NCBI GenBank assembly: GCA_011364925.1
Contig: RDOA01000009.1
Location: forward strand, 32,001 to 96,000
DNA: 64,000 bases
Direction: 5' to 3'
DNA from: Promethearchaeota archaeon
Lineage (GTDB): Archaea; Asgardarchaeota; Lokiarchaeia; Sigyniarchaeales; SOKP01
Under the pieces are notes generated by a model that saw nothing but the letters and a program-made list of their open reading frames with translations, was not told the DNA's origin and did not search any database. Position numbers and translations under genes: made by a program. This document shows, piece after piece, positions 1-64,000 of this stretch (its first letter is position 1; every line of letters begins with the position of its first letter).

Positions 1-2
1 AT

Positions 3-338
3 AAACTTCTAAGCATATGCAACTGCGACCCATGTTGCTGCTTATGGAGAATCTCTTCCATCATTTCTCCTAAGATTGGTTCTAAGGTACAGAGAATGCC
101 TGGTGTGAGCGTGAAAGTCACAGAAAATTGTATAGGGTGCGGGATCTGCATGCAAGATATATGTTTTGTAGATGCTATCCATATGGTCAATAATCATGCA
201 AGAATTAGTAAAGAATGTAAAGGTTGCGGACGTTGCGTTGAATTATGTCCCCAAAATGCTATTGAACTCGTGATAGACGATAAAGAATTTGTTAAAAAAT
301 CAATTGAACAAATTGAAAAACTCGTTGATGTCACCTAG
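3..338 (+). CDS. 4Fe-4S dicluster (ferredoxin-domain) protein, 5'-truncated by window edge
   Basis: Frame is open from base 3 (KLLSICNCDPCCCLW...) into the 96..338 ORF; two CxxCxxCxxxC(P) motifs. Confidence 0.85.
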   Translation, partial: KLLSICNCDPCCCLWRISSIISPKIGSKVQRMPGVSVKVTENCIGCGICMQDICFVDAIHMVNNHARISKECKGCGRCVELCPQNAIELVIDDKEFVKKSIEQIEKLVDVT

Positions 339-372
339 TTTTATATCTTATCCTTCCTAATTCTTTAATGAA

Positions 373-1500
373 ATGAGGATTAAGAACTTTAAATTGGAGG
401 AGTATTTCGCGAAATACGAGTTTAATGTTGAATATTCGCTATGTTCCTCAGATTGTGAATCATTTAGCGTAGATGAATTATTGACCTTAGAAAAAGAATC
501 AATAGATGATCTTAAGAAAGTTTGGTTAGGATACACCGAATCTACTGGTAATCCGTTATTAAGGGAAAAAATTTCTCAGATATATAGTAATATTAACCCT
601 GAGGAGGTAATTGTGTTTAGTGGGGCTGAAGAAGCGATTTTTGTTTTGATGAATGTTCTTTTAAACAAAGACGATCATCTAATCGTTCAATATCCTGCTT
701 ATCAATCTCTCTACGAAATTGCTACGGCTATTGGATGCAAAGTGACTAAATGGTTAATGGATGAGGAGAAACATTGGGAACTCAATCTACAATTTTTAGA
801 ATCGAGCATAACATCTTCTACAAAATGTATTGTAGTTAATTTCCCTCATAATCCCAGTGGTTTCTTGCCTACTAAAGATTTCTACAAAAAATTAATTAAT
901 ATCGCTCAAGAGCATAATATTTATTTACTTTCTGACGAAGTCTATAAATTTTTAGAGTATGTTAAAGCTGATAGATTACCATCTGCTTGCGATCTCTACG
1001 ATAAAAGTTGCTCTATAGGAGTCATGTCAAAATCTTACGGTTTAGCCGGATTGAGAATTGGTTGGCTAGCGACGAGAGATAAAGCACTCTATAAGAAAAT
1101 TGCTTCATTCAAAAATTATACAACAATTTGTAATAGTGCCTTGAGTGAATTTTTTGCTATCTTAGCTCTACGCAACAGAAATAAGATTTTAAAGAGAAAT
1201 CTGGAAATTATTAATCGTAATTTAATCCTCTTAGATAGCTTTTTTAATAAGTATGATAAAATATTTGCTTGGATAAAACCTAGAGCAGGTTCTATAGCTT
1301 TCCCAAGGCTACTTATAGGAGATACTGTAGAAGATTTCTGCTTAGGTCTCCTGAAAGAAAAAAGTGTGTTGTTGATGCCAAGTACTAACTATGAATATGG
1401 TAATCGTCACTTTAGAATCGGATTTGGAAGGAAAAATATGCCAGAAGCATTACAGAAGTTAGAGGAATATCTAAAAGAACAATACAAAGAATATCTTTGA
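373..1500 (+). CDS. PLP-dependent aminotransferase class I/II
   Basis: NFPHNPSG, SDEVY and MSKSYGLAGLRIGW motifs. Confidence 0.9.
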   Translation: MRIKNFKLEEYFAKYEFNVEYSLCSSDCESFSVDELLTLEKESIDDLKKVWLGYTESTGNPLLREKISQIYSNINPEEVIVFSGAEEAIFVLMNVLLNKDDHLIVQYPAYQSLYEIATAIGCKVTKWLMDEEKHWELNLQFLESSITSSTKCIVVNFPHNPSGFLPTKDFYKKLINIAQEHNIYLLSDEVYKFLEYVKADRLPSACDLYDKSCSIGVMSKSYGLAGLRIGWLATRDKALYKKIASFKNYTTICNSALSEFFAILALRNRNKILKRNLEIINRNLILLDSFFNKYDKIFAWIKPRAGSIAFPRLLIGDTVEDFCLGLLKEKSVLLMPSTNYEYGNRHFRIGFGRKNMPEALQKLEEYLKEQYKEYL

Positions 1501-1509
1501 ATAATATTC

Positions 1510-2406
1510 TTATATTTCAATCCCATTCATTTTCGCGAGAACCTTATAGAGTCCATGACTGCCCATATTCTCTAAACCTAAAGCCATAGCGTACATATAA
1601 AATTGATAAGCGAGAGCGAGCCCTGGTAAAGACAAGTGCATATTACTTGCTTCCTTTAGTGCGATCCCCATATCTTTCACAAAATGTTTAATAAAAAATC
1701 CTGGTTCAAAATTACCATTGGCAATCCTAGGACCTAAATTGTTTATTGACCAACAACCTGCTGCTCCTTTTCCTATAACATTAATTACTTCCTCTAAGTC
1801 GTTTCCTGCTTTATGAGCGTATAAAAGGGATTCAACAGTTCCTATCATAGTGGAGGCTATGAGAATTTGATTACTCATTTTAGTATGTTGACCCGCTCCC
1901 GCTTTACCCATATAGGAAAGGTTTTCTCCCATCAATTCAAAAAAAGGCAAAACTTTTTCGTACGTCTCTTTATCACCACCAATCATTATAGCGAGTTTAC
2001 CACTTCTGGCTCCAACATCTCCTCCAGAAACTGGTGCATCTAAAGATGACACTCCTATTTTTTTTGCTTCTTTATATATTTTTTGGGCTAGTGAGGGCTC
2101 AGAAGTCGTCATATCGACTACTATTGAACCATTTTTTATCGATTTTAAAATTCCATTTTCTCCTAAATATACTTCTTCTACATCATTAGGGAATCCGACA
2201 ATTGTAAACACAATATCGCTTTTTTCTGCAATTTCTCTAGTATTCGAGCACCAATTTGCACCCATGTTAACTAATTCTTTAGCTTTTTCTTTGGTCCGAT
2301 TATACACATTAATCTGATACCCTGCGGTTAAAATGTGATTACACATAGATTTTCCCATAACTCCAGTTCCTATCCAACCTACTTTCTCATTCATATCTCT
2401 CATCAT
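1510..2406 (-). CDS. 3-hydroxyisobutyrate dehydrogenase / tartronate semialdehyde reductase family
   Basis: GWIGTGVMG Rossmann motif, DAPVSGG, GAGQHTKMSNQ catalytic Lys motif. Confidence 0.9.
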   Translation of the reverse strand: MMRDMNEKVGWIGTGVMGKSMCNHILTAGYQINVYNRTKEKAKELVNMGANWCSNTREIAEKSDIVFTIVGFPNDVEEVYLGENGILKSIKNGSIVVDMTTSEPSLAQKIYKEAKKIGVSSLDAPVSGGDVGARSGKLAIMIGGDKETYEKVLPFFELMGENLSYMGKAGAGQHTKMSNQILIASTMIGTVESLLYAHKAGNDLEEVINVIGKGAAGCWSINNLGPRIANGNFEPGFFIKHFVKDMGIALKEASNMHLSLPGLALAYQFYMYAMALGLENMGSHGLYKVLAKMNGIEI

Positions 2407-2494
2407 TATACTTAGATTATTTCACAGATAACACTATTATTATTAAGATAAGCAAATTTCTAAACTTTGCTTATTGAACCTACTTAATTTTAAC

Positions 2495-3943
2495 TTACTG
2501 CCAAAACAGATTTCCTTTTTTGACATTTTCAATCCTGGTTCTATGTTTAAGTGCAGATACTGCTTGAACAGCTTCTTTAATTGAGTGAAAAACGGGAATA
2601 TAAGCGAGTTCCAGAGACTCGATGATTAGAGTATATTTTTGAACATAAGGAACAAAACATACTACGGGTTTATTTTTTGCTGATACAACATTTGCTATCC
2701 TTCGACCGATTTGAAATGAGATATTCGGAGGATAGGGGAGAAGCAGTAGTATAATTCCTTCAATACGTTCAATATCTGATAAATATCTTATTACATTTTC
2801 AATATCTGTGTCAATTACAGAACCTGTTAAGTCAATTGGATTGTTAAAAGAAGCTATATCCCTTGATGAAGGATTTATTAACTCTTTTAGATCTTTTTTC
2901 TCTTGTCTTTCAATATGAACCGCATTCAAACCGTAACTTTTGAGCATATCAGACGCAATGACACCATGTCCCCCAGATACAGATACAATTACAACATTTC
3001 CGTATGTTATAACATTTTTTCCAAAAGGATTTTTTCGATGGGATAGAATATCATATACTTTTAAGCATGTTAATAGCTCTCGTTCTGAGTTAGGGTGAAT
3101 TATTTGATATTGCCTCAACGCAGCGCTTAAAATTTTATAGTCTCCTGCTAAACTGGCAGTGTGTGATTGAGTAGCAACTTTTCCTTCTCTAGTTTTCCCT
3201 CCAAAAAAAGTAACTACAGTATCTTCAGACTCTTTAGCTAATTGTAAAAATTGTCTCGCCTTACCTTCTTTGAATCCCTCCAAATAGAAAGCAATGTTTG
3301 AAGTCTCACGGTCAACCTTACTAAAATACTCTAATAACATTACTTCATCGACAACGGCGCGGTTTCCAATTGAAACTGCTGTTGATACTCCTATGTTTCT
3401 CTCACTAAATTTTACAAAAAATTGATCAACTAAAACCCCTCCCGATTGGCTAATTAAAGCTACAGATCCTTTTGGAGGTCGAGTGATTCGTTCTGTAGGT
3501 AAAAATATCGTATCAACAGTAGGACTCGCGTAAACTCCTAAGCAATTTGGACCAAGTACTGCAATATCATTATCAAACGCAAGCTTTTCAAGATATTGTT
3601 GTCTTTTTTTTCCCTTTCCGCCAATTTCAGCAAATCCGCCACCAATAATAACGCACGAAGGGATATTTAAATCAACACAGTCTTGAACATAGTCTAAGGT
3701 ATCATCAGGTCCAACAGCAATTACTAATAAGTCAGGAATCTCGGGTAACTTGTCTAATTTTTCATATAGTTTGATCCCTTCAATGTCTCCCCCAGTTGGA
3801 TAGATACCATACACTTCTACTTCCATTTCAAATTCATTCTTTAATAAAACAATTCTTCCAGGACTCAATGGATTCTTTTTCGAAATTCCGACAACAGCCA
3901 TCGATTTTGGTTTAAAGAGTTTTTCTAAATTCATTTCAAGCAC
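2495..3943 (-). CDS. NDP-forming acyl-CoA synthetase alpha subunit (AcdA-like); start may be ATG at 3934
   Basis: GPNCLG, SQSGG, SHTASLAG phospho-His, SGGHG and NPIDLTG motifs. Confidence 0.85.
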   Translation of the reverse strand: MLEMNLEKLFKPKSMAVVGISKKNPLSPGRIVLLKNEFEMEVEVYGIYPTGGDIEGIKLYEKLDKLPEIPDLLVIAVGPDDTLDYVQDCVDLNIPSCVIIGGGFAEIGGKGKKRQQYLEKLAFDNDIAVLGPNCLGVYASPTVDTIFLPTERITRPPKGSVALISQSGGVLVDQFFVKFSERNIGVSTAVSIGNRAVVDEVMLLEYFSKVDRETSNIAFYLEGFKEGKARQFLQLAKESEDTVVTFFGGKTREGKVATQSHTASLAGDYKILSAALRQYQIIHPNSERELLTCLKVYDILSHRKNPFGKNVITYGNVVIVSVSGGHGVIASDMLKSYGLNAVHIERQEKKDLKELINPSSRDIASFNNPIDLTGSVIDTDIENVIRYLSDIERIEGIILLLLPYPPNISFQIGRRIANVVSAKNKPVVCFVPYVQKYTLIIESLELAYIPVFHSIKEAVQAVSALKHRTRIENVKKGNLFWQ

Positions 3944-4065
3944 AAGGTGAAATCTAAAATATATTAGTGTACAGATTTCTATAATATTTAATTTTGTCTT
4001 TGAAATATGTGATAAATCAATTCTCCTCTTATATAAAGTGTTGATGGTTAAATGGGATTTCCCAG

Positions 4066-4187
4066 AGTTTAAAATTCAATACTTTTGACAATACTGTTAA
4101 AATCTCGCTGTTTAACTATTCATTATAGTTTAAAATTCAATAGTTTTGACACTACTGTTAAAATCTTACTGCTTAACTATTTATTAT
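4066..4187. repeat. 61-bp tandem duplication (2 copies) in the divergent intergenic region
   Basis: 4066-4126 versus 4127-4187 differ at about 6 positions; each copy carries an imperfect palindrome TTTTGACA-N4-TGTTAAAA. Confidence 0.9.
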
Positions 4188-4243
4188 CTGTAAAATTGAA
4201 TAAATTTAATAAAAAATTTGTAACTTATTTCAAAGTGATAATT

Positions 4244-5632
4244 TTGAGCGAAAAAGGAAAGAAAACGGGAAGAATTGCAGCGGTTTTTAGCTTTGGGAAT
4301 ATCGCGGATATAACAGCTTATCAATCCTTCATACTTTTGATTTTCACATTCTATTATTCCGTTGTTGGAATTCAAATTGAACTTGTTACTATCGGATTTA
4401 TTATCTGGTCATTTTGGAACATGATAAATGACCCAATATTGGGTTATATTTCTGATAGAACTCATACAAAATATGGACGACGCAGACCATGGGTTATGAT
4501 TGCTTTCATTCCATTATCAATTATAATGATATTCTTGTTTACGCCTCTTTTACCCATTGGGATTGCAAACCAAATCGGAAATTTTGCTTACTTTCTCATT
4601 ATAATTATTGTTTTTGAGCTATTTTACACAATGTATAGTTTAAATGTAACATCAATGTTTCCAGAAGTTTTTTTATCCCAAAAAGAAAGAACTCAAGCGA
4701 ATAATATCCGAGCAGTATATACAATTATAGGATTGATTGTCGCTTTTCTTCTTCCAGGAATGATTATACAAGATTTCACAGATGCCACATATCTCAATCA
4801 ATACCAAGCTTTTGGTGCAATTGCTTGTACTGTTATTGCAATCACAGCGCTCATATTTTTAATGTTTGGTCCTAAAGAAAAGGAAGAATTTCAAAAGGAT
4901 TACGAGAATGCTTTCAGCTTTGGCAAATCTATCATATATTGTATTAAAAGTAAATCTTTTAGATGGTATATAATAGCAGAACTATGTAATTGGGCTGTTT
5001 ATGGAATGCTTCCGACAATAGTACCGTTATATGCAAAGTTTGTGCTTGGTGCCGAAGGATTTATGACTTCTTTACTATTAGGTTTAACTTTTATTTCAGC
5101 AGCGTTATTTATGACAGTATTATGGAAACCTGTAGTAAGGAGGTGGGGGAATAAAAGAGCATGGATCTTATCTATGTCAATATGGGCAGCTTCATTGCTA
5201 CCCTTAATGTTTATCTCTGATTATATCTCTGGTATGGTCGTGTTCTTTTTAATCGGTATAGGATTATCAGGTTCGCTATATATTATAGATTTAATTGTTG
5301 CGGATATTATCGATGAAGACGAAGTTTCAACAGGAATAAGGAGAGAGGCTGGTTATTATGGGGTAAACGCTTTAATATTGAGATTTTCAAATGTAATAGT
5401 AATTGTCGCAATAGGAACTGTCTTATCTACTGTCGGTTGGCAAGTTTTTGAACCGTCTATGGTGACTCCAAGTGTATTATTTGGATTAAGATCACTAATG
5501 TTCATCTTCCCTGCAATTGCATTACTTATTGCTATATTAGCTATGACTCAGTATCCCCTGCATGGAGAAAGACTCAAAGATGTCAAACTTAAGCGCGAGG
5601 AAATACATCAACAGAAGAAGGCAAGAATTTAA
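4244..5632 (+). CDS. MFS transporter, GPH/MelB-like sugar:cation symporter
   Basis: NDPILGYISDRTHTKYGRRRPW and DIIDEDE..TG.RREAGY motifs, about 12 TM segments; start moved to TTG 4244 because the track extension runs through the tandem repeat. Confidence 0.85.
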   Translation: MSEKGKKTGRIAAVFSFGNIADITAYQSFILLIFTFYYSVVGIQIELVTIGFIIWSFWNMINDPILGYISDRTHTKYGRRRPWVMIAFIPLSIIMIFLFTPLLPIGIANQIGNFAYFLIIIIVFELFYTMYSLNVTSMFPEVFLSQKERTQANNIRAVYTIIGLIVAFLLPGMIIQDFTDATYLNQYQAFGAIACTVIAITALIFLMFGPKEKEEFQKDYENAFSFGKSIIYCIKSKSFRWYIIAELCNWAVYGMLPTIVPLYAKFVLGAEGFMTSLLLGLTFISAALFMTVLWKPVVRRWGNKRAWILSMSIWAASLLPLMFISDYISGMVVFFLIGIGLSGSLYIIDLIVADIIDEDEVSTGIRREAGYYGVNALILRFSNVIVIVAIGTVLSTVGWQVFEPSMVTPSVLFGLRSLMFIFPAIALLIAILAMTQYPLHGERLKDVKLKREEIHQQKKARI

Positions 5633-5746
5633 AAATTTTAAATTAACTTTTTTTATTTTTAATCGATAAGAATTATCTTTTAATTTATTGATTAAAAGTA
5701 TTTGAATAAAAAATAGAGAAGAAAATAAAAAGATTAAGAAAAAAAA

Positions 5747-6634
5747 TCAGAATTCGTATCCACATTTCTTACATACATGCTTTTTAGCGTACATGGGTAT
5801 GTGGCCTACGTACGATAAAACTTTAGTTTTATCTTCAATTTGCTTAATTGCGTTACCAGTAGATCCGCACATAGGGCAGGTTGTTCTTTCTTCACTAGCA
5901 AAACCACCTGAACCCAATTCTGGAGGTTTCAGTTCTGTTAGTTCACTTTCAACTTCTTCTAAGTGAGCAGTCTGAGCGCTGATTAGTTTTTCCTTATCGC
6001 CTACCAAATCGGTAAGTTCTTGAATTTTCGTGTCTTTTTGAAGTAAAATGTTATTTAAGTCCGTTAATTGATTGTTTAGGGATGTGTTTTCGTCTTGAGT
6101 AATGGTCAGTTTGTTATTTAATTCTTGAATTTCGGCAGTTAATTCATCGTGTTCTTCTTTACTCTCTGAAGCAGTTCCTTCTAAACCTTGTATTTGAGAT
6201 TTAGAATTTTCTAATTCAGAAGAGAGATCTGAGATTGTACCGCCAAGTTCCTCGATTTTTCCTTCAAGCTCGCTTATTTTAGAGTTTGCGCTATCGAGTT
6301 TAGGGATTAACGCTTCAAGTTCGCTTATTTTAGTGTTTGCGCTATTCAGATCAGCGGAAGTTTGAACCAATTTTGATTTAGTATCACTAAGTTCTGCTTT
6401 CGTGCTATCCAGAGTTGTTTTTGTGTTTTTTACTTCGTTTGTAGTACTTTCAAGGCTAGTGCCCGTAGATTTAAGAGTACTCTGTGTTTTATTTAAATCG
6501 TTTTTTGTGTCCGTCAGTTGCTTTTCTAAATCGTTAACTTTAGCGCGTAAATCTAACAGAAAACGGCCCTCAACTTTCTGACCTTTATCAGGATGTTCTT
6601 CAGCTTTTTGCCAATCTATCGAAATTTTTCTCAC
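5747..6634 (-). CDS. Long coiled-coil protein with C-terminal Zn ribbon
   Basis: Heptad-rich central region; CPMCG...CKKCGYEF terminus. Confidence 0.8.
   Translation of the reverse strand: MRKISIDWQKAEEHPDKGQKVEGRFLLDLRAKVNDLEKQLTDTKNDLNKTQSTLKSTGTSLESTTNEVKNTKTTLDSTKAELSDTKSKLVQTSADLNSANTKISELEALIPKLDSANSKISELEGKIEELGGTISDLSSELENSKSQIQGLEGTASESKEEHDELTAEIQELNNKLTITQDENTSLNNQLTDLNNILLQKDTKIQELTDLVGDKEKLISAQTAHLEEVESELTELKPPELGSGGFASEERTTCPMCGSTGNAIKQIEDKTKVLSYVGHIPMYAKKHVCKKCGYEF
6262..6345. repeat. Intragenic direct repeat, 51-bp period (17 aa)
   Basis: cttcaagctcgcttattttagagtttgcgctat (6262) versus cttcaagttcgcttattttagtgtttgcgctat (6313). Confidence 0.8.
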
Positions 6635-6822
6635 TCTCTTGTACGATTATTGATTTAATTTGTAGGTTGTATTATTTTTTATTATATTGTATATAATGGA
6701 TCTATTTTAAAAATCTATTTTAAAATAAATTAATAATGTATAATAACAATTGTGTAAAATTTATTTAACTTACGGTTGTTATAATATAATAATAGCGATT
6801 CATCTGTTTATTGTGAATTAAT

Positions 6823-7686
6823 GTGGAAAGAGAAGAAGATTTAAAAATTAACTTAGAATTTATATCAACCTCTGGAGTTTACAAAACTCCTTTCTCTTTA
6901 ATAATCATCGTTCAGTTATTTATCGGAGGATTAGTATTGTTGGTTATTAATTTGTGGTTTATAAATAGTCTTTATTATCTTTTAACAGGTACAGAATTTT
7001 ATTCATTTGGATTAAAAGCAGAATGGTATTATTGGCTACTGCTTCCTCTAAACATTTATGGCAATATTTTTCTATTTGTATTTACTGTTATTTTATTTTC
7101 GGCGAGCATTTTTAAGTTATTAAATTTAATTTCAAAACCTAAAGAAGGAGTGTTTGTAAGAGGGAGTAAAGAGTGGAAGTATATGCATAGACGATTTTGG
7201 ACCGTTTATTTTCCCATTTGGTTAGCTCGAGCCCTTCCTTTACCTTGGCTCGACATAATTGCTTATAGATTTTTTGGTACCCGCGTAGGAAAAAGCGTTG
7301 TTCTATACGAAGGATATATAGATCCAGAGTTTGTAGAAATCGGTGATTTTACTATGACATCACTCAATATTTGCATTTTTTCTCATCTAATCTATCATGA
7401 CAAGGTGATTATTAAGAAAGTAAAAATTGGTAAAGCGTGTGTTGTAGGACCTCACACTATTGTCTCTCCGGGCACTGTTATGGAAGATTTTGCGGTGTTG
7501 GGTGTAAATAGTTATACAAAGATTAACCAAAATCTAAAAGGGAATTTAATCCATGTGGGCACACCAGTAAGTATTACACTGCCTATTCAATCAGTAGAAG
7601 AATCTCAACAGAAAGCTGTAAAGGTAAAAGAAGATATTACTAATTCTGAAGGAGCTCCACTTGATTCAAATTTAAAGGAGGTTTGA
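6823..7686 (+). CDS. Membrane protein with left-handed beta-helix (hexapeptide repeat) acyltransferase-like domain
   Basis: Two N-terminal TM helices, PKEG motif, RFFGTRVGK, VKIGKACVVGPHTIVSPG hexapeptide repeats. Confidence 0.8.
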   Translation: MEREEDLKINLEFISTSGVYKTPFSLIIIVQLFIGGLVLLVINLWFINSLYYLLTGTEFYSFGLKAEWYYWLLLPLNIYGNIFLFVFTVILFSASIFKLLNLISKPKEGVFVRGSKEWKYMHRRFWTVYFPIWLARALPLPWLDIIAYRFFGTRVGKSVVLYEGYIDPEFVEIGDFTMTSLNICIFSHLIYHDKVIIKKVKIGKACVVGPHTIVSPGTVMEDFAVLGVNSYTKINQNLKGNLIHVGTPVSITLPIQSVEESQQKAVKVKEDITNSEGAPLDSNLKEV

Positions 7687-7689
7687 AAG

Positions 7690-8427
7690 TTGTTCCAACC
7701 AGCTAGCTTGAAGGGTGAATCCCCAGTACCCATTGATGAACGAATCAGAAATAGGTATTTATTACTCTATATCTTAATTATTATCCTAAGTTTCATTCCA
7801 TGCTCTCTTTTTGAATATTGGTATGTAGTTTATTTATGGAATGAGACACTTATTTGGTTGTTTTTTTTGTTTCTCCTCCTTAACGCGCTAGGAGCAATCT
7901 ATATAGTGCAATTTAGTGCGTTATTAACTTCAGTTTTAATCTTGAAAGTTGTAAATCTTATTCATTCCCCAAAAGAGGGAATATTTAAGCGATCCTTAGA
8001 AGATCGCGATTATCTCTTTTGGAACATCAGAAACATAATCAAAAAGTGGCCATTATACATTATAGCTTCAAATCCATTTCCTTGGTTTAAAAATCGTTTT
8101 ACCCTAAGGTTTTTTGGAGTGAAAATTGGAAGAGGAACTATTTGCGATAACAGCTGGATATCGTCAGAATTCGTTTCAATTGGAAAAAATGTCATTATAG
8201 GAATGAACTCATCGATTCTAAGTTTTGGAATTGAACAAGAGAATTTTATTCTGAAGAAAGTAAGAGTCGAAAATAATGTGCTTATCGGGGCAAAGTGTGT
8301 TCTTTTACCTGGTACGATTGTAAGACAAAACGCACGCCTTTCAGCTCATTCTTATACAAATCATAATGCTGTTTTAGAAGAAAACTTAATTTATACAGGA
8401 CACCCTGCTAAAATACAAAACGATTAG
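7690..8427 (+). CDS. Second membrane LbH acyltransferase-like protein (paralog of upstream gene)
   Basis: TM helices, PKEG, RFFGVKIGRG, VLIGAKCVLLPG, GHPAK. Confidence 0.8.
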   Translation: MFQPASLKGESPVPIDERIRNRYLLLYILIIILSFIPCSLFEYWYVVYLWNETLIWLFFLFLLLNALGAIYIVQFSALLTSVLILKVVNLIHSPKEGIFKRSLEDRDYLFWNIRNIIKKWPLYIIASNPFPWFKNRFTLRFFGVKIGRGTICDNSWISSEFVSIGKNVIIGMNSSILSFGIEQENFILKKVRVENNVLIGAKCVLLPGTIVRQNARLSAHSYTNHNAVLEENLIYTGHPAKIQND

Positions 8428-8431
8428 AAAT

Positions 8432-10027
8432 ATGATAACCGAAAAAAGCGTAAAAATCAATAGTCTTAATAATAAAAAGTCTAAAAAGAGACTAGTAATC
8501 ATATCTGATACACATATTACTCACGCTGCAGGAGCTTTTAATCTTCACGCTTTTAATGTGGGAATTGAGAAAATAAATAAAATTAAGAATACATCGATTT
8601 ACTTAAACTTAGGAGATGTTACCCATCTCGGTACTTTACTGGACTATGAATACGCTTTGGACCAGTTTAAGAAATTTAAACCGGTGTCTAAAAGTCCTAT
8701 AATGGTGTTAATTGGAAACCACGATGCGCTGAATGTAGGTTATTTATTATTCGAAGAAATGATTGGAAGACGACACTATGCTTATGAAGACGATGATATT
8801 TACATTCTTGGGATAGATAGCACAAAACCGGATTTACCAGGAGGTATAATTCATCACAATATAATAAATTCAGTTAGAGAAGAGTTAGAAAAACCCGAAA
8901 GAGAAAATAAGTTTAAAGTTGTGTGTTTTCACCATCAATTAATACCCATACCTTATACAGGAAAAGAACGCTCGGCGATAGATGATTCTGGAGACATGCT
9001 TAAAATGCTTTTAGAAGCTAAAGCAGATTTAGTTCTAAACGGTCATAGACACACATCTAATCTTTATACGGTTAGTAGTAGTGACAAGGATTTGTTCATT
9101 TTCAATGCGGGAACCTTTTCGTGCAATAAAACACGGTATCGAGAAATGTTTACCTATTCTATTATCGATATAGAGGGCAGCGATCTTAAGTTTAAAGTGA
9201 TTCCCGTTTTAGATTCAAATGCTACTCGTGAAATATTGCGGGAAGTAAACTATTACATTCCTCTGCAAATAGAAAAAAACCAGAAACCTATTGCAAGGTT
9301 TATCCAATTATGCAACTCATTAGTTTCAGAACCTTTGAAGAACGAAGTCAGCAATTTTGACGTAGCAATTAAGCGAATTAATCAAATTGATGGTGTTGAT
9401 TTAGTCGTACACACGGGAAATTTAACAAAGAACAGTTTTAAAGAAGAATTTAGATTAGCAAAAGATAAACTACATCAGCTTAATTATCCTTTTATAGTCG
9501 TTCCCGGATATACCGACTCTAAACCGCACGCTTGGGAATATTGGAAACAAAATTTCGGAGAATTTAACCCTTTATTTGAGAATGAAAAGATATATTTTCA
9601 GGGTATGAATTCTACTACTTTAGATTCAAAGGATGGATTTGTAGGTCGGAAAAAGTTAAGTAATTTCATTGATAAAGTATTATCACTAGGCCATCAGAAA
9701 TTATTTGGGGTGTGCTTTTTCCACAATTTAATTCCAACTCCTTTAAGCGTGTGGAGAACTGAATTAAATGATTCAGGGGATGTGTTATCTCAGTTTGCTA
9801 ACTCACATATAGATTTAGTGTTAAATTCATCTCCAAGCATATCTTTTAACATAAAAATTGAAAATACTATTTTTTCTAATGGTGGAAACTTAGAAAGCAT
9901 GTATTTTAACGAGGTTTTCATCGAAATTGAGATATTTAAGAAAGGTTTAGTAGTAGTAAAGGAACATAACTTAAAAACAGGAAAAGTAAATGTTATTGGT
10001 AATTATTACTTAACAATCCTAATCTAA
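8432..10027 (+). CDS. Tandem calcineurin-like metallophosphoesterase (Icc/CpdA-like); C-terminal copy degenerate
   Basis: N-domain has SDTH, GD, GNHD, HH, GHRH; C-domain has QLCN, TGN, PGYTD, FHN. Confidence 0.85.
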   Translation: MITEKSVKINSLNNKKSKKRLVIISDTHITHAAGAFNLHAFNVGIEKINKIKNTSIYLNLGDVTHLGTLLDYEYALDQFKKFKPVSKSPIMVLIGNHDALNVGYLLFEEMIGRRHYAYEDDDIYILGIDSTKPDLPGGIIHHNIINSVREELEKPERENKFKVVCFHHQLIPIPYTGKERSAIDDSGDMLKMLLEAKADLVLNGHRHTSNLYTVSSSDKDLFIFNAGTFSCNKTRYREMFTYSIIDIEGSDLKFKVIPVLDSNATREILREVNYYIPLQIEKNQKPIARFIQLCNSLVSEPLKNEVSNFDVAIKRINQIDGVDLVVHTGNLTKNSFKEEFRLAKDKLHQLNYPFIVVPGYTDSKPHAWEYWKQNFGEFNPLFENEKIYFQGMNSTTLDSKDGFVGRKKLSNFIDKVLSLGHQKLFGVCFFHNLIPTPLSVWRTELNDSGDVLSQFANSHIDLVLNSSPSISFNIKIENTIFSNGGNLESMYFNEVFIEIEIFKKGLVVVKEHNLKTGKVNVIGNYYLTILI

Positions 10028-10043
10028 TTGTATTTGGCTTGTT

Positions 10044-11264
10044 ATGACAAATAATATTCTTCTGAAACAATACAATTTGGTTTTAATAAGATACGCAGAG
10101 ATTTGGCTTAAATCACAGAAAGTTAAAATCCGTATGCTGAATTATCTAATGAACAACATCAAGAATATACTAACGCGAAAAAGTATACCATTTAATAAGT
10201 ATCAGATAAGCAAAGATTCTTCAAGAGTTTTTTTCTTTTTTAATAATAAAGATATTCCAGACGCGATAAATGTAATAAAAAATACATTCGGAGTTCATTC
10301 TATTAGTCCAGCAATTAGAACATCAAACAACATCGAAAATATTACAGAAAGAACGATTGAGGTTGCACATGATGTGCTGGAAAAGAACGATTCTTTTGCA
10401 TTAAGGGTAAAGAGGTCTGGAAATCATACATATACTTCAATGGAAGTCGCTCAAATTGTTGGTAAAGCTATCTTAGATAAATTTTCTGATTTCAACCTAA
10501 AAGTTAATCTCACACAGCCCAAAAAACAAATCTTTATAGAAGTGAGAGGGGATTTTACATACATCTTTTCTCAAGTAATAAAGAGTAAATGGGGGGGGCT
10601 TCCAATAGAACCACAAAAAAAAATGTTTGTAATGGATGTCGGGAGACTTAACGATCTAATAGCAGGATTTTTGTTGTTAAGAAGGGGTGGAGAGATCTAT
10701 CCAATTTTAATTGATGTTAATGACAACAAAGCTCATGAGGAGATGTGGTTATCGAATTGGAAAGAAGTAAGTGAATATATCCCTTATAGTCGATTTCGTT
10801 TGATCAAAATCAATATTCACCATATTCTAAAGAAAATTGCTTCGGAATTGGAGTTTCTTCACTATATTTGTGGTATTTGTAGGTTAATTAGGTTTGAAAT
10901 TGTATCCAAAATTCTGAACAATCCGAGTTTTCATTTTCAGAATAAAATTAGAGCAAGTGTAGACGGGATTAGTTTGAATTGTTCGAGTCTTTGTCCTGAT
11001 TCAATTGACTTAGAATCTTTAGTACATAATAGTTTAATTTCGAATGTTCCAATATTTACACCGGCAATAGGCTTTAGTAATAGAACATTAGGTGAATTAG
11101 GAACGAAAATATCCCCCAAATTGAATGAATTTGACTATTGCCCTTTCACCCCAGAAAAACAAGAATTTAATGTGATTAAAATAAAGGAGATATACGATAG
11201 ATTGAAAATTGACAAAATAATTGAAGATAGCATAGCAGATAGGTTAGAATTAAAAATTTTATAA
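10044..11264 (+). CDS. ThiI-like THUMP-domain protein (tRNA 4-thiouridylase family) with degenerate PP-loop
   Basis: LIRYAEIWLKS, SFALRVKRSG, VNLTQP, GGLP; the SGGxDS position reads DVGRLND. Confidence 0.75.
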   Translation: MTNNILLKQYNLVLIRYAEIWLKSQKVKIRMLNYLMNNIKNILTRKSIPFNKYQISKDSSRVFFFFNNKDIPDAINVIKNTFGVHSISPAIRTSNNIENITERTIEVAHDVLEKNDSFALRVKRSGNHTYTSMEVAQIVGKAILDKFSDFNLKVNLTQPKKQIFIEVRGDFTYIFSQVIKSKWGGLPIEPQKKMFVMDVGRLNDLIAGFLLLRRGGEIYPILIDVNDNKAHEEMWLSNWKEVSEYIPYSRFRLIKINIHHILKKIASELEFLHYICGICRLIRFEIVSKILNNPSFHFQNKIRASVDGISLNCSSLCPDSIDLESLVHNSLISNVPIFTPAIGFSNRTLGELGTKISPKLNEFDYCPFTPEKQEFNVIKIKEIYDRLKIDKIIEDSIADRLELKIL

Positions 11265-11368
11265 GTGAATTATTTAGAAATTTATTATTTTTCATTATAA
11301 ATAAGCTTAAAAGTAAGTCTAATTTACTAAAATTGACTAAATTAGGAATAGAATTGGTGTAAAGTCTA

Positions 11369-11650
11369 ATGGTTAAAGTTGATTTGAATTTGTTAAACAT
11401 ATTCGTGCTACGAGTTAAGAAAAGTAAGATTCAATACGAGGGAGATACCGTAGGCGACATCATTTCCCAATTTCTTGCAGAATATAAAGATCTCTTAGAT
11501 GATAGTATTCTAACTAAAAATAAGAAGAAGTTAAATCCACAAATGGTAATTTTACTCAACGGTAGAAACATTACCTACATGAAAAATTATAAAACAAAAC
11601 TAAATGACGGAGATCAAATCTATTTATCTTTTCCTATATCGGGAGGTTAA
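11369..11650 (+). CDS. MoaD/ThiS/SAMP/Urm1-type ubiquitin-like sulfur carrier
   Basis: ILLNGRNI...TKLNDGD...PISGG C-terminal diglycine. Confidence 0.9.
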   Translation: MVKVDLNLLNIFVLRVKKSKIQYEGDTVGDIISQFLAEYKDLLDDSILTKNKKKLNPQMVILLNGRNITYMKNYKTKLNDGDQIYLSFPISGG

Positions 11651-11813
11651 TCTATTTATAGAACACAATAATAAAATTCGATATCGCTTTCAAAAATTCC
11701 CTAAAAAGTAATAATTTATTAATTCCTTCTACTATAAATATGTTGTAGGATTTTTTCCGACAATTTCTAAAAGAAAATTTTAAGATTTATTGCGTGGATT
11801 CTGGTAATAAAAG

Positions 11814-12746
11814 ATGAAGAAAATTGCTTTTATGGGGCTTGACTATGCGGGCAAGACCAGCATCATTACTGCGATCACAAAAAGGTTTGGTTTTGAAGAA
11901 GAAATATTGAATTTACTCCCTACCAGAAAAATTGCTCGAGATGCATTTAAATTCTTAGGTATCGAATTTACTCGTCTTGATTTCGGTGGCCAATTGCAAT
12001 ACAGAGAGGAATATCTGAAACATCCAACTAAGTACATTAGCGGAACCGATTTATTGTTCTACGTTATCGATGCTCAAGATTACGATAGATACGTTGAGAC
12101 TATAGATTATCTTGACCAAATTTTGCTTTTTCTAAAGGAGGATCAAGAATACCCTCCGTTGTGCATATTACTTCATAAATTCGATCCCGAACTAACTCGT
12201 GAAAAAGTAATAAATCAAAGAGTTTTAACAATTAAGCAAGCTCTTCTACGTTATAGTCATGATTTCGACATATTTTTCTTTGAGACTTCAATTTACGATA
12301 TAAAATCGATAATGGATGCTTTCTCCTCAGGTCTATCATTATTGTTTGACAAAATAGAGATGGTTTCTCGTTTGTTTTCTCGAATTAGCAAGAATTACAA
12401 CTCGATTTTGATGGCCCTCTTTGATTCTAAGGGGATAACAATAGGAGAATATTATAGGCCTCATTTACACTTAACGGAAAAAATTCGGATTTATGATAAA
12501 TACTTGGAAGTCCAAAAAAGAATTTTAACTGAAAACAGAAAGCGTTTGGAGTTTTCAGATAAATTTGATGATGGAAATAGATATTCAGGATTGGTAGAAG
12601 CGTTGAAGTTTGGAAATCTAGACTTTTATTTGCTTTTCATAATAGAAGAAGACGAAGAACATCTGGAAAAAACTATTGAAGTCTTAGACAAATTAGAATC
12701 AGCAAAAGCTCAAATGGAATCCATAATAATAGAATTAATTCAGTGA
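11814..12746 (+). CDS. Rag/Gtr-like small GTPase with C-terminal roadblock-like domain
   Basis: G1 GLDYAGKTS, G2 PT, G3 DFGGQ, G4 HKFD, G5 ETSIYD; C-terminal ILMALFDSKGITIGEY pattern. Confidence 0.85.
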   Translation: MKKIAFMGLDYAGKTSIITAITKRFGFEEEILNLLPTRKIARDAFKFLGIEFTRLDFGGQLQYREEYLKHPTKYISGTDLLFYVIDAQDYDRYVETIDYLDQILLFLKEDQEYPPLCILLHKFDPELTREKVINQRVLTIKQALLRYSHDFDIFFFETSIYDIKSIMDAFSSGLSLLFDKIEMVSRLFSRISKNYNSILMALFDSKGITIGEYYRPHLHLTEKIRIYDKYLEVQKRILTENRKRLEFSDKFDDGNRYSGLVEALKFGNLDFYLLFIIEEDEEHLEKTIEVLDKLESAKAQMESIIIELIQ

Positions 12747-12782
12747 AATGAGCATATTAATTTTACCTGAATCCTTAATTCA

Positions 12783-13031
12783 CTAAAAGGTCAATTGAAT
12801 TGTTATTGCTTCTTCACCCTTTAAATGAACTGGTCCAATTGTTTTCTTTGGAATTTTGGTAATTCCTCTCGTTATTATCTTTTTTACTACTTCTTTATTT
12901 AAATCATCAGGATTATATCTTATGAAATTAATTAATTGAGAGGAAATTTCCTCAATTGCTTTATCGTAAAGATTAGACTCAGAATATAATTCTTTATTCA
13001 ATTCGCTTAAGACAATAATTTTACCGAGCAT
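12783..13031 (-). CDS. Hypothetical protein
   Basis: 82-aa ORF that fills the gap downstream of the tRNA; no recognisable motif. Confidence 0.45.
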   Translation of the reverse strand: MLGKIIVLSELNKELYSESNLYDKAIEEISSQLINFIRYNPDDLNKEVVKKIITRGITKIPKKTIGPVHLKGEEAITIQLTF

Positions 13032-13066
13032 TTCAACATCCTATATTTCATTTAATTGGGTAATAG

Positions 13067-13171
13067 CGCAGATGGAGGGATTCGAACCCCCGAGCGCTTA
13101 CGCGCACCGGCTTTAACGGATATAAGGTAATACTCTCGAAGCCGGCGTCTTACCAGCTAGGCTACATCTGC
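13067..13171 (-). tRNA. tRNA-Ser(CGA) with 22-nt intron at 37/38 (13113-13134); CCA not encoded
   Basis: Acceptor GCAGATG/CATCTGC, anticodon stem CCGGC/GCCGG, CGA at 13138-13136, long variable arm GCGC-GTAA-GCGC, T-arm GGGGG TTCGAAT CCCTC, G73 discriminator. Confidence 0.9.
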
Positions 13172-13259
13172 TTTAAATAATGTACGTAATTAGGATTAGT
13201 TAAAAGGAATATAAATTTTTTTCTAAAACCTTTATTTATCGATTATAATAGTATAAAAA

Positions 13260-13559
13260 CTAAGAGTTTGGAACATAAATCTTTAACTTTAATCCAGGAT
13301 CTAATAATTTTATTAAACCTTCTTCTTCGTATTGCTTCAATAACAATTTAACCGTTGAGATTCTTAAGTCATACCTCAATGCCATATCAGATGCCAGTAT
13401 GGACTTCCTTTTAGGAAGGGATTCTCGGATCTCTTTCTCTATAGCAATAGGAATAAACGCATCTCTTTCTACAATACTAATCTGTTTTGTTCTACCGTAC
13501 TTCCTTCTTAAATTAAGAGTAGCTTTTCGGACTAATAACTTCTCTTCTTTTTCAGACAT
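13260..13559 (-). CDS. rps25e: Ribosomal protein eS25 (S25e)
   Basis: Basic 99-aa winged-helix protein; ASDMALRYDLRISTVKLLLKQYEEEGLIK...KIYVP matches the S25e pattern. Confidence 0.75.
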   Translation of the reverse strand: MSEKEEKLLVRKATLNLRRKYGRTKQISIVERDAFIPIAIEKEIRESLPKRKSILASDMALRYDLRISTVKLLLKQYEEEGLIKLLDPGLKLKIYVPNS

Positions 13560-13712
13560 AGTTCCACCATTAAAATAACGAAATGTTAAAAATTAAAGCT
13601 CTAATCAAATTATTAAATATTTAAATTTTAATAAAATTTGCGATTTACAAAACGAATTAAGAAAGCTATTTTCAGATTAATTCATTGATCATATCAATTA
13701 GGGATATCCAAT

Positions 13713-14345
13713 TTGAACAACGATTATTTTTTTGATGTCAAAAAAAAACGACCTGAAGAATTATTTGAGAGCGTGTTAGATTATTTTAAAGATGAAACCC
13801 TCTTTAATTATGCCACATCTAAATCAATTATGCGTACCCAAAGAAAGATAACATTAAGAACGCTAGAATTGTTAGAGCTTAAAAATAATCAACATTTAAT
13901 TCTTGATGCTGGTTGTGGTCCTGGATTTGTAGCGATGTACTTGGATGAATTAGGCTATAAAACAATTGCTTTAGACTTAATACTGAACTTCCTTAAATTT
14001 TATGAAATTCAAGATTTAAATCCTGTACTTGCTGACATGTGTTATCCTCCATTTCAGCCAGATGTCTTCGATGCCATTATTTCTATTTCAGCTTTACAAT
14101 GGATTTATATACATCTTAATCTAAAGAAAAAGAGAGAGGATTTAATTAATCTTTTTAAAATGTTTTATACGATTCTGAAGCCCAAAGGAAAAGCAGTCTT
14201 TCAATTTTATCCAAAAGATAAAATGGTAATGGATAATATTGGAGATTTGATATCTAAAAACACAAAATTTAACGGAAATTTTGTGATTGACAATCCTAAT
14301 AGCCCTAAAAAAAGAAAGATTTATTTACTCTTAAAAAAAGAGTAA
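13713..14345 (+). CDS. SAM-dependent methyltransferase, Bud23/WBSCR22-like
   Basis: RPEE, Q..IT.R.LELL, ILDAGCGPG, FDAIISISALQW, AVFQFYP, VIDNPNSPKKRKIYLLL. Confidence 0.8.
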   Translation: MNNDYFFDVKKKRPEELFESVLDYFKDETLFNYATSKSIMRTQRKITLRTLELLELKNNQHLILDAGCGPGFVAMYLDELGYKTIALDLILNFLKFYEIQDLNPVLADMCYPPFQPDVFDAIISISALQWIYIHLNLKKKREDLINLFKMFYTILKPKGKAVFQFYPKDKMVMDNIGDLISKNTKFNGNFVIDNPNSPKKRKIYLLLKKE

Positions 14346-14518
14346 TAATAAAATAGTTTATCATCATAATACATACAACTTTAGCATTTAGGATAGCATA
14401 AGATTTTAATTAAGTATTTTTATAAATTTGTTAAAAATCTCAATATTCTAAAAATTTGCTTTAAACAGGATTTTGATAACCTTTATTAAAGTAGCTTTAT
14501 AGGAGGTACGTTTTAAAT

Positions 14519-15631
14519 ATGCCTGTGGGTTTAGTGGTTATGAAATGGGATGATCGTGTTGGGACAGAGATTTTAACTAAGTATCCCGAAGAATTGGCGA
14601 TAACCGATAAAACATTGATGCAAGTATATAGTACGCACGAGTACAGCGGAGAATCAGGGATGATTAGCTTAATGGTTGGATCTCTAAATATCGCATCATA
14701 TTACACTGGACCAGATAAAGGCTACTACTTACTGCTATTATTGAATATAGATGATGATCCCGATACATATGAGGGAGGATTAATCACAGCTTCTAGGACT
14801 GTTTTAGAAAACCTTGAAAACGATGCATACAAACAAATGATTCCCTTTCTTTATAGGAGACTTTCCGTATTCCCGACTTTAACTAATGAACAACAACTTG
14901 CAGAATTTTATCAAGATGAAGTAAAACGTTTGATTTTAGACCGTTTGCGAGAAGAAGGCACAGTTTCTAAATCAGAATTAACAATTTGGCTTAAAGATAG
15001 ATACAAACATGGATTCGTAGATTTAGAAGGTGCTATTTTAGAACTCATTAAAAAAGATATCGTTAAGGAATCATCAGTGAAAGGAATACCTTCTGAGTTA
15101 CTCTTTCTGACGAATGATCTATTGGTGATGAGAATTCCTGCAACAGTTCTTTATAAATCACCTAGTGATAGAGGTTTACCTTCCCAATTTAGTAAAGATT
15201 ATTTAACGGAAACAAGGAATTATTTTCAGAAGTACCATCCTTCTGAGGAGGATAACCTTAGAATAGCGCAAATGTTCAGTGATCCTCAGGCATATGAAGT
15301 CTTGAGATTATTGAGAACTGCAATTGTAACAAAGAACGATCTTGAAAAATTGAAGAAGAAAGGAGTTGAAGACATTGATAATATTCTGAGATTACTTTGG
15401 GAAAATCAGATGATTCTGGTTTTTAGAGACGATAAAAATACTGAATATTATGCTCTTCTTACGGATTTTCTTATACAATTAATTTTCCCTAAATATTTAT
15501 TAAATGTAATTAAATCTGAATACGATACTAAATCAAAAGCAGAGCATGTTTTAATAGAATACCTTAATGTTCTTGAAGACACCTATTTAGGTTTAAAATC
15601 GATTGTTAAATCAAGAAAAAAAGCTAAATAG
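14519..15631 (+). CDS. Longin/uDENN-like N-terminal domain plus tandem winged-helix protein, paralog 1
   Basis: GLVVMKWDDRVGTEILTKYPE N-terminus; two wHTH-like segments; AGGAGGT SD upstream. Confidence 0.65.
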   Translation: MPVGLVVMKWDDRVGTEILTKYPEELAITDKTLMQVYSTHEYSGESGMISLMVGSLNIASYYTGPDKGYYLLLLLNIDDDPDTYEGGLITASRTVLENLENDAYKQMIPFLYRRLSVFPTLTNEQQLAEFYQDEVKRLILDRLREEGTVSKSELTIWLKDRYKHGFVDLEGAILELIKKDIVKESSVKGIPSELLFLTNDLLVMRIPATVLYKSPSDRGLPSQFSKDYLTETRNYFQKYHPSEEDNLRIAQMFSDPQAYEVLRLLRTAIVTKNDLEKLKKKGVEDIDNILRLLWENQMILVFRDDKNTEYYALLTDFLIQLIFPKYLLNVIKSEYDTKSKAEHVLIEYLNVLEDTYLGLKSIVKSRKKAK

Positions 15632-15835
15632 GAATGGCTATTCGTTCCTTATTATATTTCTTCTAATTTTGGAAATTTTCAAATTGATTTTTAGGTTTAA
15701 AAACGAATAATTGCTTATATTAGGTTTATTAAGATTCTTTTTACTAATAATTAAATATGCAAAAAGGTACTTATAAAGTTAAAAAGTTCTTATTTTAAAG
15801 CATATCTAAAAAAAAACATAAATAGGTAAATGTAA

Positions 15836-18800
15836 ATGAATGTTAGAAAAAAACAAAAATTCAAAATGACACTGGTTTTACTTACGATCTTAATTCCAAC
15901 TGCTACATTTTCTATGATTTTATTTAATCAAGGAAATTATGGCGACAAAAATAATATGATATCTGATGGAGCGGAAAATCCGTTTGATAGGGAAGGAGGA
16001 GATAACTATTATCCCAGAACTTCCGAAATCACTCATTTGAATGACAAATATGATTTATCTATCTGGTGGAATAAGACTTATAGGTTCAGAATTGGTTTTG
16101 TTTTAGAAGAAACTGAAGGAATTGATCGCTATCAACCTGTTGATGTGTTTTTTACATTCAGAGAGGATGAACATTATGAAAACACTGAAAGACTCGTTAG
16201 CTTTAACGCAACGGGAAACGATGAGTGGAGCGATCCATTACCGTTGCAAATGTGGAACATAACTAAATATCCCGCGACGAATTTTATAGAATCCTGTACA
16301 GTAACATTTCTCGCAAATGTTTCAGCTAATACAAACAAAACGTATTTTCTTTATTACAATGAAAATAATGCGGGAATTGAACAAATTGTATATAATACTG
16401 GTTTCACAAGCGAGAAATCGGGGTTGACTCTAACTGTAACAGTAGGAACTGACTATCAAGTGGTCCTAAAGCAAGGATTAGCGTCAACGCAGTTAATAAG
16501 AGAAGGATTAAATTATCACCAAGATGAGTCTTTAGCTCCAGAAAAGCAATTATCAGATCCAAGCTTGAAATTTTTGGCTCATTTTGAGAATTCAGTTTCT
16601 GATTCGTCAGGGAACGAACCAGATGGAACTATCAATGGTGATCCTCAATATATAACGGGAATAGTACAATATGGAATGGATTTTGACGGAAATGATTTTG
16701 TAAGTTATGCTAATGGCCTTGAAAGCATAGGAGATCCACTAAACGGCCTTAGCAACGAATTTACGGTATGTTTTTGGATTAACCCCGATGATTTATCAGG
16801 TGGAGCAACTAATCACCAAACTGAGAATGTAGTGGCAGCTAAAGCTAGTGATTCATACAATGATAACTTTGAATTGGGAGTGAACAACGAAGGAAACATC
16901 CATGTTTATCTTGATACCGAGACCAGAGATACCTTTGCTGATTTTGCCCCCGCTGGAACAATTACTACTACAGGTGGGTGGTATTTTGTCGCTTTTAGAT
17001 ATCAACAGGGGATTGCTGAAGTAAGGATTGTTCAAATAAACAATCCAAGCAATCCAAATAATGATATCTGGTGGTCAATGCCTAATTGGAATGGAGCAGA
17101 CGATCTTGATGAAGCTGATGGTAGTCCGTTCACTATTGGAGCTTCTGAGCACATAGATCAATTTTTCAAAGGCGCAATTGACGAGTTTGCCGTTTACAAT
17201 ATATATCTTTCTGATCAAGAAGTTGAAGATTTTAAATACGGTTCAATGCCCTCTTCGATTCAATCAATAACAGAATTAGAGAATGGTCCCGTATTTTCCA
17301 GCTATGACGTTAAATGGACAACTACGTTTGATATGCATATTGAAGATACTTGTACATTTTACTACGATTATGAACTATGGAATCTAGAACGAAGTATTTA
17401 CTTTGAAAACGAATTCAACTACACGATTGATAGAATGTTTGCTTTAAATACAAATTATAATTTTACGGTAGTTGATGATCACGAGGACTTGTTATACATC
17501 TACGATGGTATTATCCAAAAAGACATAACTTCCGCGGGATTTGTTGCTGAAAATTATACTATTGTTCATAACGCTCCAGATGCATCTAAAGATGCAATAG
17601 GAGTGTTCATTGAAGGATATGAATTATCTGATCCCGCCCATACATCGATATCGTACCTTAAAGGTGATGTAATTTACGATAATGGTGATGTTGAGTTTAT
17701 ACCCGGTTCATTAAACGATTTTGATAATAGCGTTGGGAACGAATCCTATCAACTAAAGATCAATTTCTGGGAATTGGCAGGAAGTGTTAATAAATCAGGA
17801 AATTTAGATAATACTGGCATGATCCAATATTTTGACGACACATTGTTATCCTTACGGGAAGAAGTAGACGTTTTTATTTATCAACAGGATAGCCTTTTCT
17901 ACAGCATCGACGTAAATGTGACTGATATTGATGGAAAATTAGTTCCAGACGCGACAGTAACCGTTTGGAATGCATCTGATTATACTACCTTCTGGACTCA
18001 AGACACAGATGCGTTTGGTCGTACTATTTTTAATCGATTTGAAAACGGACTTTATGTAGTAAATGTGTCTTACGTAAGATATGGCCAAACTCTTAGCATC
18101 ACAAATCCACAAGTTATTGAACTTAATGAAACTAATGTAGATACGTTTGGAGTATATTACCTTAGCTTTACTAATGTAAAGTTAACTTCTTTAGAGTTAA
18201 AGTTTCAGCGAGAAGATATGGGTACGATTCAAGAGGACGTAGTCGGTGCTAACATCACTTTTTCGATTGACGACGGTTCTGGATCAGTTATATTAGGATA
18301 TGAACTTACTAACTCCACTGGTGTTACTATATTTAGATGGGCTAATCTGACAGATGCTAATAGTGGAAATGTGAGTCTTACGGTTAATTGGCACGGCGAG
18401 AATTATGAAGATTTAGCTTGTGCTGATGATCTAAACCCTTCAGATATCGCTAGTATAACTTTACCCTTTTATCAATATCTCTATTCCGTTATAAATGTAT
18501 CTACTGGAAATACTTATCAATCTTTCCTAACAGTCAATGAAAGTGGAACAATAGATGTGATGTTAGGAGACCCATTGAGTCTTTGGGTAAATTACACTCA
18601 ACAAAAGAATTTGGATCCAATAACTCCAATTGAAGGTGGAACTGTAAGCTATAATATAAAAATCGGTACGCTACAAATTAATTCAGGAACACTCACATTT
18701 TCTGAAACGGGAAATGGTGTCTACAGTCTTTATATCGATACTTCAAATCCTGTAGAACCTGCTGGTGCGAATTGGTTATCCAGTGAGACATATACAATGG

Positions 18801-20143
18801 AAATAACTGCTTCTAAACCAGGATATACTACAATCCAAACATCGATCACTTTTACACTTTTGGATAAATTGACAGCTTTAAGTGCAAGTGATCCCACGCC
18901 TCAAGTTTATTACAACGATCCCATATCTTTCAATGTACATTATACAGATGTTTATGCTGAACCTGACCAAGATATCGATGGTGCTACAGTTCAATTTGTT
19001 GCAATTGGAGTTACGGGTGTTAATGGATATTTAACACCGTTAGGATCTGGTCTATACTCCTTTAATCTTGATAGTTCGGTTTTTCCGACTCACGGAGATT
19101 ATATATTGCAAATTACTGCTTTTAAGCAGAATTACGAAACTCAAACGATTTATCTTCCGCTCTCAATAGAAAAGATAAATACAAGACTTAACGATTCCGC
19201 TGCAATATATGATACTTACAATGTTTTTATAGGCGTTGAAAAGATTTTTTACTTTGAGTATACAGTTGAATCGTCAGGAATAGGATTATCAGGTGTTTCT
19301 CTAAGTGAATGCGCATGGGAAAAAGCAGTCAGCGGAGTCGTTGTAGATAGCGGTGTGGCTTCTTTAAATAGTATGGGTAATGGAATGTATTCGTTAGATT
19401 TAAACACTGAAAACTTAGAAATCGCGACCTATACTCTCATAATAAGATTAGGGGAAAATAACTATGTCGAAAGAGATGCAATCATATTCTTGAATATAAT
19501 TCCTAGAGATATTCATGTAGATGTGGATGATTTAATATCAGTAGTTTCTGGTAATAAACTGTCAATTGATATTTCGATATTTGATGCCATTGATAATTCA
19601 CCTTTACAAAATGCGGAAGTAATTTTAGAATTGAACAATGTAACTTATGGCTACTTTGATGATATTGGTGGTGGCACTTACTCAATAACTATTCCTGATT
19701 CCGATCTTATTGATGCTTTTATCGCTAATGTATTCATACAAGCTAATATAATCGTGAATAAAGTTAACTATAGTCAAACAACCAAATCATTTGCAATAGA
19801 AGTAAAAATGACAGAGATTTTCCCAGGCTTTCCAATGTTTTACTTTCTAATGTTGATTGGTGCCGTTGTTGCTGTGGTTGCTGCTCTTGTTATATCTCGT
19901 CAAGTGCGTAGAGCTAGGATACCCACATTTGTCAAGAAGGCAAGAGAGATGACTAAAAACATAAAAGGAAGGAAAGGCATATCAGATTCGCTTTTATATC
20001 CATCTAAAGAAGAATACATTGTTAAAAAACTAGGAGATAAGTGGGAATTGCTTGATTTGTCTTTGGTAGATATTCTAGGTGTCAGCACAAAGAAGAAAAA
20101 GAACTTGCCAGAACCAACTGAATTTGAGGGAGGTGGATTATAG
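15836..20143 (+). CDS. Giant membrane-anchored surface protein (LamG/ConA-like domain, Ig-like repeats, C-terminal TM and cytoplasmic tail)
   Basis: N-terminal hydrophobic segment; HFENSVSDSSGN...FDGND...FKGAIDEFAVYN LamG motifs; repeated G.G.YS...DT...Y...I.A.K..Y units; many NxS/T sites; TM FYFLMLIGAVVAVVAALVI. Confidence 0.85.
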   Translation: MNVRKKQKFKMTLVLLTILIPTATFSMILFNQGNYGDKNNMISDGAENPFDREGGDNYYPRTSEITHLNDKYDLSIWWNKTYRFRIGFVLEETEGIDRYQPVDVFFTFREDEHYENTERLVSFNATGNDEWSDPLPLQMWNITKYPATNFIESCTVTFLANVSANTNKTYFLYYNENNAGIEQIVYNTGFTSEKSGLTLTVTVGTDYQVVLKQGLASTQLIREGLNYHQDESLAPEKQLSDPSLKFLAHFENSVSDSSGNEPDGTINGDPQYITGIVQYGMDFDGNDFVSYANGLESIGDPLNGLSNEFTVCFWINPDDLSGGATNHQTENVVAAKASDSYNDNFELGVNNEGNIHVYLDTETRDTFADFAPAGTITTTGGWYFVAFRYQQGIAEVRIVQINNPSNPNNDIWWSMPNWNGADDLDEADGSPFTIGASEHIDQFFKGAIDEFAVYNIYLSDQEVEDFKYGSMPSSIQSITELENGPVFSSYDVKWTTTFDMHIEDTCTFYYDYELWNLERSIYFENEFNYTIDRMFALNTNYNFTVVDDHEDLLYIYDGIIQKDITSAGFVAENYTIVHNAPDASKDAIGVFIEGYELSDPAHTSISYLKGDVIYDNGDVEFIPGSLNDFDNSVGNESYQLKINFWELAGSVNKSGNLDNTGMIQYFDDTLLSLREEVDVFIYQQDSLFYSIDVNVTDIDGKLVPDATVTVWNASDYTTFWTQDTDAFGRTIFNRFENGLYVVNVSYVRYGQTLSITNPQVIELNETNVDTFGVYYLSFTNVKLTSLELKFQREDMGTIQEDVVGANITFSIDDGSGSVILGYELTNSTGVTIFRWANLTDANSGNVSLTVNWHGENYEDLACADDLNPSDIASITLPFYQYLYSVINVSTGNTYQSFLTVNESGTIDVMLGDPLSLWVNYTQQKNLDPITPIEGGTVSYNIKIGTLQINSGTLTFSETGNGVYSLYIDTSNPVEPAGANWLSSETYTMEITASKPGYTTIQTSITFTLLDKLTALSASDPTPQVYYNDPISFNVHYTDVYAEPDQDIDGATVQFVAIGVTGVNGYLTPLGSGLYSFNLDSSVFPTHGDYILQITAFKQNYETQTIYLPLSIEKINTRLNDSAAIYDTYNVFIGVEKIFYFEYTVESSGIGLSGVSLSECAWEKAVSGVVVDSGVASLNSMGNGMYSLDLNTENLEIATYTLIIRLGENNYVERDAIIFLNIIPRDIHVDVDDLISVVSGNKLSIDISIFDAIDNSPLQNAEVILELNNVTYGYFDDIGGGTYSITIPDSDLIDAFIANVFIQANIIVNKVNYSQTTKSFAIEVKMTEIFPGFPMFYFLMLIGAVVAVVAALVISRQVRRARIPTFVKKAREMTKNIKGRKGISDSLLYPSKEEYIVKKLGDKWELLDLSLVDILGVSTKKKKNLPEPTEFEGGGL

Positions 20144-21246
20144 TGCCCGTTGGTTTAGTTGTTATGAAATGGGATGAGCGCATCGGTACTGAAATCTTAG
20201 CCAAATATCCCGAGGAAATAGTCATAACTGATAAAACACTGATGCAAGTGTATAGCACGCACGAGTATAGTGGAGAGTCAGGGATGATCAGTTTAATGGT
20301 TGGTTCTTTAAATATCGCTTCTTACTACACTGGACCAGAAAAGGGATACTACATTCTCATGCTTTTAAATCTCGACGATGATCCTGATGCTTATGAAGGG
20401 GGCCTAGCTGACACAGCCAGGATAATATTGCAAAATCTAGAAGATGAGGCATTTATAAAACTCGTTCCTTCATTATTCCGCAGACTTTCGGTTTACCCAA
20501 CATTAAATGATGAACAACGATTAGCGATGACATATCAAGATGAAATTAAACGCATGATTATCAATCGGTTAAGGGAAGAAGGGGTTGTCTCCAAATCCGA
20601 GCTAATGGTTTGGTTAAAAGACAGATATAAGCAAGGATTTGTTGACTTAGAAGGCGTATTAAGCGAATTGATTAAGAGGGAACTTATTAAAGAAACCTCT
20701 GTTAAAGGGATGCCTTCTGAGTTGATCTTTCTTACAAACGACATCTTAATGTTGAGAGTTCCTCCCGTAAAATTGCTCAAAGATCCAGGAGATAAAGGTC
20801 TACCTGCAAAGCTTGTTTCTGATTATAAAATGGAGATCAAAAAATATTTTCTTAACTATCGACCATCTGAACAGGACAATCTCAGGTTAATTGATAACAT
20901 TATTAATCCCCAAGTTTACGAAACACTGCGTTTGTTAAGAACGGCAATTGTAACTAAAAATGATCTCGAGAAATTGAAAAAGAAAGGTGTTGATGATATT
21001 GACGAAGTTTTGAAAATGCTTTGGGAAACTCAAATGATTCAAGTGTTTCAAGACGATAGAAACAATGAGTATTACGCCTTACTTTCAGATTTTTATGTGG
21101 ATAAAATCTTTCCGAAATATTTAATGAATGTCATTAAATCTGAATATGAGAAAAAATCAAAAGCAGATCAAGTCTTAGTTGAATACCTAAATATTCTCGA
21201 GAATACATATATCAATTTAAAATCAGCTGTTAAATCAAAAGATTAA
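20143..21246 (+). CDS. Longin/uDENN-like plus winged-helix protein, paralog 2 (translationally coupled to the surface protein)
   Basis: 55 of the first 60 aa identical to 14519..15631; GTG start overlaps the upstream TAG (taGtg); GGAGGTG SD. Confidence 0.65.
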   Translation: MPVGLVVMKWDERIGTEILAKYPEEIVITDKTLMQVYSTHEYSGESGMISLMVGSLNIASYYTGPEKGYYILMLLNLDDDPDAYEGGLADTARIILQNLEDEAFIKLVPSLFRRLSVYPTLNDEQRLAMTYQDEIKRMIINRLREEGVVSKSELMVWLKDRYKQGFVDLEGVLSELIKRELIKETSVKGMPSELIFLTNDILMLRVPPVKLLKDPGDKGLPAKLVSDYKMEIKKYFLNYRPSEQDNLRLIDNIINPQVYETLRLLRTAIVTKNDLEKLKKKGVDDIDEVLKMLWETQMIQVFQDDRNNEYYALLSDFYVDKIFPKYLMNVIKSEYEKKSKADQVLVEYLNILENTYINLKSAVKSKD

Positions 21247-21347
21247 TTTTTTTTTATTTTCATTTTTTTTATTTCGTTACGTTTTTCAATTTTTCATAAC
21301 TATAGTTCTTAAAAAACCTAATACAATTTCAATAAAAAATTAAATTT

Positions 21348-22703
21348 GTGATAATATTGGCTGAATATGATAATTTTGATTTAGAAAATCTAGCAAAACC
21401 AAATGCACTCCCTGAAGATATCGATTATGAGACTCATATAATTGCTACTTATAGCGCAATGCTTCATCGAAAAATGGATGCTTTTTATATGATGCAAGCG
21501 GTATGTGTTGAGCAATCAACTGGTACATTTGTCCCTGTTCCCGCGGAAACCCCTGAACAACGAAGAAAGCATGTAGCGAAAGTTATTGGGTGGTGGAGAG
21601 TCCCTGATTTTGAGTATGAGGGTGCTGAAGATTTTTTTGGTAGTCCTAAAATGTATCAATATGTAGTTCAAATTGCATATCCGTTAAACTTTAAACCCCA
21701 ATTCCCAATGTTATTTACGACAATTTATGGAAATATATCAATGGGTGGACCACTTAAGATGCTTGATGTCCGATTCCCAAAAGCGTTTCTAAAAGAGTTC
21801 AAGGGTCCAAAATTCGGAGATGTTGGGGTTCGAAAGATACTAGGAGTTAAAGAAAGACCACTTTTGAATAACATGATTAAACCTTGCGTCTACTCTGATC
21901 CAAAAATAGGAGCAGATTTAGCGTATCAAGCAGCTGTTGGAGGATGTGATGTCATAAAAGATGACGAATTAATAGCTGATGTGGATTTTAATCCAATCAC
22001 TGAAAGAGTTACTGCTTTTATGGAAGCTTTGGATAGAGCTGATTCTGAGAAAGGAGAAAAAACTCTTTATACCGTTAATATCACCGACAGAGTAGAACGG
22101 ATGTTTGAATTAGCAGATATTGTGCAAGAACATGGCGCCAATGCGTTAATGGTAAATCACATATCGGTAGGTTATTCTGCGTTGAGAAAATTAGCAGAAG
22201 ATCCTTCCGTAAAGGTTCCAATACTAGGACATATGGATTTTGCTGGTTCCTTATTCCAAGATCCCTTAAGCGGAGTTTCAAGTCCACTGGTACTTGGTAA
22301 ATTTGGGAGATTAGCTGGTTGTGATTTCATAGTGCACCCTGCCCCTTATGGCAAAGCCCCTACTTTAGTTGATAGATTCAAAGAGACTGCACGTCAAATG
22401 GTAATGCCGATGCGAAACGCTCCGCATATTAAAAGAACGATGCCGATGCCAAGTGGAGGAATAACTCAAAGTCTTGTCGAGAAATGTGTGAATGATTTAG
22501 GCACTAATATTATGATTGGTAGTGGCGGAGGAATTCACGCGCATCCAGATGGTCCAATAGCAGGAGCTAAAGCTTTTAGACAAGCCATCGATGCTGTAAT
22601 GAAAGGAATTCCAGCAAGAGATTATGCGAAAGATCATAAAGAGTTAGCTGTAGCATTAGGTTTGTTTGGTATTGGAAAAAAGACAGAATTTACGTCAGTC
22701 TAA
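21348..22703 (+). CDS. RuBisCO-like protein (form IV)
   Basis: EQSTGT, GPKFG, GGCDVIKDDE, PSGG, GGGIHAHPDG; IKPCVY and HMDFAG replace the carboxylase IKPKLG and HRAMH motifs. Confidence 0.88.
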   Translation: MIILAEYDNFDLENLAKPNALPEDIDYETHIIATYSAMLHRKMDAFYMMQAVCVEQSTGTFVPVPAETPEQRRKHVAKVIGWWRVPDFEYEGAEDFFGSPKMYQYVVQIAYPLNFKPQFPMLFTTIYGNISMGGPLKMLDVRFPKAFLKEFKGPKFGDVGVRKILGVKERPLLNNMIKPCVYSDPKIGADLAYQAAVGGCDVIKDDELIADVDFNPITERVTAFMEALDRADSEKGEKTLYTVNITDRVERMFELADIVQEHGANALMVNHISVGYSALRKLAEDPSVKVPILGHMDFAGSLFQDPLSGVSSPLVLGKFGRLAGCDFIVHPAPYGKAPTLVDRFKETARQMVMPMRNAPHIKRTMPMPSGGITQSLVEKCVNDLGTNIMIGSGGGIHAHPDGPIAGAKAFRQAIDAVMKGIPARDYAKDHKELAVALGLFGIGKKTEFTSV

Positions 22704-22737
22704 AGATAAAACTTTTTTTTAATTATTTTTATTATTA

Positions 22738-23736
22738 TTATCCGTTTGTACCAAATCTCTTATCCAATCTTTCTTCCAAATCTATTAAGGAGTTTTCTTT
22801 AAGAATTCTAGTATTCGGGCTAAAATCTGTACTTTGTATATAGTTAGCAAGGTCATTTCCTCTTAAATCAATTAGTTCTAAAAGTGGGATTTGTTTCAAG
22901 TATTCAATGTTTTGTGGGTCACTTAACTTATTGTTTGATAAGTCAAGATGCGTTAAACTTTTCATTTCAACCAGAGCTTTAAGGTCGTGAATTTGGTTAT
23001 TTGCAAGATTCAAATTTTGCAGATTTTGTAGATTTTTCAAACCTATTATCTTAGATACAGAATCAATGTTGTTTTTCCAGCCCCAGGGTGTCCCCTTGAC
23101 TTCAAATTCGAGATAGTCGGATAAATCTAATCCATTAATCAATACATCTTCAGAATTTAGTTCAAAATATACATTTGGGAACTCTTTGATTAATTGCCTA
23201 ATTGTAAAGAAGTTGATAAGAATGTCGCCAAGTTGTTTATTTGAATAAGCATTGATTTTATTCCTCTTAATTAAAGGCTTTAGAGCTTCTTTATATTTTC
23301 TATTTTCATAACCTTTCTCAGCATTTATATATTGAAGCTTCCTAATCTTCTTTAATTGGTCTATTAATTCTGCTCTGGACTCTTTAGAGTCGATTTTCAC
23401 TAAAGCTTTAACAACTGTCAATAAACACTGAAAGGATTTTTCGTGTCGAATCGTCCATTTAAATATAGCTAAACTTTTATTGATATGGTGTTCACATAAA
23501 TAAATAGCAGCAGCGTTCCGAATAATTTCACTTGAATCAGAAGTTAATAAGCTCTCAAATAGATCATATAAATTCTCATTTACAAATTCCTTATTACCTA
23601 GAACTTTAATTGATTCTTCTCTTATCTTATCATTATCATAATTCTCAAGGATAGAAGCTAATAGATTAATAGCTGTGTCTTTACTTAGTTTGTTATTTAT
23701 ATATTCTTTATAAATAGTATTAGGACTTAATTCCAT
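22738..23736 (-). CDS. HEAT-repeat plus short leucine-rich-repeat protein
   Basis: LLTSDSSEIIRNAAA HEAT motif; LxxLNLANNQI and LTHLDLSNNKL LRRs. Confidence 0.85.
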   Translation of the reverse strand: MELSPNTIYKEYINNKLSKDTAINLLASILENYDNDKIREESIKVLGNKEFVNENLYDLFESLLTSDSSEIIRNAAAIYLCEHHINKSLAIFKWTIRHEKSFQCLLTVVKALVKIDSKESRAELIDQLKKIRKLQYINAEKGYENRKYKEALKPLIKRNKINAYSNKQLGDILINFFTIRQLIKEFPNVYFELNSEDVLINGLDLSDYLEFEVKGTPWGWKNNIDSVSKIIGLKNLQNLQNLNLANNQIHDLKALVEMKSLTHLDLSNNKLSDPQNIEYLKQIPLLELIDLRGNDLANYIQSTDFSPNTRILKENSLIDLEERLDKRFGTNG

Positions 23737-23805
23737 GATGTATTAATGAATATAATGAGTAATATAGGAAATTTAATTAAATAAAGGTAATAAGTAATAA
23801 AAAAG

Positions 23806-25083
23806 TTAGGTAAATTTTCTTCCAGAGATTTGTCCAACTAATTCTCTAATAGTGGCTTTCATTTTATTAAAGGGTCTTAAGTTTCCAGAGAAGGGAGTAT
23901 CAATTCCATGGTGTAAAATAGGTTCCAGATGGGTTTCAATTTTCTGTACCTTCTTCAAATTTCCTTCAGTTAGGCAGGAAAGAAAATAATCGTTCTTATA
24001 TTTTTTAAAAGTTAAAAATCTATATCTTTGAAATCCTAATTTAACCGCGATCCAACGAGGATAAGCTCCGGTATTTCCTAATGTATTCGCAGCTATCGCT
24101 TCTATTTTTGCGGTAAGCAATGATTCCTTCATCTCTATTTCTTCGGCAGGATTTTCGTATTTTACGGGTAATTCAACGTTTAACTGTTCCTCGTTATCGA
24201 GTAAAAGTGAAATCACGCCTATTGACATGGAAGATAAGCCAACGTAATCTAATCTGATCCAATCGTCTACAGATGGAATCTCTTGATCTGTAAATATGTA
24301 ATCTTGTAGTTGTAAATATTCTTTAAAAATAGCATAAAGGCTACCAGTGAATTTTTTCTCAATGTCGAACTTGTCAATTATACTTAAGTTGTTGACATCT
24401 TTATCGCGAACTAATTCTGAGAAATACTTTTCCATCTGCTTGAGAAACCATTTTCCTTTTTTATCGGGAAACTTTCCGTAAAGAATGTAAATGATATCGT
24501 CTTTTTCAAAGAATTGACATTTTTCTACCTCACCACCTTCAGATTTGAGAAGCATCTTATCTAGATTCCCTCTTAAGATGCTTGTTGCGATAAAATCTAA
24601 ATTATTCGTTAATTCTAATAAATATAAAAGCCTCTTATTTGTCGCAAATAGAGGAGTTCTATCTACGGAAGTAACTCCGCATAATCTTACGTACTCCTTC
24701 TTATCTTCATCTAAAGAAATCTTATCGTCATCTAAAGAAATTTTTGCATCTCTCTCTTTTTTCCTTACACCCTGTATCCTTGAGGAAGCTGTTTCAGTCT
24801 TAGGTATAAATTCTTGCGGTTCAAGCTTTTTCGACTCATTTTCTGTGTTATTTGTGTAGCTAAAGATATTAGATAAAAATTTCTTGCAGATTGGACAGTA
24901 TTTATCTTTTGGATATGGTTTCACCATCTTATATCCACAATTTTCACATGTAATACTTTCACGATCGGATGAAAATAAAAGTTTTTTATCCTGCTTTTTT
25001 ATCTCTTTCTGCTTCTCTTCTTTCTTCTCTTCCTTCTTTTTCTTATCTTTTTTCTTCTTCTTTGAATTAGTGATTAAAATCAA
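23806..25083 (-). CDS. Hypothetical protein: Lys/Glu-rich N-terminus, Zn ribbon, possible longin/roadblock-like domains
   Basis: CENCG...CPICK; alpha/beta C-terminal region; 21-bp tandem repeat at 24700-24741. Confidence 0.6.
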   Translation of the reverse strand: MILITNSKKKKKDKKKKEEKKEEKQKEIKKQDKKLLFSSDRESITCENCGYKMVKPYPKDKYCPICKKFLSNIFSYTNNTENESKKLEPQEFIPKTETASSRIQGVRKKERDAKISLDDDKISLDEDKKEYVRLCGVTSVDRTPLFATNKRLLYLLELTNNLDFIATSILRGNLDKMLLKSEGGEVEKCQFFEKDDIIYILYGKFPDKKGKWFLKQMEKYFSELVRDKDVNNLSIIDKFDIEKKFTGSLYAIFKEYLQLQDYIFTDQEIPSVDDWIRLDYVGLSSMSIGVISLLLDNEEQLNVELPVKYENPAEEIEMKESLLTAKIEAIAANTLGNTGAYPRWIAVKLGFQRYRFLTFKKYKNDYFLSCLTEGNLKKVQKIETHLEPILHHGIDTPFSGNLRPFNKMKATIRELVGQISGRKFT

Positions 25084-25178
25084 ACTCCGCGACTAATTTA
25101 AATTTGCTTCAGATAAATAAATCTAATACTTAATTGATATGTAAAGGTAATAAAAAATTTTGTATTAATATATTGGGT

Positions 25179-26270
25179 TTATAGATATTTTTCAGCAATA
25201 GAATTAAAAGCATCTATAAATTGATCATTTTCATCTTTGGTCCCGATAGTGACTCTTAAATAATTATAAAGTCCTGGTTTACTGAAATGTCTCACCATAA
25301 TTTTGAGGTCTTTTAAGTCCCATAAAAACTTTAAGGTTGTTGATTTATCATCAAATTTAACGAATATAAAGTTCGCATCCGAAGGAAGAACGCTGATTCC
25401 ATTATAGCCATTCAATTTTTCTGAGAGTCTCTTTCTTTCTGCAATTATTTTATTATTTTGTTCGTAGACCTTATTCCTATGTCTGATACAAGAGATGGCT
25501 GCGAGTTGTGCTATATAATTAGTATTATATGGTAATTTAACACGATTCATTTCCTTAATGATCAGTGCATCCGCTAAAGCGTATCCAATTCTTAAAGAAG
25601 CCATTGAGAATGTTTTTGAGAAACTTCGACAAACTATTAAATTTTTTACATCTTTTAATAATGAAAGACAGGTAGTTTCAGAAAAATCTGCGTATGCTTC
25701 GTCTATTACAACAATTCCAGGAAACTGGGAGCAAATTTTAAGAATTGTATTATTATCAAAGGATTTTCCATTTGGATCGTTTGGAGAGTTTATAAACATT
25801 AACTTCCCTTTTTGGTTATAGGCACTATCTGGTATAGAAAAATCGTCATTTAGTTTTATTTCGTTAATTTTTGCATCGTAAAGATTAGCTAGAACTCTAT
25901 ACATGCTAAAAGAGGGATAGAATATAATTACCTCATCTCCCGGATTAACAAACACTTTAAATATAGTATCTAAAACTTCATCTGAACCATTTCCTATAAA
26001 CACCGTATTTCTATTAGTTAAGGTGTCTTTGTCTCTTAAAAGTTGGTTTAGAATTGCTTTACGAAGCTCAAGAGCAAATGGGTCGGGGTACTTTTTTAGC
26101 AAAGATTCATCTTTTAAAGCAGAATTTATATCTTCGAGAATTTCTTTGATTGGGGGGTACGCATTTTCGTTTATATTTAATTGTATCCAACCTTCAGTCT
26201 CTGCGTGCTCCTCCGTTTCATAAGAAGTAAACTTTTGAAGATGCTCTCTGAATAACTTTTCGATTTCCAT
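25179..26270 (-). CDS. hisC: Histidinol-phosphate aminotransferase
   Basis: NEN, YPD, GNGSDE, DEAYADF, RSFSKTFSMASLRIGY. Confidence 0.85.
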   Translation of the reverse strand: MEIEKLFREHLQKFTSYETEEHAETEGWIQLNINENAYPPIKEILEDINSALKDESLLKKYPDPFALELRKAILNQLLRDKDTLTNRNTVFIGNGSDEVLDTIFKVFVNPGDEVIIFYPSFSMYRVLANLYDAKINEIKLNDDFSIPDSAYNQKGKLMFINSPNDPNGKSFDNNTILKICSQFPGIVVIDEAYADFSETTCLSLLKDVKNLIVCRSFSKTFSMASLRIGYALADALIIKEMNRVKLPYNTNYIAQLAAISCIRHRNKVYEQNNKIIAERKRLSEKLNGYNGISVLPSDANFIFVKFDDKSTTLKFLWDLKDLKIMVRHFSKPGLYNYLRVTIGTKDENDQFIDAFNSIAEKYL

Positions 26271-26493
26271 TTTGTTAACCTTGTATTTAGAAATAGATTA
26301 ATTGCCAGTTAATTCTTAATGGTTAATAGTTAAAGTTACAAATTACTACCATTTATTTTTTGTCTTTATGCTCATTCTTTTTCAGTTTGAAAAAAAAAAC
26401 ATGATTGAAAAACCAATTTTTAAATGTATCAAATCTATTAATTTTATATTATTATTCAATGATGATAAAGATTTATTGTTGAGGAGTCTATTC

Positions 26494-27387
26494 ATGGAAT
26501 TCGCAATGATGTTTCAAGTTTTAGAAGGCGGAGTAAGCGAGCCTATCAAATGGTCAAAGGATAATCTTACGCCTGATAGTAATATAATCATATTAGACGA
26601 AGGTTCTTCTTCGCTTTATTTGTGGTATGGGTCTAAACAAGGCTTAGTTTCGAGGAGAACTGCTCTTAGGCAAGCAGAATCGTTAAAAGGACATGGATTT
26701 TCAGTTGGCAAGAGTATTGTTGGACGAGATATTAAAAATTTAAAAGAAATCGATCAAAGAAAAATTGGTCGTGTGCCCGAAATTGATGAAATAAACGACG
26801 AACTCCAGACACTTTTATCCAGAAAATTTAAACCATTAGACGATTACACTGTTACCTTTGAATTGGAAGCAGAAATCCCTTCAGCTGTTAGATCTGCACC
26901 GAAGCTTGAACCTAAATTTGAGCCTAAACCTGAACCAAAATATACACCCGAACCCGTTCCCCAACCCGTTGGTATGGCGGAACCGATTAAAAAAGTAAAA
27001 CCCCCCGAACCAAAAATGCTACGTGCCTCTGAATATGACACTGAAATCGATATTCCAACATCTAGCACACCCATCGAAAAAAATATTGTAAAACCTCCCC
27101 CAGTTCCTTTGGAACAAAAACCTCTCTTTTCAGAAGCTAAAGAAGAGCTTGATGTTCAAGCAAAGATTGGATTTGTGTTAATTGGAGTACTGGACCACTA
27201 TGACGATATATGGGTTTCGAAGAAAGAAGATGGGGGGTATTCTGTTGAACATATGGATGGAAAAGTATGTGAATTCTCAATTTTCGAAGGAAAAATTAAG
27301 TTCACTTCAGATTCTTTTTCAGGAATTTCTACCAAAATTAAATCGGAAATCCAAAAGAAATTTGTAGAGCTTTCAAAATTAATCTAA
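26494..27387 (+). CDS. Gelsolin-domain protein with Pro-rich linker and C-terminal domain
   Basis: LTPDSNIIILDEGSSSLYLWYGSKQGLVSRRTALRQAESL gelsolin-repeat pattern; PKLEPKFEPKPEPK linker; GAGGAG SD before ATG 26494. Confidence 0.78.
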   Translation: MEFAMMFQVLEGGVSEPIKWSKDNLTPDSNIIILDEGSSSLYLWYGSKQGLVSRRTALRQAESLKGHGFSVGKSIVGRDIKNLKEIDQRKIGRVPEIDEINDELQTLLSRKFKPLDDYTVTFELEAEIPSAVRSAPKLEPKFEPKPEPKYTPEPVPQPVGMAEPIKKVKPPEPKMLRASEYDTEIDIPTSSTPIEKNIVKPPPVPLEQKPLFSEAKEELDVQAKIGFVLIGVLDHYDDIWVSKKEDGGYSVEHMDGKVCEFSIFEGKIKFTSDSFSGISTKIKSEIQKKFVELSKLI

Positions 27388-27503
27388 AAATTTTTTTCCT
27401 AATTTTTTAACATTGATGTTTAAATCTTAAGCTTATTTCTTAAATAATAAGAATTTCAATTATGACTTAACATTAATCTTAGAAAAAAGTATAACATAAT
27501 ACA

Positions 27504-29261
27504 ATGAAATTTAAAAATTTAGCAGTGCTTTTTTCAGACCTAGAATCTACATCAAAGAGACTCGAAATGATAGATTTCTTGTCTAAATTCTTTGAAGAAG
27601 TAAAATCAAGTAATGAATTTCAGGATTTAGATAAAATTATATACTTACTGCAAGGTGAGTTAGTTTCAAACATTAAACAATTCCCTAAAATTGGGATTGC
27701 TGAGAAGATGATTATTGAAGCTTTGTCTCTCCACTCTGGTATAGATAAAAAGAAAATAAAAGAAATTCTGATAAAGAAGGGGGATATCGGAGCTACTGCA
27801 GAATTAATATTAGCCAAAAAGAAAAAGCAAAAATCTCTATTCGATTTCGAAGAGAAACCAGAGGAATCTCTCCCTTCTCTAGAAATTTCAGAATTGTATT
27901 CAGCTTTACAAAAAATCGCTTTGAGTGAAGGAGTAGGATCACAAGATATAAAATTAGGGATACTAAGGGGTTTAATGAGAAAGTGCTCGCCATTAGAAAA
28001 TAAGTATTTACTCCGAATAATTACCTCAACATTAAGAGTCGGAGTGTCAACTTTGACGATAATTGATGGTTTAGCTATAGGATTTACTGGTGTTAAAGAG
28101 AACAGGAACTTTATCGAAATGGCATATAATTTGCATCCTGATTTAGGGGATATTACAAAAATTCTAGCAAAAAAAGGGATTGGTGAAGTTCAAAAAATTG
28201 GAATAACTTATGGAATACCTATCAGAATGATGTTGGCTTCAAGAGTTCCTTATGGAGAAATAATCGAGAAACTTGGAAGTCCTTTTATTGCAGAGTATAA
28301 ATTAGATGGAGAAAGACTTCAAATTCACAAACAAGGCCAAGATATAAAATTATTTTCTCGAAGATTGCTTGAAATATCTGAACAATACCCTGATGTATGT
28401 CAGACGATAAATGAAAATATCCAAGTCGATAATGTCATTATCGAGGGAGAAGTTGTTGCCATGGATTCCGTTTACGAAAAAATGCTACCATTTCAAGTAC
28501 TCAGTAAAAGACGGCGAAAATATGATGTAGAAGGTGTCATGAAGGAAGTCCCCGTTTGCCTTTTCCTATTTGATTTGTTAAAGTATAAAGACGAATCTTT
28601 TATTGATAAACCATTCCTTGTACGAAGGAAAAAATTGGAGGAAATTGTATTAGAAAGAGATGAATTACGTATAGTTAAATCAGTCTTAATCAATAATACT
28701 GATGAACTCTTAGAGTTTTTTAACATTGCTAGAAATGAAGGAAATGAGGGTGTTATGGCTAAATCTATCAAAGATAATTCTGTTTATCAAGCAGGAAATA
28801 GAGGTTTTCTGTGGATAAAATTAAAAGGATTAGAGGGAGGAAAGCTAAAAGATACGGTTGATGTTGTATTAATTGGAGCTTTTTACGGAAAAGGTCGTAG
28901 AACTGGTGTGTATGGAACTTACATCGGAGCGGTATATGACCCCATAAATGGAATCTTTATTGCTTTTACTAGATTTTTTTCAGGATTGACAGATGAACTT
29001 TCAGAGTCCCTAACCAAACAAATGGAGACATATAAAACAGAAAAAAAACCTAAAAATGTTATTTGTGAAGATATTCCAGATGTTTGGCTGGAACCAGAAA
29101 TCGTGGTGGAAATTTTTGGAGATGAGATAACAGTTAGTGAGAAATTTCCCGCTTTAGGTTATTCTATGAGATTCCCTGTCTTCCAAAGAGTTCGTCCTGA
29201 AAAAGGTCCCGTAGATATAACAACAGTCGATGAAATTAAAAGCCTGTATGAATCTCAATAA
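27504..29261 (+). CDS. lig: ATP-dependent DNA ligase
   Basis: EYKLDGER adenylation motif, EGEVV, FDLL, EGVMAK, WIKLK, RFP. Confidence 0.96.
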   Translation: MKFKNLAVLFSDLESTSKRLEMIDFLSKFFEEVKSSNEFQDLDKIIYLLQGELVSNIKQFPKIGIAEKMIIEALSLHSGIDKKKIKEILIKKGDIGATAELILAKKKKQKSLFDFEEKPEESLPSLEISELYSALQKIALSEGVGSQDIKLGILRGLMRKCSPLENKYLLRIITSTLRVGVSTLTIIDGLAIGFTGVKENRNFIEMAYNLHPDLGDITKILAKKGIGEVQKIGITYGIPIRMMLASRVPYGEIIEKLGSPFIAEYKLDGERLQIHKQGQDIKLFSRRLLEISEQYPDVCQTINENIQVDNVIIEGEVVAMDSVYEKMLPFQVLSKRRRKYDVEGVMKEVPVCLFLFDLLKYKDESFIDKPFLVRRKKLEEIVLERDELRIVKSVLINNTDELLEFFNIARNEGNEGVMAKSIKDNSVYQAGNRGFLWIKLKGLEGGKLKDTVDVVLIGAFYGKGRRTGVYGTYIGAVYDPINGIFIAFTRFFSGLTDELSESLTKQMETYKTEKKPKNVICEDIPDVWLEPEIVVEIFGDEITVSEKFPALGYSMRFPVFQRVRPEKGPVDITTVDEIKSLYESQ

Positions 29262-29285
29262 TAACTAGTCAAATTAATTTGAGTG

Positions 29286-30278
29286 TTAAATTAGTTCATT
29301 ATATGTCTCATAAATAGCTTTAGCAGTTTCTTTTATGTCTAACTTATTCGCGGTATTGAAACCGTTTAGGGCAATCCTTTTTCTCTCTTCAGGATTGTTT
29401 ATCAAATAATAGATTTTTTCAACAAATTCTTTGTTATTTCTCGCTTTGAGACAGTTTTCACCATTAAAAAACCTACCCATATAAGTCGGTAAATCACGAA
29501 TTACAACGGGTAAACCACAACTCATTGCTTCTAAGATTGCGATACCTTCTCCCTCATAATATGACGGAAAACAGAAGATATCACCTCCAGAGTAAGCTGC
29601 AGTTATATCCTTAACATAACCAGGCATAAATAAGTTACTCGTGTTAACCATAAAATCTGGTTGAATCAACGGAAATGCACGTTTCCCCACCCATAAGAAT
29701 GAATGTTCGGTAATTTCTCTTGAGAATTCGATAAAGTCATAAAAACCCTTTCTTTCTATGGGCATTCCCACGCACATTACGGTTGTATTATTGAGGTTAT
29801 ACTCTCTTCTAAATTGTTTTCTTTTCTCAAGAGAGGCCTTAAATCGTTCTGTGTCAACTCCATTTGAAATAATCTTTATTGGCTTATCGACTCTGAGCTC
29901 TCTCCTCACAATATTTCGAGAGTGTTGAGTTGGGCAGATTACGACATCACCAAATTTATAATATCTAGTAATATACAACTTAAAAAGCGCAGAGATTTGT
30001 TTTGAAAATAAAAATGCATTATCAGTATCATAGTGAGTTTGGTGAGCAGATATTATGATTGGTTTCTTCAATTTGATTGCTTTTTTCATTAGATGAAATG
30101 TTATAGGAAAACAGCCATGAGAGTGAACTAGATCATAATCTTTTCCGTAATAATTAAACATAACCTTCGCATATTTCTTAATTTCGTCTGCTTGGGTCAT
30201 AGTAGCAACTAAAGCTCCATTAATGCCAACAAATTTCCGAAAAAGATGGAATTCAGATAAGAAATTTACCTTTAGCAT
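29286..30278 (-). CDS. Glycosyltransferase family 4
   Basis: ISNGVD, RKG, PSYYEGEGIAILEAMSCGLPV. Confidence 0.9.
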   Translation of the reverse strand: MLKVNFLSEFHLFRKFVGINGALVATMTQADEIKKYAKVMFNYYGKDYDLVHSHGCFPITFHLMKKAIKLKKPIIISAHQTHYDTDNAFLFSKQISALFKLYITRYYKFGDVVICPTQHSRNIVRRELRVDKPIKIISNGVDTERFKASLEKRKQFRREYNLNNTTVMCVGMPIERKGFYDFIEFSREITEHSFLWVGKRAFPLIQPDFMVNTSNLFMPGYVKDITAAYSGGDIFCFPSYYEGEGIAILEAMSCGLPVVIRDLPTYMGRFFNGENCLKARNNKEFVEKIYYLINNPEERKRIALNGFNTANKLDIKETAKAIYETYNELI

Positions 30279-30371
30279 TTTAATAATAAAATTGTTAAAC
30301 TCATTTGTGTATAATAAACCGTATTTTTTAAACTCATTAGACCACGCTTAATAAATATATGAGATACATAT

Positions 30372-31760
30372 TCATAAAAATACATTAATTCCTAATGTTT
30401 CCAACTTCTTTATATTTTCGGTGTTTATGTCAAGATCATTGTCACCAAGATATAACTCTTCTAAGCTTTCAAGATTGTATATAGATCGTGGAAGTAACTT
30501 CAATTTATTCCTTGCTAAATTTAATATTTTTAACTTTTTTAAATTTCCAATTGTTTCTGGTATAGATTCTAAATTGTTGTCTCCTAAATTTAAAATTTCT
30601 AAAGAAGATAAGGAATCGATTAAAGAAGGAACTTGGACTAATTCGTTTCTCTCAAGATCTAAGGATTTAAGCGAGCGCAAAAGAGTAATTGATAGTGGAA
30701 GATTCGTTAGCAAGTTCCAACTCAAATTTAAAATCTCTAATGATTTAAGAGAAGAAATAGAATTAGGAATATCAACTAGTTTATTATCATGAAGATTTAA
30801 TTCTTTAAGATTTTTTAAATTCCCTATATTATAAGGTAACATTTTTAGTTGGTTCAATCTTAAGTTCAGATGTTCTAGAGCCTCTAATGAACAAATGGAA
30901 TCTGGTAGATTTTGGAGCTCATTCTTCCAAAGTAATAATTCTTTTAAATGCAAAAGAGAACCTATAGATGTTGGAAGTTTATTTATATAGTTTACATTTA
31001 GGTTAAGTGATTCCAAGGAAGTTAAAGAACAGATCCATTCAGGAATTTCGGTAATTTGATTATATCTTAAAGCCAATTTCTTAAGATTTGTAAGATGTTT
31101 TAAAACATTGGGTAGTTTTGTTAAGCCTTTAAAAATAAAATCTAACTCTATAATTTTGCATTTATTTACGGTGTATTTCAATCTCCAGTAAGATTTTTTT
31201 AAAAATACTAAAGAAAAGTAATTTCTTAAGATATCTGCTAACTCATCTATAGTAAAATCTCTGCCTAATGAAGTAGATTTTAAGTTTTCAAGATCTATCC
31301 GAAAATCTTTATCGATAATCGCTTTTATTTCGTGAATTAAAATTAATTTAGCTGTTGGTTCATTATTTTTCAATAGATTATTGATTATCTTAATTAAGGA
31401 ATGATAAATTGTTTCTAAACAAAGGGGAGATTCTTCATGATGTAAAGCCCACCTTATTGGTTCTAAGGCCTTTTGTTTGTATTCATGACATAAAATAAGA
31501 GCAGCTTCATTTCTTATTAACTCGTCTGTATCCGATATAAGTAAATTTTCAAAGAAGTTCATCATAGTCTCACTATTGTCTTCAAGACTGCCAAATTCAA
31601 TACTAATTTCTCGTAATACTTGAAGGCTTTCTAATCTATGTTTGACATTTGTACTGTTTTCAATTAATGCTATTAAGTGCTGAGTAGCTGATTGCTTGTC
31701 TAAGATGTTCTTTTTTAATTTATCAAGAATTATTGATGGTGTACGGCTCTTAATGCTCAT
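30372..31760 (-). CDS. HEAT-repeat plus LRR protein
   Basis: ENLLISDTDELIRNEAA; 23-aa LP.SI..L..L..L.L..N.L repeats. Confidence 0.9.
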   Translation of the reverse strand: MSIKSRTPSIILDKLKKNILDKQSATQHLIALIENSTNVKHRLESLQVLREISIEFGSLEDNSETMMNFFENLLISDTDELIRNEAALILCHEYKQKALEPIRWALHHEESPLCLETIYHSLIKIINNLLKNNEPTAKLILIHEIKAIIDKDFRIDLENLKSTSLGRDFTIDELADILRNYFSLVFLKKSYWRLKYTVNKCKIIELDFIFKGLTKLPNVLKHLTNLKKLALRYNQITEIPEWICSLTSLESLNLNVNYINKLPTSIGSLLHLKELLLWKNELQNLPDSICSLEALEHLNLRLNQLKMLPYNIGNLKNLKELNLHDNKLVDIPNSISSLKSLEILNLSWNLLTNLPLSITLLRSLKSLDLERNELVQVPSLIDSLSSLEILNLGDNNLESIPETIGNLKKLKILNLARNKLKLLPRSIYNLESLEELYLGDNDLDINTENIKKLETLGINVFL

Positions 31761-31767
31761 CCCTCAA

Positions 31768-33267
31768 TTATTTAAAGATATTTAAACCTTTCTTTTCTAA
31801 CTCGCTTAAGAAGTTTGGTATTTCTTCAATATCAGTGAAGTTTAAATCTAAGATTCTTAAAGATGTAAGATTTTCTAAGGTTTTTGGGAGACACTTTACT
31901 CTATTCCCCCATAAACATAACTCTTCTAGAGATTTTAGCGATCCAATCCAACTAGGTAAACTTTCAAAACGATTCCAGCTCAGATTTAATACTTTTAAAT
32001 TTTTTAATGCGCTAAATGACTTAGGTAATGATGTAAGCGAATTATTCCATAACATTAAGACTTTCAGATTGGAAAGCGTTCCAATTGAACTAGGAAGAAC
32101 GGACAATTGATTATCAAATAAATTTAAAACCTCTAACGATTGAAATACTTGAATCCAATTAGGAAGATACGATAACTCGTTTCCCCCTAATCCTAATTTT
32201 TTTAAAGATTTAAGAAATTTAATGTTTTTCGGAATATGTTCGAGACTATTCAATCCTAATTCTAATTGTGTTAAAGAACTCATCCCTTTAAAAGAAATGT
32301 TAAGCTTACTTAAATTGTTTCCATGTAAATCTAATAATTCTAGGTTTAACAAATTATTTATTGAACTAGGCAACGAAGTCAATTCATTAGCTCTTAAGTC
32401 TAAATGCGTTAAAGAATGTAGAAAGCCAACAGAATTTGGGAGAGATTTAATTTTGTTATACCTCAAATTCAGATATTTCAAGTTATTCAGAGAACCAATA
32501 GAATTGGGCAGAGATTTAATTTTATTGTAGCTTAGATCGAGGTATTTTATTGAAGATAAATTTCCAATTGTTTCAGGTACCGTAGTGAGTCTATTAAATT
32601 TTAAATCTAACACATCTAACGAAGTTAAATATTCAATGAAATCAGGGAATCTGTTCAATATCGTCCATCCAAAAACGTGGCTACTCACATCTGATAAATC
32701 TAACTGAGAGATCAACCCATCCCTTACTTGATAATTAATCTGACCGAACTTTCTCTCCAAATCTGTTATAACAAAATAATTCTCAACAATTTGAGATAAT
32801 TCAAGATTTGAGAAGCTTTCAAATGGTCTTTTATCAAATAATATTTTCAAACTTTCTGCTATCTTTTCGTTTGTAATTCCATCGATTTTATTTTTAAGTA
32901 ATGATCTTGAATGAGGTGTGTCAATTTTCCCTAAGATTTTAGAGACCGTCAATAAACATCTTAAAGACTCTTCATGTTCTAAAACCCAGTTTAACGGTTC
33001 AAGGGCTATATCCAGAAAGATTCGTTCTATTACAGTCGCAGCGGTATACCTTATAATTTCATGCGTATCTGAAATTAATAAATTTTCTAATAATTTGAAA
33101 ACAATATCTGTATTAGCGTTAATATCAGCTAAAACGCTGATACTATCAATTCGAACTTGTATATCTTCACTGTTTTCTATTATTGAAACGAGTTGATCTA
33201 TTGCAGAATTTTTATCTAATCTTTTATTCTGATAATTTTTTTTAATGAGTTGAGAAGATAATTCCAT
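31768..33267 (-). CDS. HEAT-repeat plus LRR protein
   Basis: ENLLISDTHEIIRYTAA; about 12 LRRs of 23 aa. Confidence 0.9.
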   Translation of the reverse strand: MELSSQLIKKNYQNKRLDKNSAIDQLVSIIENSEDIQVRIDSISVLADINANTDIVFKLLENLLISDTHEIIRYTAATVIERIFLDIALEPLNWVLEHEESLRCLLTVSKILGKIDTPHSRSLLKNKIDGITNEKIAESLKILFDKRPFESFSNLELSQIVENYFVITDLERKFGQINYQVRDGLISQLDLSDVSSHVFGWTILNRFPDFIEYLTSLDVLDLKFNRLTTVPETIGNLSSIKYLDLSYNKIKSLPNSIGSLNNLKYLNLRYNKIKSLPNSVGFLHSLTHLDLRANELTSLPSSINNLLNLELLDLHGNNLSKLNISFKGMSSLTQLELGLNSLEHIPKNIKFLKSLKKLGLGGNELSYLPNWIQVFQSLEVLNLFDNQLSVLPSSIGTLSNLKVLMLWNNSLTSLPKSFSALKNLKVLNLSWNRFESLPSWIGSLKSLEELCLWGNRVKCLPKTLENLTSLRILDLNFTDIEEIPNFLSELEKKGLNIFK

Positions 33268-33422
33268 TAATCTTCGATATTCGGGTTGATTATTTAAATT
33301 TATTATTATATGCCATTAAATTTGTGATGAGTCAATGTTATAATAACATTTTTCAAAAAAAAAAGAGATTTTAATAAAAAAAAATGTGGTAGATTAGACA
33401 TTTAAAAATTCAATCCGTAAAT

Positions 33423-33917
33423 TTATTCTTTATCTGGTGGTTTTCTTCCTAACCAATTTTCGTAGAATACATCAATTTCAGGCAAGAAATTGAATATTAC
33501 AGGATATCCGGGAGGAACAGCCTCAACATCTAGTAACGAAAAACAACCAGGACAAAAATATTCTCTGAGCTCTTCCCATTCGGGATCACACCCCATATCT
33601 TTAGGATAAAGTTCTTCAATTGCCTCAAAAGTGTCTCTTACGCGTATCTTACATTTTGTTTTCCAGTTAATCCTATAATCTCCAAATTCATATCCACAAT
33701 CACATTTTACAATTCGTTCCCCATTTTTCGAAACAATATAAAGATGCTCGTGAAGAGGCAGGATAATTGGTTCTTTCCAGTTAAGTTTCTCTTGTAGAAT
33801 CTCAATAATCGCGTCGAATCGATTAGGATCTTTATGATCTCCTATAATCGGTTTAAGTTGTTCCCAAGGCAATTGTCCATCTAACATCCTCTGTAAAGTT
33901 TTCTTATCTTCTTTCAT
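33423..33917 (-). CDS. acxC: Acetone carboxylase gamma subunit-like
   Basis: VKCDCGYEFGDYRINWK, REYFCPGC, VEAVPPGYP. Confidence 0.88.
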   Translation of the reverse strand: MKEDKKTLQRMLDGQLPWEQLKPIIGDHKDPNRFDAIIEILQEKLNWKEPIILPLHEHLYIVSKNGERIVKCDCGYEFGDYRINWKTKCKIRVRDTFEAIEELYPKDMGCDPEWEELREYFCPGCFSLLDVEAVPPGYPVIFNFLPEIDVFYENWLGRKPPDKE

Positions 33918-33920
33918 TTC

Positions 33921-36137
33921 TTAATCTCCTCCCATCTGGAAATCCTCAGGGAATTTCCAAAATTCTTTAAATTCTTTGCTCCATGTTTTTGAAAGTTTAA
34001 GACTTTCAGAATACATTCTATTCACGTGTTCAGAAAGTTCTCCTTCAGTTATCTTTTTACGTTCATATTTCCAGAATTCTTCAAAATTCATAGATTTTTC
34101 TTCTCTCTCCTTCTTGATCTCTTCTCTATGTTTTGTTGATTCTTCTACATCGATTTCCCACTCTTTTGTTGTCTTTTCATATTTAGCGACAACACCAAAT
34201 ACGTTATTCACTGTTTCTGGAGTATATAAACCATCATCAAGATCTTGCTTAATGCTTTCTAATTTTCTCTCAAGAGGATCTCCATAACCAGGACCCCCAC
34301 TTTCTGAAAAATGTATAATATCATAATTATGAAGAGAAATGGGATAAATTGTTCCATACGGTTTTCTTTCTATGTCACCTTCTAAAAACCTCTCAAATTC
34401 TCCATTACGCGTATCGTCATCACTTATAGGGTAATCTTGTTTATTTTGAAATATTTCTGCTAAATTTGTATTGGTAGCTTGTAATCTGTAACTAGTAGAA
34501 TTTGGATATCCACCATGCATACCTCCTGATCCATGAAAAACCAATCCTTCCCTTCCAGCAAAAAATTCAACCTTTTCTGAATTTGCAATGAAAGCTACTG
34601 ATCCATAGTTCCCTCCTCCTCGATATTTTCCAAATCCTGCAACATTAGGTTTCACTTTTCTCGACAAGTAAGGAATACCTCCTTGGAAAAGCTCCCAGGT
34701 TTCTACATCTCCAAGATCAGACTCGGGATTCCACATAGCATAACCCCAATTTAAGCCATCTCTAACAGCACTAGCACCTAAACCTTGACCTGAAATTTCA
34801 AAGGTTGATAGCATCCATCTTTCACCCTTCAAAGGTCCCGCATTAAATATACCTCCACCTTGAATAGAATCACCCGTAAATCCATATCCAGGAACAACTT
34901 CTTCTCTAAATCCTCGTGCAAATAATCCATACGATAAGCATTTCATCATAGCTGTATAAGCAGGAATCAGATTTCCCCATGGAGCTTGATAGGAAAGATA
35001 AGGATCTCCCGGATTAGCCCAAGAACCTAATGGATAATTTTTCTCAACAGCATAATATGCACCATCATTTACCTTATCCCCATAGATTAAAACCTGTGTT
35101 AATAGGACCCACTGACCTCCTTCCATAGCACCCTTATCACAATTAAAAGCGTTAGCGCCTCCTGCACTGGCACCGTCAAACGAAACGGAAAACTTTCCAT
35201 CCTCCTTAACAATAATTTCAAGGGGATGATTAGAAATTCGATTTTCTTTTGCTAAGGGAACCCATGCTTGGTGTTTCATTGGAAGGTCCATAAAGGAAGA
35301 AGCCCGATATCTTCCTGGAATCAGCCTTTCTTTGACTCTCTTCTGAAGTATTTGCCTCCCTTCTTCTATAGCTTCCCGTATAAATTTCTTATAATATTCG
35401 ATACCTTCTCTCTCGATGAACTCAAAAACCGCGTCTCTTATCATTAAGTTCCCAGCAAGACGGCATTTTTCATCAAGCTCCCAATACATAGGACTTCTCA
35501 CAGCTTTTTTTGCGCTTATCATATGATCCCGCCAGATTTTATCATTCGATCCAATTTTTAGGCAAGTGTAATAAGCACCATCATCGAACCTCTGGATTGA
35601 AGATACTAAAGTATGACCTGGTGTTATTCCACCAATATCTATTTGATGAGTTACACCTCCAGCCCATCCGATGAGTTCTTCTTCCCAAAAGATTGGAATT
35701 AATGTCTGCACATCAGTTGTGTGAACATTTCCACACTGCGGATCATTATTTAAAAAGATATCTCCTTGATTAATTGTAGGATTCTCTTCATACCCTTCCC
35801 GAATCATAAATTTGATGCCTTCGCTCATTGTATGGATGTGTACCAATATACCCGTAGAAACAGCAATTGAATCTCCCTCTGGGGTATATAATCCAAAACA
35901 TAATTCTCCAATCTCTGTTACAATAGGTGATGCTGCGACATGTAAAGCTGTTTCTCTAGCAGAAACTAAAGCTCCTCTTAAACTCGCATATGCTCTCTCA
36001 TATCTAAACGGATTTTCTTCCTTTAAGCTTAAATGTTCAATCCCATAATAAGATTTCTTGTCTTCAAGTAATTTTTCGCTCTCTTCAAGCATGCTTTTAA
36101 GCGACTTTCCATTCCAACCGATATTTTTAGACTCCAT
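33921..36137 (-). CDS. acxB: Acetone carboxylase alpha subunit-like (hydantoinase B family)
   Basis: ASPIVTEIGELCFGLYTPEGD, NDP..GNVHTTD, GGVTHQID, GGPGYGDPLER. Confidence 0.85.
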   Translation of the reverse strand: MESKNIGWNGKSLKSMLEESEKLLEDKKSYYGIEHLSLKEENPFRYERAYASLRGALVSARETALHVAASPIVTEIGELCFGLYTPEGDSIAVSTGILVHIHTMSEGIKFMIREGYEENPTINQGDIFLNNDPQCGNVHTTDVQTLIPIFWEEELIGWAGGVTHQIDIGGITPGHTLVSSIQRFDDGAYYTCLKIGSNDKIWRDHMISAKKAVRSPMYWELDEKCRLAGNLMIRDAVFEFIEREGIEYYKKFIREAIEEGRQILQKRVKERLIPGRYRASSFMDLPMKHQAWVPLAKENRISNHPLEIIVKEDGKFSVSFDGASAGGANAFNCDKGAMEGGQWVLLTQVLIYGDKVNDGAYYAVEKNYPLGSWANPGDPYLSYQAPWGNLIPAYTAMMKCLSYGLFARGFREEVVPGYGFTGDSIQGGGIFNAGPLKGERWMLSTFEISGQGLGASAVRDGLNWGYAMWNPESDLGDVETWELFQGGIPYLSRKVKPNVAGFGKYRGGGNYGSVAFIANSEKVEFFAGREGLVFHGSGGMHGGYPNSTSYRLQATNTNLAEIFQNKQDYPISDDDTRNGEFERFLEGDIERKPYGTIYPISLHNYDIIHFSESGGPGYGDPLERKLESIKQDLDDGLYTPETVNNVFGVVAKYEKTTKEWEIDVEESTKHREEIKKEREEKSMNFEEFWKYERKKITEGELSEHVNRMYSESLKLSKTWSKEFKEFWKFPEDFQMGGD

Positions 36138-36139
36138 TT

Positions 36140-38326
36140 TTATTTTCCCTCCATATGAAATATTCTGTGCTTATCAAGTTTAACTCGATAATTTGGTGGA
36201 ACCACTAAAGTAGTAGCTGGAGCCTCAATAACAGCCGGACCATTTACGATATTTCCACTATTTAATAGTCTCATTTCCCAGATAGAAGACTCGTGCCATT
36301 TTCCGTCCCAATATGTTTCTCTTGTCCCTTTAGAGGATATGTCGTTAGGCCTTTCACTGCTTAACTCATACTCTGGTAATATAGGTTTAGGAACTGGTAC
36401 TACTCCCGTACCGACAGCCTTAGTAACATGATAACCTAATTCAGGACTTTTGGTCCCTCGTCGAAAAATTTTTTCAAACAAATCGTCGTATCGCTTAAGG
36501 ATTATATCTACATCAGGCGAATCAAAACGATCTAGCTCTGCAGAATACTCTGCATTCAGTACATCGGTATGCGATTCAACTTCTAAATCTTTCAACATCC
36601 CAAAATATTGTAACTTAAGGGACGGTTTAAACTTCATTTCTTCAGGGTTCCTCCCTTCCTTTTCAAATTCTTCTTTAATTCTTGTTTTCAAGTCATTCCA
36701 TGTTGAGCTTAGCATTGAGGCAACAAATCCACTCATAGTTCTGTCAGGATCGATAACTAAATCTACAGAGATCTCGTGTCTATAAGAGTGATCGGCACAT
36801 GCGCACCCATAAGCTGAAAACGCAGCAGCCCACTCCGGTATCATAATATTTTGAAAAGATAACCCTTTTGAATATCCTGCTACATGAAGAGGTCCACCAC
36901 CTCCAAAGCTTAAAAGCGTATAATTTTCTGGTCTAAATCCAAGGCCCTGAATCATCCCGTTTAGGTGGTTTTTCATGTTAATCTCAATTAAATCCAAAGC
37001 TCCTCTTGCGGTTTCATATGGATCAGTTTTGAAAGGTGTAGCTAATTGATCTTCGATGTAACTAAGTGCTCTTTTTTTGTTTAAAGGAACTTTCCCACCC
37101 AAAAAGTAGTCTGGATTAAGGTAGCCAAGAATCAAGCTGCAGTCAGTCATAGTCACTTGTTCTACTCCTGATTGTTCGTTACACACTCCTATAAGATATC
37201 CTGCGCTCTCAGGACCGAATTCTAGTCTACCAGAAACATCATTGTATCTAACATACATCCCTGTACCTGCTCCAATTGAATCCAACGCTATCATGGGAAT
37301 ATTTAGGATAAATCCACCAAGAGAGCTTTCCCATTTAGTCGGAACATAGTGTTCCATAGTTAGCCCAACATCAAAACTCGTACCTCCTACATCTGAAGAT
37401 ACCAGGTTTTTTATACCATATTTTTCAGCAATGAATTTACTACCAATCATACCCCCTATTGGTCCAGAGACCATGGTCGGAATAAGAGATTTAGAATAGG
37501 GAGACATTGTTCCTCCATAAGAGGTCAAAATCCTAAGAGGTGCTGGCACACCCTTCTCTTTTAATTTCTCAGCTATAGCTTTTAATTGCTTCCTTGAGGG
37601 TTCTGCGGCATATTGTTCAATAAGAAGAGCGTTTAATCGTGGTGTTTCACCTCTTACCGGATTATGATCGGAAGACAGGATGACTGGTATTTCTTTCCCT
37701 TTCTCTTTCATAATTTGCTTTGCTATTCTTTCTACCTCCATTTCATGCATTGAATTCATATATGAACAAAGTAGACATACACAGATACAATCTACATTCA
37801 TTTCAAGTAATTCGTCTACTGCTTTTTCTACATCTCTTTCATAAAGAGGAATCAGTTCGTCACCCCAAAAATTAATTCTTCCTCTCACTCCTTTAAAGTT
37901 ATTTCTTGGAATAAGAGTCGGAGGATGTTCGTGTTCCCTAACATGAAGTCTTCCAGCATAATCAAGTCCTATCCAACATTGTAAAGCCCTTCCTAAACGG
38001 TGGAGATCCTCAAATCCTGCATTTACAATAACGCCAATGTTGTCGTTTCCTTCTCGTTCCAAAAGTCTATTAAGCATGGCTGTGCCTGAATAGACTAAAG
38101 CCTCCACACCGACACCAGTATCTTCTAACAATTTACCCCATTGGTTTAATGAATCTTCGATGGAATTTAAAATTCCAATGGATTCTTCGTTTCCGGTGGT
38201 TAATGCTTTTCCTACAGAAAAACTACCATTCTCATCTATAATAAAGGAATCTGTCATTGTTCCACCAGTATCTAACGCAATGACCTTTAATAAATGTGCT
38301 TTATCTTCATTTACTGATTCTGTCAA
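36140..38326 (-). CDS. acxA: Acetone carboxylase beta subunit-like (hydantoinase A/oxoprolinase family)
   Basis: DTGGTMTD, SGPIGG, DVGGTSFD, GPESAG, FGGGGPLH. Confidence 0.85.
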   Translation of the reverse strand: MTESVNEDKAHLLKVIALDTGGTMTDSFIIDENGSFSVGKALTTGNEESIGILNSIEDSLNQWGKLLEDTGVGVEALVYSGTAMLNRLLEREGNDNIGVIVNAGFEDLHRLGRALQCWIGLDYAGRLHVREHEHPPTLIPRNNFKGVRGRINFWGDELIPLYERDVEKAVDELLEMNVDCICVCLLCSYMNSMHEMEVERIAKQIMKEKGKEIPVILSSDHNPVRGETPRLNALLIEQYAAEPSRKQLKAIAEKLKEKGVPAPLRILTSYGGTMSPYSKSLIPTMVSGPIGGMIGSKFIAEKYGIKNLVSSDVGGTSFDVGLTMEHYVPTKWESSLGGFILNIPMIALDSIGAGTGMYVRYNDVSGRLEFGPESAGYLIGVCNEQSGVEQVTMTDCSLILGYLNPDYFLGGKVPLNKKRALSYIEDQLATPFKTDPYETARGALDLIEINMKNHLNGMIQGLGFRPENYTLLSFGGGGPLHVAGYSKGLSFQNIMIPEWAAAFSAYGCACADHSYRHEISVDLVIDPDRTMSGFVASMLSSTWNDLKTRIKEEFEKEGRNPEEMKFKPSLKLQYFGMLKDLEVESHTDVLNAEYSAELDRFDSPDVDIILKRYDDLFEKIFRRGTKSPELGYHVTKAVGTGVVPVPKPILPEYELSSERPNDISSKGTRETYWDGKWHESSIWEMRLLNSGNIVNGPAVIEAPATTLVVPPNYRVKLDKHRIFHMEGK

Positions 38327-38455
38327 TTTCTTTCACTTAGAACTTTTTTAAAATTATATAACATAATTAGAGTTGATGCTATTTATAGCTAAGTGGTTAT
38401 CAATATAATGTAAAATTGAAAAATAAGTATGATGATATTAACATCTAATAGAGAA

Positions 38456-39994
38456 TTAAATTCGTTCTATCATCATTCCACCAAGTATTATAGGTCCACC
38501 TGTTGAATTGTAAATATTTTCTGCCCGTTTTATTTTACTTTGACTCTCAGAATATATTTTGAAAATTAAATCTCCTTCTTTAATTCTTGCGCCTTGTTTT
38601 TTGAAAATCTCGACACCTGACTGTTTTGAGTGTGGACATCCAGTAGCTTTGGCAATCTGATTAATAATGGCGTTATTTACTCCAGTTATATGCCCTGGCT
38701 TTGTGGCAAAGAATTCTTTTTTGTAAGGCCCTAATTTAATTTCTTCTGGTTTAAGTTCAGGATTTCCACCTTGTGCTTTAATTATACTTCTCATTTTTTC
38801 ATACGCCTTTCCAGATCGCAAAATTTCCTTTGCTAATTTTTGGCCCATTCCTTTTTGAGCTTTCCCTCCCATTTCAAGTAAAATGCCTGCTATATCTGTA
38901 GATTTTTCAATTAGAGAATTGGGACCAGCAGAATAGTCCATAAGTAGTGTTAACGCTTCTTTAGCTTCTAAACCAGGTCCAACCGCGTGACCAATAGGTT
39001 GGTGTGCAAGAGTTAGTGCGCATTCTGCTTTAATTCCAACATTTCTTGCTATTTCTTTAAAAACATAAGCGAATTGTTTACCATCATGAGGGGTTGTAAA
39101 TTTCGTACCTTCGCCTACCGGTATGTCTAATACGAGTTTTTTAACACCGAGAGATAATTTTTTAGTTATTATAGAGGGAATCATAAGGCCTATAGGGTCC
39201 ATGTGCAATGGGCGTTCAATTTCGATTAATATGTTATCCGCGGGTGAAGTGTTTAAAGCTCCACCCCAAATAATGCAAGCGTTCTCTGTCGACACAATGG
39301 TTTTCAATGCATCTGCTTCAAAAGCGACTGGTGCTAAAACTTCCATAGAATCAGCAGTTCCAGAAGGAGAAGTTATTGCCCTTGTAGAAGATTTCGGAAT
39401 GGTTAATCCCGTAGCTGCAACAATAGGAACTATTATTAGGGAAACCTTATTTCCCGGTACCCCTCCCGTTGAATGTTTATCATATACATCGGGACCAAAA
39501 TTGAAGATTTCCCCACTCCTAGATTCCGCATTTGCTAACGAAGTCATCTCTTCATGATCCATCCCATTTATGAATACTGCTGTGATAAAAGCTGCCAGAT
39601 CTATTTTTGATAAGGAACCTGAGACAGTATCAGAAACAATGTTGTTAATTTCTTCAGTTGTCAATTTGCTTCCCCTTATTTTTTTCTGAATAAATTTGAA
39701 AGAATCGGGAGGATCTGCTGATTTGACAGATAACACCATGTTATCTTTAAGAGAAGGCTTTTCTTTAATGATATCTAGAAAAACACCAATTTCTCCCGGT
39801 TTCACGATAGAATTAGAATAATCAATTTGTAAAATGGCAATCCAATATTTTTCTTCAATGTTTTTAGATTCTAAATTTTTAATATTAATTCTATCGCCAG
39901 CTTTTTGTCCAAGTTTAAGTGCATCCTTGATATTTAAAACAACATCTTTGGTATTACCTGTCTCAAAGTTTATTGTTTTTACTTTTAGCTTCAT
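38456..39994 (-). CDS. deoA: AMP phosphorylase (archaeal thymidine phosphorylase family)
   Basis: DKHSTGGVPGNK, KSSTRAITSPSGTADSMEVL, N-terminal extra domain. Confidence 0.9.
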   Translation of the reverse strand: MKLKVKTINFETGNTKDVVLNIKDALKLGQKAGDRINIKNLESKNIEEKYWIAILQIDYSNSIVKPGEIGVFLDIIKEKPSLKDNMVLSVKSADPPDSFKFIQKKIRGSKLTTEEINNIVSDTVSGSLSKIDLAAFITAVFINGMDHEEMTSLANAESRSGEIFNFGPDVYDKHSTGGVPGNKVSLIIVPIVAATGLTIPKSSTRAITSPSGTADSMEVLAPVAFEADALKTIVSTENACIIWGGALNTSPADNILIEIERPLHMDPIGLMIPSIITKKLSLGVKKLVLDIPVGEGTKFTTPHDGKQFAYVFKEIARNVGIKAECALTLAHQPIGHAVGPGLEAKEALTLLMDYSAGPNSLIEKSTDIAGILLEMGGKAQKGMGQKLAKEILRSGKAYEKMRSIIKAQGGNPELKPEEIKLGPYKKEFFATKPGHITGVNNAIINQIAKATGCPHSKQSGVEIFKKQGARIKEGDLIFKIYSESQSKIKRAENIYNSTGGPIILGGMMIERI

Positions 39995-40156
39995 AATTTC
40001 AAAATAGCGTTTAATTCATTATAAATTAGATCATTCGGTTAAATAAAGGTACTTGAATAGTCTTCGTATTCCCCTCTGAATAATTTCTCGCGTGAGTTTC
40101 TCATTTTCCGAATATTTTATTTAAACTTTTTAATAAAATTAATTAAAAATCAATAA

Positions 40157-41308
40157 ATGATAAGAAGTATGAACAAGTTCGAAAAAGCTCAAACTGTACT
40201 CAACGAAATTGACGCGGAAGGCTGGTTAATAGTATGCGTTGAAGATAGTGATATTAATTCTAGATTTATGATAGGTGTTACTTCTCACGCCCGGCACTAC
40301 ATTTATATTGGTGCTGATGGAAAACATAAAGTTATCGCTGTTGAGATGGAAGCTCCCATGATTGCTCGTTCTTTAAAGGACAAAGGAGTAAATGCTGATG
40401 TGGTATCCTATAACTCAATGCTTGAATTAACAACATTGTTAATTCCTCTTGTTAATAAACCGCGTATAGCTTTAAACTTCGGAAATGAAATACTATCTCC
40501 AGAAGGAACCGCCTTTGCTGATCAGATTCGCGTAGGAGATTTCTTCTCGATGAAAACATTGGCTCCACAAACAGAATTTATATCAGCAGCACCTATAATA
40601 GAGAGGTTAAGAAGCGTAAAATCCTCTGAAGAGTTAAAAGATTTGCGAAACGTATGCAAAGCCACTTTAGAGTTATTGGAGAAATTTCCCGATTGGGTTA
40701 AGGTTGGGATGACGGAAAAGGAAGTAAAAGCAAAATTAGAATACGAATATATGAAAGTGGGGAGACCTTCGTTTCCAGCAATAGTTGCCACTGGAGCTCA
40801 TTCAGCAGATCCGCATCATAACACTTCTTCGAAGAAAATTGAACCGGGTGTGTTATTAGTGGATACAGGGTTGCAAATCGACGAAATGTGCTCTGACATA
40901 ACTTGGACATTTTGGGTTCGAGATAAACCTGTTCAAGAATTTATCACCGCTTACGACGCTCTTTTTGAATCTAAAGAAATTGCTCACAATTTCTTTACTG
41001 ATGGAACCCCAAATAACTTACCTGCTAAGAAATGTCGAAAATATCTAGCTGATAAGGGATACGACCACGAGAAGTTATTTTTCCATGGATACGGCCACTC
41101 ATTAGGATTCGAAGCGCACGACATCGGCGGTAGAATTAACTGGAATATGCCTGACAATATTAAACTTAAAGAGAATATGGTATATACGAGCGAGCCAGGG
41201 CTATATTGGACTGATAAATGGGGAATAAGGTTAGAAGACGATGTTATTATAGGTAAAGATAAATGCGAGAAAGTTACTTATAACTCTAAAGATCCTATGA
41301 TAATTTAA
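40157..41308 (+). CDS. Xaa-Pro peptidase (M24 family)
   Basis: LRSVKS..E, PHH, D...CSDITWT, HGYGHSLG..HD, EPG, GIRLEDD. Confidence 0.9.
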   Translation: MIRSMNKFEKAQTVLNEIDAEGWLIVCVEDSDINSRFMIGVTSHARHYIYIGADGKHKVIAVEMEAPMIARSLKDKGVNADVVSYNSMLELTTLLIPLVNKPRIALNFGNEILSPEGTAFADQIRVGDFFSMKTLAPQTEFISAAPIIERLRSVKSSEELKDLRNVCKATLELLEKFPDWVKVGMTEKEVKAKLEYEYMKVGRPSFPAIVATGAHSADPHHNTSSKKIEPGVLLVDTGLQIDEMCSDITWTFWVRDKPVQEFITAYDALFESKEIAHNFFTDGTPNNLPAKKCRKYLADKGYDHEKLFFHGYGHSLGFEAHDIGGRINWNMPDNIKLKENMVYTSEPGLYWTDKWGIRLEDDVIIGKDKCEKVTYNSKDPMII

Positions 41309-41321
41309 ACTTGATTTTTGC

Positions 41322-42629
41322 TTAAAGTTTGATGGAGAATGGGAATTCTTTAGCTTCTTCTATTTTGTTTTGGTCAGGATCGACAAATTTTATGTATACT
41401 TTAATTATGTAATCTCCTGCTTCTAATGGTTTAAGGTTTATTTCCCATTTCAAATCTTCATTAGTTCTTAATGAATATATCTGTTTTTTAGTGGTACCTC
41501 TCATAACTTTTAAATTCTCGGGGAATTCGACATCAATATCTACATCTAACGCTTCCCCTTCGCTTTGGTTTTCAATTAGAATCTCCAAAGGAAATGTTTG
41601 ATCAATAAGAGGAGGTCTTAAATTTTTAATAGAAGCTAATAGTGTAGCAGGAGGGGAAACTAACTGAGGTACTACTGATTGAGTTTCATATGTAAAGATG
41701 AGGTTTTTGTCTAAATCGCAAGTAAACAAAATAGGTCCAATGAACGGATTTTCAATTTGGAAATGAGGTTTAATTATAAATTCTAAACTGGAAACATTTC
41801 CCACATCAAGAGTTAAAGGAACTTGTGGTTTTTTACTCGTAGTCAAGTTATCTGAAAGGTTAACTGTTATTTTATTTATATTAAACTCGCTATATTCAAA
41901 CTGATAATAAGGATCATTTAGGATCGTTGATAAGCCTGTGATATCAAAATTGAGAGTAAGGTTTATTAGTTCATTAGTGTTATATTGGTCTTTATCTAGT
42001 TTAAATGTTGAGTTAGTTAACAGTTGAACATTTATTAGGAGTAGCACATATTTTAATAGTTTTACTTCAGCGTCCCTAAATTTGTAATGGGTCATATTCT
42101 CTTTAATTTTATCAATGTATTTGATTTGTTTATCCCGAAGAGAAAGGGTAATTTCAGAAACTAGCTGTATTAATGAGCTTTCCTTGAAAAAATCTTTATC
42201 GACCTTTCTTTGAATCTTCTTTATATTCTCTAAACCTTCCTCAGGATTACCCTTAAGAAATGAACATAAATAGGATAATACTGAAAAGAGAATGCTATTA
42301 TAACTTCGTTCTCCTTCATTTTTTAGCTTCGGAACATACTCTAACACTTCTTTATAAACTTCGTTAGCTGCTAAAAATTCATCTGCATAAATACAAGCTT
42401 CCCCAGATTGCCTAAATAGCTCAATAGTAGTATCATATCTCTCCAATTCCATAAACATTTTAGCAGCATTGATAAAACTGTTCCTAGCCTCTTCAAATTC
42501 CTCTAATTTCAGCAGAATATTTCCAGCTAAGTGATAATTTTTACCAGCTTTTTTAAATTGTCTTGCTTTGAACAGTTGGTCAGCTTTTAGTATTTGCTTT
42601 TCAGCTTGTTCTCTTTGGTCTTTTCCCAT
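41322..42629 (-). CDS. TPR/SNAP-like solenoid plus C-terminal Ig-like beta-sandwich protein
   Basis: KAGKNYHLAGNILLKLEEFEEARNSFINAA helical repeats; IENQSEGEALDV...PLEAGDYIIKV. Confidence 0.6.
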   Translation of the reverse strand: MGKDQREQAEKQILKADQLFKARQFKKAGKNYHLAGNILLKLEEFEEARNSFINAAKMFMELERYDTTIELFRQSGEACIYADEFLAANEVYKEVLEYVPKLKNEGERSYNSILFSVLSYLCSFLKGNPEEGLENIKKIQRKVDKDFFKESSLIQLVSEITLSLRDKQIKYIDKIKENMTHYKFRDAEVKLLKYVLLLINVQLLTNSTFKLDKDQYNTNELINLTLNFDITGLSTILNDPYYQFEYSEFNINKITVNLSDNLTTSKKPQVPLTLDVGNVSSLEFIIKPHFQIENPFIGPILFTCDLDKNLIFTYETQSVVPQLVSPPATLLASIKNLRPPLIDQTFPLEILIENQSEGEALDVDIDVEFPENLKVMRGTTKKQIYSLRTNEDLKWEINLKPLEAGDYIIKVYIKFVDPDQNKIEEAKEFPFSIKL

Positions 42630-42738
42630 TTAAAATCCCAATAATTTTAATTTAAATTTATGAATTAAATTACACATTAAAAATTACGCCTAATTAATGA
42701 GAAAAAAGAAAAAAAAAGACAAATTTAATTTATTTTGT

Positions 42739-43395
42739 TTATAAAGCTAAAACCATTAGTACAAATGCTATTAAAATGAGTATTCCTCCAAATCCAGCTA
42801 ATCCAATAAAACCTACCGCAAATGGCGATATCCAAGTAAAGATAACAAAACCTATTAATAGGACTACCCACCATGAGTAATTAATTACCTTCAAATCTAC
42901 GAAATCAAATAAAACGATAATCAAAAGTATTAAAAGAATTAATCCAATAACGCCATTAACGATAAGAAGAGCATTTCCAGAGAGGAAAAGTAAAAAGCAC
43001 TCATAAACCGAAAAGCCAATACCGATTAGTAGTACTATTTTTGAAGCTTTATATGGTTTCTTTTGCATAAATAATTCAACAAATGCCGCTATTAACAACA
43101 ATATTCCAGCAAAATAACCACCACCAAAGAAGTAGGCAAATATAATCAATATAGCTCCAAAGATAAGGATTAGCCACCATTGATATGGAATTTTTAAAGG
43201 CCCAAAACTAATCAATTCTAATGTAAGAAAGATTAAGAACGCAATGACTAAGCAAAGTATCCCCCAGAGTATATTAAGACCGAAACCACCTAGTGGCGCA
43301 TAGAAATATGTTATAGCCATAAAAATTGTATAAAGCATCCCTATAAACACAAGCAATTTTGGAGCTGAAATTTTTTCTGTTGACAATTCATTCAT
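42739..43395 (-). CDS. Integral membrane protein with internal duplication
   Basis: About 8 TM segments; two halves each with KIPYQWW / KVINYSWW. Confidence 0.7.
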   Translation of the reverse strand: MNELSTEKISAPKLLVFIGMLYTIFMAITYFYAPLGGFGLNILWGILCLVIAFLIFLTLELISFGPLKIPYQWWLILIFGAILIIFAYFFGGGYFAGILLLIAAFVELFMQKKPYKASKIVLLIGIGFSVYECFLLFLSGNALLIVNGVIGLILLILLIIVLFDFVDLKVINYSWWVVLLIGFVIFTWISPFAVGFIGLAGFGGILILIAFVLMVLAL

Positions 43396-43560
43396 TTTTT
43401 TTCACTTTTTTTAAATTCTTCTAAATTTTAATTTAGAATTAGAAATTAAATAGGATCGTGAATTTAAAAAGATTTACAGATTACTTAAGATATTATTAAT
43501 AGGAGTTCAAAACTCTTATTAAAAAATAAAATTTTAAAAATTAGAGATTAAAATTTTTTT

Positions 43561-43627
43561 CCGAAACCATCACATAATGGGTTGTCTTCTCGCGACTATT
43601 ATTTCTTCGCGAAAATCATTCTTTCGG
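43561..43627 (-). promoter_or_regulatory. Eukaryote-like SECIS element
   Basis: Minus strand reads CCGAAA-GA-ATGA-TTTTCGCGA-AGAAATAATAG-TCGCGAGAA-GA-...-TTTCGG: helix I 6 bp, AUGA/GA core, helix II 9 bp, A-rich apical loop; lies directly 3' of two UGA-containing genes. Confidence 0.85.
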
Positions 43628-44104
43628 TTTAATTTTTTTTGCTTTTTCATCAGAATCTTTTTTCTCATTTATTAAGGATTCTTTAATGGGATTGGTGCCT
43701 AGATTTTCTATTAATTCAGTAACCCTGGTAACTTCTTCTTGAAATCTCTGGCCCTCAGCAGCACTACAGTTAAACATTTGGATTCTTTCAGGAGCTACTC
43801 CGGCAGTTTTTAAAATTTCTCGAGTGTATTCAACATTTTTTGCTGCTACTAAATTACCAGTTTCATAATCGCATTCTCCTTCGTATCATCCTGCAACGAC
43901 TACTCCATCTGCGCCCTTTCCAATCGCCCTCATCATTAAACTGGGGGTAACCCTCCCAGTACAGTTAATTCGCACAGGTCTAATAGACGCAGGATATTGA
44001 GCGCGTATTGTTCCAGCCATATCCCCAGCACCATAACCTCATTTCCAACACATAAAAGCTATTATCTTTACCTGGTCTTTTGTTTTTGCTACTATAATTT
44101 TCAC
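43616..44104 (-). CDS. mvhD: MvhD/VhuD/FlpD [2Fe-2S] subunit, selenoprotein with 2 Sec (absent from the ORF track)
   Basis: FMCWK-U-GYGAGD (TGA 44041-44039), RINCTGRV, GADGVVVAG-U-YEGECDYETGN (TGA 43888-43886), PERI...SAAEG; start is GTG 44104 or ATA 44095. Confidence 0.92.
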
Positions 44105-44108
44105 CTCT

Positions 44109-46085
44109 CTATATCTCTTCCAATATCGCGTCTATCTGTTTTTCGTATTGAGGTTCACGATAATATCTTAAAGTAATTGCTTCTGAGGGGCAATTAGCCA
44201 AACAAGCACCACAACCTCTACAAAGGATATCGTTAACTTCTGCGCCATCCGATTCGACAGTAATCGCACCATATGGGCAGTTGAGCTGACACAATCCACA
44301 CTTTGCGCATCTTTCGTTATCAACAGTTGCACGAATTAGGAGAATCCTATATTTATCCTTTGTCATTAACCTTGCCAAAGACGACGCAGCGGCTCTTCCT
44401 TGCGCTATTGACTCTGAAATTGATTTTGGTCCTTGAGATACACCAGCTAGCACAATTCCAGGGATTTTTGTATCGATTGGATTCAATCGCGAATGATATT
44501 CCTTGAAAAATCCATCATGACTTTTCTCTAGTTTCAGAATATTGGACAAACCCTCAATCCCTTTAGCGGGTACCATAGCGCTAGATAAAACTACCAAATC
44601 AAATTCAAATTCTTTTAATCCCGTAGTACCTACGGTGTTTTGTAATCTTACTTTAAGGTTATGGGTTTCGGGGTCTTCATAAATTCTGGATACATTAGTT
44701 CGTATGTATTTTATTCCCTCTTTTCTAGATGCTGTAAAATATTCCTCGTAATCTTTCCCCGCAGCTCTTATATCCATGTAGGCTACGGAAACATCAATAT
44801 CGGGAGAGTGTTGTTTAATGAGCTTTGTATTCTTTACTGAGATCATACAACACACTCCAGCACTACAGTAAGTTTGCCTGGTTAAATCTCTTGATCCTAC
44901 ACATTGAATAAATAGAACGCTTTTAGGCTCTTTTCCATCAGAAGGTCGCTTTAGGTGTCCTATTGTAGGTCCATTAGGTGCTAATATTCTCTCCAGTTTT
45001 AACTGTGTTATAACATTAGGGTAAACATTGTAACCTAAATAACCTGTCTCTGGTTCGTATTCATCCCATCCTGTTGCAACTACTATAGAACCAACCTCAA
45101 TTTCTAAGATTTCATCTTTTTGGTCAAAATCTATCGCGTCTACTTCGCAAGCTTTTTCACATAATCCACATTTGATACACTTGGTCATGTCGATTTGAGC
45201 TATCATTGGAACTGCTTGTGCAAATGAAGCATATATAGCTTTTCTGGGATTCAAACCTTCGTTAAATTCATTGTATCCATAAGCTGGGCAGACTTCCCAA
45301 CACGCTCCACAGCCATTGCAGTCATTGTTAACATATCTTGCTTTTTTTCTGATTTTAACCTTAAAATTCCCAACAAATCCAGTTACTTCTTCAACTTCAC
45401 TATAGGTATGCAGATTCAATCCAGGAGTTCTAGCAGTTTGGAGCATAACCGGACCGAGAATTCATATACTGCAATCGTCTGTTGGGAATGTACGATCTAA
45501 CATAGCCATCTTTCCGCCAATCGTGGGTTTTTTCTCTACTAAATGTACCTCAAAACCTTCTTCTGCTAAATCTATTCCTGCAGATAATCCTGCGACTCCC
45601 CCACCAATAATTAGAGCCTTTTTTGTTATATCTACTTCTTTGATTAAGATTTTCTCTAAAGTAGCAGCTCGAGCTACTCCGGCACGGATAGCGTCTTCTG
45701 CCGTTTTTTGTGCTCCAGGTTTATCATTTCTGTGGACAAAACTCGAATGCTCGCGGATATTCACGAATTCTAAGTATGACGGATCTAAATTCATCGACTC
45801 TAGCACGCTTTTAAATACTGGTTCGTGAGTTTTTGGAGTGCATGATGCCATTAGTAATCGATTTGCATTAAATTCGATCATCTTTTCTTTTATAAACTCA
45901 GCACCAGACTGTGTTCATAGAGAAATATAATCTATCGCTTCTACAACATTAGGCAGTTTTTTGGCATATTCTGATAATACTTTTGTATCTATGATTTCAG
46001 CGATGTTAAGTCCTCACTGGCAAATAGTAACTAAGATTCTGATGTCATCACTTTCAGTCATAACTTCCTCTTTAGTTTCTACCAT
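44109..46085 (-). CDS. hdrA: Heterodisulfide reductase subunit A, selenoprotein with 3 Sec (658 aa)
   Basis: One frame from ATG 46085 with TGA at 46016-46014 (ICQ-U-GLNI), 45917-45915 (YISL-U-TQSG) and 45464-45462 (DDCSI-U-ILGP), all at conserved HdrA Cys sites; joins track ORFs 45462..45881 and 44109..45446. Confidence 0.93.
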
Positions 46086-46291
46086 TGCATGTCCTTCCTT
46101 TCTAATTTTTTAAGTTCCTCCTAAATATTCAAATCTAATTATTACAGTTCTAAATGATTATTTCTAATTTAAAATAACTGATTAAAAAAATAACTTTAAA
46201 ACAATCTTTTTTTATATAAGTTTTATAATTAATTGAATTAAAAATATTCGTTAATCGTTTATAATCGAATTATCACGGTTATTGATATAAA

Positions 46292-46717
46292 ATGATATTA
46301 ACTTTTTTCCAGATGGGAAATTTTAAAATAGACGAATATCTCCCTATCATAATGATTGCTGCATTTGCTGTAGGAGATATATTATTGCTTAAGCTTGGGT
46401 TAGTAATAACTAAAGCGCAGAAAAGAAAACGCATGAAATGGGTTGCGGGAAGTTTTGCAATTCAATTTGGAGTAGTTTTTGCTATAAGTTCTCCTTTGTT
46501 TTTACTTGGCATTATAGGTGCTTTCAAAGGGGGGCCTCCTCCTGTAGGGTTAGCTTCTATCGTTTTCATTTCAGCTTTTATTGATCTTAACATAATTAAC
46601 ATTTTACATCAGATTGGATTAAAACGCTCACTAGTAGTGGTGATATTTACATTTGCTCCAATATTTCTGATGATGGTAGTTTTTGGGATGTATGTATCAA
46701 GCTTTTTTCATTATTAA
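46292..46717 (+). CDS. Hypothetical membrane protein
   Basis: About 4 hydrophobic helices. Confidence 0.65.
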   Translation: MILTFFQMGNFKIDEYLPIIMIAAFAVGDILLLKLGLVITKAQKRKRMKWVAGSFAIQFGVVFAISSPLFLLGIIGAFKGGPPPVGLASIVFISAFIDLNIINILHQIGLKRSLVVVIFTFAPIFLMMVVFGMYVSSFFHY

Positions 46718-47643
46718 GTATTGTCTAAGTTAATCACTTTATTTATTTCCTTATTCATTTCAGAGATTTTGTCTCTAGCAGCTTCACCGAATTTGTTCGC
46801 AGAGTATTTGCCGTTTTTAGAATAAGCATACATTATTCCTCTAGAGGAATTAACAATTGCTCCCAAGCCATCCTCATAAAATCCATTTTTTGTCTCTTTT
46901 GCCGTAGCACCCTGAGCTCCAAAACCAGGTATTAGAATATAAGAATTCTTGACTATGTTTCTTATAGACTTTAGTTCATCTGGGAAAGTGGCGCCTACAA
47001 CGACACCTAAATTGTGAAAATTTGATACTTGCGTTAACTCTTCCCCCCATTTAGATACAAGTCTTGCCATTTTTATGTAATTTCTTTCTAAAGTAGCATT
47101 TTCCACGCTAACTTCGATCTTAGAATCTGGTATTCCTAATATTTCAGTACTAAAAAGGTTTTGAAAGTCATTACTGCTAGGATTTGATGTTTTAACTAAA
47201 ACGAATAAACCTTTTTCTTTAAATTCTAAAAATGGTTTTACTCCATCAATTCCAAGATATGCGTTTATAGTACACGCATCAGCGTTTAAAACTTTAAAAA
47301 TAGAATAAGCATATGCCTCTGAAGTCGTCCCGATATCGTTTCTTTTGCAGTCTAAAATAACTAATAAATCCTTTTTGTGAGCATATTTTATAGTTTCTTT
47401 TAAAGCGTCGAAAGCTTCATATTTCTCGTAAAATGCTATTTGAGGTTTTATAACAGAGATTATATCATATGTATTATCAATAAGAGTTTTATTAAATTCA
47501 AGAATAATTTCATTGGGGTCATCATATTCGTCGATTAAAAATTGTGGAATTTCCCCTTCTTTATCTAATCTGGGATCCAATCCCATGGATACAACGCTAT
47601 GTTTATCCTTAATTGATTGAATTAAATCTCTAATAAAATTCAT
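46714..47643 (-). CDS. pyrF: Orotidine-5'-phosphate decarboxylase
   Basis: GLDP, KPQIAFYE, DCKRNDIGTT, KTSNP, GVVVGAT, LIPGFGAQG, NSSRGI. Confidence 0.95.
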   Translation of the reverse strand: MNFIRDLIQSIKDKHSVVSMGLDPRLDKEGEIPQFLIDEYDDPNEIILEFNKTLIDNTYDIISVIKPQIAFYEKYEAFDALKETIKYAHKKDLLVILDCKRNDIGTTSEAYAYSIFKVLNADACTINAYLGIDGVKPFLEFKEKGLFVLVKTSNPSSNDFQNLFSTEILGIPDSKIEVSVENATLERNYIKMARLVSKWGEELTQVSNFHNLGVVVGATFPDELKSIRNIVKNSYILIPGFGAQGATAKETKNGFYEDGLGAIVNSSRGIMYAYSKNGKYSANKFGEAARDKISEMNKEINKVINLDNT

Positions 47644-47805
47644 GATTTAATATTAAGATTAGTTCTTGTTTTCTAATATTTTAAAGGACTCTTTATGTAT
47701 ATATCTTTTTCTTAGAAACTCTTATTGTGAAGCTTTCTTTAACTGTGGATTTCGCACTTTTATTTGAATAATTTACTAAACCATACAATATAGAAAATTA
47801 ATTAC

Positions 47806-49236
47806 CTATTTTTCCCGATAAAAAGTTTCTTTCCCTCGAACCATTGAGATTAAGGCTCCAAATATACAAATTATTGCGGATACTATAAAAGCAGTATGCA
47901 TTCCCATTTCAAAACTAGCTTTTATTGAGGAGGTGATTACAATGGTCTGATGAGATAATACGGGATTCAACACATAAGGGGGAATAAATATTGCTAAGAT
48001 AGCACTAAGCAAAGCTATGCTAATTGATTGCCCTATCACCCGCATTGTAGACAGTGTCCCAGAAGCAATTCCTAAATCTCTTTTTTCGACAGATTTCATA
48101 ATAGCAGACTGATTAGGTGAAGAAAATAGTCCAATCCCAAAACCAATAACGGATTGGCTTATAATAATATAAATTATGTTAAGATAAGTAATTATAAACA
48201 CGAGACTGAAAAGCCCTACTGCCATAATACTCAAACCTACAGTACATGGAATTCTTGTTCCTATTTTATCAGACAATCTCCCACTAAATAAGGTAGAAAC
48301 TGCCATTGTTAATGTGGTTGGAACTAAGAAAAATGCTGTTATTGCTGGAAATATTCCTAATATAGATTGCAGATAAATTGATAACAAAAAACTTACCCCC
48401 ATTGTAGCAATATAATTTATTAAAGCAGCAACATTTGCAGCAGCAAAGATCCTGTTTTTTTTAAATAGATTTAAGTTTAGCATAGGATATTTTACCTTTG
48501 TCTCTATAATAATGTAAGAAATAAAACTTATTATTGAAATTATTATAAAACTCAGAATAATCGGAGACATCCACCCAAAAGTATTTGCCAGACTCAAACT
48601 TAAGAGAAATAAAGCTAAAGCAATACCGAAAGCTATGGTTCCTAAAATATCAAATGATTCGTCTTTTAATTTTAATTCTGATTGTTTTAATTTTAAAAAT
48701 CCGATGATAATTAAAATTACACCAATGGGAAGATTGATTGTAAATATGGTTCTCCATGTACCAGTAACTTGTATTAAAAGACCTCCTAATACCGGTCCTA
48801 ATACCAATCCAAGATAAATAGATGCAACATATATTCCTAATGCTTTGCCCGTTTCTTGATGGGGAAACACTTCAGTTATCATTGAAGCGGAAATCGCAGC
48901 TATAAATGCACTGCCCGTTCCTTGAATCGCACGAAATATGATAACCATCTCTCCAGATGTAGATAACATACATAAGAAACTTGAAAATGTAAATAGGATA
49001 ATACCTAATAAAAAAAAGTTTTTTCTTCCACGAATATCTGATAATCTCCCAAATGCTATTAAAGTAACAGCCATAACCAAAAGATAAACAATCGGTATCC
49101 ATTGAACAATTTCAAAAGAAGTTTTTAAATCTTTAGAAAGCGCGGGAATTGCAATATTTAAAATACTCCCGTCTAAAGAAGTCATAAAAGAACCTACTGT
49201 AGTGACTCCTAATACGGTCCATTTGTATTTTACCAT
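47806..49236 (-). CDS. MFS transporter, DHA2 (EmrB/QacA-like)
   Basis: LDGSILNIAIP, GRLSDIRGRK, GPVLGG, WRTIFTINLPIG; about 14 TM segments. Confidence 0.88.
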   Translation of the reverse strand: MVKYKWTVLGVTTVGSFMTSLDGSILNIAIPALSKDLKTSFEIVQWIPIVYLLVMAVTLIAFGRLSDIRGRKNFFLLGIILFTFSSFLCMLSTSGEMVIIFRAIQGTGSAFIAAISASMITEVFPHQETGKALGIYVASIYLGLVLGPVLGGLLIQVTGTWRTIFTINLPIGVILIIIGFLKLKQSELKLKDESFDILGTIAFGIALALFLLSLSLANTFGWMSPIILSFIIISIISFISYIIIETKVKYPMLNLNLFKKNRIFAAANVAALINYIATMGVSFLLSIYLQSILGIFPAITAFFLVPTTLTMAVSTLFSGRLSDKIGTRIPCTVGLSIMAVGLFSLVFIITYLNIIYIIISQSVIGFGIGLFSSPNQSAIMKSVEKRDLGIASGTLSTMRVIGQSISIALLSAILAIFIPPYVLNPVLSHQTIVITSSIKASFEMGMHTAFIVSAIICIFGALISMVRGKETFYREK

Positions 49237-49379
49237 AGTAAATACTCCAATTTCATTTTTTTATATCATTTTGATCCTATAATTATATCTAAAAGTAAAA
49301 TTTGGAGTTATTAAAAAATTAAGATTTAAAAATAAAAGCAAAAATCAAAGAAATACTAAAAAAATATCAAAGTTTAAAT

Positions 49380-49982
49380 TTAGACTCTTAACGAGCCACG
49401 GAATCCCCTAGCGCTATAGAAAGAGGGTGCGCTGTTATGATATATGAATACATGATCGTAGCGGCGATCAGCAAAGATGGCGCCACCAAGTTTTCTAATA
49501 TCAGAAGGTGTTTTCACCCAGCTCGATGTCTTCATATCAAAATTCCCAAGTTTCTGCAACTCTCGATATTGTTCTTCTGTTAAAAGCTCAATGCCCATTG
49601 CAGCTGCCATATCAATAGCATTACCTGCTGGATGAATCCCTTTCTTTTCCCTCGCCTCCTGTCCTTCACGGTCGTAACAAACATTTCTACGGTCTTTAGG
49701 ACTTTCCGCTGAGCAATCATAAAAAATGTATTCACTCGTCTTTTTATCATGGCCAACAACATCCGGTTCACCACCAGTTCTTTCCATTTCATTGAGTGAC
49801 CACAGTTTATCTGTATTGGCTTCCAGCTTTGTTTGTATTTCAGCCCATTTAAGACTTTTATGGCGGTCCATGTTTTTCTCAAAACGAGCTTTCAATGCTC
49901 TGAGTAGTTTTTCATGTTGTTCTGTTGACAACTCTTTTTTGAATGCAGTAATTGACGATTTAGGCATAATCATCGTATTCAT
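49380..49982 (-). CDS. DUF4256-like protein of bacterial type
   Basis: RFEKNMDRH, MERTGGEPDVV, DCSAESP, KTSSWVKTP, YHNSAPSFYSARGFRG. Confidence 0.75.
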   Translation of the reverse strand: MNTMIMPKSSITAFKKELSTEQHEKLLRALKARFEKNMDRHKSLKWAEIQTKLEANTDKLWSLNEMERTGGEPDVVGHDKKTSEYIFYDCSAESPKDRRNVCYDREGQEAREKKGIHPAGNAIDMAAAMGIELLTEEQYRELQKLGNFDMKTSSWVKTPSDIRKLGGAIFADRRYDHVFIYHNSAPSFYSARGFRGSLRV

Positions 49983-50118
49983 CTTGAATATATAAAATTA
50001 TCTAGGCATGGAAGGACATTTTTAGTCCTAATTGCTGTGAAAAATTAGAGAACATCGGACTTTATTTCCACTAAATTAAAAAAAAAATAGAATATTTTTG
50101 ATACAATAAATGTTCTAA

Positions 50119-51087
50119 CTAATCATTATTTTTGTTACCTTTTCCGGATCTTATTTCGCGGATTCCTTCCTTAACTTTTTTTATCGTAATTCCTTTAAGT
50201 TTAATGAATCGAAGGATATATATGACAGTAGAGATTATAATGCCCACAAGGTAAAAGATTTGAATAGTCCAAAAGAGAGGTTCTATAGATAAAAAGAATA
50301 CTAGTTTAAATATGTATGATAAGCACGAGATCGTAGCGATCCAAATCATCGAAATAAGTAATGCGATTCTTTCGTAGAACTTTGGTTCTCCTTTATCAAA
50401 AACAAATATTTTAAGCCAAAAAACAATACAAACAAAAGCCACAGGCGTAAAAATAAGAGATCCTATAGCAATCGGTATAAGCATATATACTGCAAATCTG
50501 TTTCTCCAAATATCAAGAACATCTCTTAATGACATTTGATCTTGAATTTGAACCTTCGCGTACTTTTTTCTCATGCTGAAGTACCCTTTCTTAATTTTTC
50601 TTCCTATTTCTTTTGCTCCTCTTTTTGCACGATTAAATATTCCTGCATCTGTGGCCTCCTGAAATTCTTCTTTAATTAAAGGAATAATGTATAATGTTAG
50701 TGCAAATGAAATAATACCATAAAGAAATACAATAAGATCGATCCAATATTGTATACCCGTGGGAGACGTAGAAGGTGGTAAGTTTGAAATTATACTATAA
50801 ATTGCGTATCCTATGAAAATTACCGGAATAATCAATTGTATTACTATAAGAACCTGAATATCTTTTTTATTGAATTTTTCTGTAAAACGATTAAGAATCC
50901 ATAAAATAGCATTTGAAACTGTTAATATCAAACCAAATCCGGAAATGAGCTTCATTGCCCAAAAGAAAATCAAGTAACTAAGATTCAATGCGACAAATCC
51001 AAAAATGAACTCAAGAGCCATGAAAATAGCAGTTCCGACTAAACCAATTATATAGAAAATATCAAATTGTTTGAGATTTAGATTCAT
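50119..51087 (-). CDS. Hypothetical integral membrane protein
   Basis: 7-8 TM segments with a basic central loop. Confidence 0.7.
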   Translation of the reverse strand: MNLNLKQFDIFYIIGLVGTAIFMALEFIFGFVALNLSYLIFFWAMKLISGFGLILTVSNAILWILNRFTEKFNKKDIQVLIVIQLIIPVIFIGYAIYSIISNLPPSTSPTGIQYWIDLIVFLYGIISFALTLYIIPLIKEEFQEATDAGIFNRAKRGAKEIGRKIKKGYFSMRKKYAKVQIQDQMSLRDVLDIWRNRFAVYMLIPIAIGSLIFTPVAFVCIVFWLKIFVFDKGEPKFYERIALLISMIWIATISCLSYIFKLVFFLSIEPLFWTIQIFYLVGIIISTVIYILRFIKLKGITIKKVKEGIREIRSGKGNKNND

Positions 51088-51200
51088 AAATAAAATGAAT
51101 TATTCTAAATCTTAATAATGTTCGTGAAGTTACATTTCAGTTTTTTCAAAAAAATAATAGTTTAGCACCTTTTCTTTCATAGATATCAAGATCTTATTAA

Positions 51201-52712
51201 CTAATTAAGAGTTTTACCTATTTTCTTATTCTTTTTCAAAGATTTTCTAGACTGCCATGGATATATTGATATTGCTGTTACAAATGGTACCTTAGATCTT
51301 CCTATACGGAACAAGCTTCTCAATGATTTTCTGATTTCTGACATAAATTCATTTCTAATAATTTGATTTTTTACCTCTCCTTCTTCCTTGACTAATTTCA
51401 ATCGAAATAGTGCGAAAAGACCGATAAAAATAGCAATTATAAAGAAAAAATCTATTCCTTGTAATGATAGTATTTGAATGGTAGTACCTTCATTTGGAAA
51501 GTTCCAAGTTAAAGTCCAAGAAAAATTAGAAAATTCAAAAATATTTACTAAAAGTCCGCCAATAATAGGAGCAACTCCCAAGGAAATAGATGTGAATAAC
51601 GAAGCTATCGCTAGAAACCAATTAGCTTTTCCTCTTGGAGCTAATTTCAAACCAATATTGCTTAAGGAAAGAGAAGTTCCTGCTAGTGAAATTCCCATAA
51701 GAATATGTATTACAACTAATAATGGAATTGTTAATAAATATAATGCAGAAACTGATGTGAAAATCCAAGCTAAAATGCACAAAAGAAACATAGGACATGA
51801 TATACTCAATACAGATTTATTACTGAACTTATCAGAAAGAGAACCCCACAACTTTAAAAACATCAGATTTACAAGTTGGCTTATTACAGTGAAAACTACA
51901 ACTATAGTCAGACTTAAATGTAATTTTTCTAGCATATAAACTGTAAAAAAAGGTACTGTTAATCCAATTGTAAAATACCAAAAAAATAAAAAGATTAGAA
52001 GCTTTTTGAAATTCTTATCTTTATAAGGTTCAGAAATTGTTTGGAAGAATTTTGGTTTTCCATCTAATTTTATCATCATTGGTTCTGAAATTTTTGAAAT
52101 ATAATAGACGCTAATCAACCCAAATATAAATCCTAAAAAATACAAAATAGAATAACCAAAATCTTCTGCATTCACGAAATTAGTTTTCCAAAAATCGATA
52201 AAAATTCCAGCTAATAAATTTGTGATTAGTCCCATGAATGTTGATATTAGCAATCTTCTAGAAAAAAATTTGCCAAGTATTTTTTGAGGAATTAAATCAT
52301 GCATCCAAAAATTCCAAGCAGTATGTCCAATTGAAGCGAAGATAGATTGTAATGATAAAAAAATAATTAAAAAAATTAAACCTGATTCAGACTTGAAAAA
52401 AAATGGAACTAAACCTATTGTTAGGAGGCAAATTCTATATAAAGTTAGTGAAAAAACACTAATTGCCCGACGATTACGTAATTTTTCAATTAAAAAAATT
52501 GTGGGAATTTGAAAGAAATTGCATATTGTTGGAATCGCGCTCATTAGACCAATAATAAAAAAATTTGCTCCAAATCTCAGAGCAAAAGAAACTAATATTG
52601 GCCCTGTCGTTAAATTCACCATAATTTGGGAGATGTAACCATCTTTCGTAACGTTTTTCAACGAAAGTTCTATGTCATTTTCACTTAATGTCTCTTGAGT
52701 TGGAAGGAACAT
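51201..52712 (-). CDS. MFS transporter
   Basis: About 12 TM segments; WMHDLIP..GKFFSRR, WGSLSDKFSNK. Confidence 0.82.
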   Translation of the reverse strand: MFLPTQETLSENDIELSLKNVTKDGYISQIMVNLTTGPILVSFALRFGANFFIIGLMSAIPTICNFFQIPTIFLIEKLRNRRAISVFSLTLYRICLLTIGLVPFFFKSESGLIFLIIFLSLQSIFASIGHTAWNFWMHDLIPQKILGKFFSRRLLISTFMGLITNLLAGIFIDFWKTNFVNAEDFGYSILYFLGFIFGLISVYYISKISEPMMIKLDGKPKFFQTISEPYKDKNFKKLLIFLFFWYFTIGLTVPFFTVYMLEKLHLSLTIVVVFTVISQLVNLMFLKLWGSLSDKFSNKSVLSISCPMFLLCILAWIFTSVSALYLLTIPLLVVIHILMGISLAGTSLSLSNIGLKLAPRGKANWFLAIASLFTSISLGVAPIIGGLLVNIFEFSNFSWTLTWNFPNEGTTIQILSLQGIDFFFIIAIFIGLFALFRLKLVKEEGEVKNQIIRNEFMSEIRKSLRSLFRIGRSKVPFVTAISIYPWQSRKSLKKNKKIGKTLN

Positions 52713-52768
52713 AATAAACTTTATAGTTGAGCCTTTTTAGGAATTAGATTTATTATGAAGAAAATTGG

Positions 52769-53872
52769 TTATTGAATTAAGATTTTTTGCTTTTCACCCA
52801 GTTCTATCGACAATTCTTTTGTAATTTGTTTTTTAATTAACTCTTCTAAACCTAGTCCATGTATTGTTCTTCCCTCTTTCCTAAAATCTTTTCCACATAA
52901 TATTGAGGAGAGATTGATTACAGAGTCAATTATAGGCGTTTCAACACCTAAAAATTTAGCCAAAGATGAAATTGGTACTAACCCAGTTGGTACATCCTCG
53001 GTGAAATATCTTGTAATTAATTTATTTGGTGCATTTATATTTTCATAAGCCTTTATGTTTTGAATTGAATTATAAATATTATTCATTTTAACACCATATG
53101 ATTTGTTTACCCACTTGCTAAAATTTAATTGGTTTAATCCCAAAATTTTACATATTTTATTTAATTCAAGTTGAATAGTTTCAAGAACTTCGCATATCCT
53201 AGTCGTTGCACCCTCAGCATAGAACTTAAAATTTTTTCCACATTCCATAGCACCAGCATTTAATAACGAAAGTGTTGGATGTAACAACATCCCTATATTA
53301 TTCAATGTCATTTTAAGATAATCATCTACAGGATTTAACTGAGGAAATATCTCTTTTAGTGTATCATACACAAAAAAAGTATCTTTATCGGGAAATGCAG
53401 CAAAATCGATAAGATTTTTGATTTTAAGTATCTTTACTTTATTTTTTTTCAGTTGCCTTGAAGTAAATATAAGTGTTTGGGTTTCAGCGATAAAAATAGG
53501 GAATAATACCCCTTTTTTTTCAATCGTATGCCGAAATTCAACAGCACCAAAAGTTCTTCCAGGGTTTAAGAGTATTATCTGATCGGGTGAAAGATAAGGC
53601 GCAATTTTTTCAGCAATATCTTTATGTGCTGAAGCGGGGACAACAATTAAGATGATATCAACATTTTTTACTGCCTCTTTTAAATCCTGTGTAACTAAAT
53701 TGCATGGATAGTTGCCTTTAATTTCGCCTAAGACACTAATTCCCCCATTCTTCTTTATATCTATGATTCTTGAAAAAGTACGATTATAGAGATTAACTTG
53801 ATATCCATTGGATGATAAATATGCTGCAAAAGCTCGACCACCATTTCCAGCACCGATTATACAAAACTTCAT
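52769..53872 (-). CDS. NAD(P)-dependent opine (octopine/nopaline) dehydrogenase family
   Basis: IIGAGNGG, LNPGRTFG, LNNIGMLLHP, FY.EG.T, RYFTEDVPTGLVP. Confidence 0.88.
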   Translation of the reverse strand: MKFCIIGAGNGGRAFAAYLSSNGYQVNLYNRTFSRIIDIKKNGGISVLGEIKGNYPCNLVTQDLKEAVKNVDIILIVVPASAHKDIAEKIAPYLSPDQIILLNPGRTFGAVEFRHTIEKKGVLFPIFIAETQTLIFTSRQLKKNKVKILKIKNLIDFAAFPDKDTFFVYDTLKEIFPQLNPVDDYLKMTLNNIGMLLHPTLSLLNAGAMECGKNFKFYAEGATTRICEVLETIQLELNKICKILGLNQLNFSKWVNKSYGVKMNNIYNSIQNIKAYENINAPNKLITRYFTEDVPTGLVPISSLAKFLGVETPIIDSVINLSSILCGKDFRKEGRTIHGLGLEELIKKQITKELSIELGEKQKILIQ

Positions 53873-55618
53873 TTATATATCACCTAATAGAGAGATTCTT
53901 TGATGCAAGACATTGTTTTTTATAATATCGGATTGGTTTGAGATAACATCTTTAATCCTCTGTATTTCATCGTATCTTTTTTGTCTTAAATTATCCCAGG
54001 AGTTGCATTCTCCATCAATTATTTTAGTTTTGATTTTACCTAAAGCAAATTTGTTATTTTTTAAATGTGGAGCATCGAATATTCCATATTTGACTAACCG
54101 GTTTAAAACGTTAGGATTGATATATGGGTTGCTACGCTCATCTTTATTTTTAGCGAGTGAAGGTATTAGATTAATAATCCATTTTGCTTGTTTGATTAAC
54201 TCTTCTTTTCTTTTGAGTATATGACTATCAATCATATTAATTTCGCTTGAATACATTCTACTTATAACTTGGTCCACTATTTTGCAACTTTCAATTACAT
54301 CTTCTGGAAGAGCAACATGGTTAGCTTCCGAATAACTTACTACATGAACAATGTCTGGTTTCAAAGTTAATTGAACCATAGTTGCCGCTGCCAACTGGCC
54401 CTTAGCTTTATTTAAATCTAGTGGAAAACTAGCTAAGCCAGTCCTCACTTGTTTTATGACAGAAAAGTTATTGTCTGTCAAAGAGTGAAGTAATTCGTTT
54501 TTTGCGAGCATTTTAGCTAAATCCATATTGAATGAACTTGCAGGTGGGGTGTTAAACATATATTGTGCTATAAAATATCTAACTCCTAACATTTTGGCGA
54601 TGATTCCACAAAGATACATATCTGCGACAGCAATACAGTCTGGGGCATCTCGTAAACTCCAATGGTGAGCATCATTGATTTCAACAGGAATGTCGTTTTC
54701 TCCATGCCATTTTATTACTGCCAAATGTTGCTTTATTGATTCTTTTAGGGTTAAGGGACCACGACCGTCCATCTGATTAAACCAGAAAATGGGTATAGCA
54801 GCCCAAGCATTTTTAATTGTAGCCCTAAATAATTTAGCTAATTCTATAAAATCACGTGTGCCAGCATATATTCGCAATAAAGGATGGTTTCCAGTTAATC
54901 TTGCCTTATTCAATTTTAAAAGATCTTCTTTAGATCTTATAGGCACTCCTCCTGCTCCGGATAATTCTTTATTATTATCTTCGGGATGAAAAAAATTAAC
55001 TTGAGTATTTTGATCTGGTGCAATTGAGACTATGTCTAAAACTTCGGAGTCTGCAATCTTCTTAATTCCTTCAATAGTATCCCTCAAATTAGGTAATCCA
55101 AAATGAGCTCTTATTACTGGAAATGGTTTTTTCCATTTTATTCGTGAGATTAAATCTCTTGGAATTGTTTCTTTTTTCTCATATTCAACCAAATCATTTC
55201 TTAAAGTGGAAATTATTTTATGTTTTGATTCCCCGCCAATAAAAAATTCATGAAAAAGATTAATTTCTTTAGCAACTTTAACTGTTTCGGGAGTTCCTGC
55301 AAAAAACAGCCTTGAAGGTCTTTCTTCTAGTTTCTTATAATGTACTTTCAGCTCTCTAAGTATAGGTCTCAATGTAGAAGGCGTTAACCTGTAACTTAGT
55401 CCTAGGATGCTTGGATTAAATATTTTTATTTTATTAATAATTGCTGGAATCTCAGTTGCAGGACCTAAGAATAAACAATCAAATCCCAATTGGGTTGCTA
55501 TATCCATAAAATTATGAACTCCTGCTATATGAACACATTGACCAAGACATGCTGTTAAAATTTTCCTTACATGCTGTTTTCTATAGTTATTACTATTAGC
55601 TTTAGCCACATTGATCAC
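53873..55618 (-). CDS. Cobalamin-binding domain protein with uncharacterised C-terminal catalytic domain
   Basis: N-terminal GQCVHIAG (DxHxxG variant), FLG, GLSYRL; large C-terminal alpha/beta region. Confidence 0.75.
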   Translation of the reverse strand: MINVAKANSNNYRKQHVRKILTACLGQCVHIAGVHNFMDIATQLGFDCLFLGPATEIPAIINKIKIFNPSILGLSYRLTPSTLRPILRELKVHYKKLEERPSRLFFAGTPETVKVAKEINLFHEFFIGGESKHKIISTLRNDLVEYEKKETIPRDLISRIKWKKPFPVIRAHFGLPNLRDTIEGIKKIADSEVLDIVSIAPDQNTQVNFFHPEDNNKELSGAGGVPIRSKEDLLKLNKARLTGNHPLLRIYAGTRDFIELAKLFRATIKNAWAAIPIFWFNQMDGRGPLTLKESIKQHLAVIKWHGENDIPVEINDAHHWSLRDAPDCIAVADMYLCGIIAKMLGVRYFIAQYMFNTPPASSFNMDLAKMLAKNELLHSLTDNNFSVIKQVRTGLASFPLDLNKAKGQLAAATMVQLTLKPDIVHVVSYSEANHVALPEDVIESCKIVDQVISRMYSSEINMIDSHILKRKEELIKQAKWIINLIPSLAKNKDERSNPYINPNVLNRLVKYGIFDAPHLKNNKFALGKIKTKIIDGECNSWDNLRQKRYDEIQRIKDVISNQSDIIKNNVLHQRISLLGDI

Positions 55619-55972
55619 TTTTTTTGTAGTTTTTAATAAACTAATTCTCAGTTATTCGAAGAATAAGCTTGAATTTCATTCAAAAGCCAATTGATAACGA
55701 TCTAAAAATAGGTATATTTACCGTAATATTGGAGCAGAGATCAATTGACATAGTTAACTCTATATTATTCTAGAAATGTTGGGTATTTAAATATAATGTT
55801 CATTTAAATATAAGTGAATCTATTCAATATATAAAAAAATAACTTATTAAATAATTATTTATTTATATAAATTTAATTAGTATATGTACTTTTAAATAGT
55901 ACAAATTACAATTATATATGAACAATAATTATTTTGTGTAAAGGAATAAATTATATCAGTTGGTGAAAGGAT

Positions 55973-56197
55973 TTCTCAGCTAGGTCTTCACACAAGAAAA
56001 CCAAATTACAGATTTTAGAAAATATATTTAAAGTATTAGATGATGGAAAATTTCATACAATTAGTGAAATTTCTCAATTAACCAATTCGAACTGGAACAC
56101 TATAAAAAGGCAAATTCAGTTCATACAGAAGGTACAAGAATTACCCAAAATTGATTTAATTCACGCTTCAAAGCAAATATTAGTGAGAAAGATTTAA
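55973..56197 (+). CDS. Small winged-helix protein lacking a canonical start codon (not in ORF track); possible pseudogene
   Basis: Open frame SARSSHKKTKLQILENIFKVLDDGKFHTISEISQLTNSNWNTIKRQIQFIQ...VRKI*; GGTGA SD-like motif at 55962-55966. Confidence 0.6.
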   Translation, partial: FSARSSHKKTKLQILENIFKVLDDGKFHTISEISQLTNSNWNTIKRQIQFIQKVQELPKIDLIHASKQILVRKI

Positions 56198-56454
56198 TTT
56201 GAATAAGAGAATGATATAATTCTCTAAAACTAGTAAATAAGTTAATTTTTTTCTATTTGGATAAAGTTTGCTTTCTTTCTTCATTCTGAAAGGCAAACTT
56301 AGAGTATAGAAGAATATTCTCAATTAAATATTTAATAATAACTTTGAGAAAGAAAAAATTGATGTAAAAATGGTGGGAATATTAGCAATTTATAAGAAGA
56401 AGAAATTGAATGAGGATTTATTAAGAATAATTTTGTAATAGAAGGCGATGAGTA

Positions 56455-57084
56455 TTGAATTTAAAAAAAGAAGGAGGAAGTCAACAAATTATGGAAGGAA
56501 AAGGAAGTAGTATTGATAAGAATCGTTTGAGCTTGAGTGAGTCTGAAGAATATCACATTTTTTCAAATCTATTAAAGAGATTAAATCATAGCAAAATTAC
56601 AAGTATGGAAAAGATTTTAATAATTGGAGACTCTCTAATAGAAATTTATTTGCAATTAATTAAGATTTCTCCAAATGCGCGATTTTATATTACAAATAGT
56701 TCAAATAAGGTTTTAGAGTCCTTTAAAAAATATACTAAGAATTATGAAAATTATTCCACTTGTATTCTTGATGTTTCTAAAGGAGTCTCACTTCATGATT
56801 TTGTTTTTTATAATGGTAAATTTGATTTAGTTATCGCTAACAAAGCTTATTCCCAATTAAGTAAAAAGAAAAGAAATCTTTCATTAAAATTCCTATATAA
56901 ACATTACTTGCGTGAAAATGGGATATTATCTATAATTAGTTATATAAGAGATACTATTCAAGGTGGTAAATTTAACTTTATAAGAAATATTAAACCCGTT
57001 TTAGAAAAAGAAATTTCAATAGAAAATAAAAAAAATTCAATTCAATTTAGTTTTTTTAGGAAAAATAAACGTTTTCCGAGTTAG
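56455..57084 (+). CDS. Degenerate class I SAM-methyltransferase-fold protein
   Basis: KILIIG, FDLVIAN, LRENGILSI pattern; no intact GxGxG. Confidence 0.5.
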   Translation: MNLKKEGGSQQIMEGKGSSIDKNRLSLSESEEYHIFSNLLKRLNHSKITSMEKILIIGDSLIEIYLQLIKISPNARFYITNSSNKVLESFKKYTKNYENYSTCILDVSKGVSLHDFVFYNGKFDLVIANKAYSQLSKKKRNLSLKFLYKHYLRENGILSIISYIRDTIQGGKFNFIRNIKPVLEKEISIENKKNSIQFSFFRKNKRFPS

Positions 57085-57203
57085 GCGCTACTTGATGAAG
57101 TATGATGAGCATGAAAAGCATAAAAATTAAAGTTTCTTATTTTAGTATTGTAGCGATTGCACTTGTTTTTATAAATTTTTAATTATCTCTTTAAAAATGA
57201 ATT

Positions 57204-57839
57204 ATGAACAAAGTTTTAGATAAAATAAGACAAGACGGTAAGGAAATTATTACCTTGGAGGAATTAAGAAGTTATTGTAAAGAGTTGTATTTTAATTATA
57301 AAATTATTGGCAATTATTTGATTTCTCGAAAATTTTTAATAAAAATATTAGACGATACTTATTATGTAAAGACAGCAGAGGAGATTAATCAAAATAAGCT
57401 AAACGTTTCCGTTTCAGAGCTCCTCGGTAAAGCATTAGAATTAAAGAATATTAACAATTGGTACTTTGGTTTATATACAGCTTTAAACCTTAATGGAATT
57501 AAGTATGTTCATCAAGATGAATACTGCTATGTTATAAATAATCGAATTCTAATTAATAGACCAATAAAGGTTCTTGGTAAAAAATATAGGTTTTTAAGGT
57601 TTCAAGATAGTCTCTTTAATTTCGGAATAATAAATGGAAAAATTAAATATTCAGATCCAGAAAAAACAATATTAGATTTGTTATATTTGTGGGAATATAG
57701 TCAAAAAACCGAAAATAGAATAATTGTTGAATTGTTGAAATTGTTAGATGGAAACTCTAAAGAGAAGTTACTTGAATATTCGAAATCTTACCCTATATCT
57801 ACGATAAATATCTTGAACAAAGCCTTGAAAAATTTATAA
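57204..57839 (+). CDS. AbiEi-like (type IV TA antitoxin / transcriptional regulator) protein
   Basis: WYFGLYTALNLNG and YSDPEKTILDLLYL motifs. Confidence 0.65.
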   Translation: MNKVLDKIRQDGKEIITLEELRSYCKELYFNYKIIGNYLISRKFLIKILDDTYYVKTAEEINQNKLNVSVSELLGKALELKNINNWYFGLYTALNLNGIKYVHQDEYCYVINNRILINRPIKVLGKKYRFLRFQDSLFNFGIINGKIKYSDPEKTILDLLYLWEYSQKTENRIIVELLKLLDGNSKEKLLEYSKSYPISTINILNKALKNL

Positions 57840-57905
57840 TTATAATGTAACAATGTAATGAGAAAAAATCTAGATTATTCTTAATTTACATTTTAAATCT
57901 TAATT

Positions 57906-58109
57906 CTATTTCTTCGAATCTGAAAGTTTTTTGTCAATATAGTCCAATAAAATCAAATCTTCAGGCTTTAGCTCGGTTTTTTCTAAATCATTCGCTATCT
58001 CATTTAATATATTTTTCTTTTTGGAACGCTTTTTCATCCTTAAGATTATTTTATTCTTTAAATTCTCTCTTCTCTTCTTTAATTCTTTTTTATCTGCCAA
58101 AATCTTCAC
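57906..58109 (-). CDS. Small basic hypothetical protein
   Basis: 67-aa Lys-rich ORF in an intergenic gap. Confidence 0.4.
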   Translation of the reverse strand: MKILADKKELKKRRENLKNKIILRMKKRSKKKNILNEIANDLEKTELKPEDLILLDYIDKKLSDSKK

Positions 58110-58199
58110 TTTCTTGTGAATTTATATTGATGATAAATCTCAACATTAAATTTATAAATAACGATATTCCATAGGGTATCTCACAAAATTCAACCATAT

Positions 58200-59630
58200 T
58201 TAATCGTCACATACTTCTAATTTCATACAATCGTTTTTTTGTTCTTTCCCAAAGATGCTTTTGATTTGTTCAGCGATAATTTTTCCGTGAGCTACTGCTT
58301 CAACAACGCTTTTTGAGCCAGTAACACAATCGCCTCCAGCTAACACATCAGAAATAGATGTAATAAATCTTTTATTTACTATTATAGTATCTGCTTTACT
58401 AGTTTTTAATTTTTCAGTATCAAATCCGTTTAAATCAGGCTTTTGACCAATTGCTTCAATTATTAAATCAGCTTCAACCTGAAAATTAGAATCTTCGATG
58501 AGTATGGGAGTAGGTCTTCCACTTTGATCAATTTCTCCTAACTCCACTTTTTGGCAAACAGCACCTTGAAGTTCGTCTTCGGTGCATACATATTCTATGG
58601 GAGTTACTAAGAAGCTGATGGGGATACCTTCATCTTCGGTATCTCGAATTTCATGCTTTCCCGCAGGCATCTGTTGTTTTTCTCTCCGATAAAGGACGGA
58701 AACATCTGCTCCAAGACGCTTGCTAACTCTCGCAGCATCAGTTGCAGTGCTACCACCGCCAATAACAACAACTTTTCTTCCTTGTAAATTTGGAATTTGA
58801 TTGTTTAAATGAAAGTTTCTTAAAAATGTGATTCCTTGTAGCACTCTACTTGAATCCTTACCAGGAATATCCATTCGTCTTGGTTTATGAGTTCCAATTC
58901 CAATGACGATTATGTCATATCCTAAATCAAATAGATGTTCACAAGTAAAATCGTTACTTATACTTTTATTGAGAATAAATTTAATCCCTAACTTTTTTAT
59001 GTTTGAGATCTCATCATTAAGAATATTTCTTGGTAATCGAAATTCAGGGATTTCAAAAGCCATCATTCCTCCAAGTGAACCAGTTTTTTCATAAACTGTA
59101 ACAGAGATTCCATATTTTCGGAGGTAATAAGCAGTTGTTAGGCTTAATGGTCCAGAACCTATTATCGCAACTTTTTTACCTGTATCAGCTTTACGTTCAA
59201 AATAATCTTTAGAAGGTCCAAAATTATCTGCTAAAAAACGTTTTATTAGAGGGATTTGTATTGGATCCCCTTTCTTCCCAGCAGTACAATGAAGTTGACA
59301 ATATCCCGGACATATTCTTTCTACGCTCCTAGGAAAAGGATAATGTTCATATATAATTTTAAGAGCACTATCTATATCGTTTTCCATTACATTCTTGATA
59401 ATCTCTCTTGAATTACAATGAGTAGGACAAAATTCCATACATGGAGGGGGTTTTTCTTCAGGATCCTTATTTTTAAAGCATTGAAAGCATCTCTCACATT
59501 CTTCTTGTATCTCTTCAAGTTTTAAATAACCAAGGTTTACTTCATTAAAGTTCCCTATTCGTTTATTTGTGGGCAATGAGTGATTTTTAATGGCAATTTT
59601 ACTACGAATTTTTTGTTTTTCTCCACTCAA
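58200..59630 (-). CDS. GltD/SudA/NfnB-like FAD/Fe-S NAD(P)H oxidoreductase
   Basis: FNEVNLG, ERCFQC..PPC..CP, RICP..C, GSGP, GGGSTATDAAR, GGDCVTGSKSVVEAV. Confidence 0.88.
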   Translation of the reverse strand: MSGEKQKIRSKIAIKNHSLPTNKRIGNFNEVNLGYLKLEEIQEECERCFQCFKNKDPEEKPPPCMEFCPTHCNSREIIKNVMENDIDSALKIIYEHYPFPRSVERICPGYCQLHCTAGKKGDPIQIPLIKRFLADNFGPSKDYFERKADTGKKVAIIGSGPLSLTTAYYLRKYGISVTVYEKTGSLGGMMAFEIPEFRLPRNILNDEISNIKKLGIKFILNKSISNDFTCEHLFDLGYDIIVIGIGTHKPRRMDIPGKDSSRVLQGITFLRNFHLNNQIPNLQGRKVVVIGGGSTATDAARVSKRLGADVSVLYRREKQQMPAGKHEIRDTEDEGIPISFLVTPIEYVCTEDELQGAVCQKVELGEIDQSGRPTPILIEDSNFQVEADLIIEAIGQKPDLNGFDTEKLKTSKADTIIVNKRFITSISDVLAGGDCVTGSKSVVEAVAHGKIIAEQIKSIFGKEQKNDCMKLEVCDD

Positions 59631-59759
59631 TTAAGATCCCTTAAACACTACTTTCTATTAATGGAAAATTTCTAAATTGTTATAAATTTAGCAGTTATAA
59701 AACAAAAACCTAAAATTAGAATAAGTGTGAAGCCAAAACGATTACTTTTCGGAATTTTT

Positions 59760-61106
59760 TCATTCCAAATCTTCAATTATATCGTAAATTTTGTCAATTA
59801 GTAAGTTATTTTTTATAGTTTCCTGTTCTTCTGTCTTCATATTTCTCACTGTAACTTCGTTTTTTTCCATCTCCTTTGGACCAATTATTAAAGTAATTAA
59901 AACGCCTAATTCGTTTGCTCTACTCAATTGATTTTTAAGATTTGAAAATCGGTAATCAATGATACAAGGAAAATCTTCAGCTCTTATCATCTGAGCAAGT
60001 TTCAATGCATAATTGGACACTTTATCGTTGATTGAGGCAATATAGATTGTATCAGTGTAATCCTTTTCCCGAATTTCACTCGGGATTAGGTCGTACGTTT
60101 TTAGGAATAAAGAAAACATTAATATTCCCATTCCAAATCCTGTGCCAGTTATTTTCTCATCTGAAAACATTGATAATAAATCATCATATCTCCCTCCTCC
60201 GAAAATACTTCTTATATTATCCTTTCCAGTATCAAATACCTCGTAAATAATTCCGGTATAATAATCTAAGCCTCTTACCGTTCCCGAAGAAAAAGTACAA
60301 TATTTTGAAAGATTTAAATCATTTAGGAGCAAGTTAAAATTAGTTAGTTCTAGATAACCTTCAGATTTATAAAATTCTTCCGGAATGTTATCAAACTTAC
60401 TTAATAATTCATCAATACTCTTCGCATCTTTTAATTTAAGAATCCCTTGGATAATTATTTCATCTTGAAATGTATCTATTAAATATTTCTCAAACTCTGC
60501 ATCCTCCAATTTATTGGATTTATCTAAAGTTTTGTAAACTAAGGGAATTTTGCTCGGTTCAATTTCGATTATATATTTGCTTACTGCATCCATAAATCGT
60601 CGACTATTGAAGTATATTTGAAATTGATCTGATGTAGCTCCGAATTCATTGAATATATCTATGATAATATTAAATATTTCGAGATCAGCGTATAGGCTTT
60701 CTTCACCTAATATATCAACATTAGGTTGAAAAAAAGCACGACGACGACCTTTCTGAGGTCTTTCATACCTAAAGCAAGTTGGAGAACAAAACCATCGAAT
60801 AGGTTTTTTTAATTCTTGACTTTTTTTAGCGACCATTCGAGCTAACGAAGGTGTTAGCTCTGGTATCAAAATAAGCCTTTCTCCTTCTTTTTTTTCGATA
60901 ATAAATGATTGTTCATTAACTAATTCATCAGATGATTTCGCAGCAAATATTTCATAGGGTTCTACTTGTGGGGTTAGATACTCTTCATAACCATATCTTT
61001 CTGCTACATCTCTAATCGTATCAATTATCCAATTTACAACGCGTAAATCTTCTGGGTAATAATCGTCCATACCTCTAATAGGTTCCTTTGAAAATTTCTT
61101 GGACAT
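59760..61106 (-). CDS. hisS: Histidine--tRNA ligase
   Basis: RGMDDY, PELT, FRYERPQKGRRRAFFQ, VRGLDYYTG, GGGRYD. Confidence 0.96.
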   Translation of the reverse strand: MSKKFSKEPIRGMDDYYPEDLRVVNWIIDTIRDVAERYGYEEYLTPQVEPYEIFAAKSSDELVNEQSFIIEKKEGERLILIPELTPSLARMVAKKSQELKKPIRWFCSPTCFRYERPQKGRRRAFFQPNVDILGEESLYADLEIFNIIIDIFNEFGATSDQFQIYFNSRRFMDAVSKYIIEIEPSKIPLVYKTLDKSNKLEDAEFEKYLIDTFQDEIIIQGILKLKDAKSIDELLSKFDNIPEEFYKSEGYLELTNFNLLLNDLNLSKYCTFSSGTVRGLDYYTGIIYEVFDTGKDNIRSIFGGGRYDDLLSMFSDEKITGTGFGMGILMFSLFLKTYDLIPSEIREKDYTDTIYIASINDKVSNYALKLAQMIRAEDFPCIIDYRFSNLKNQLSRANELGVLITLIIGPKEMEKNEVTVRNMKTEEQETIKNNLLIDKIYDIIEDLE

Positions 61107-61264
61107 TAAATCACATCTATTCTGTATTACAACAATTAAAATTTAAAAAGAATCTTAACAATTAATTTTTTCGATATTTTTACATCAAAGACTAAAACAC
61201 TCTAAATTAAGTTTAATTAGAATTCCAATTTAATGATCTTAATACTTCTTAATTTATCAAGGAG

Positions 61265-62353
61265 TTGTTATTCTTGGAAGGCAATTGGAAAGATAATATT
61301 TCAACACCAGCTCTCGTTGTAGATTATGGCCTCATGCAGAAGAATATTAAGACTATGGCTAATTTTGCGAGAGAAAAAAAAATTAACCTAAGACCGCATG
61401 TAAAAACTCACAAGTGCCCAGAGATAGCTAAGATGATGCTAGAAGCGGGAGCAAGCGGTATCTGTGTAGCAAAAGTTGGTGAAGCGGAGATTTTTGCCGA
61501 ATCTGGTTTAAACGATATATTGATCGCAAATCAAGTAATAGACTTAGGTCAAATTAAAAGGTTAATTGAACTGAATAAAAAAACACTTGTTAGAGTTTGT
61601 GTTGATTCAGAGAAAAATGTTAAAGATCTTAGTAAAGCAGCCCAAAAAGAAGGAGTTTCGATAGAAGTAGTATTAGAAATAGATATTGGATTAGGAAGAA
61701 ATGGCATTCAACCTGGAGAACCTGCACTGAATTTCGCAAAATTTCTACAAAATCAAAAGAACATAAAGCTAGTTGGTCTCCAAGGATATGAAGGACACTT
61801 AATATCTGTACTAGATCCGGAGTTAAGAGAACAACAAGCTCACAATTGCATGCAACTTTTAGTTGACACTCGAGATCTTCTAAATGAAAATGGCATTAAC
61901 ATAAATTATTTAACTGGCGGAAATACAACTACATATAGGTTCACTGGATCACACGAAGGTATAACTGAAATTCAACCCGGTACTTATGTATTTAACGATG
62001 AACATCACTATAGAGTATGTCCGGAATTTAAAGTCGCGGCAACAGTCTTATGTGCAGTGTCTAATAACCCTACACGAAGAATTTATACAGTTGATGCAGG
62101 ATTAAAATCAGTCACCAATGACAACGGTAATCCAACCCTCAGGGATTATCCTAAATCTAAAATTAAAGTTATGACAGAAGAACACTCTATTATAAGAACT
62201 GGCCCAAAAGACACATTCGAAATAGGACAAAAAATAGAGATAATTCCTTCTCATATTTGTACAACTGTAAATTTATATGACTTTTTGACTGTTGTTAAAG
62301 ATGATGAGATTATCGAAAAATGGGATGTGTTAGCAAGAGGAAAAAATTATTAA
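61265..62353 (+). CDS. PLP-dependent D-threonine aldolase / D-serine dehydratase (DSD1) family
   Basis: TPALVVD, RPHVKTHK, YEGH, GTYVFND, EEH, PSHICTTVN. Confidence 0.88.
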   Translation: MLFLEGNWKDNISTPALVVDYGLMQKNIKTMANFAREKKINLRPHVKTHKCPEIAKMMLEAGASGICVAKVGEAEIFAESGLNDILIANQVIDLGQIKRLIELNKKTLVRVCVDSEKNVKDLSKAAQKEGVSIEVVLEIDIGLGRNGIQPGEPALNFAKFLQNQKNIKLVGLQGYEGHLISVLDPELREQQAHNCMQLLVDTRDLLNENGININYLTGGNTTTYRFTGSHEGITEIQPGTYVFNDEHHYRVCPEFKVAATVLCAVSNNPTRRIYTVDAGLKSVTNDNGNPTLRDYPKSKIKVMTEEHSIIRTGPKDTFEIGQKIEIIPSHICTTVNLYDFLTVVKDDEIIEKWDVLARGKNY

Positions 62354-62375
62354 AAATTAAAGGATAATATTAATT

Positions 62376-62753
62376 ATGCCAAATTCAGAGATTGTAAATC
62401 CTGGGACGCCAGTTGCCGGTCCCTATACTCCAGGTATAAAAGTTGGAAATTTATTGTTTATTTCAGGACAAGGACCTGCCCAAGGAGCTCTTGACATAGA
62501 AGAGCAAACAAGAACTACACTTGGGAAGATAAAAATAATAGTTGAAGCAGCTGGAGGGACACTTTCAAACATAGTCAATACTACAGTTTATTTAAAAAAT
62601 GTTCAGGATTTTGGGAAAATGAACAAAATATACAAAACATTTTTTGAAGAAAATGGAGTTACCGAAAAGTTTCCTTCACGATCTACAGTAGAAGTTTCGA
62701 ATTTACCTCTCGCAACTATGCTTATAGAGATTGGAGCAATAGCAGTATTATAA
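62376..62753 (+). CDS. ridA: RidA-family enamine/imine deaminase
   Basis: GPYT, FISGQ, F..MN.IY, PSRS.VEV..LP, IEI. Confidence 0.9.
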   Translation: MPNSEIVNPGTPVAGPYTPGIKVGNLLFISGQGPAQGALDIEEQTRTTLGKIKIIVEAAGGTLSNIVNTTVYLKNVQDFGKMNKIYKTFFEENGVTEKFPSRSTVEVSNLPLATMLIEIGAIAVL

Positions 62754-62822
62754 GTTGATCATAGTTCCCTTTTATTCCTACCAAAAATTTTTAATATCTT
62801 TTAGCTAGGTTTAAAAAAAATC

Positions 62823-64000
62823 TTAATATAAATCGTTAATTACGAAGTTTAAATTAAGCTCCTCAAGAGTTTCTTTAAGAGGGTAACCATTATCAGGATT
62901 CCAACCCATCTTTTCGCAATATCCCTTGTAATCTTCTAAATAATCTATACTCACTGCTCTATCTGAAATATTGTTCTTAATAATATCCACTCCTTCACGA
63001 AGAGTGAATGCTTGTCTTAATGTTTGTATCCTTAGCCCTATCTTTATAATTTCTTCCATAGATATGTCCCATCCCACAATAGCTTTAATCAATTTCTTCA
63101 ATGGATATTGTTGAAAGAAAGCTGAGAATTCGCATAACCCTAGACTGTTAAAACTTTGCCATAATCCAGCAACCAATTTTTCCGCTTCGCTTCTTTCTTC
63201 TCCAGCCCTTTTAAATTTTCTTGGTAAGGCAATTCCTTCGAATAATCCGTCAGGTTTTATAATAGGTCCCATTGCTAACATATCAAGTGTAGCGCTTGTA
63301 TGTCTCCCGGGAGTTGGATCAAACGCGAAGGAAGCACCCATGCTTTTATAATATTTTGCGGAATGCATGCCAAGTTCTTGGCCTAAAGCATGGATAGCGT
63401 AGACTTCACTACCTTTTCCTATTTTTTCAGATGCAATTTTACTCCCATCTGCTAATAAATCACCAATTCCTTCCCGATTAATAATTTTTTTCAGAATTTC
63501 TAGTATTGCCTTAGAATTTCCCCAAGTTAACTCAATACCATCTGTATCATCCAACCCTAATATCCCGTTTTCAAAACATTCGATAGCAAAAGCTATTGTC
63601 GCTCCAGCAGAGATTGTATCTAAACCTGCTCTGTTACACAAATCATTAGCTGTAAAGATGGTCATTAGATCATCATTTAAAAGTAAATGTCCAAAACTCG
63701 CACAAGTCTCGTATTCTGGTCTGTGTGTTTCTTCGAGACCAACTTCAGGTACTTTTAAAATAGCGCCACATTGAACGGGGCAAGAAAAACAGCCATATGA
63801 TTTTTGCTTAAATTTTAATATCTCTGTCCCCGCTAATTTATTAAGTTTTTCATCGGGAAAATCGTCTCTTGATCCCCCCCAATTTTTACAAGGTGTATCT
63901 CCAATTTGAAAAGAAATAGTATTACCAAATGTAGTACCCATTGATTTATATGCTTCTATTGCTCCACCAGTCGCATTTCGTATTCCTTCATTGTATAATT
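62823..64000 (-). CDS. Aldehyde:ferredoxin oxidoreductase family (W/Mo), 5'-truncated by window edge
   Basis: CFSCPVQCG, PEYET, GLDTISAG, REGIGDLLADGS, GLCEF; frame open to the window end. Confidence 0.9.
   Translation of the reverse strand, partial: LYNEGIRNATGGAIEAYKSMGTTFGNTISFQIGDTPCKNWGGSRDDFPDEKLNKLAGTEILKFKQKSYGCFSCPVQCGAILKVPEVGLEETHRPEYETCASFGHLLLNDDLMTIFTANDLCNRAGLDTISAGATIAFAIECFENGILGLDDTDGIELTWGNSKAILEILKKIINREGIGDLLADGSKIASEKIGKGSEVYAIHALGQELGMHSAKYYKSMGASFAFDPTPGRHTSATLDMLAMGPIIKPDGLFEGIALPRKFKRAGEERSEAEKLVAGLWQSFNSLGLCEFSAFFQQYPLKKLIKAIVGWDISMEEIIKIGLRIQTLRQAFTLREGVDIIKNNISDRAVSIDYLEDYKGYCEKMGWNPDNGYPLKETLEELNLNFVINDLY

Follow-up and report, generated by a model that had tools for sequence, protein, structure and literature searches.

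The closest described relatives of the element analysed here are the lokiSECIS elements, which always consist of an AUGA, a 9-bp stem, an 11-nt loop whose first bases are adenines and whose last base is an ultraconserved G, and then a GA (Mariotti et al. 2016, PMC4989117). The same study reported that HdrA of Lokiarchaeota contains several selenocysteine (Sec) codons and is always encoded directly upstream of VhuD, and that one lokiSECIS located after VhuD is common to HdrA and VhuD, serving up to six UGAs over ~2 kb. An RNAz analysis found no separate element for hdrA (PMC4989117). UGA stops near the SECIS were explained to escape recoding through a minimal-distance requirement, HdrA was found to always end with UAA or UAG, and the AUGA was described as also serving as a stop codon, with VhuU.1 as the named example (PMC4989117). 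No SBP2 is known in these archaea (PMC4989117). The same arrangement was described by Huang et al. (2024, PMC11227280), in whose work the elements are named type I eSECIS-like elements of Asgard archaea. LokiSECIS elements are known from bioinformatics alone, and one lokiarchaeal SECIS was non-functional in Methanococcus maripaludis (Peiter et al. 2025, PMC11881835).

Here, we analysed such an element in a 64-kb stretch of a Promethearchaeota archaeon genome (positions 32,001 to 96,000 of contig RDOA01000009.1; hereafter the window). The element is very probably a canonical SECIS of the Lokiarchaeia type (eukaryote-like, type I), located at the 3′ end of the bicistronic mRNA of the selenoprotein genes hdrA and vhuD, in which the location of the vhuD stop codon inside the SECIS core reflects no dedicated design. 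The SECIS common to both genes, the use of the AUGA as a stop codon and the main inference of a preliminary description of this locus are already published and are, therefore, rediscoveries. As one more instance of a published arrangement, the locus carries little weight alone.

Both ORFs of the locus are located on the minus strand and are visible only if TGA is read as Sec. Read in this way, hdrA (heterodisulfide reductase subunit A; 44109..46085) encodes 658 amino acids, and vhuD, also termed mvhD (hydrogenase delta subunit, FlpD family; 43616..44104), encodes 162 amino acids. The hdrA product matches the Pfam Fer4 (4Fe-4S) and FAD/NAD-binding domains, and the vhuD product matches PF02662 (methyl-viologen-reducing hydrogenase delta subunit, FlpD) with an E-value of 1.7e-42 and a domain end at residue 136. 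Three in-frame UGAs are present in hdrA (codons 24, 57 and 208, at 46016-46014, 45917-45915 and 45464-45462, respectively) and two in vhuD (codons 22 and 73, at 44041-44039 and 43888-43886, respectively). In at least 13 paralogous hdrA-vhuD pairs of the same genome, the positions aligned with these five hold either Cys or UGA. According to the ORF list, hdrA ends with a UAG at 44111-44109. The stop codon of vhuD, a UGA at 43618-43616, is the first in-frame stop past the two internal UGAs and, as had been proposed, is identical to the UGA of the AUGA core. The five Sec codons are located 269, 422, 1845, 2298 and 2397 nt 5′ of the AUGA, the last of these distances matching the approximately 2.4 kb previously given for the first Sec codon of hdrA.

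The two genes are nearly abutting, as had also been described, with the earliest possible vhuD start, a GUG at 44104, located 4 nt past the hdrA UAG. An AUA at 44095-44093 is the more likely start, judged by the orthologues, which place AUG there. In the orthologue junctions (L012-L040), the region that corresponds to 44093-44104 on the minus strand of the window shows a Shine-Dalgarno-like AGAGGUGA after the hdrA stop and a start codon at a fixed spacing beyond it. This start codon is AUG in most orthologues and otherwise GUG, UUG, AUA (five, including this window) or AUU (three). The vhuD start thus seems tolerant of near-cognate codons, perhaps because of termination-reinitiation coupling. 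From the spacing of the two genes, we infer that hdrA and vhuD are co-transcribed into one bicistronic mRNA, on which a single SECIS would serve both cistrons. A U-rich tract with runs of T4, T5, T4 and T6 (43521..43553, minus strand) that starts 8 nt past the SECIS is probably an archaeal transcription termination region, and the next minus-strand ORF downstream of vhuD starts only at 43395. Farther along the same strand, 41322-42629 encodes a 435-aa protein whose N-terminus matches the eukaryotic SNAP (soluble NSF attachment protein)/TPR family with an E-value of 4.4e-6, barely past the Pfam cut-off.

The complete lokiSECIS spans 43561..43627 on the minus strand and, according to its minimum free energy (MFE) fold and to covariance models (CMs), is a three-way junction built from helix I, a K-turn-like core, a helix II capped by the apical loop, and a mini-hairpin on the 3′ side. 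In agreement with the preliminary description, CCGAAA (43627-43622), which forms the 5′ strand of helix I, encodes a Pro-Lys of the VhuD tail; it pairs with UUUCGG at 43566-43561. Its sequence is kept in 29 orthologues, and other but complementary sequences are found there in paralogous SECISes. Helix I leads into a 4-nt loop, the last two bases of which open the AUGA core (43619-43616). Across 39 elements, the T, G and A of this core do not vary. The 9-nt 5′ strand of helix II (43615-43607) pairs with 43595-43587 to form 9 bp including one G-U, and the A-rich apical loop between them (43606-43596, 11 nt) begins with AGAAA and ends with AG. The GA that follows on the 3′ strand (43586-43585; G in at least 90% and A in 100% of the 39 elements) would partner the GA of the AUGA as tandem sheared G.A pairs. 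Four linker bases separate it from the mini-hairpin (43580-43567; 4-5 bp with a loop of 4-6 nt), which in turn borders the 3′ strand of helix I. The unconstrained MFE structure is exactly this three-way fold, with −18.2 kcal/mol and z = −2.87 relative to dinucleotide shuffles. All parts of the eukaryote-like SECIS that had been outlined at 43561-43627 were thus recovered, the mini-hairpin in the 3′ internal loop included.

The element is supported by covariation. When 39 cores were aligned, compensatory (double) changes were seen in each of the nine pairs of helix II, and 90.4% of the helix II cells are paired compared with 40-52% in slid-partner controls. The same element is present at 29 of 29 orthologous vhuD loci from related genomes, so that the proposed hairpin proved both conserved and covarying when orthologous loci were compared. 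Helix I is 69% paired in the MAFFT alignment, in which its 5′ strand is one column off register in approximately half of the rows; this value is an underestimate, and we relied on individual folds instead.

We built a core CM from 39 related elements and ran it with filters off on both strands of the window. The model returned 56.7 bits at this site (E ~1e-10) and 16.5 bits for the runner-up in the 64 kb, and a second CM returned 88.9 bits for the complete element 43561..43627. The runner-up, at 57956-57996, is an A-rich coding-like stretch and was rejected as a SECIS. The search for further elements with a SECIS model, which had been suggested as a check, therefore yielded none besides this one in the window. 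The Rfam SECIS families gave no match at the gathering threshold in the window and none at E-values up to 10 on 43480-43700.

Compared with the published lokiSECIS elements, the element shows the same placement of AUGA and GA, the same 9-bp stem and the same 11-nt loop with an A-rich start and a final G, and the gene at whose 3′ end it lies carries in-frame UGAs at aligned Cys positions. The HdrA-VhuD pair with its very short gap, the single shared element after VhuD, the UAA or UAG stop of HdrA and the VhuD stops that include UGA near the SECIS are likewise as published. The lokiSECIS papers name VhuU.1 for the AUGA used as stop, and here it is VhuD; nothing essential differs. With form 1 of the eukaryotic SECIS (RF00031), the element shares the AUGA...GA core (a presumed K-turn with tandem G.A pairs), the unpaired apical adenines, the 3′ location and the action at a distance on several UGAs. 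However, the RF00031 model does not match it, its stem is shorter, it overlaps a coding region, and it carries a hairpin on the 3′ side of the internal loop. The VhuD SECIS of Methanococcales and Methanopyrus (GAA_A type, with an extra stem and an AUGA) is similar with regard to the gene family, the two Sec codons in VhuD, the single 3′ element and the AUGA. Unlike in this euryarchaeal type, the GAA_A bulge with its G-C clamps is absent here, and methanogen hdrA has been described as once having had its own SECIS.

A stop in the core that is under selection as a device would be expected to be conserved, and we compared the stop positions of vhuD. Among 30 orthologues, the core UGA is the stop in eight (this locus and 7 of the 29 others), a UAG at −5 in ten and a UAA at −13 to −17 in nine, and the remaining three use a UGA at −4, a UAG at −21 and a UAA at −30, respectively. 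The vhuD stop is therefore always located 0-30 nt 5′ of the core, i.e., inside or just before the element, with the consequence that every terminating ribosome melts at least helix I. What separates the stop states are single-base changes, either indels or substitutions, which fall in the loop that precedes the AUGA and in the coding tail rich in A and Lys; one changed base in this loop suffices to get from a UAG(−5) stop to a core-UGA stop. In the orthologues that use another stop, the core UGA is spread about evenly over all three frames, without preference for the vhuD frame. The core UGA is also the stop of a second vhuD (on contig C5) and of a vhuU (on C67) in the same genome. Judged from these sequences, a stop in the core is a drifting state, one of several that are interchangeable, and has no dedicated regulatory design.

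The hdrA stop lies at a distance of ~490 nt from the SECIS. In 27 of 27 orthologues it is UAA or UAG, and in all four Sec-type pairs of the genome it is UAG. Overall, UGA is the hdrA stop in none of 31 Sec-type genes compared with 2 of 10 Cys-type hdrA paralogues that lack a SECIS. That the stop of hdrA is never UGA, whereas that of vhuD may be, fits the published model, according to which distant UGAs in both cistrons respond to the SECIS and a UGA that a ribosome reaches only by unwinding the SECIS does not. The drift of the stop position and the avoidance of UGA in hdrA (0/31) thus lend quantitative support to this model of an element that acts at a distance and is blind at close range.

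According to the mechanism that we propose, the folded SECIS, probably together with a K-turn-binding factor and the archaeal SelB/EFsec, would bring Sec-tRNA(Sec) to the UGAs located 269-2397 nt upstream. By the time the final UGA occupies the A site, the entry channel of the ribosome would already have opened helix I along with the 5′ strand of helix II; as a result, no SECIS would be available in cis, and a release factor would terminate translation. The SECIS would refold once the ribosome has left. The different stop states would arise as indels and substitutions accumulate in the Lys-rich tail of VhuD, which is poorly constrained, and selection on the SECIS would keep the core UGA fixed, so that it provides a free, unrecodable stop whenever the frame meets it.

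The preliminary description had instead considered the stop in the SECIS core as a selected regulatory device, in which termination unfolds the SECIS and thereby enforces the stop or feeds back on upstream Sec insertion. This locus, 7 of 29 orthologues and the C5 vhuD and C67 vhuU do stop at the core UGA, and terminating ribosomes must indeed melt the SECIS, at least in helix I, as had been expected, yet they do so whichever stop an orthologue uses; the core position adds nothing specific. Because 22 of the 30 orthologues stop 4-30 nt farther upstream at UAG or UAA (in one case at the UGA at −4), the core UGA shows no frame preference, and a single-base difference separates the UAG(−5) state from the core-UGA state, we consider such a device improbable. 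An enforcing role is also unneeded, as the published explanation, by which a UGA too near the SECIS escapes recoding, suffices. Read-through of the core UGA, by Sec insertion or otherwise, would extend VhuD by 25 residues. The frame is open as had been reported, but the extension was previously given as approximately 22 amino acids and instead comprises the UGA residue plus 24 amino acids up to a TAA at 43543-43541. We regard read-through as the least probable of the alternatives and scarcely credible, because the codons of the extension would span the SECIS stem as well as the U-rich terminator region and because the extension is not conserved: in orthologues with the core-UGA stop, the next stop follows after 9, 33, 42, 63 or 75 nt. 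Moreover, most orthologues end before the core with UAA or UAG, and the Pfam FlpD domain already ends at residue 136.

A different objection concerns the reach of the element, as hdrA might possess its own cryptic recoding element in the coding region or 5′ UTR and leave the downstream SECIS to vhuD alone. A scan of the operon with a relaxed AUGA/GUGA-stem-GA pattern returned only two weak 7-bp matches, both of which are located within hdrA (45160-45124 and 45115-45060), the folds of some coding windows have z close to −3, and an hdrA-like gene without a vhuD partner on contig C98 has its own SECIS directly past its stop. However, the core CM with filters off gave nothing above 9 bits in and upstream of hdrA (44109-46400), the euryarchaeal GAA_A SECIS pattern had no match in the operon transcript, and the 60 nt past each Sec codon folded no better than shuffles (z −0.9 to +0.7), leaving the three hdrA UGAs without hairpins after them. 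The non-UGA stop in 31 of 31 Sec-type hdrA genes is expected if a distal SECIS acts on hdrA, and the published RNAz analysis agrees (PMC4989117). A separate hdrA element is therefore highly improbable, and the 3′ SECIS is, as had been suggested, the sole recognisable recoding element for the five UGAs in the two ORFs by CM, GAA_A pattern and hairpin scans.

The 3′ mini-hairpin is part of the MFE fold, and its pairs covary: in 38 elements, all four pairs are changed on both sides and 91.7% of the cells are paired, in an alignment that was fitted to the structure, so that the count is biased towards it. Hairpins of unrelated sequence are found at the same place in the SECISes of vhuU, the UU family (see below), hdrA-like and other genes. 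In these SECISes of unrelated genes of this genome, the hairpin begins 1-4 nt past the GA and abuts the 3′ strand of helix I. The three-way junction was recovered as the MFE structure in 7 of 10 elements compared with 7.6% of versions with shuffled flanks. In UU-family loci from other genomes, the hairpin is present in 12 of 13 SECISes, and helix I is weak there. The main texts and supplements of the SECIS papers PMC4989117 and PMC11227280 do not mention this hairpin.

In a k-junction, by definition, a helix is added on the non-bulged strand of a K-turn (PMC10573300). The described cases, in which a K-turn is extended to a three-way junction, as in the TPP riboswitch (PMC4005666, PMC10573300), resemble the lokiSECIS in that the non-bulged strand carries the third helix, inserted where the G.A pairs meet the C helix, which corresponds to helix I. 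The likeness is one of secondary-structure topology only. The 5′ loop before the GA has 4 nt here compared with the standard 3, and the hairpin follows 1-4 linker bases. We tentatively suggest that the lokiSECIS might be a three-way, k-junction-like junction with a conserved and covarying 3′ hairpin rather than a plain hairpin of two helices as in eukaryotes, and that this architecture may be a recognition surface for an Asgard SECIS-binding factor. A three-way junction is a plausible refinement of the known lokiSECIS, and the conserved mini-hairpin could help in finding the Asgard protein that binds the SECIS.

We scanned the 3.9-Mb genome with a pairing-aware search for the geometry AUGA / 9 bp / 11 nt / GA. 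A looser initial pattern had been too unspecific, with 2619 matches versus ~1800 in the control, and was discarded. The scan identified approximately ten elements with an A-rich loop ending in G; the genes that they follow include three vhuD genes, a vhuU and a Prx-like gene. An eleventh element with a 10-nt loop (C112:15063) follows the fourth Sec-type vhuD and falls outside the fixed 9/11 geometry; the script that used this geometry also missed several orthologues with two mismatches. One SECIS thus follows vhuD in all four Sec-type hdrA-vhuD pairs of the genome.

The HdrA-like gene on contig C98 (C98:1-537, L009) is represented by its C-terminal part, cut by the contig start, and has its own lokiSECIS 23 nt past the stop with no vhuD in between; it does not follow the rule that the SECIS of VhuD always serves HdrA as well. 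At C24:22109-22143 (plus strand; L002:3110-3144), a well-formed lokiSECIS has no obvious selenoprotein ORF upstream. The nearest ORF encodes a zinc-ribbon-like peptide of ~40 aa (CxxC...CxxC) that ends with TGA-TAA 43 nt before the AUGA. In the orthologue of another genome (G049; L031:1397-1487, minus strand), the ancestral 5′ half of the element (ACCGAAUAG, then AUGA) is kept. A different SECIS, located 15 nt downstream of it, has a helix I, a stem and a mini-hairpin like those of a paralogous C38-type element. This looks like a SECIS replacement via recombination between paralogous loci.

The genome encodes SepSecS (377 bits) and a PSTK-like kinase (169 bits, under the curated cut-off). Two tandem selD genes with one in-frame TGA each are present at C94:2995-5290 (L043, L044), and the type I core model found no SECIS near them, consistent with the type II form published for SelD. 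No tRNA-Sec was detected in this metagenome-assembled genome (MAG) by Rfam RF01852 or by ARAGORN, which detected only 23 tRNAs overall, so that recovery of the tRNA set is poor. Two sub-threshold RF01852 matches were a tRNA-Gly and a tRNA-Leu and were rejected as tRNA-Sec. The MAG is rated 100% complete despite having only 23 tRNA genes in the ARAGORN prediction; tRNA genes are probably intron-containing or unassembled.

The same SECIS-first scan pointed to genes other than the established selenoprotein genes. Two loci (C32:33102-33560, plus strand, corresponding to L003:2603-3063, and C39:19301-19768, minus strand, corresponding to L006:396-929) belong to what we term the UU family, a candidate new Asgard di-Sec selenoprotein family. 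The proteins have ~150 aa and contain two adjacent in-frame UGAs (HAD-U-U-AD), beyond which conservation continues for ~40 aa. Exactly two TGAs are present in all 26 homologues, which originate from 23 genomes, no Cys form was found among these 26, and a lokiSECIS is located right after the gene in 12 of 12 loci. Public gene calls are cut at ~118 aa or read WW at this position, the WW being a putative code-4 translation of TGA TGA. No Pfam family matched. The AlphaFold model is weak (pLDDT 63), and Foldseek returned only non-significant ubiquitin-like/beta-grasp matches (E at least 0.008). The UU family is absent from the seven Asgard selenoprotein families of the 2024 (PMC11227280) and 2026 papers; a protein-motif search of the PMC11227280 supplements was uninformative, with the known VhuD and HdrA selenoprotein motifs absent there as well. 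The outcome of the SECIS-first scan suggests that methods based on Cys/Sec homology under-count Asgard selenoproteomes.

A further locus, C41:11754-11936 (minus strand; L007:355-552), encodes a predicted membrane protein of 66 aa with one in-frame UGA (GGGUPN) and has a lokiSECIS 9 nt past its stop. Two homologues from the same genus likewise contain one in-frame TGA, and the protein is a possible small selenoprotein.
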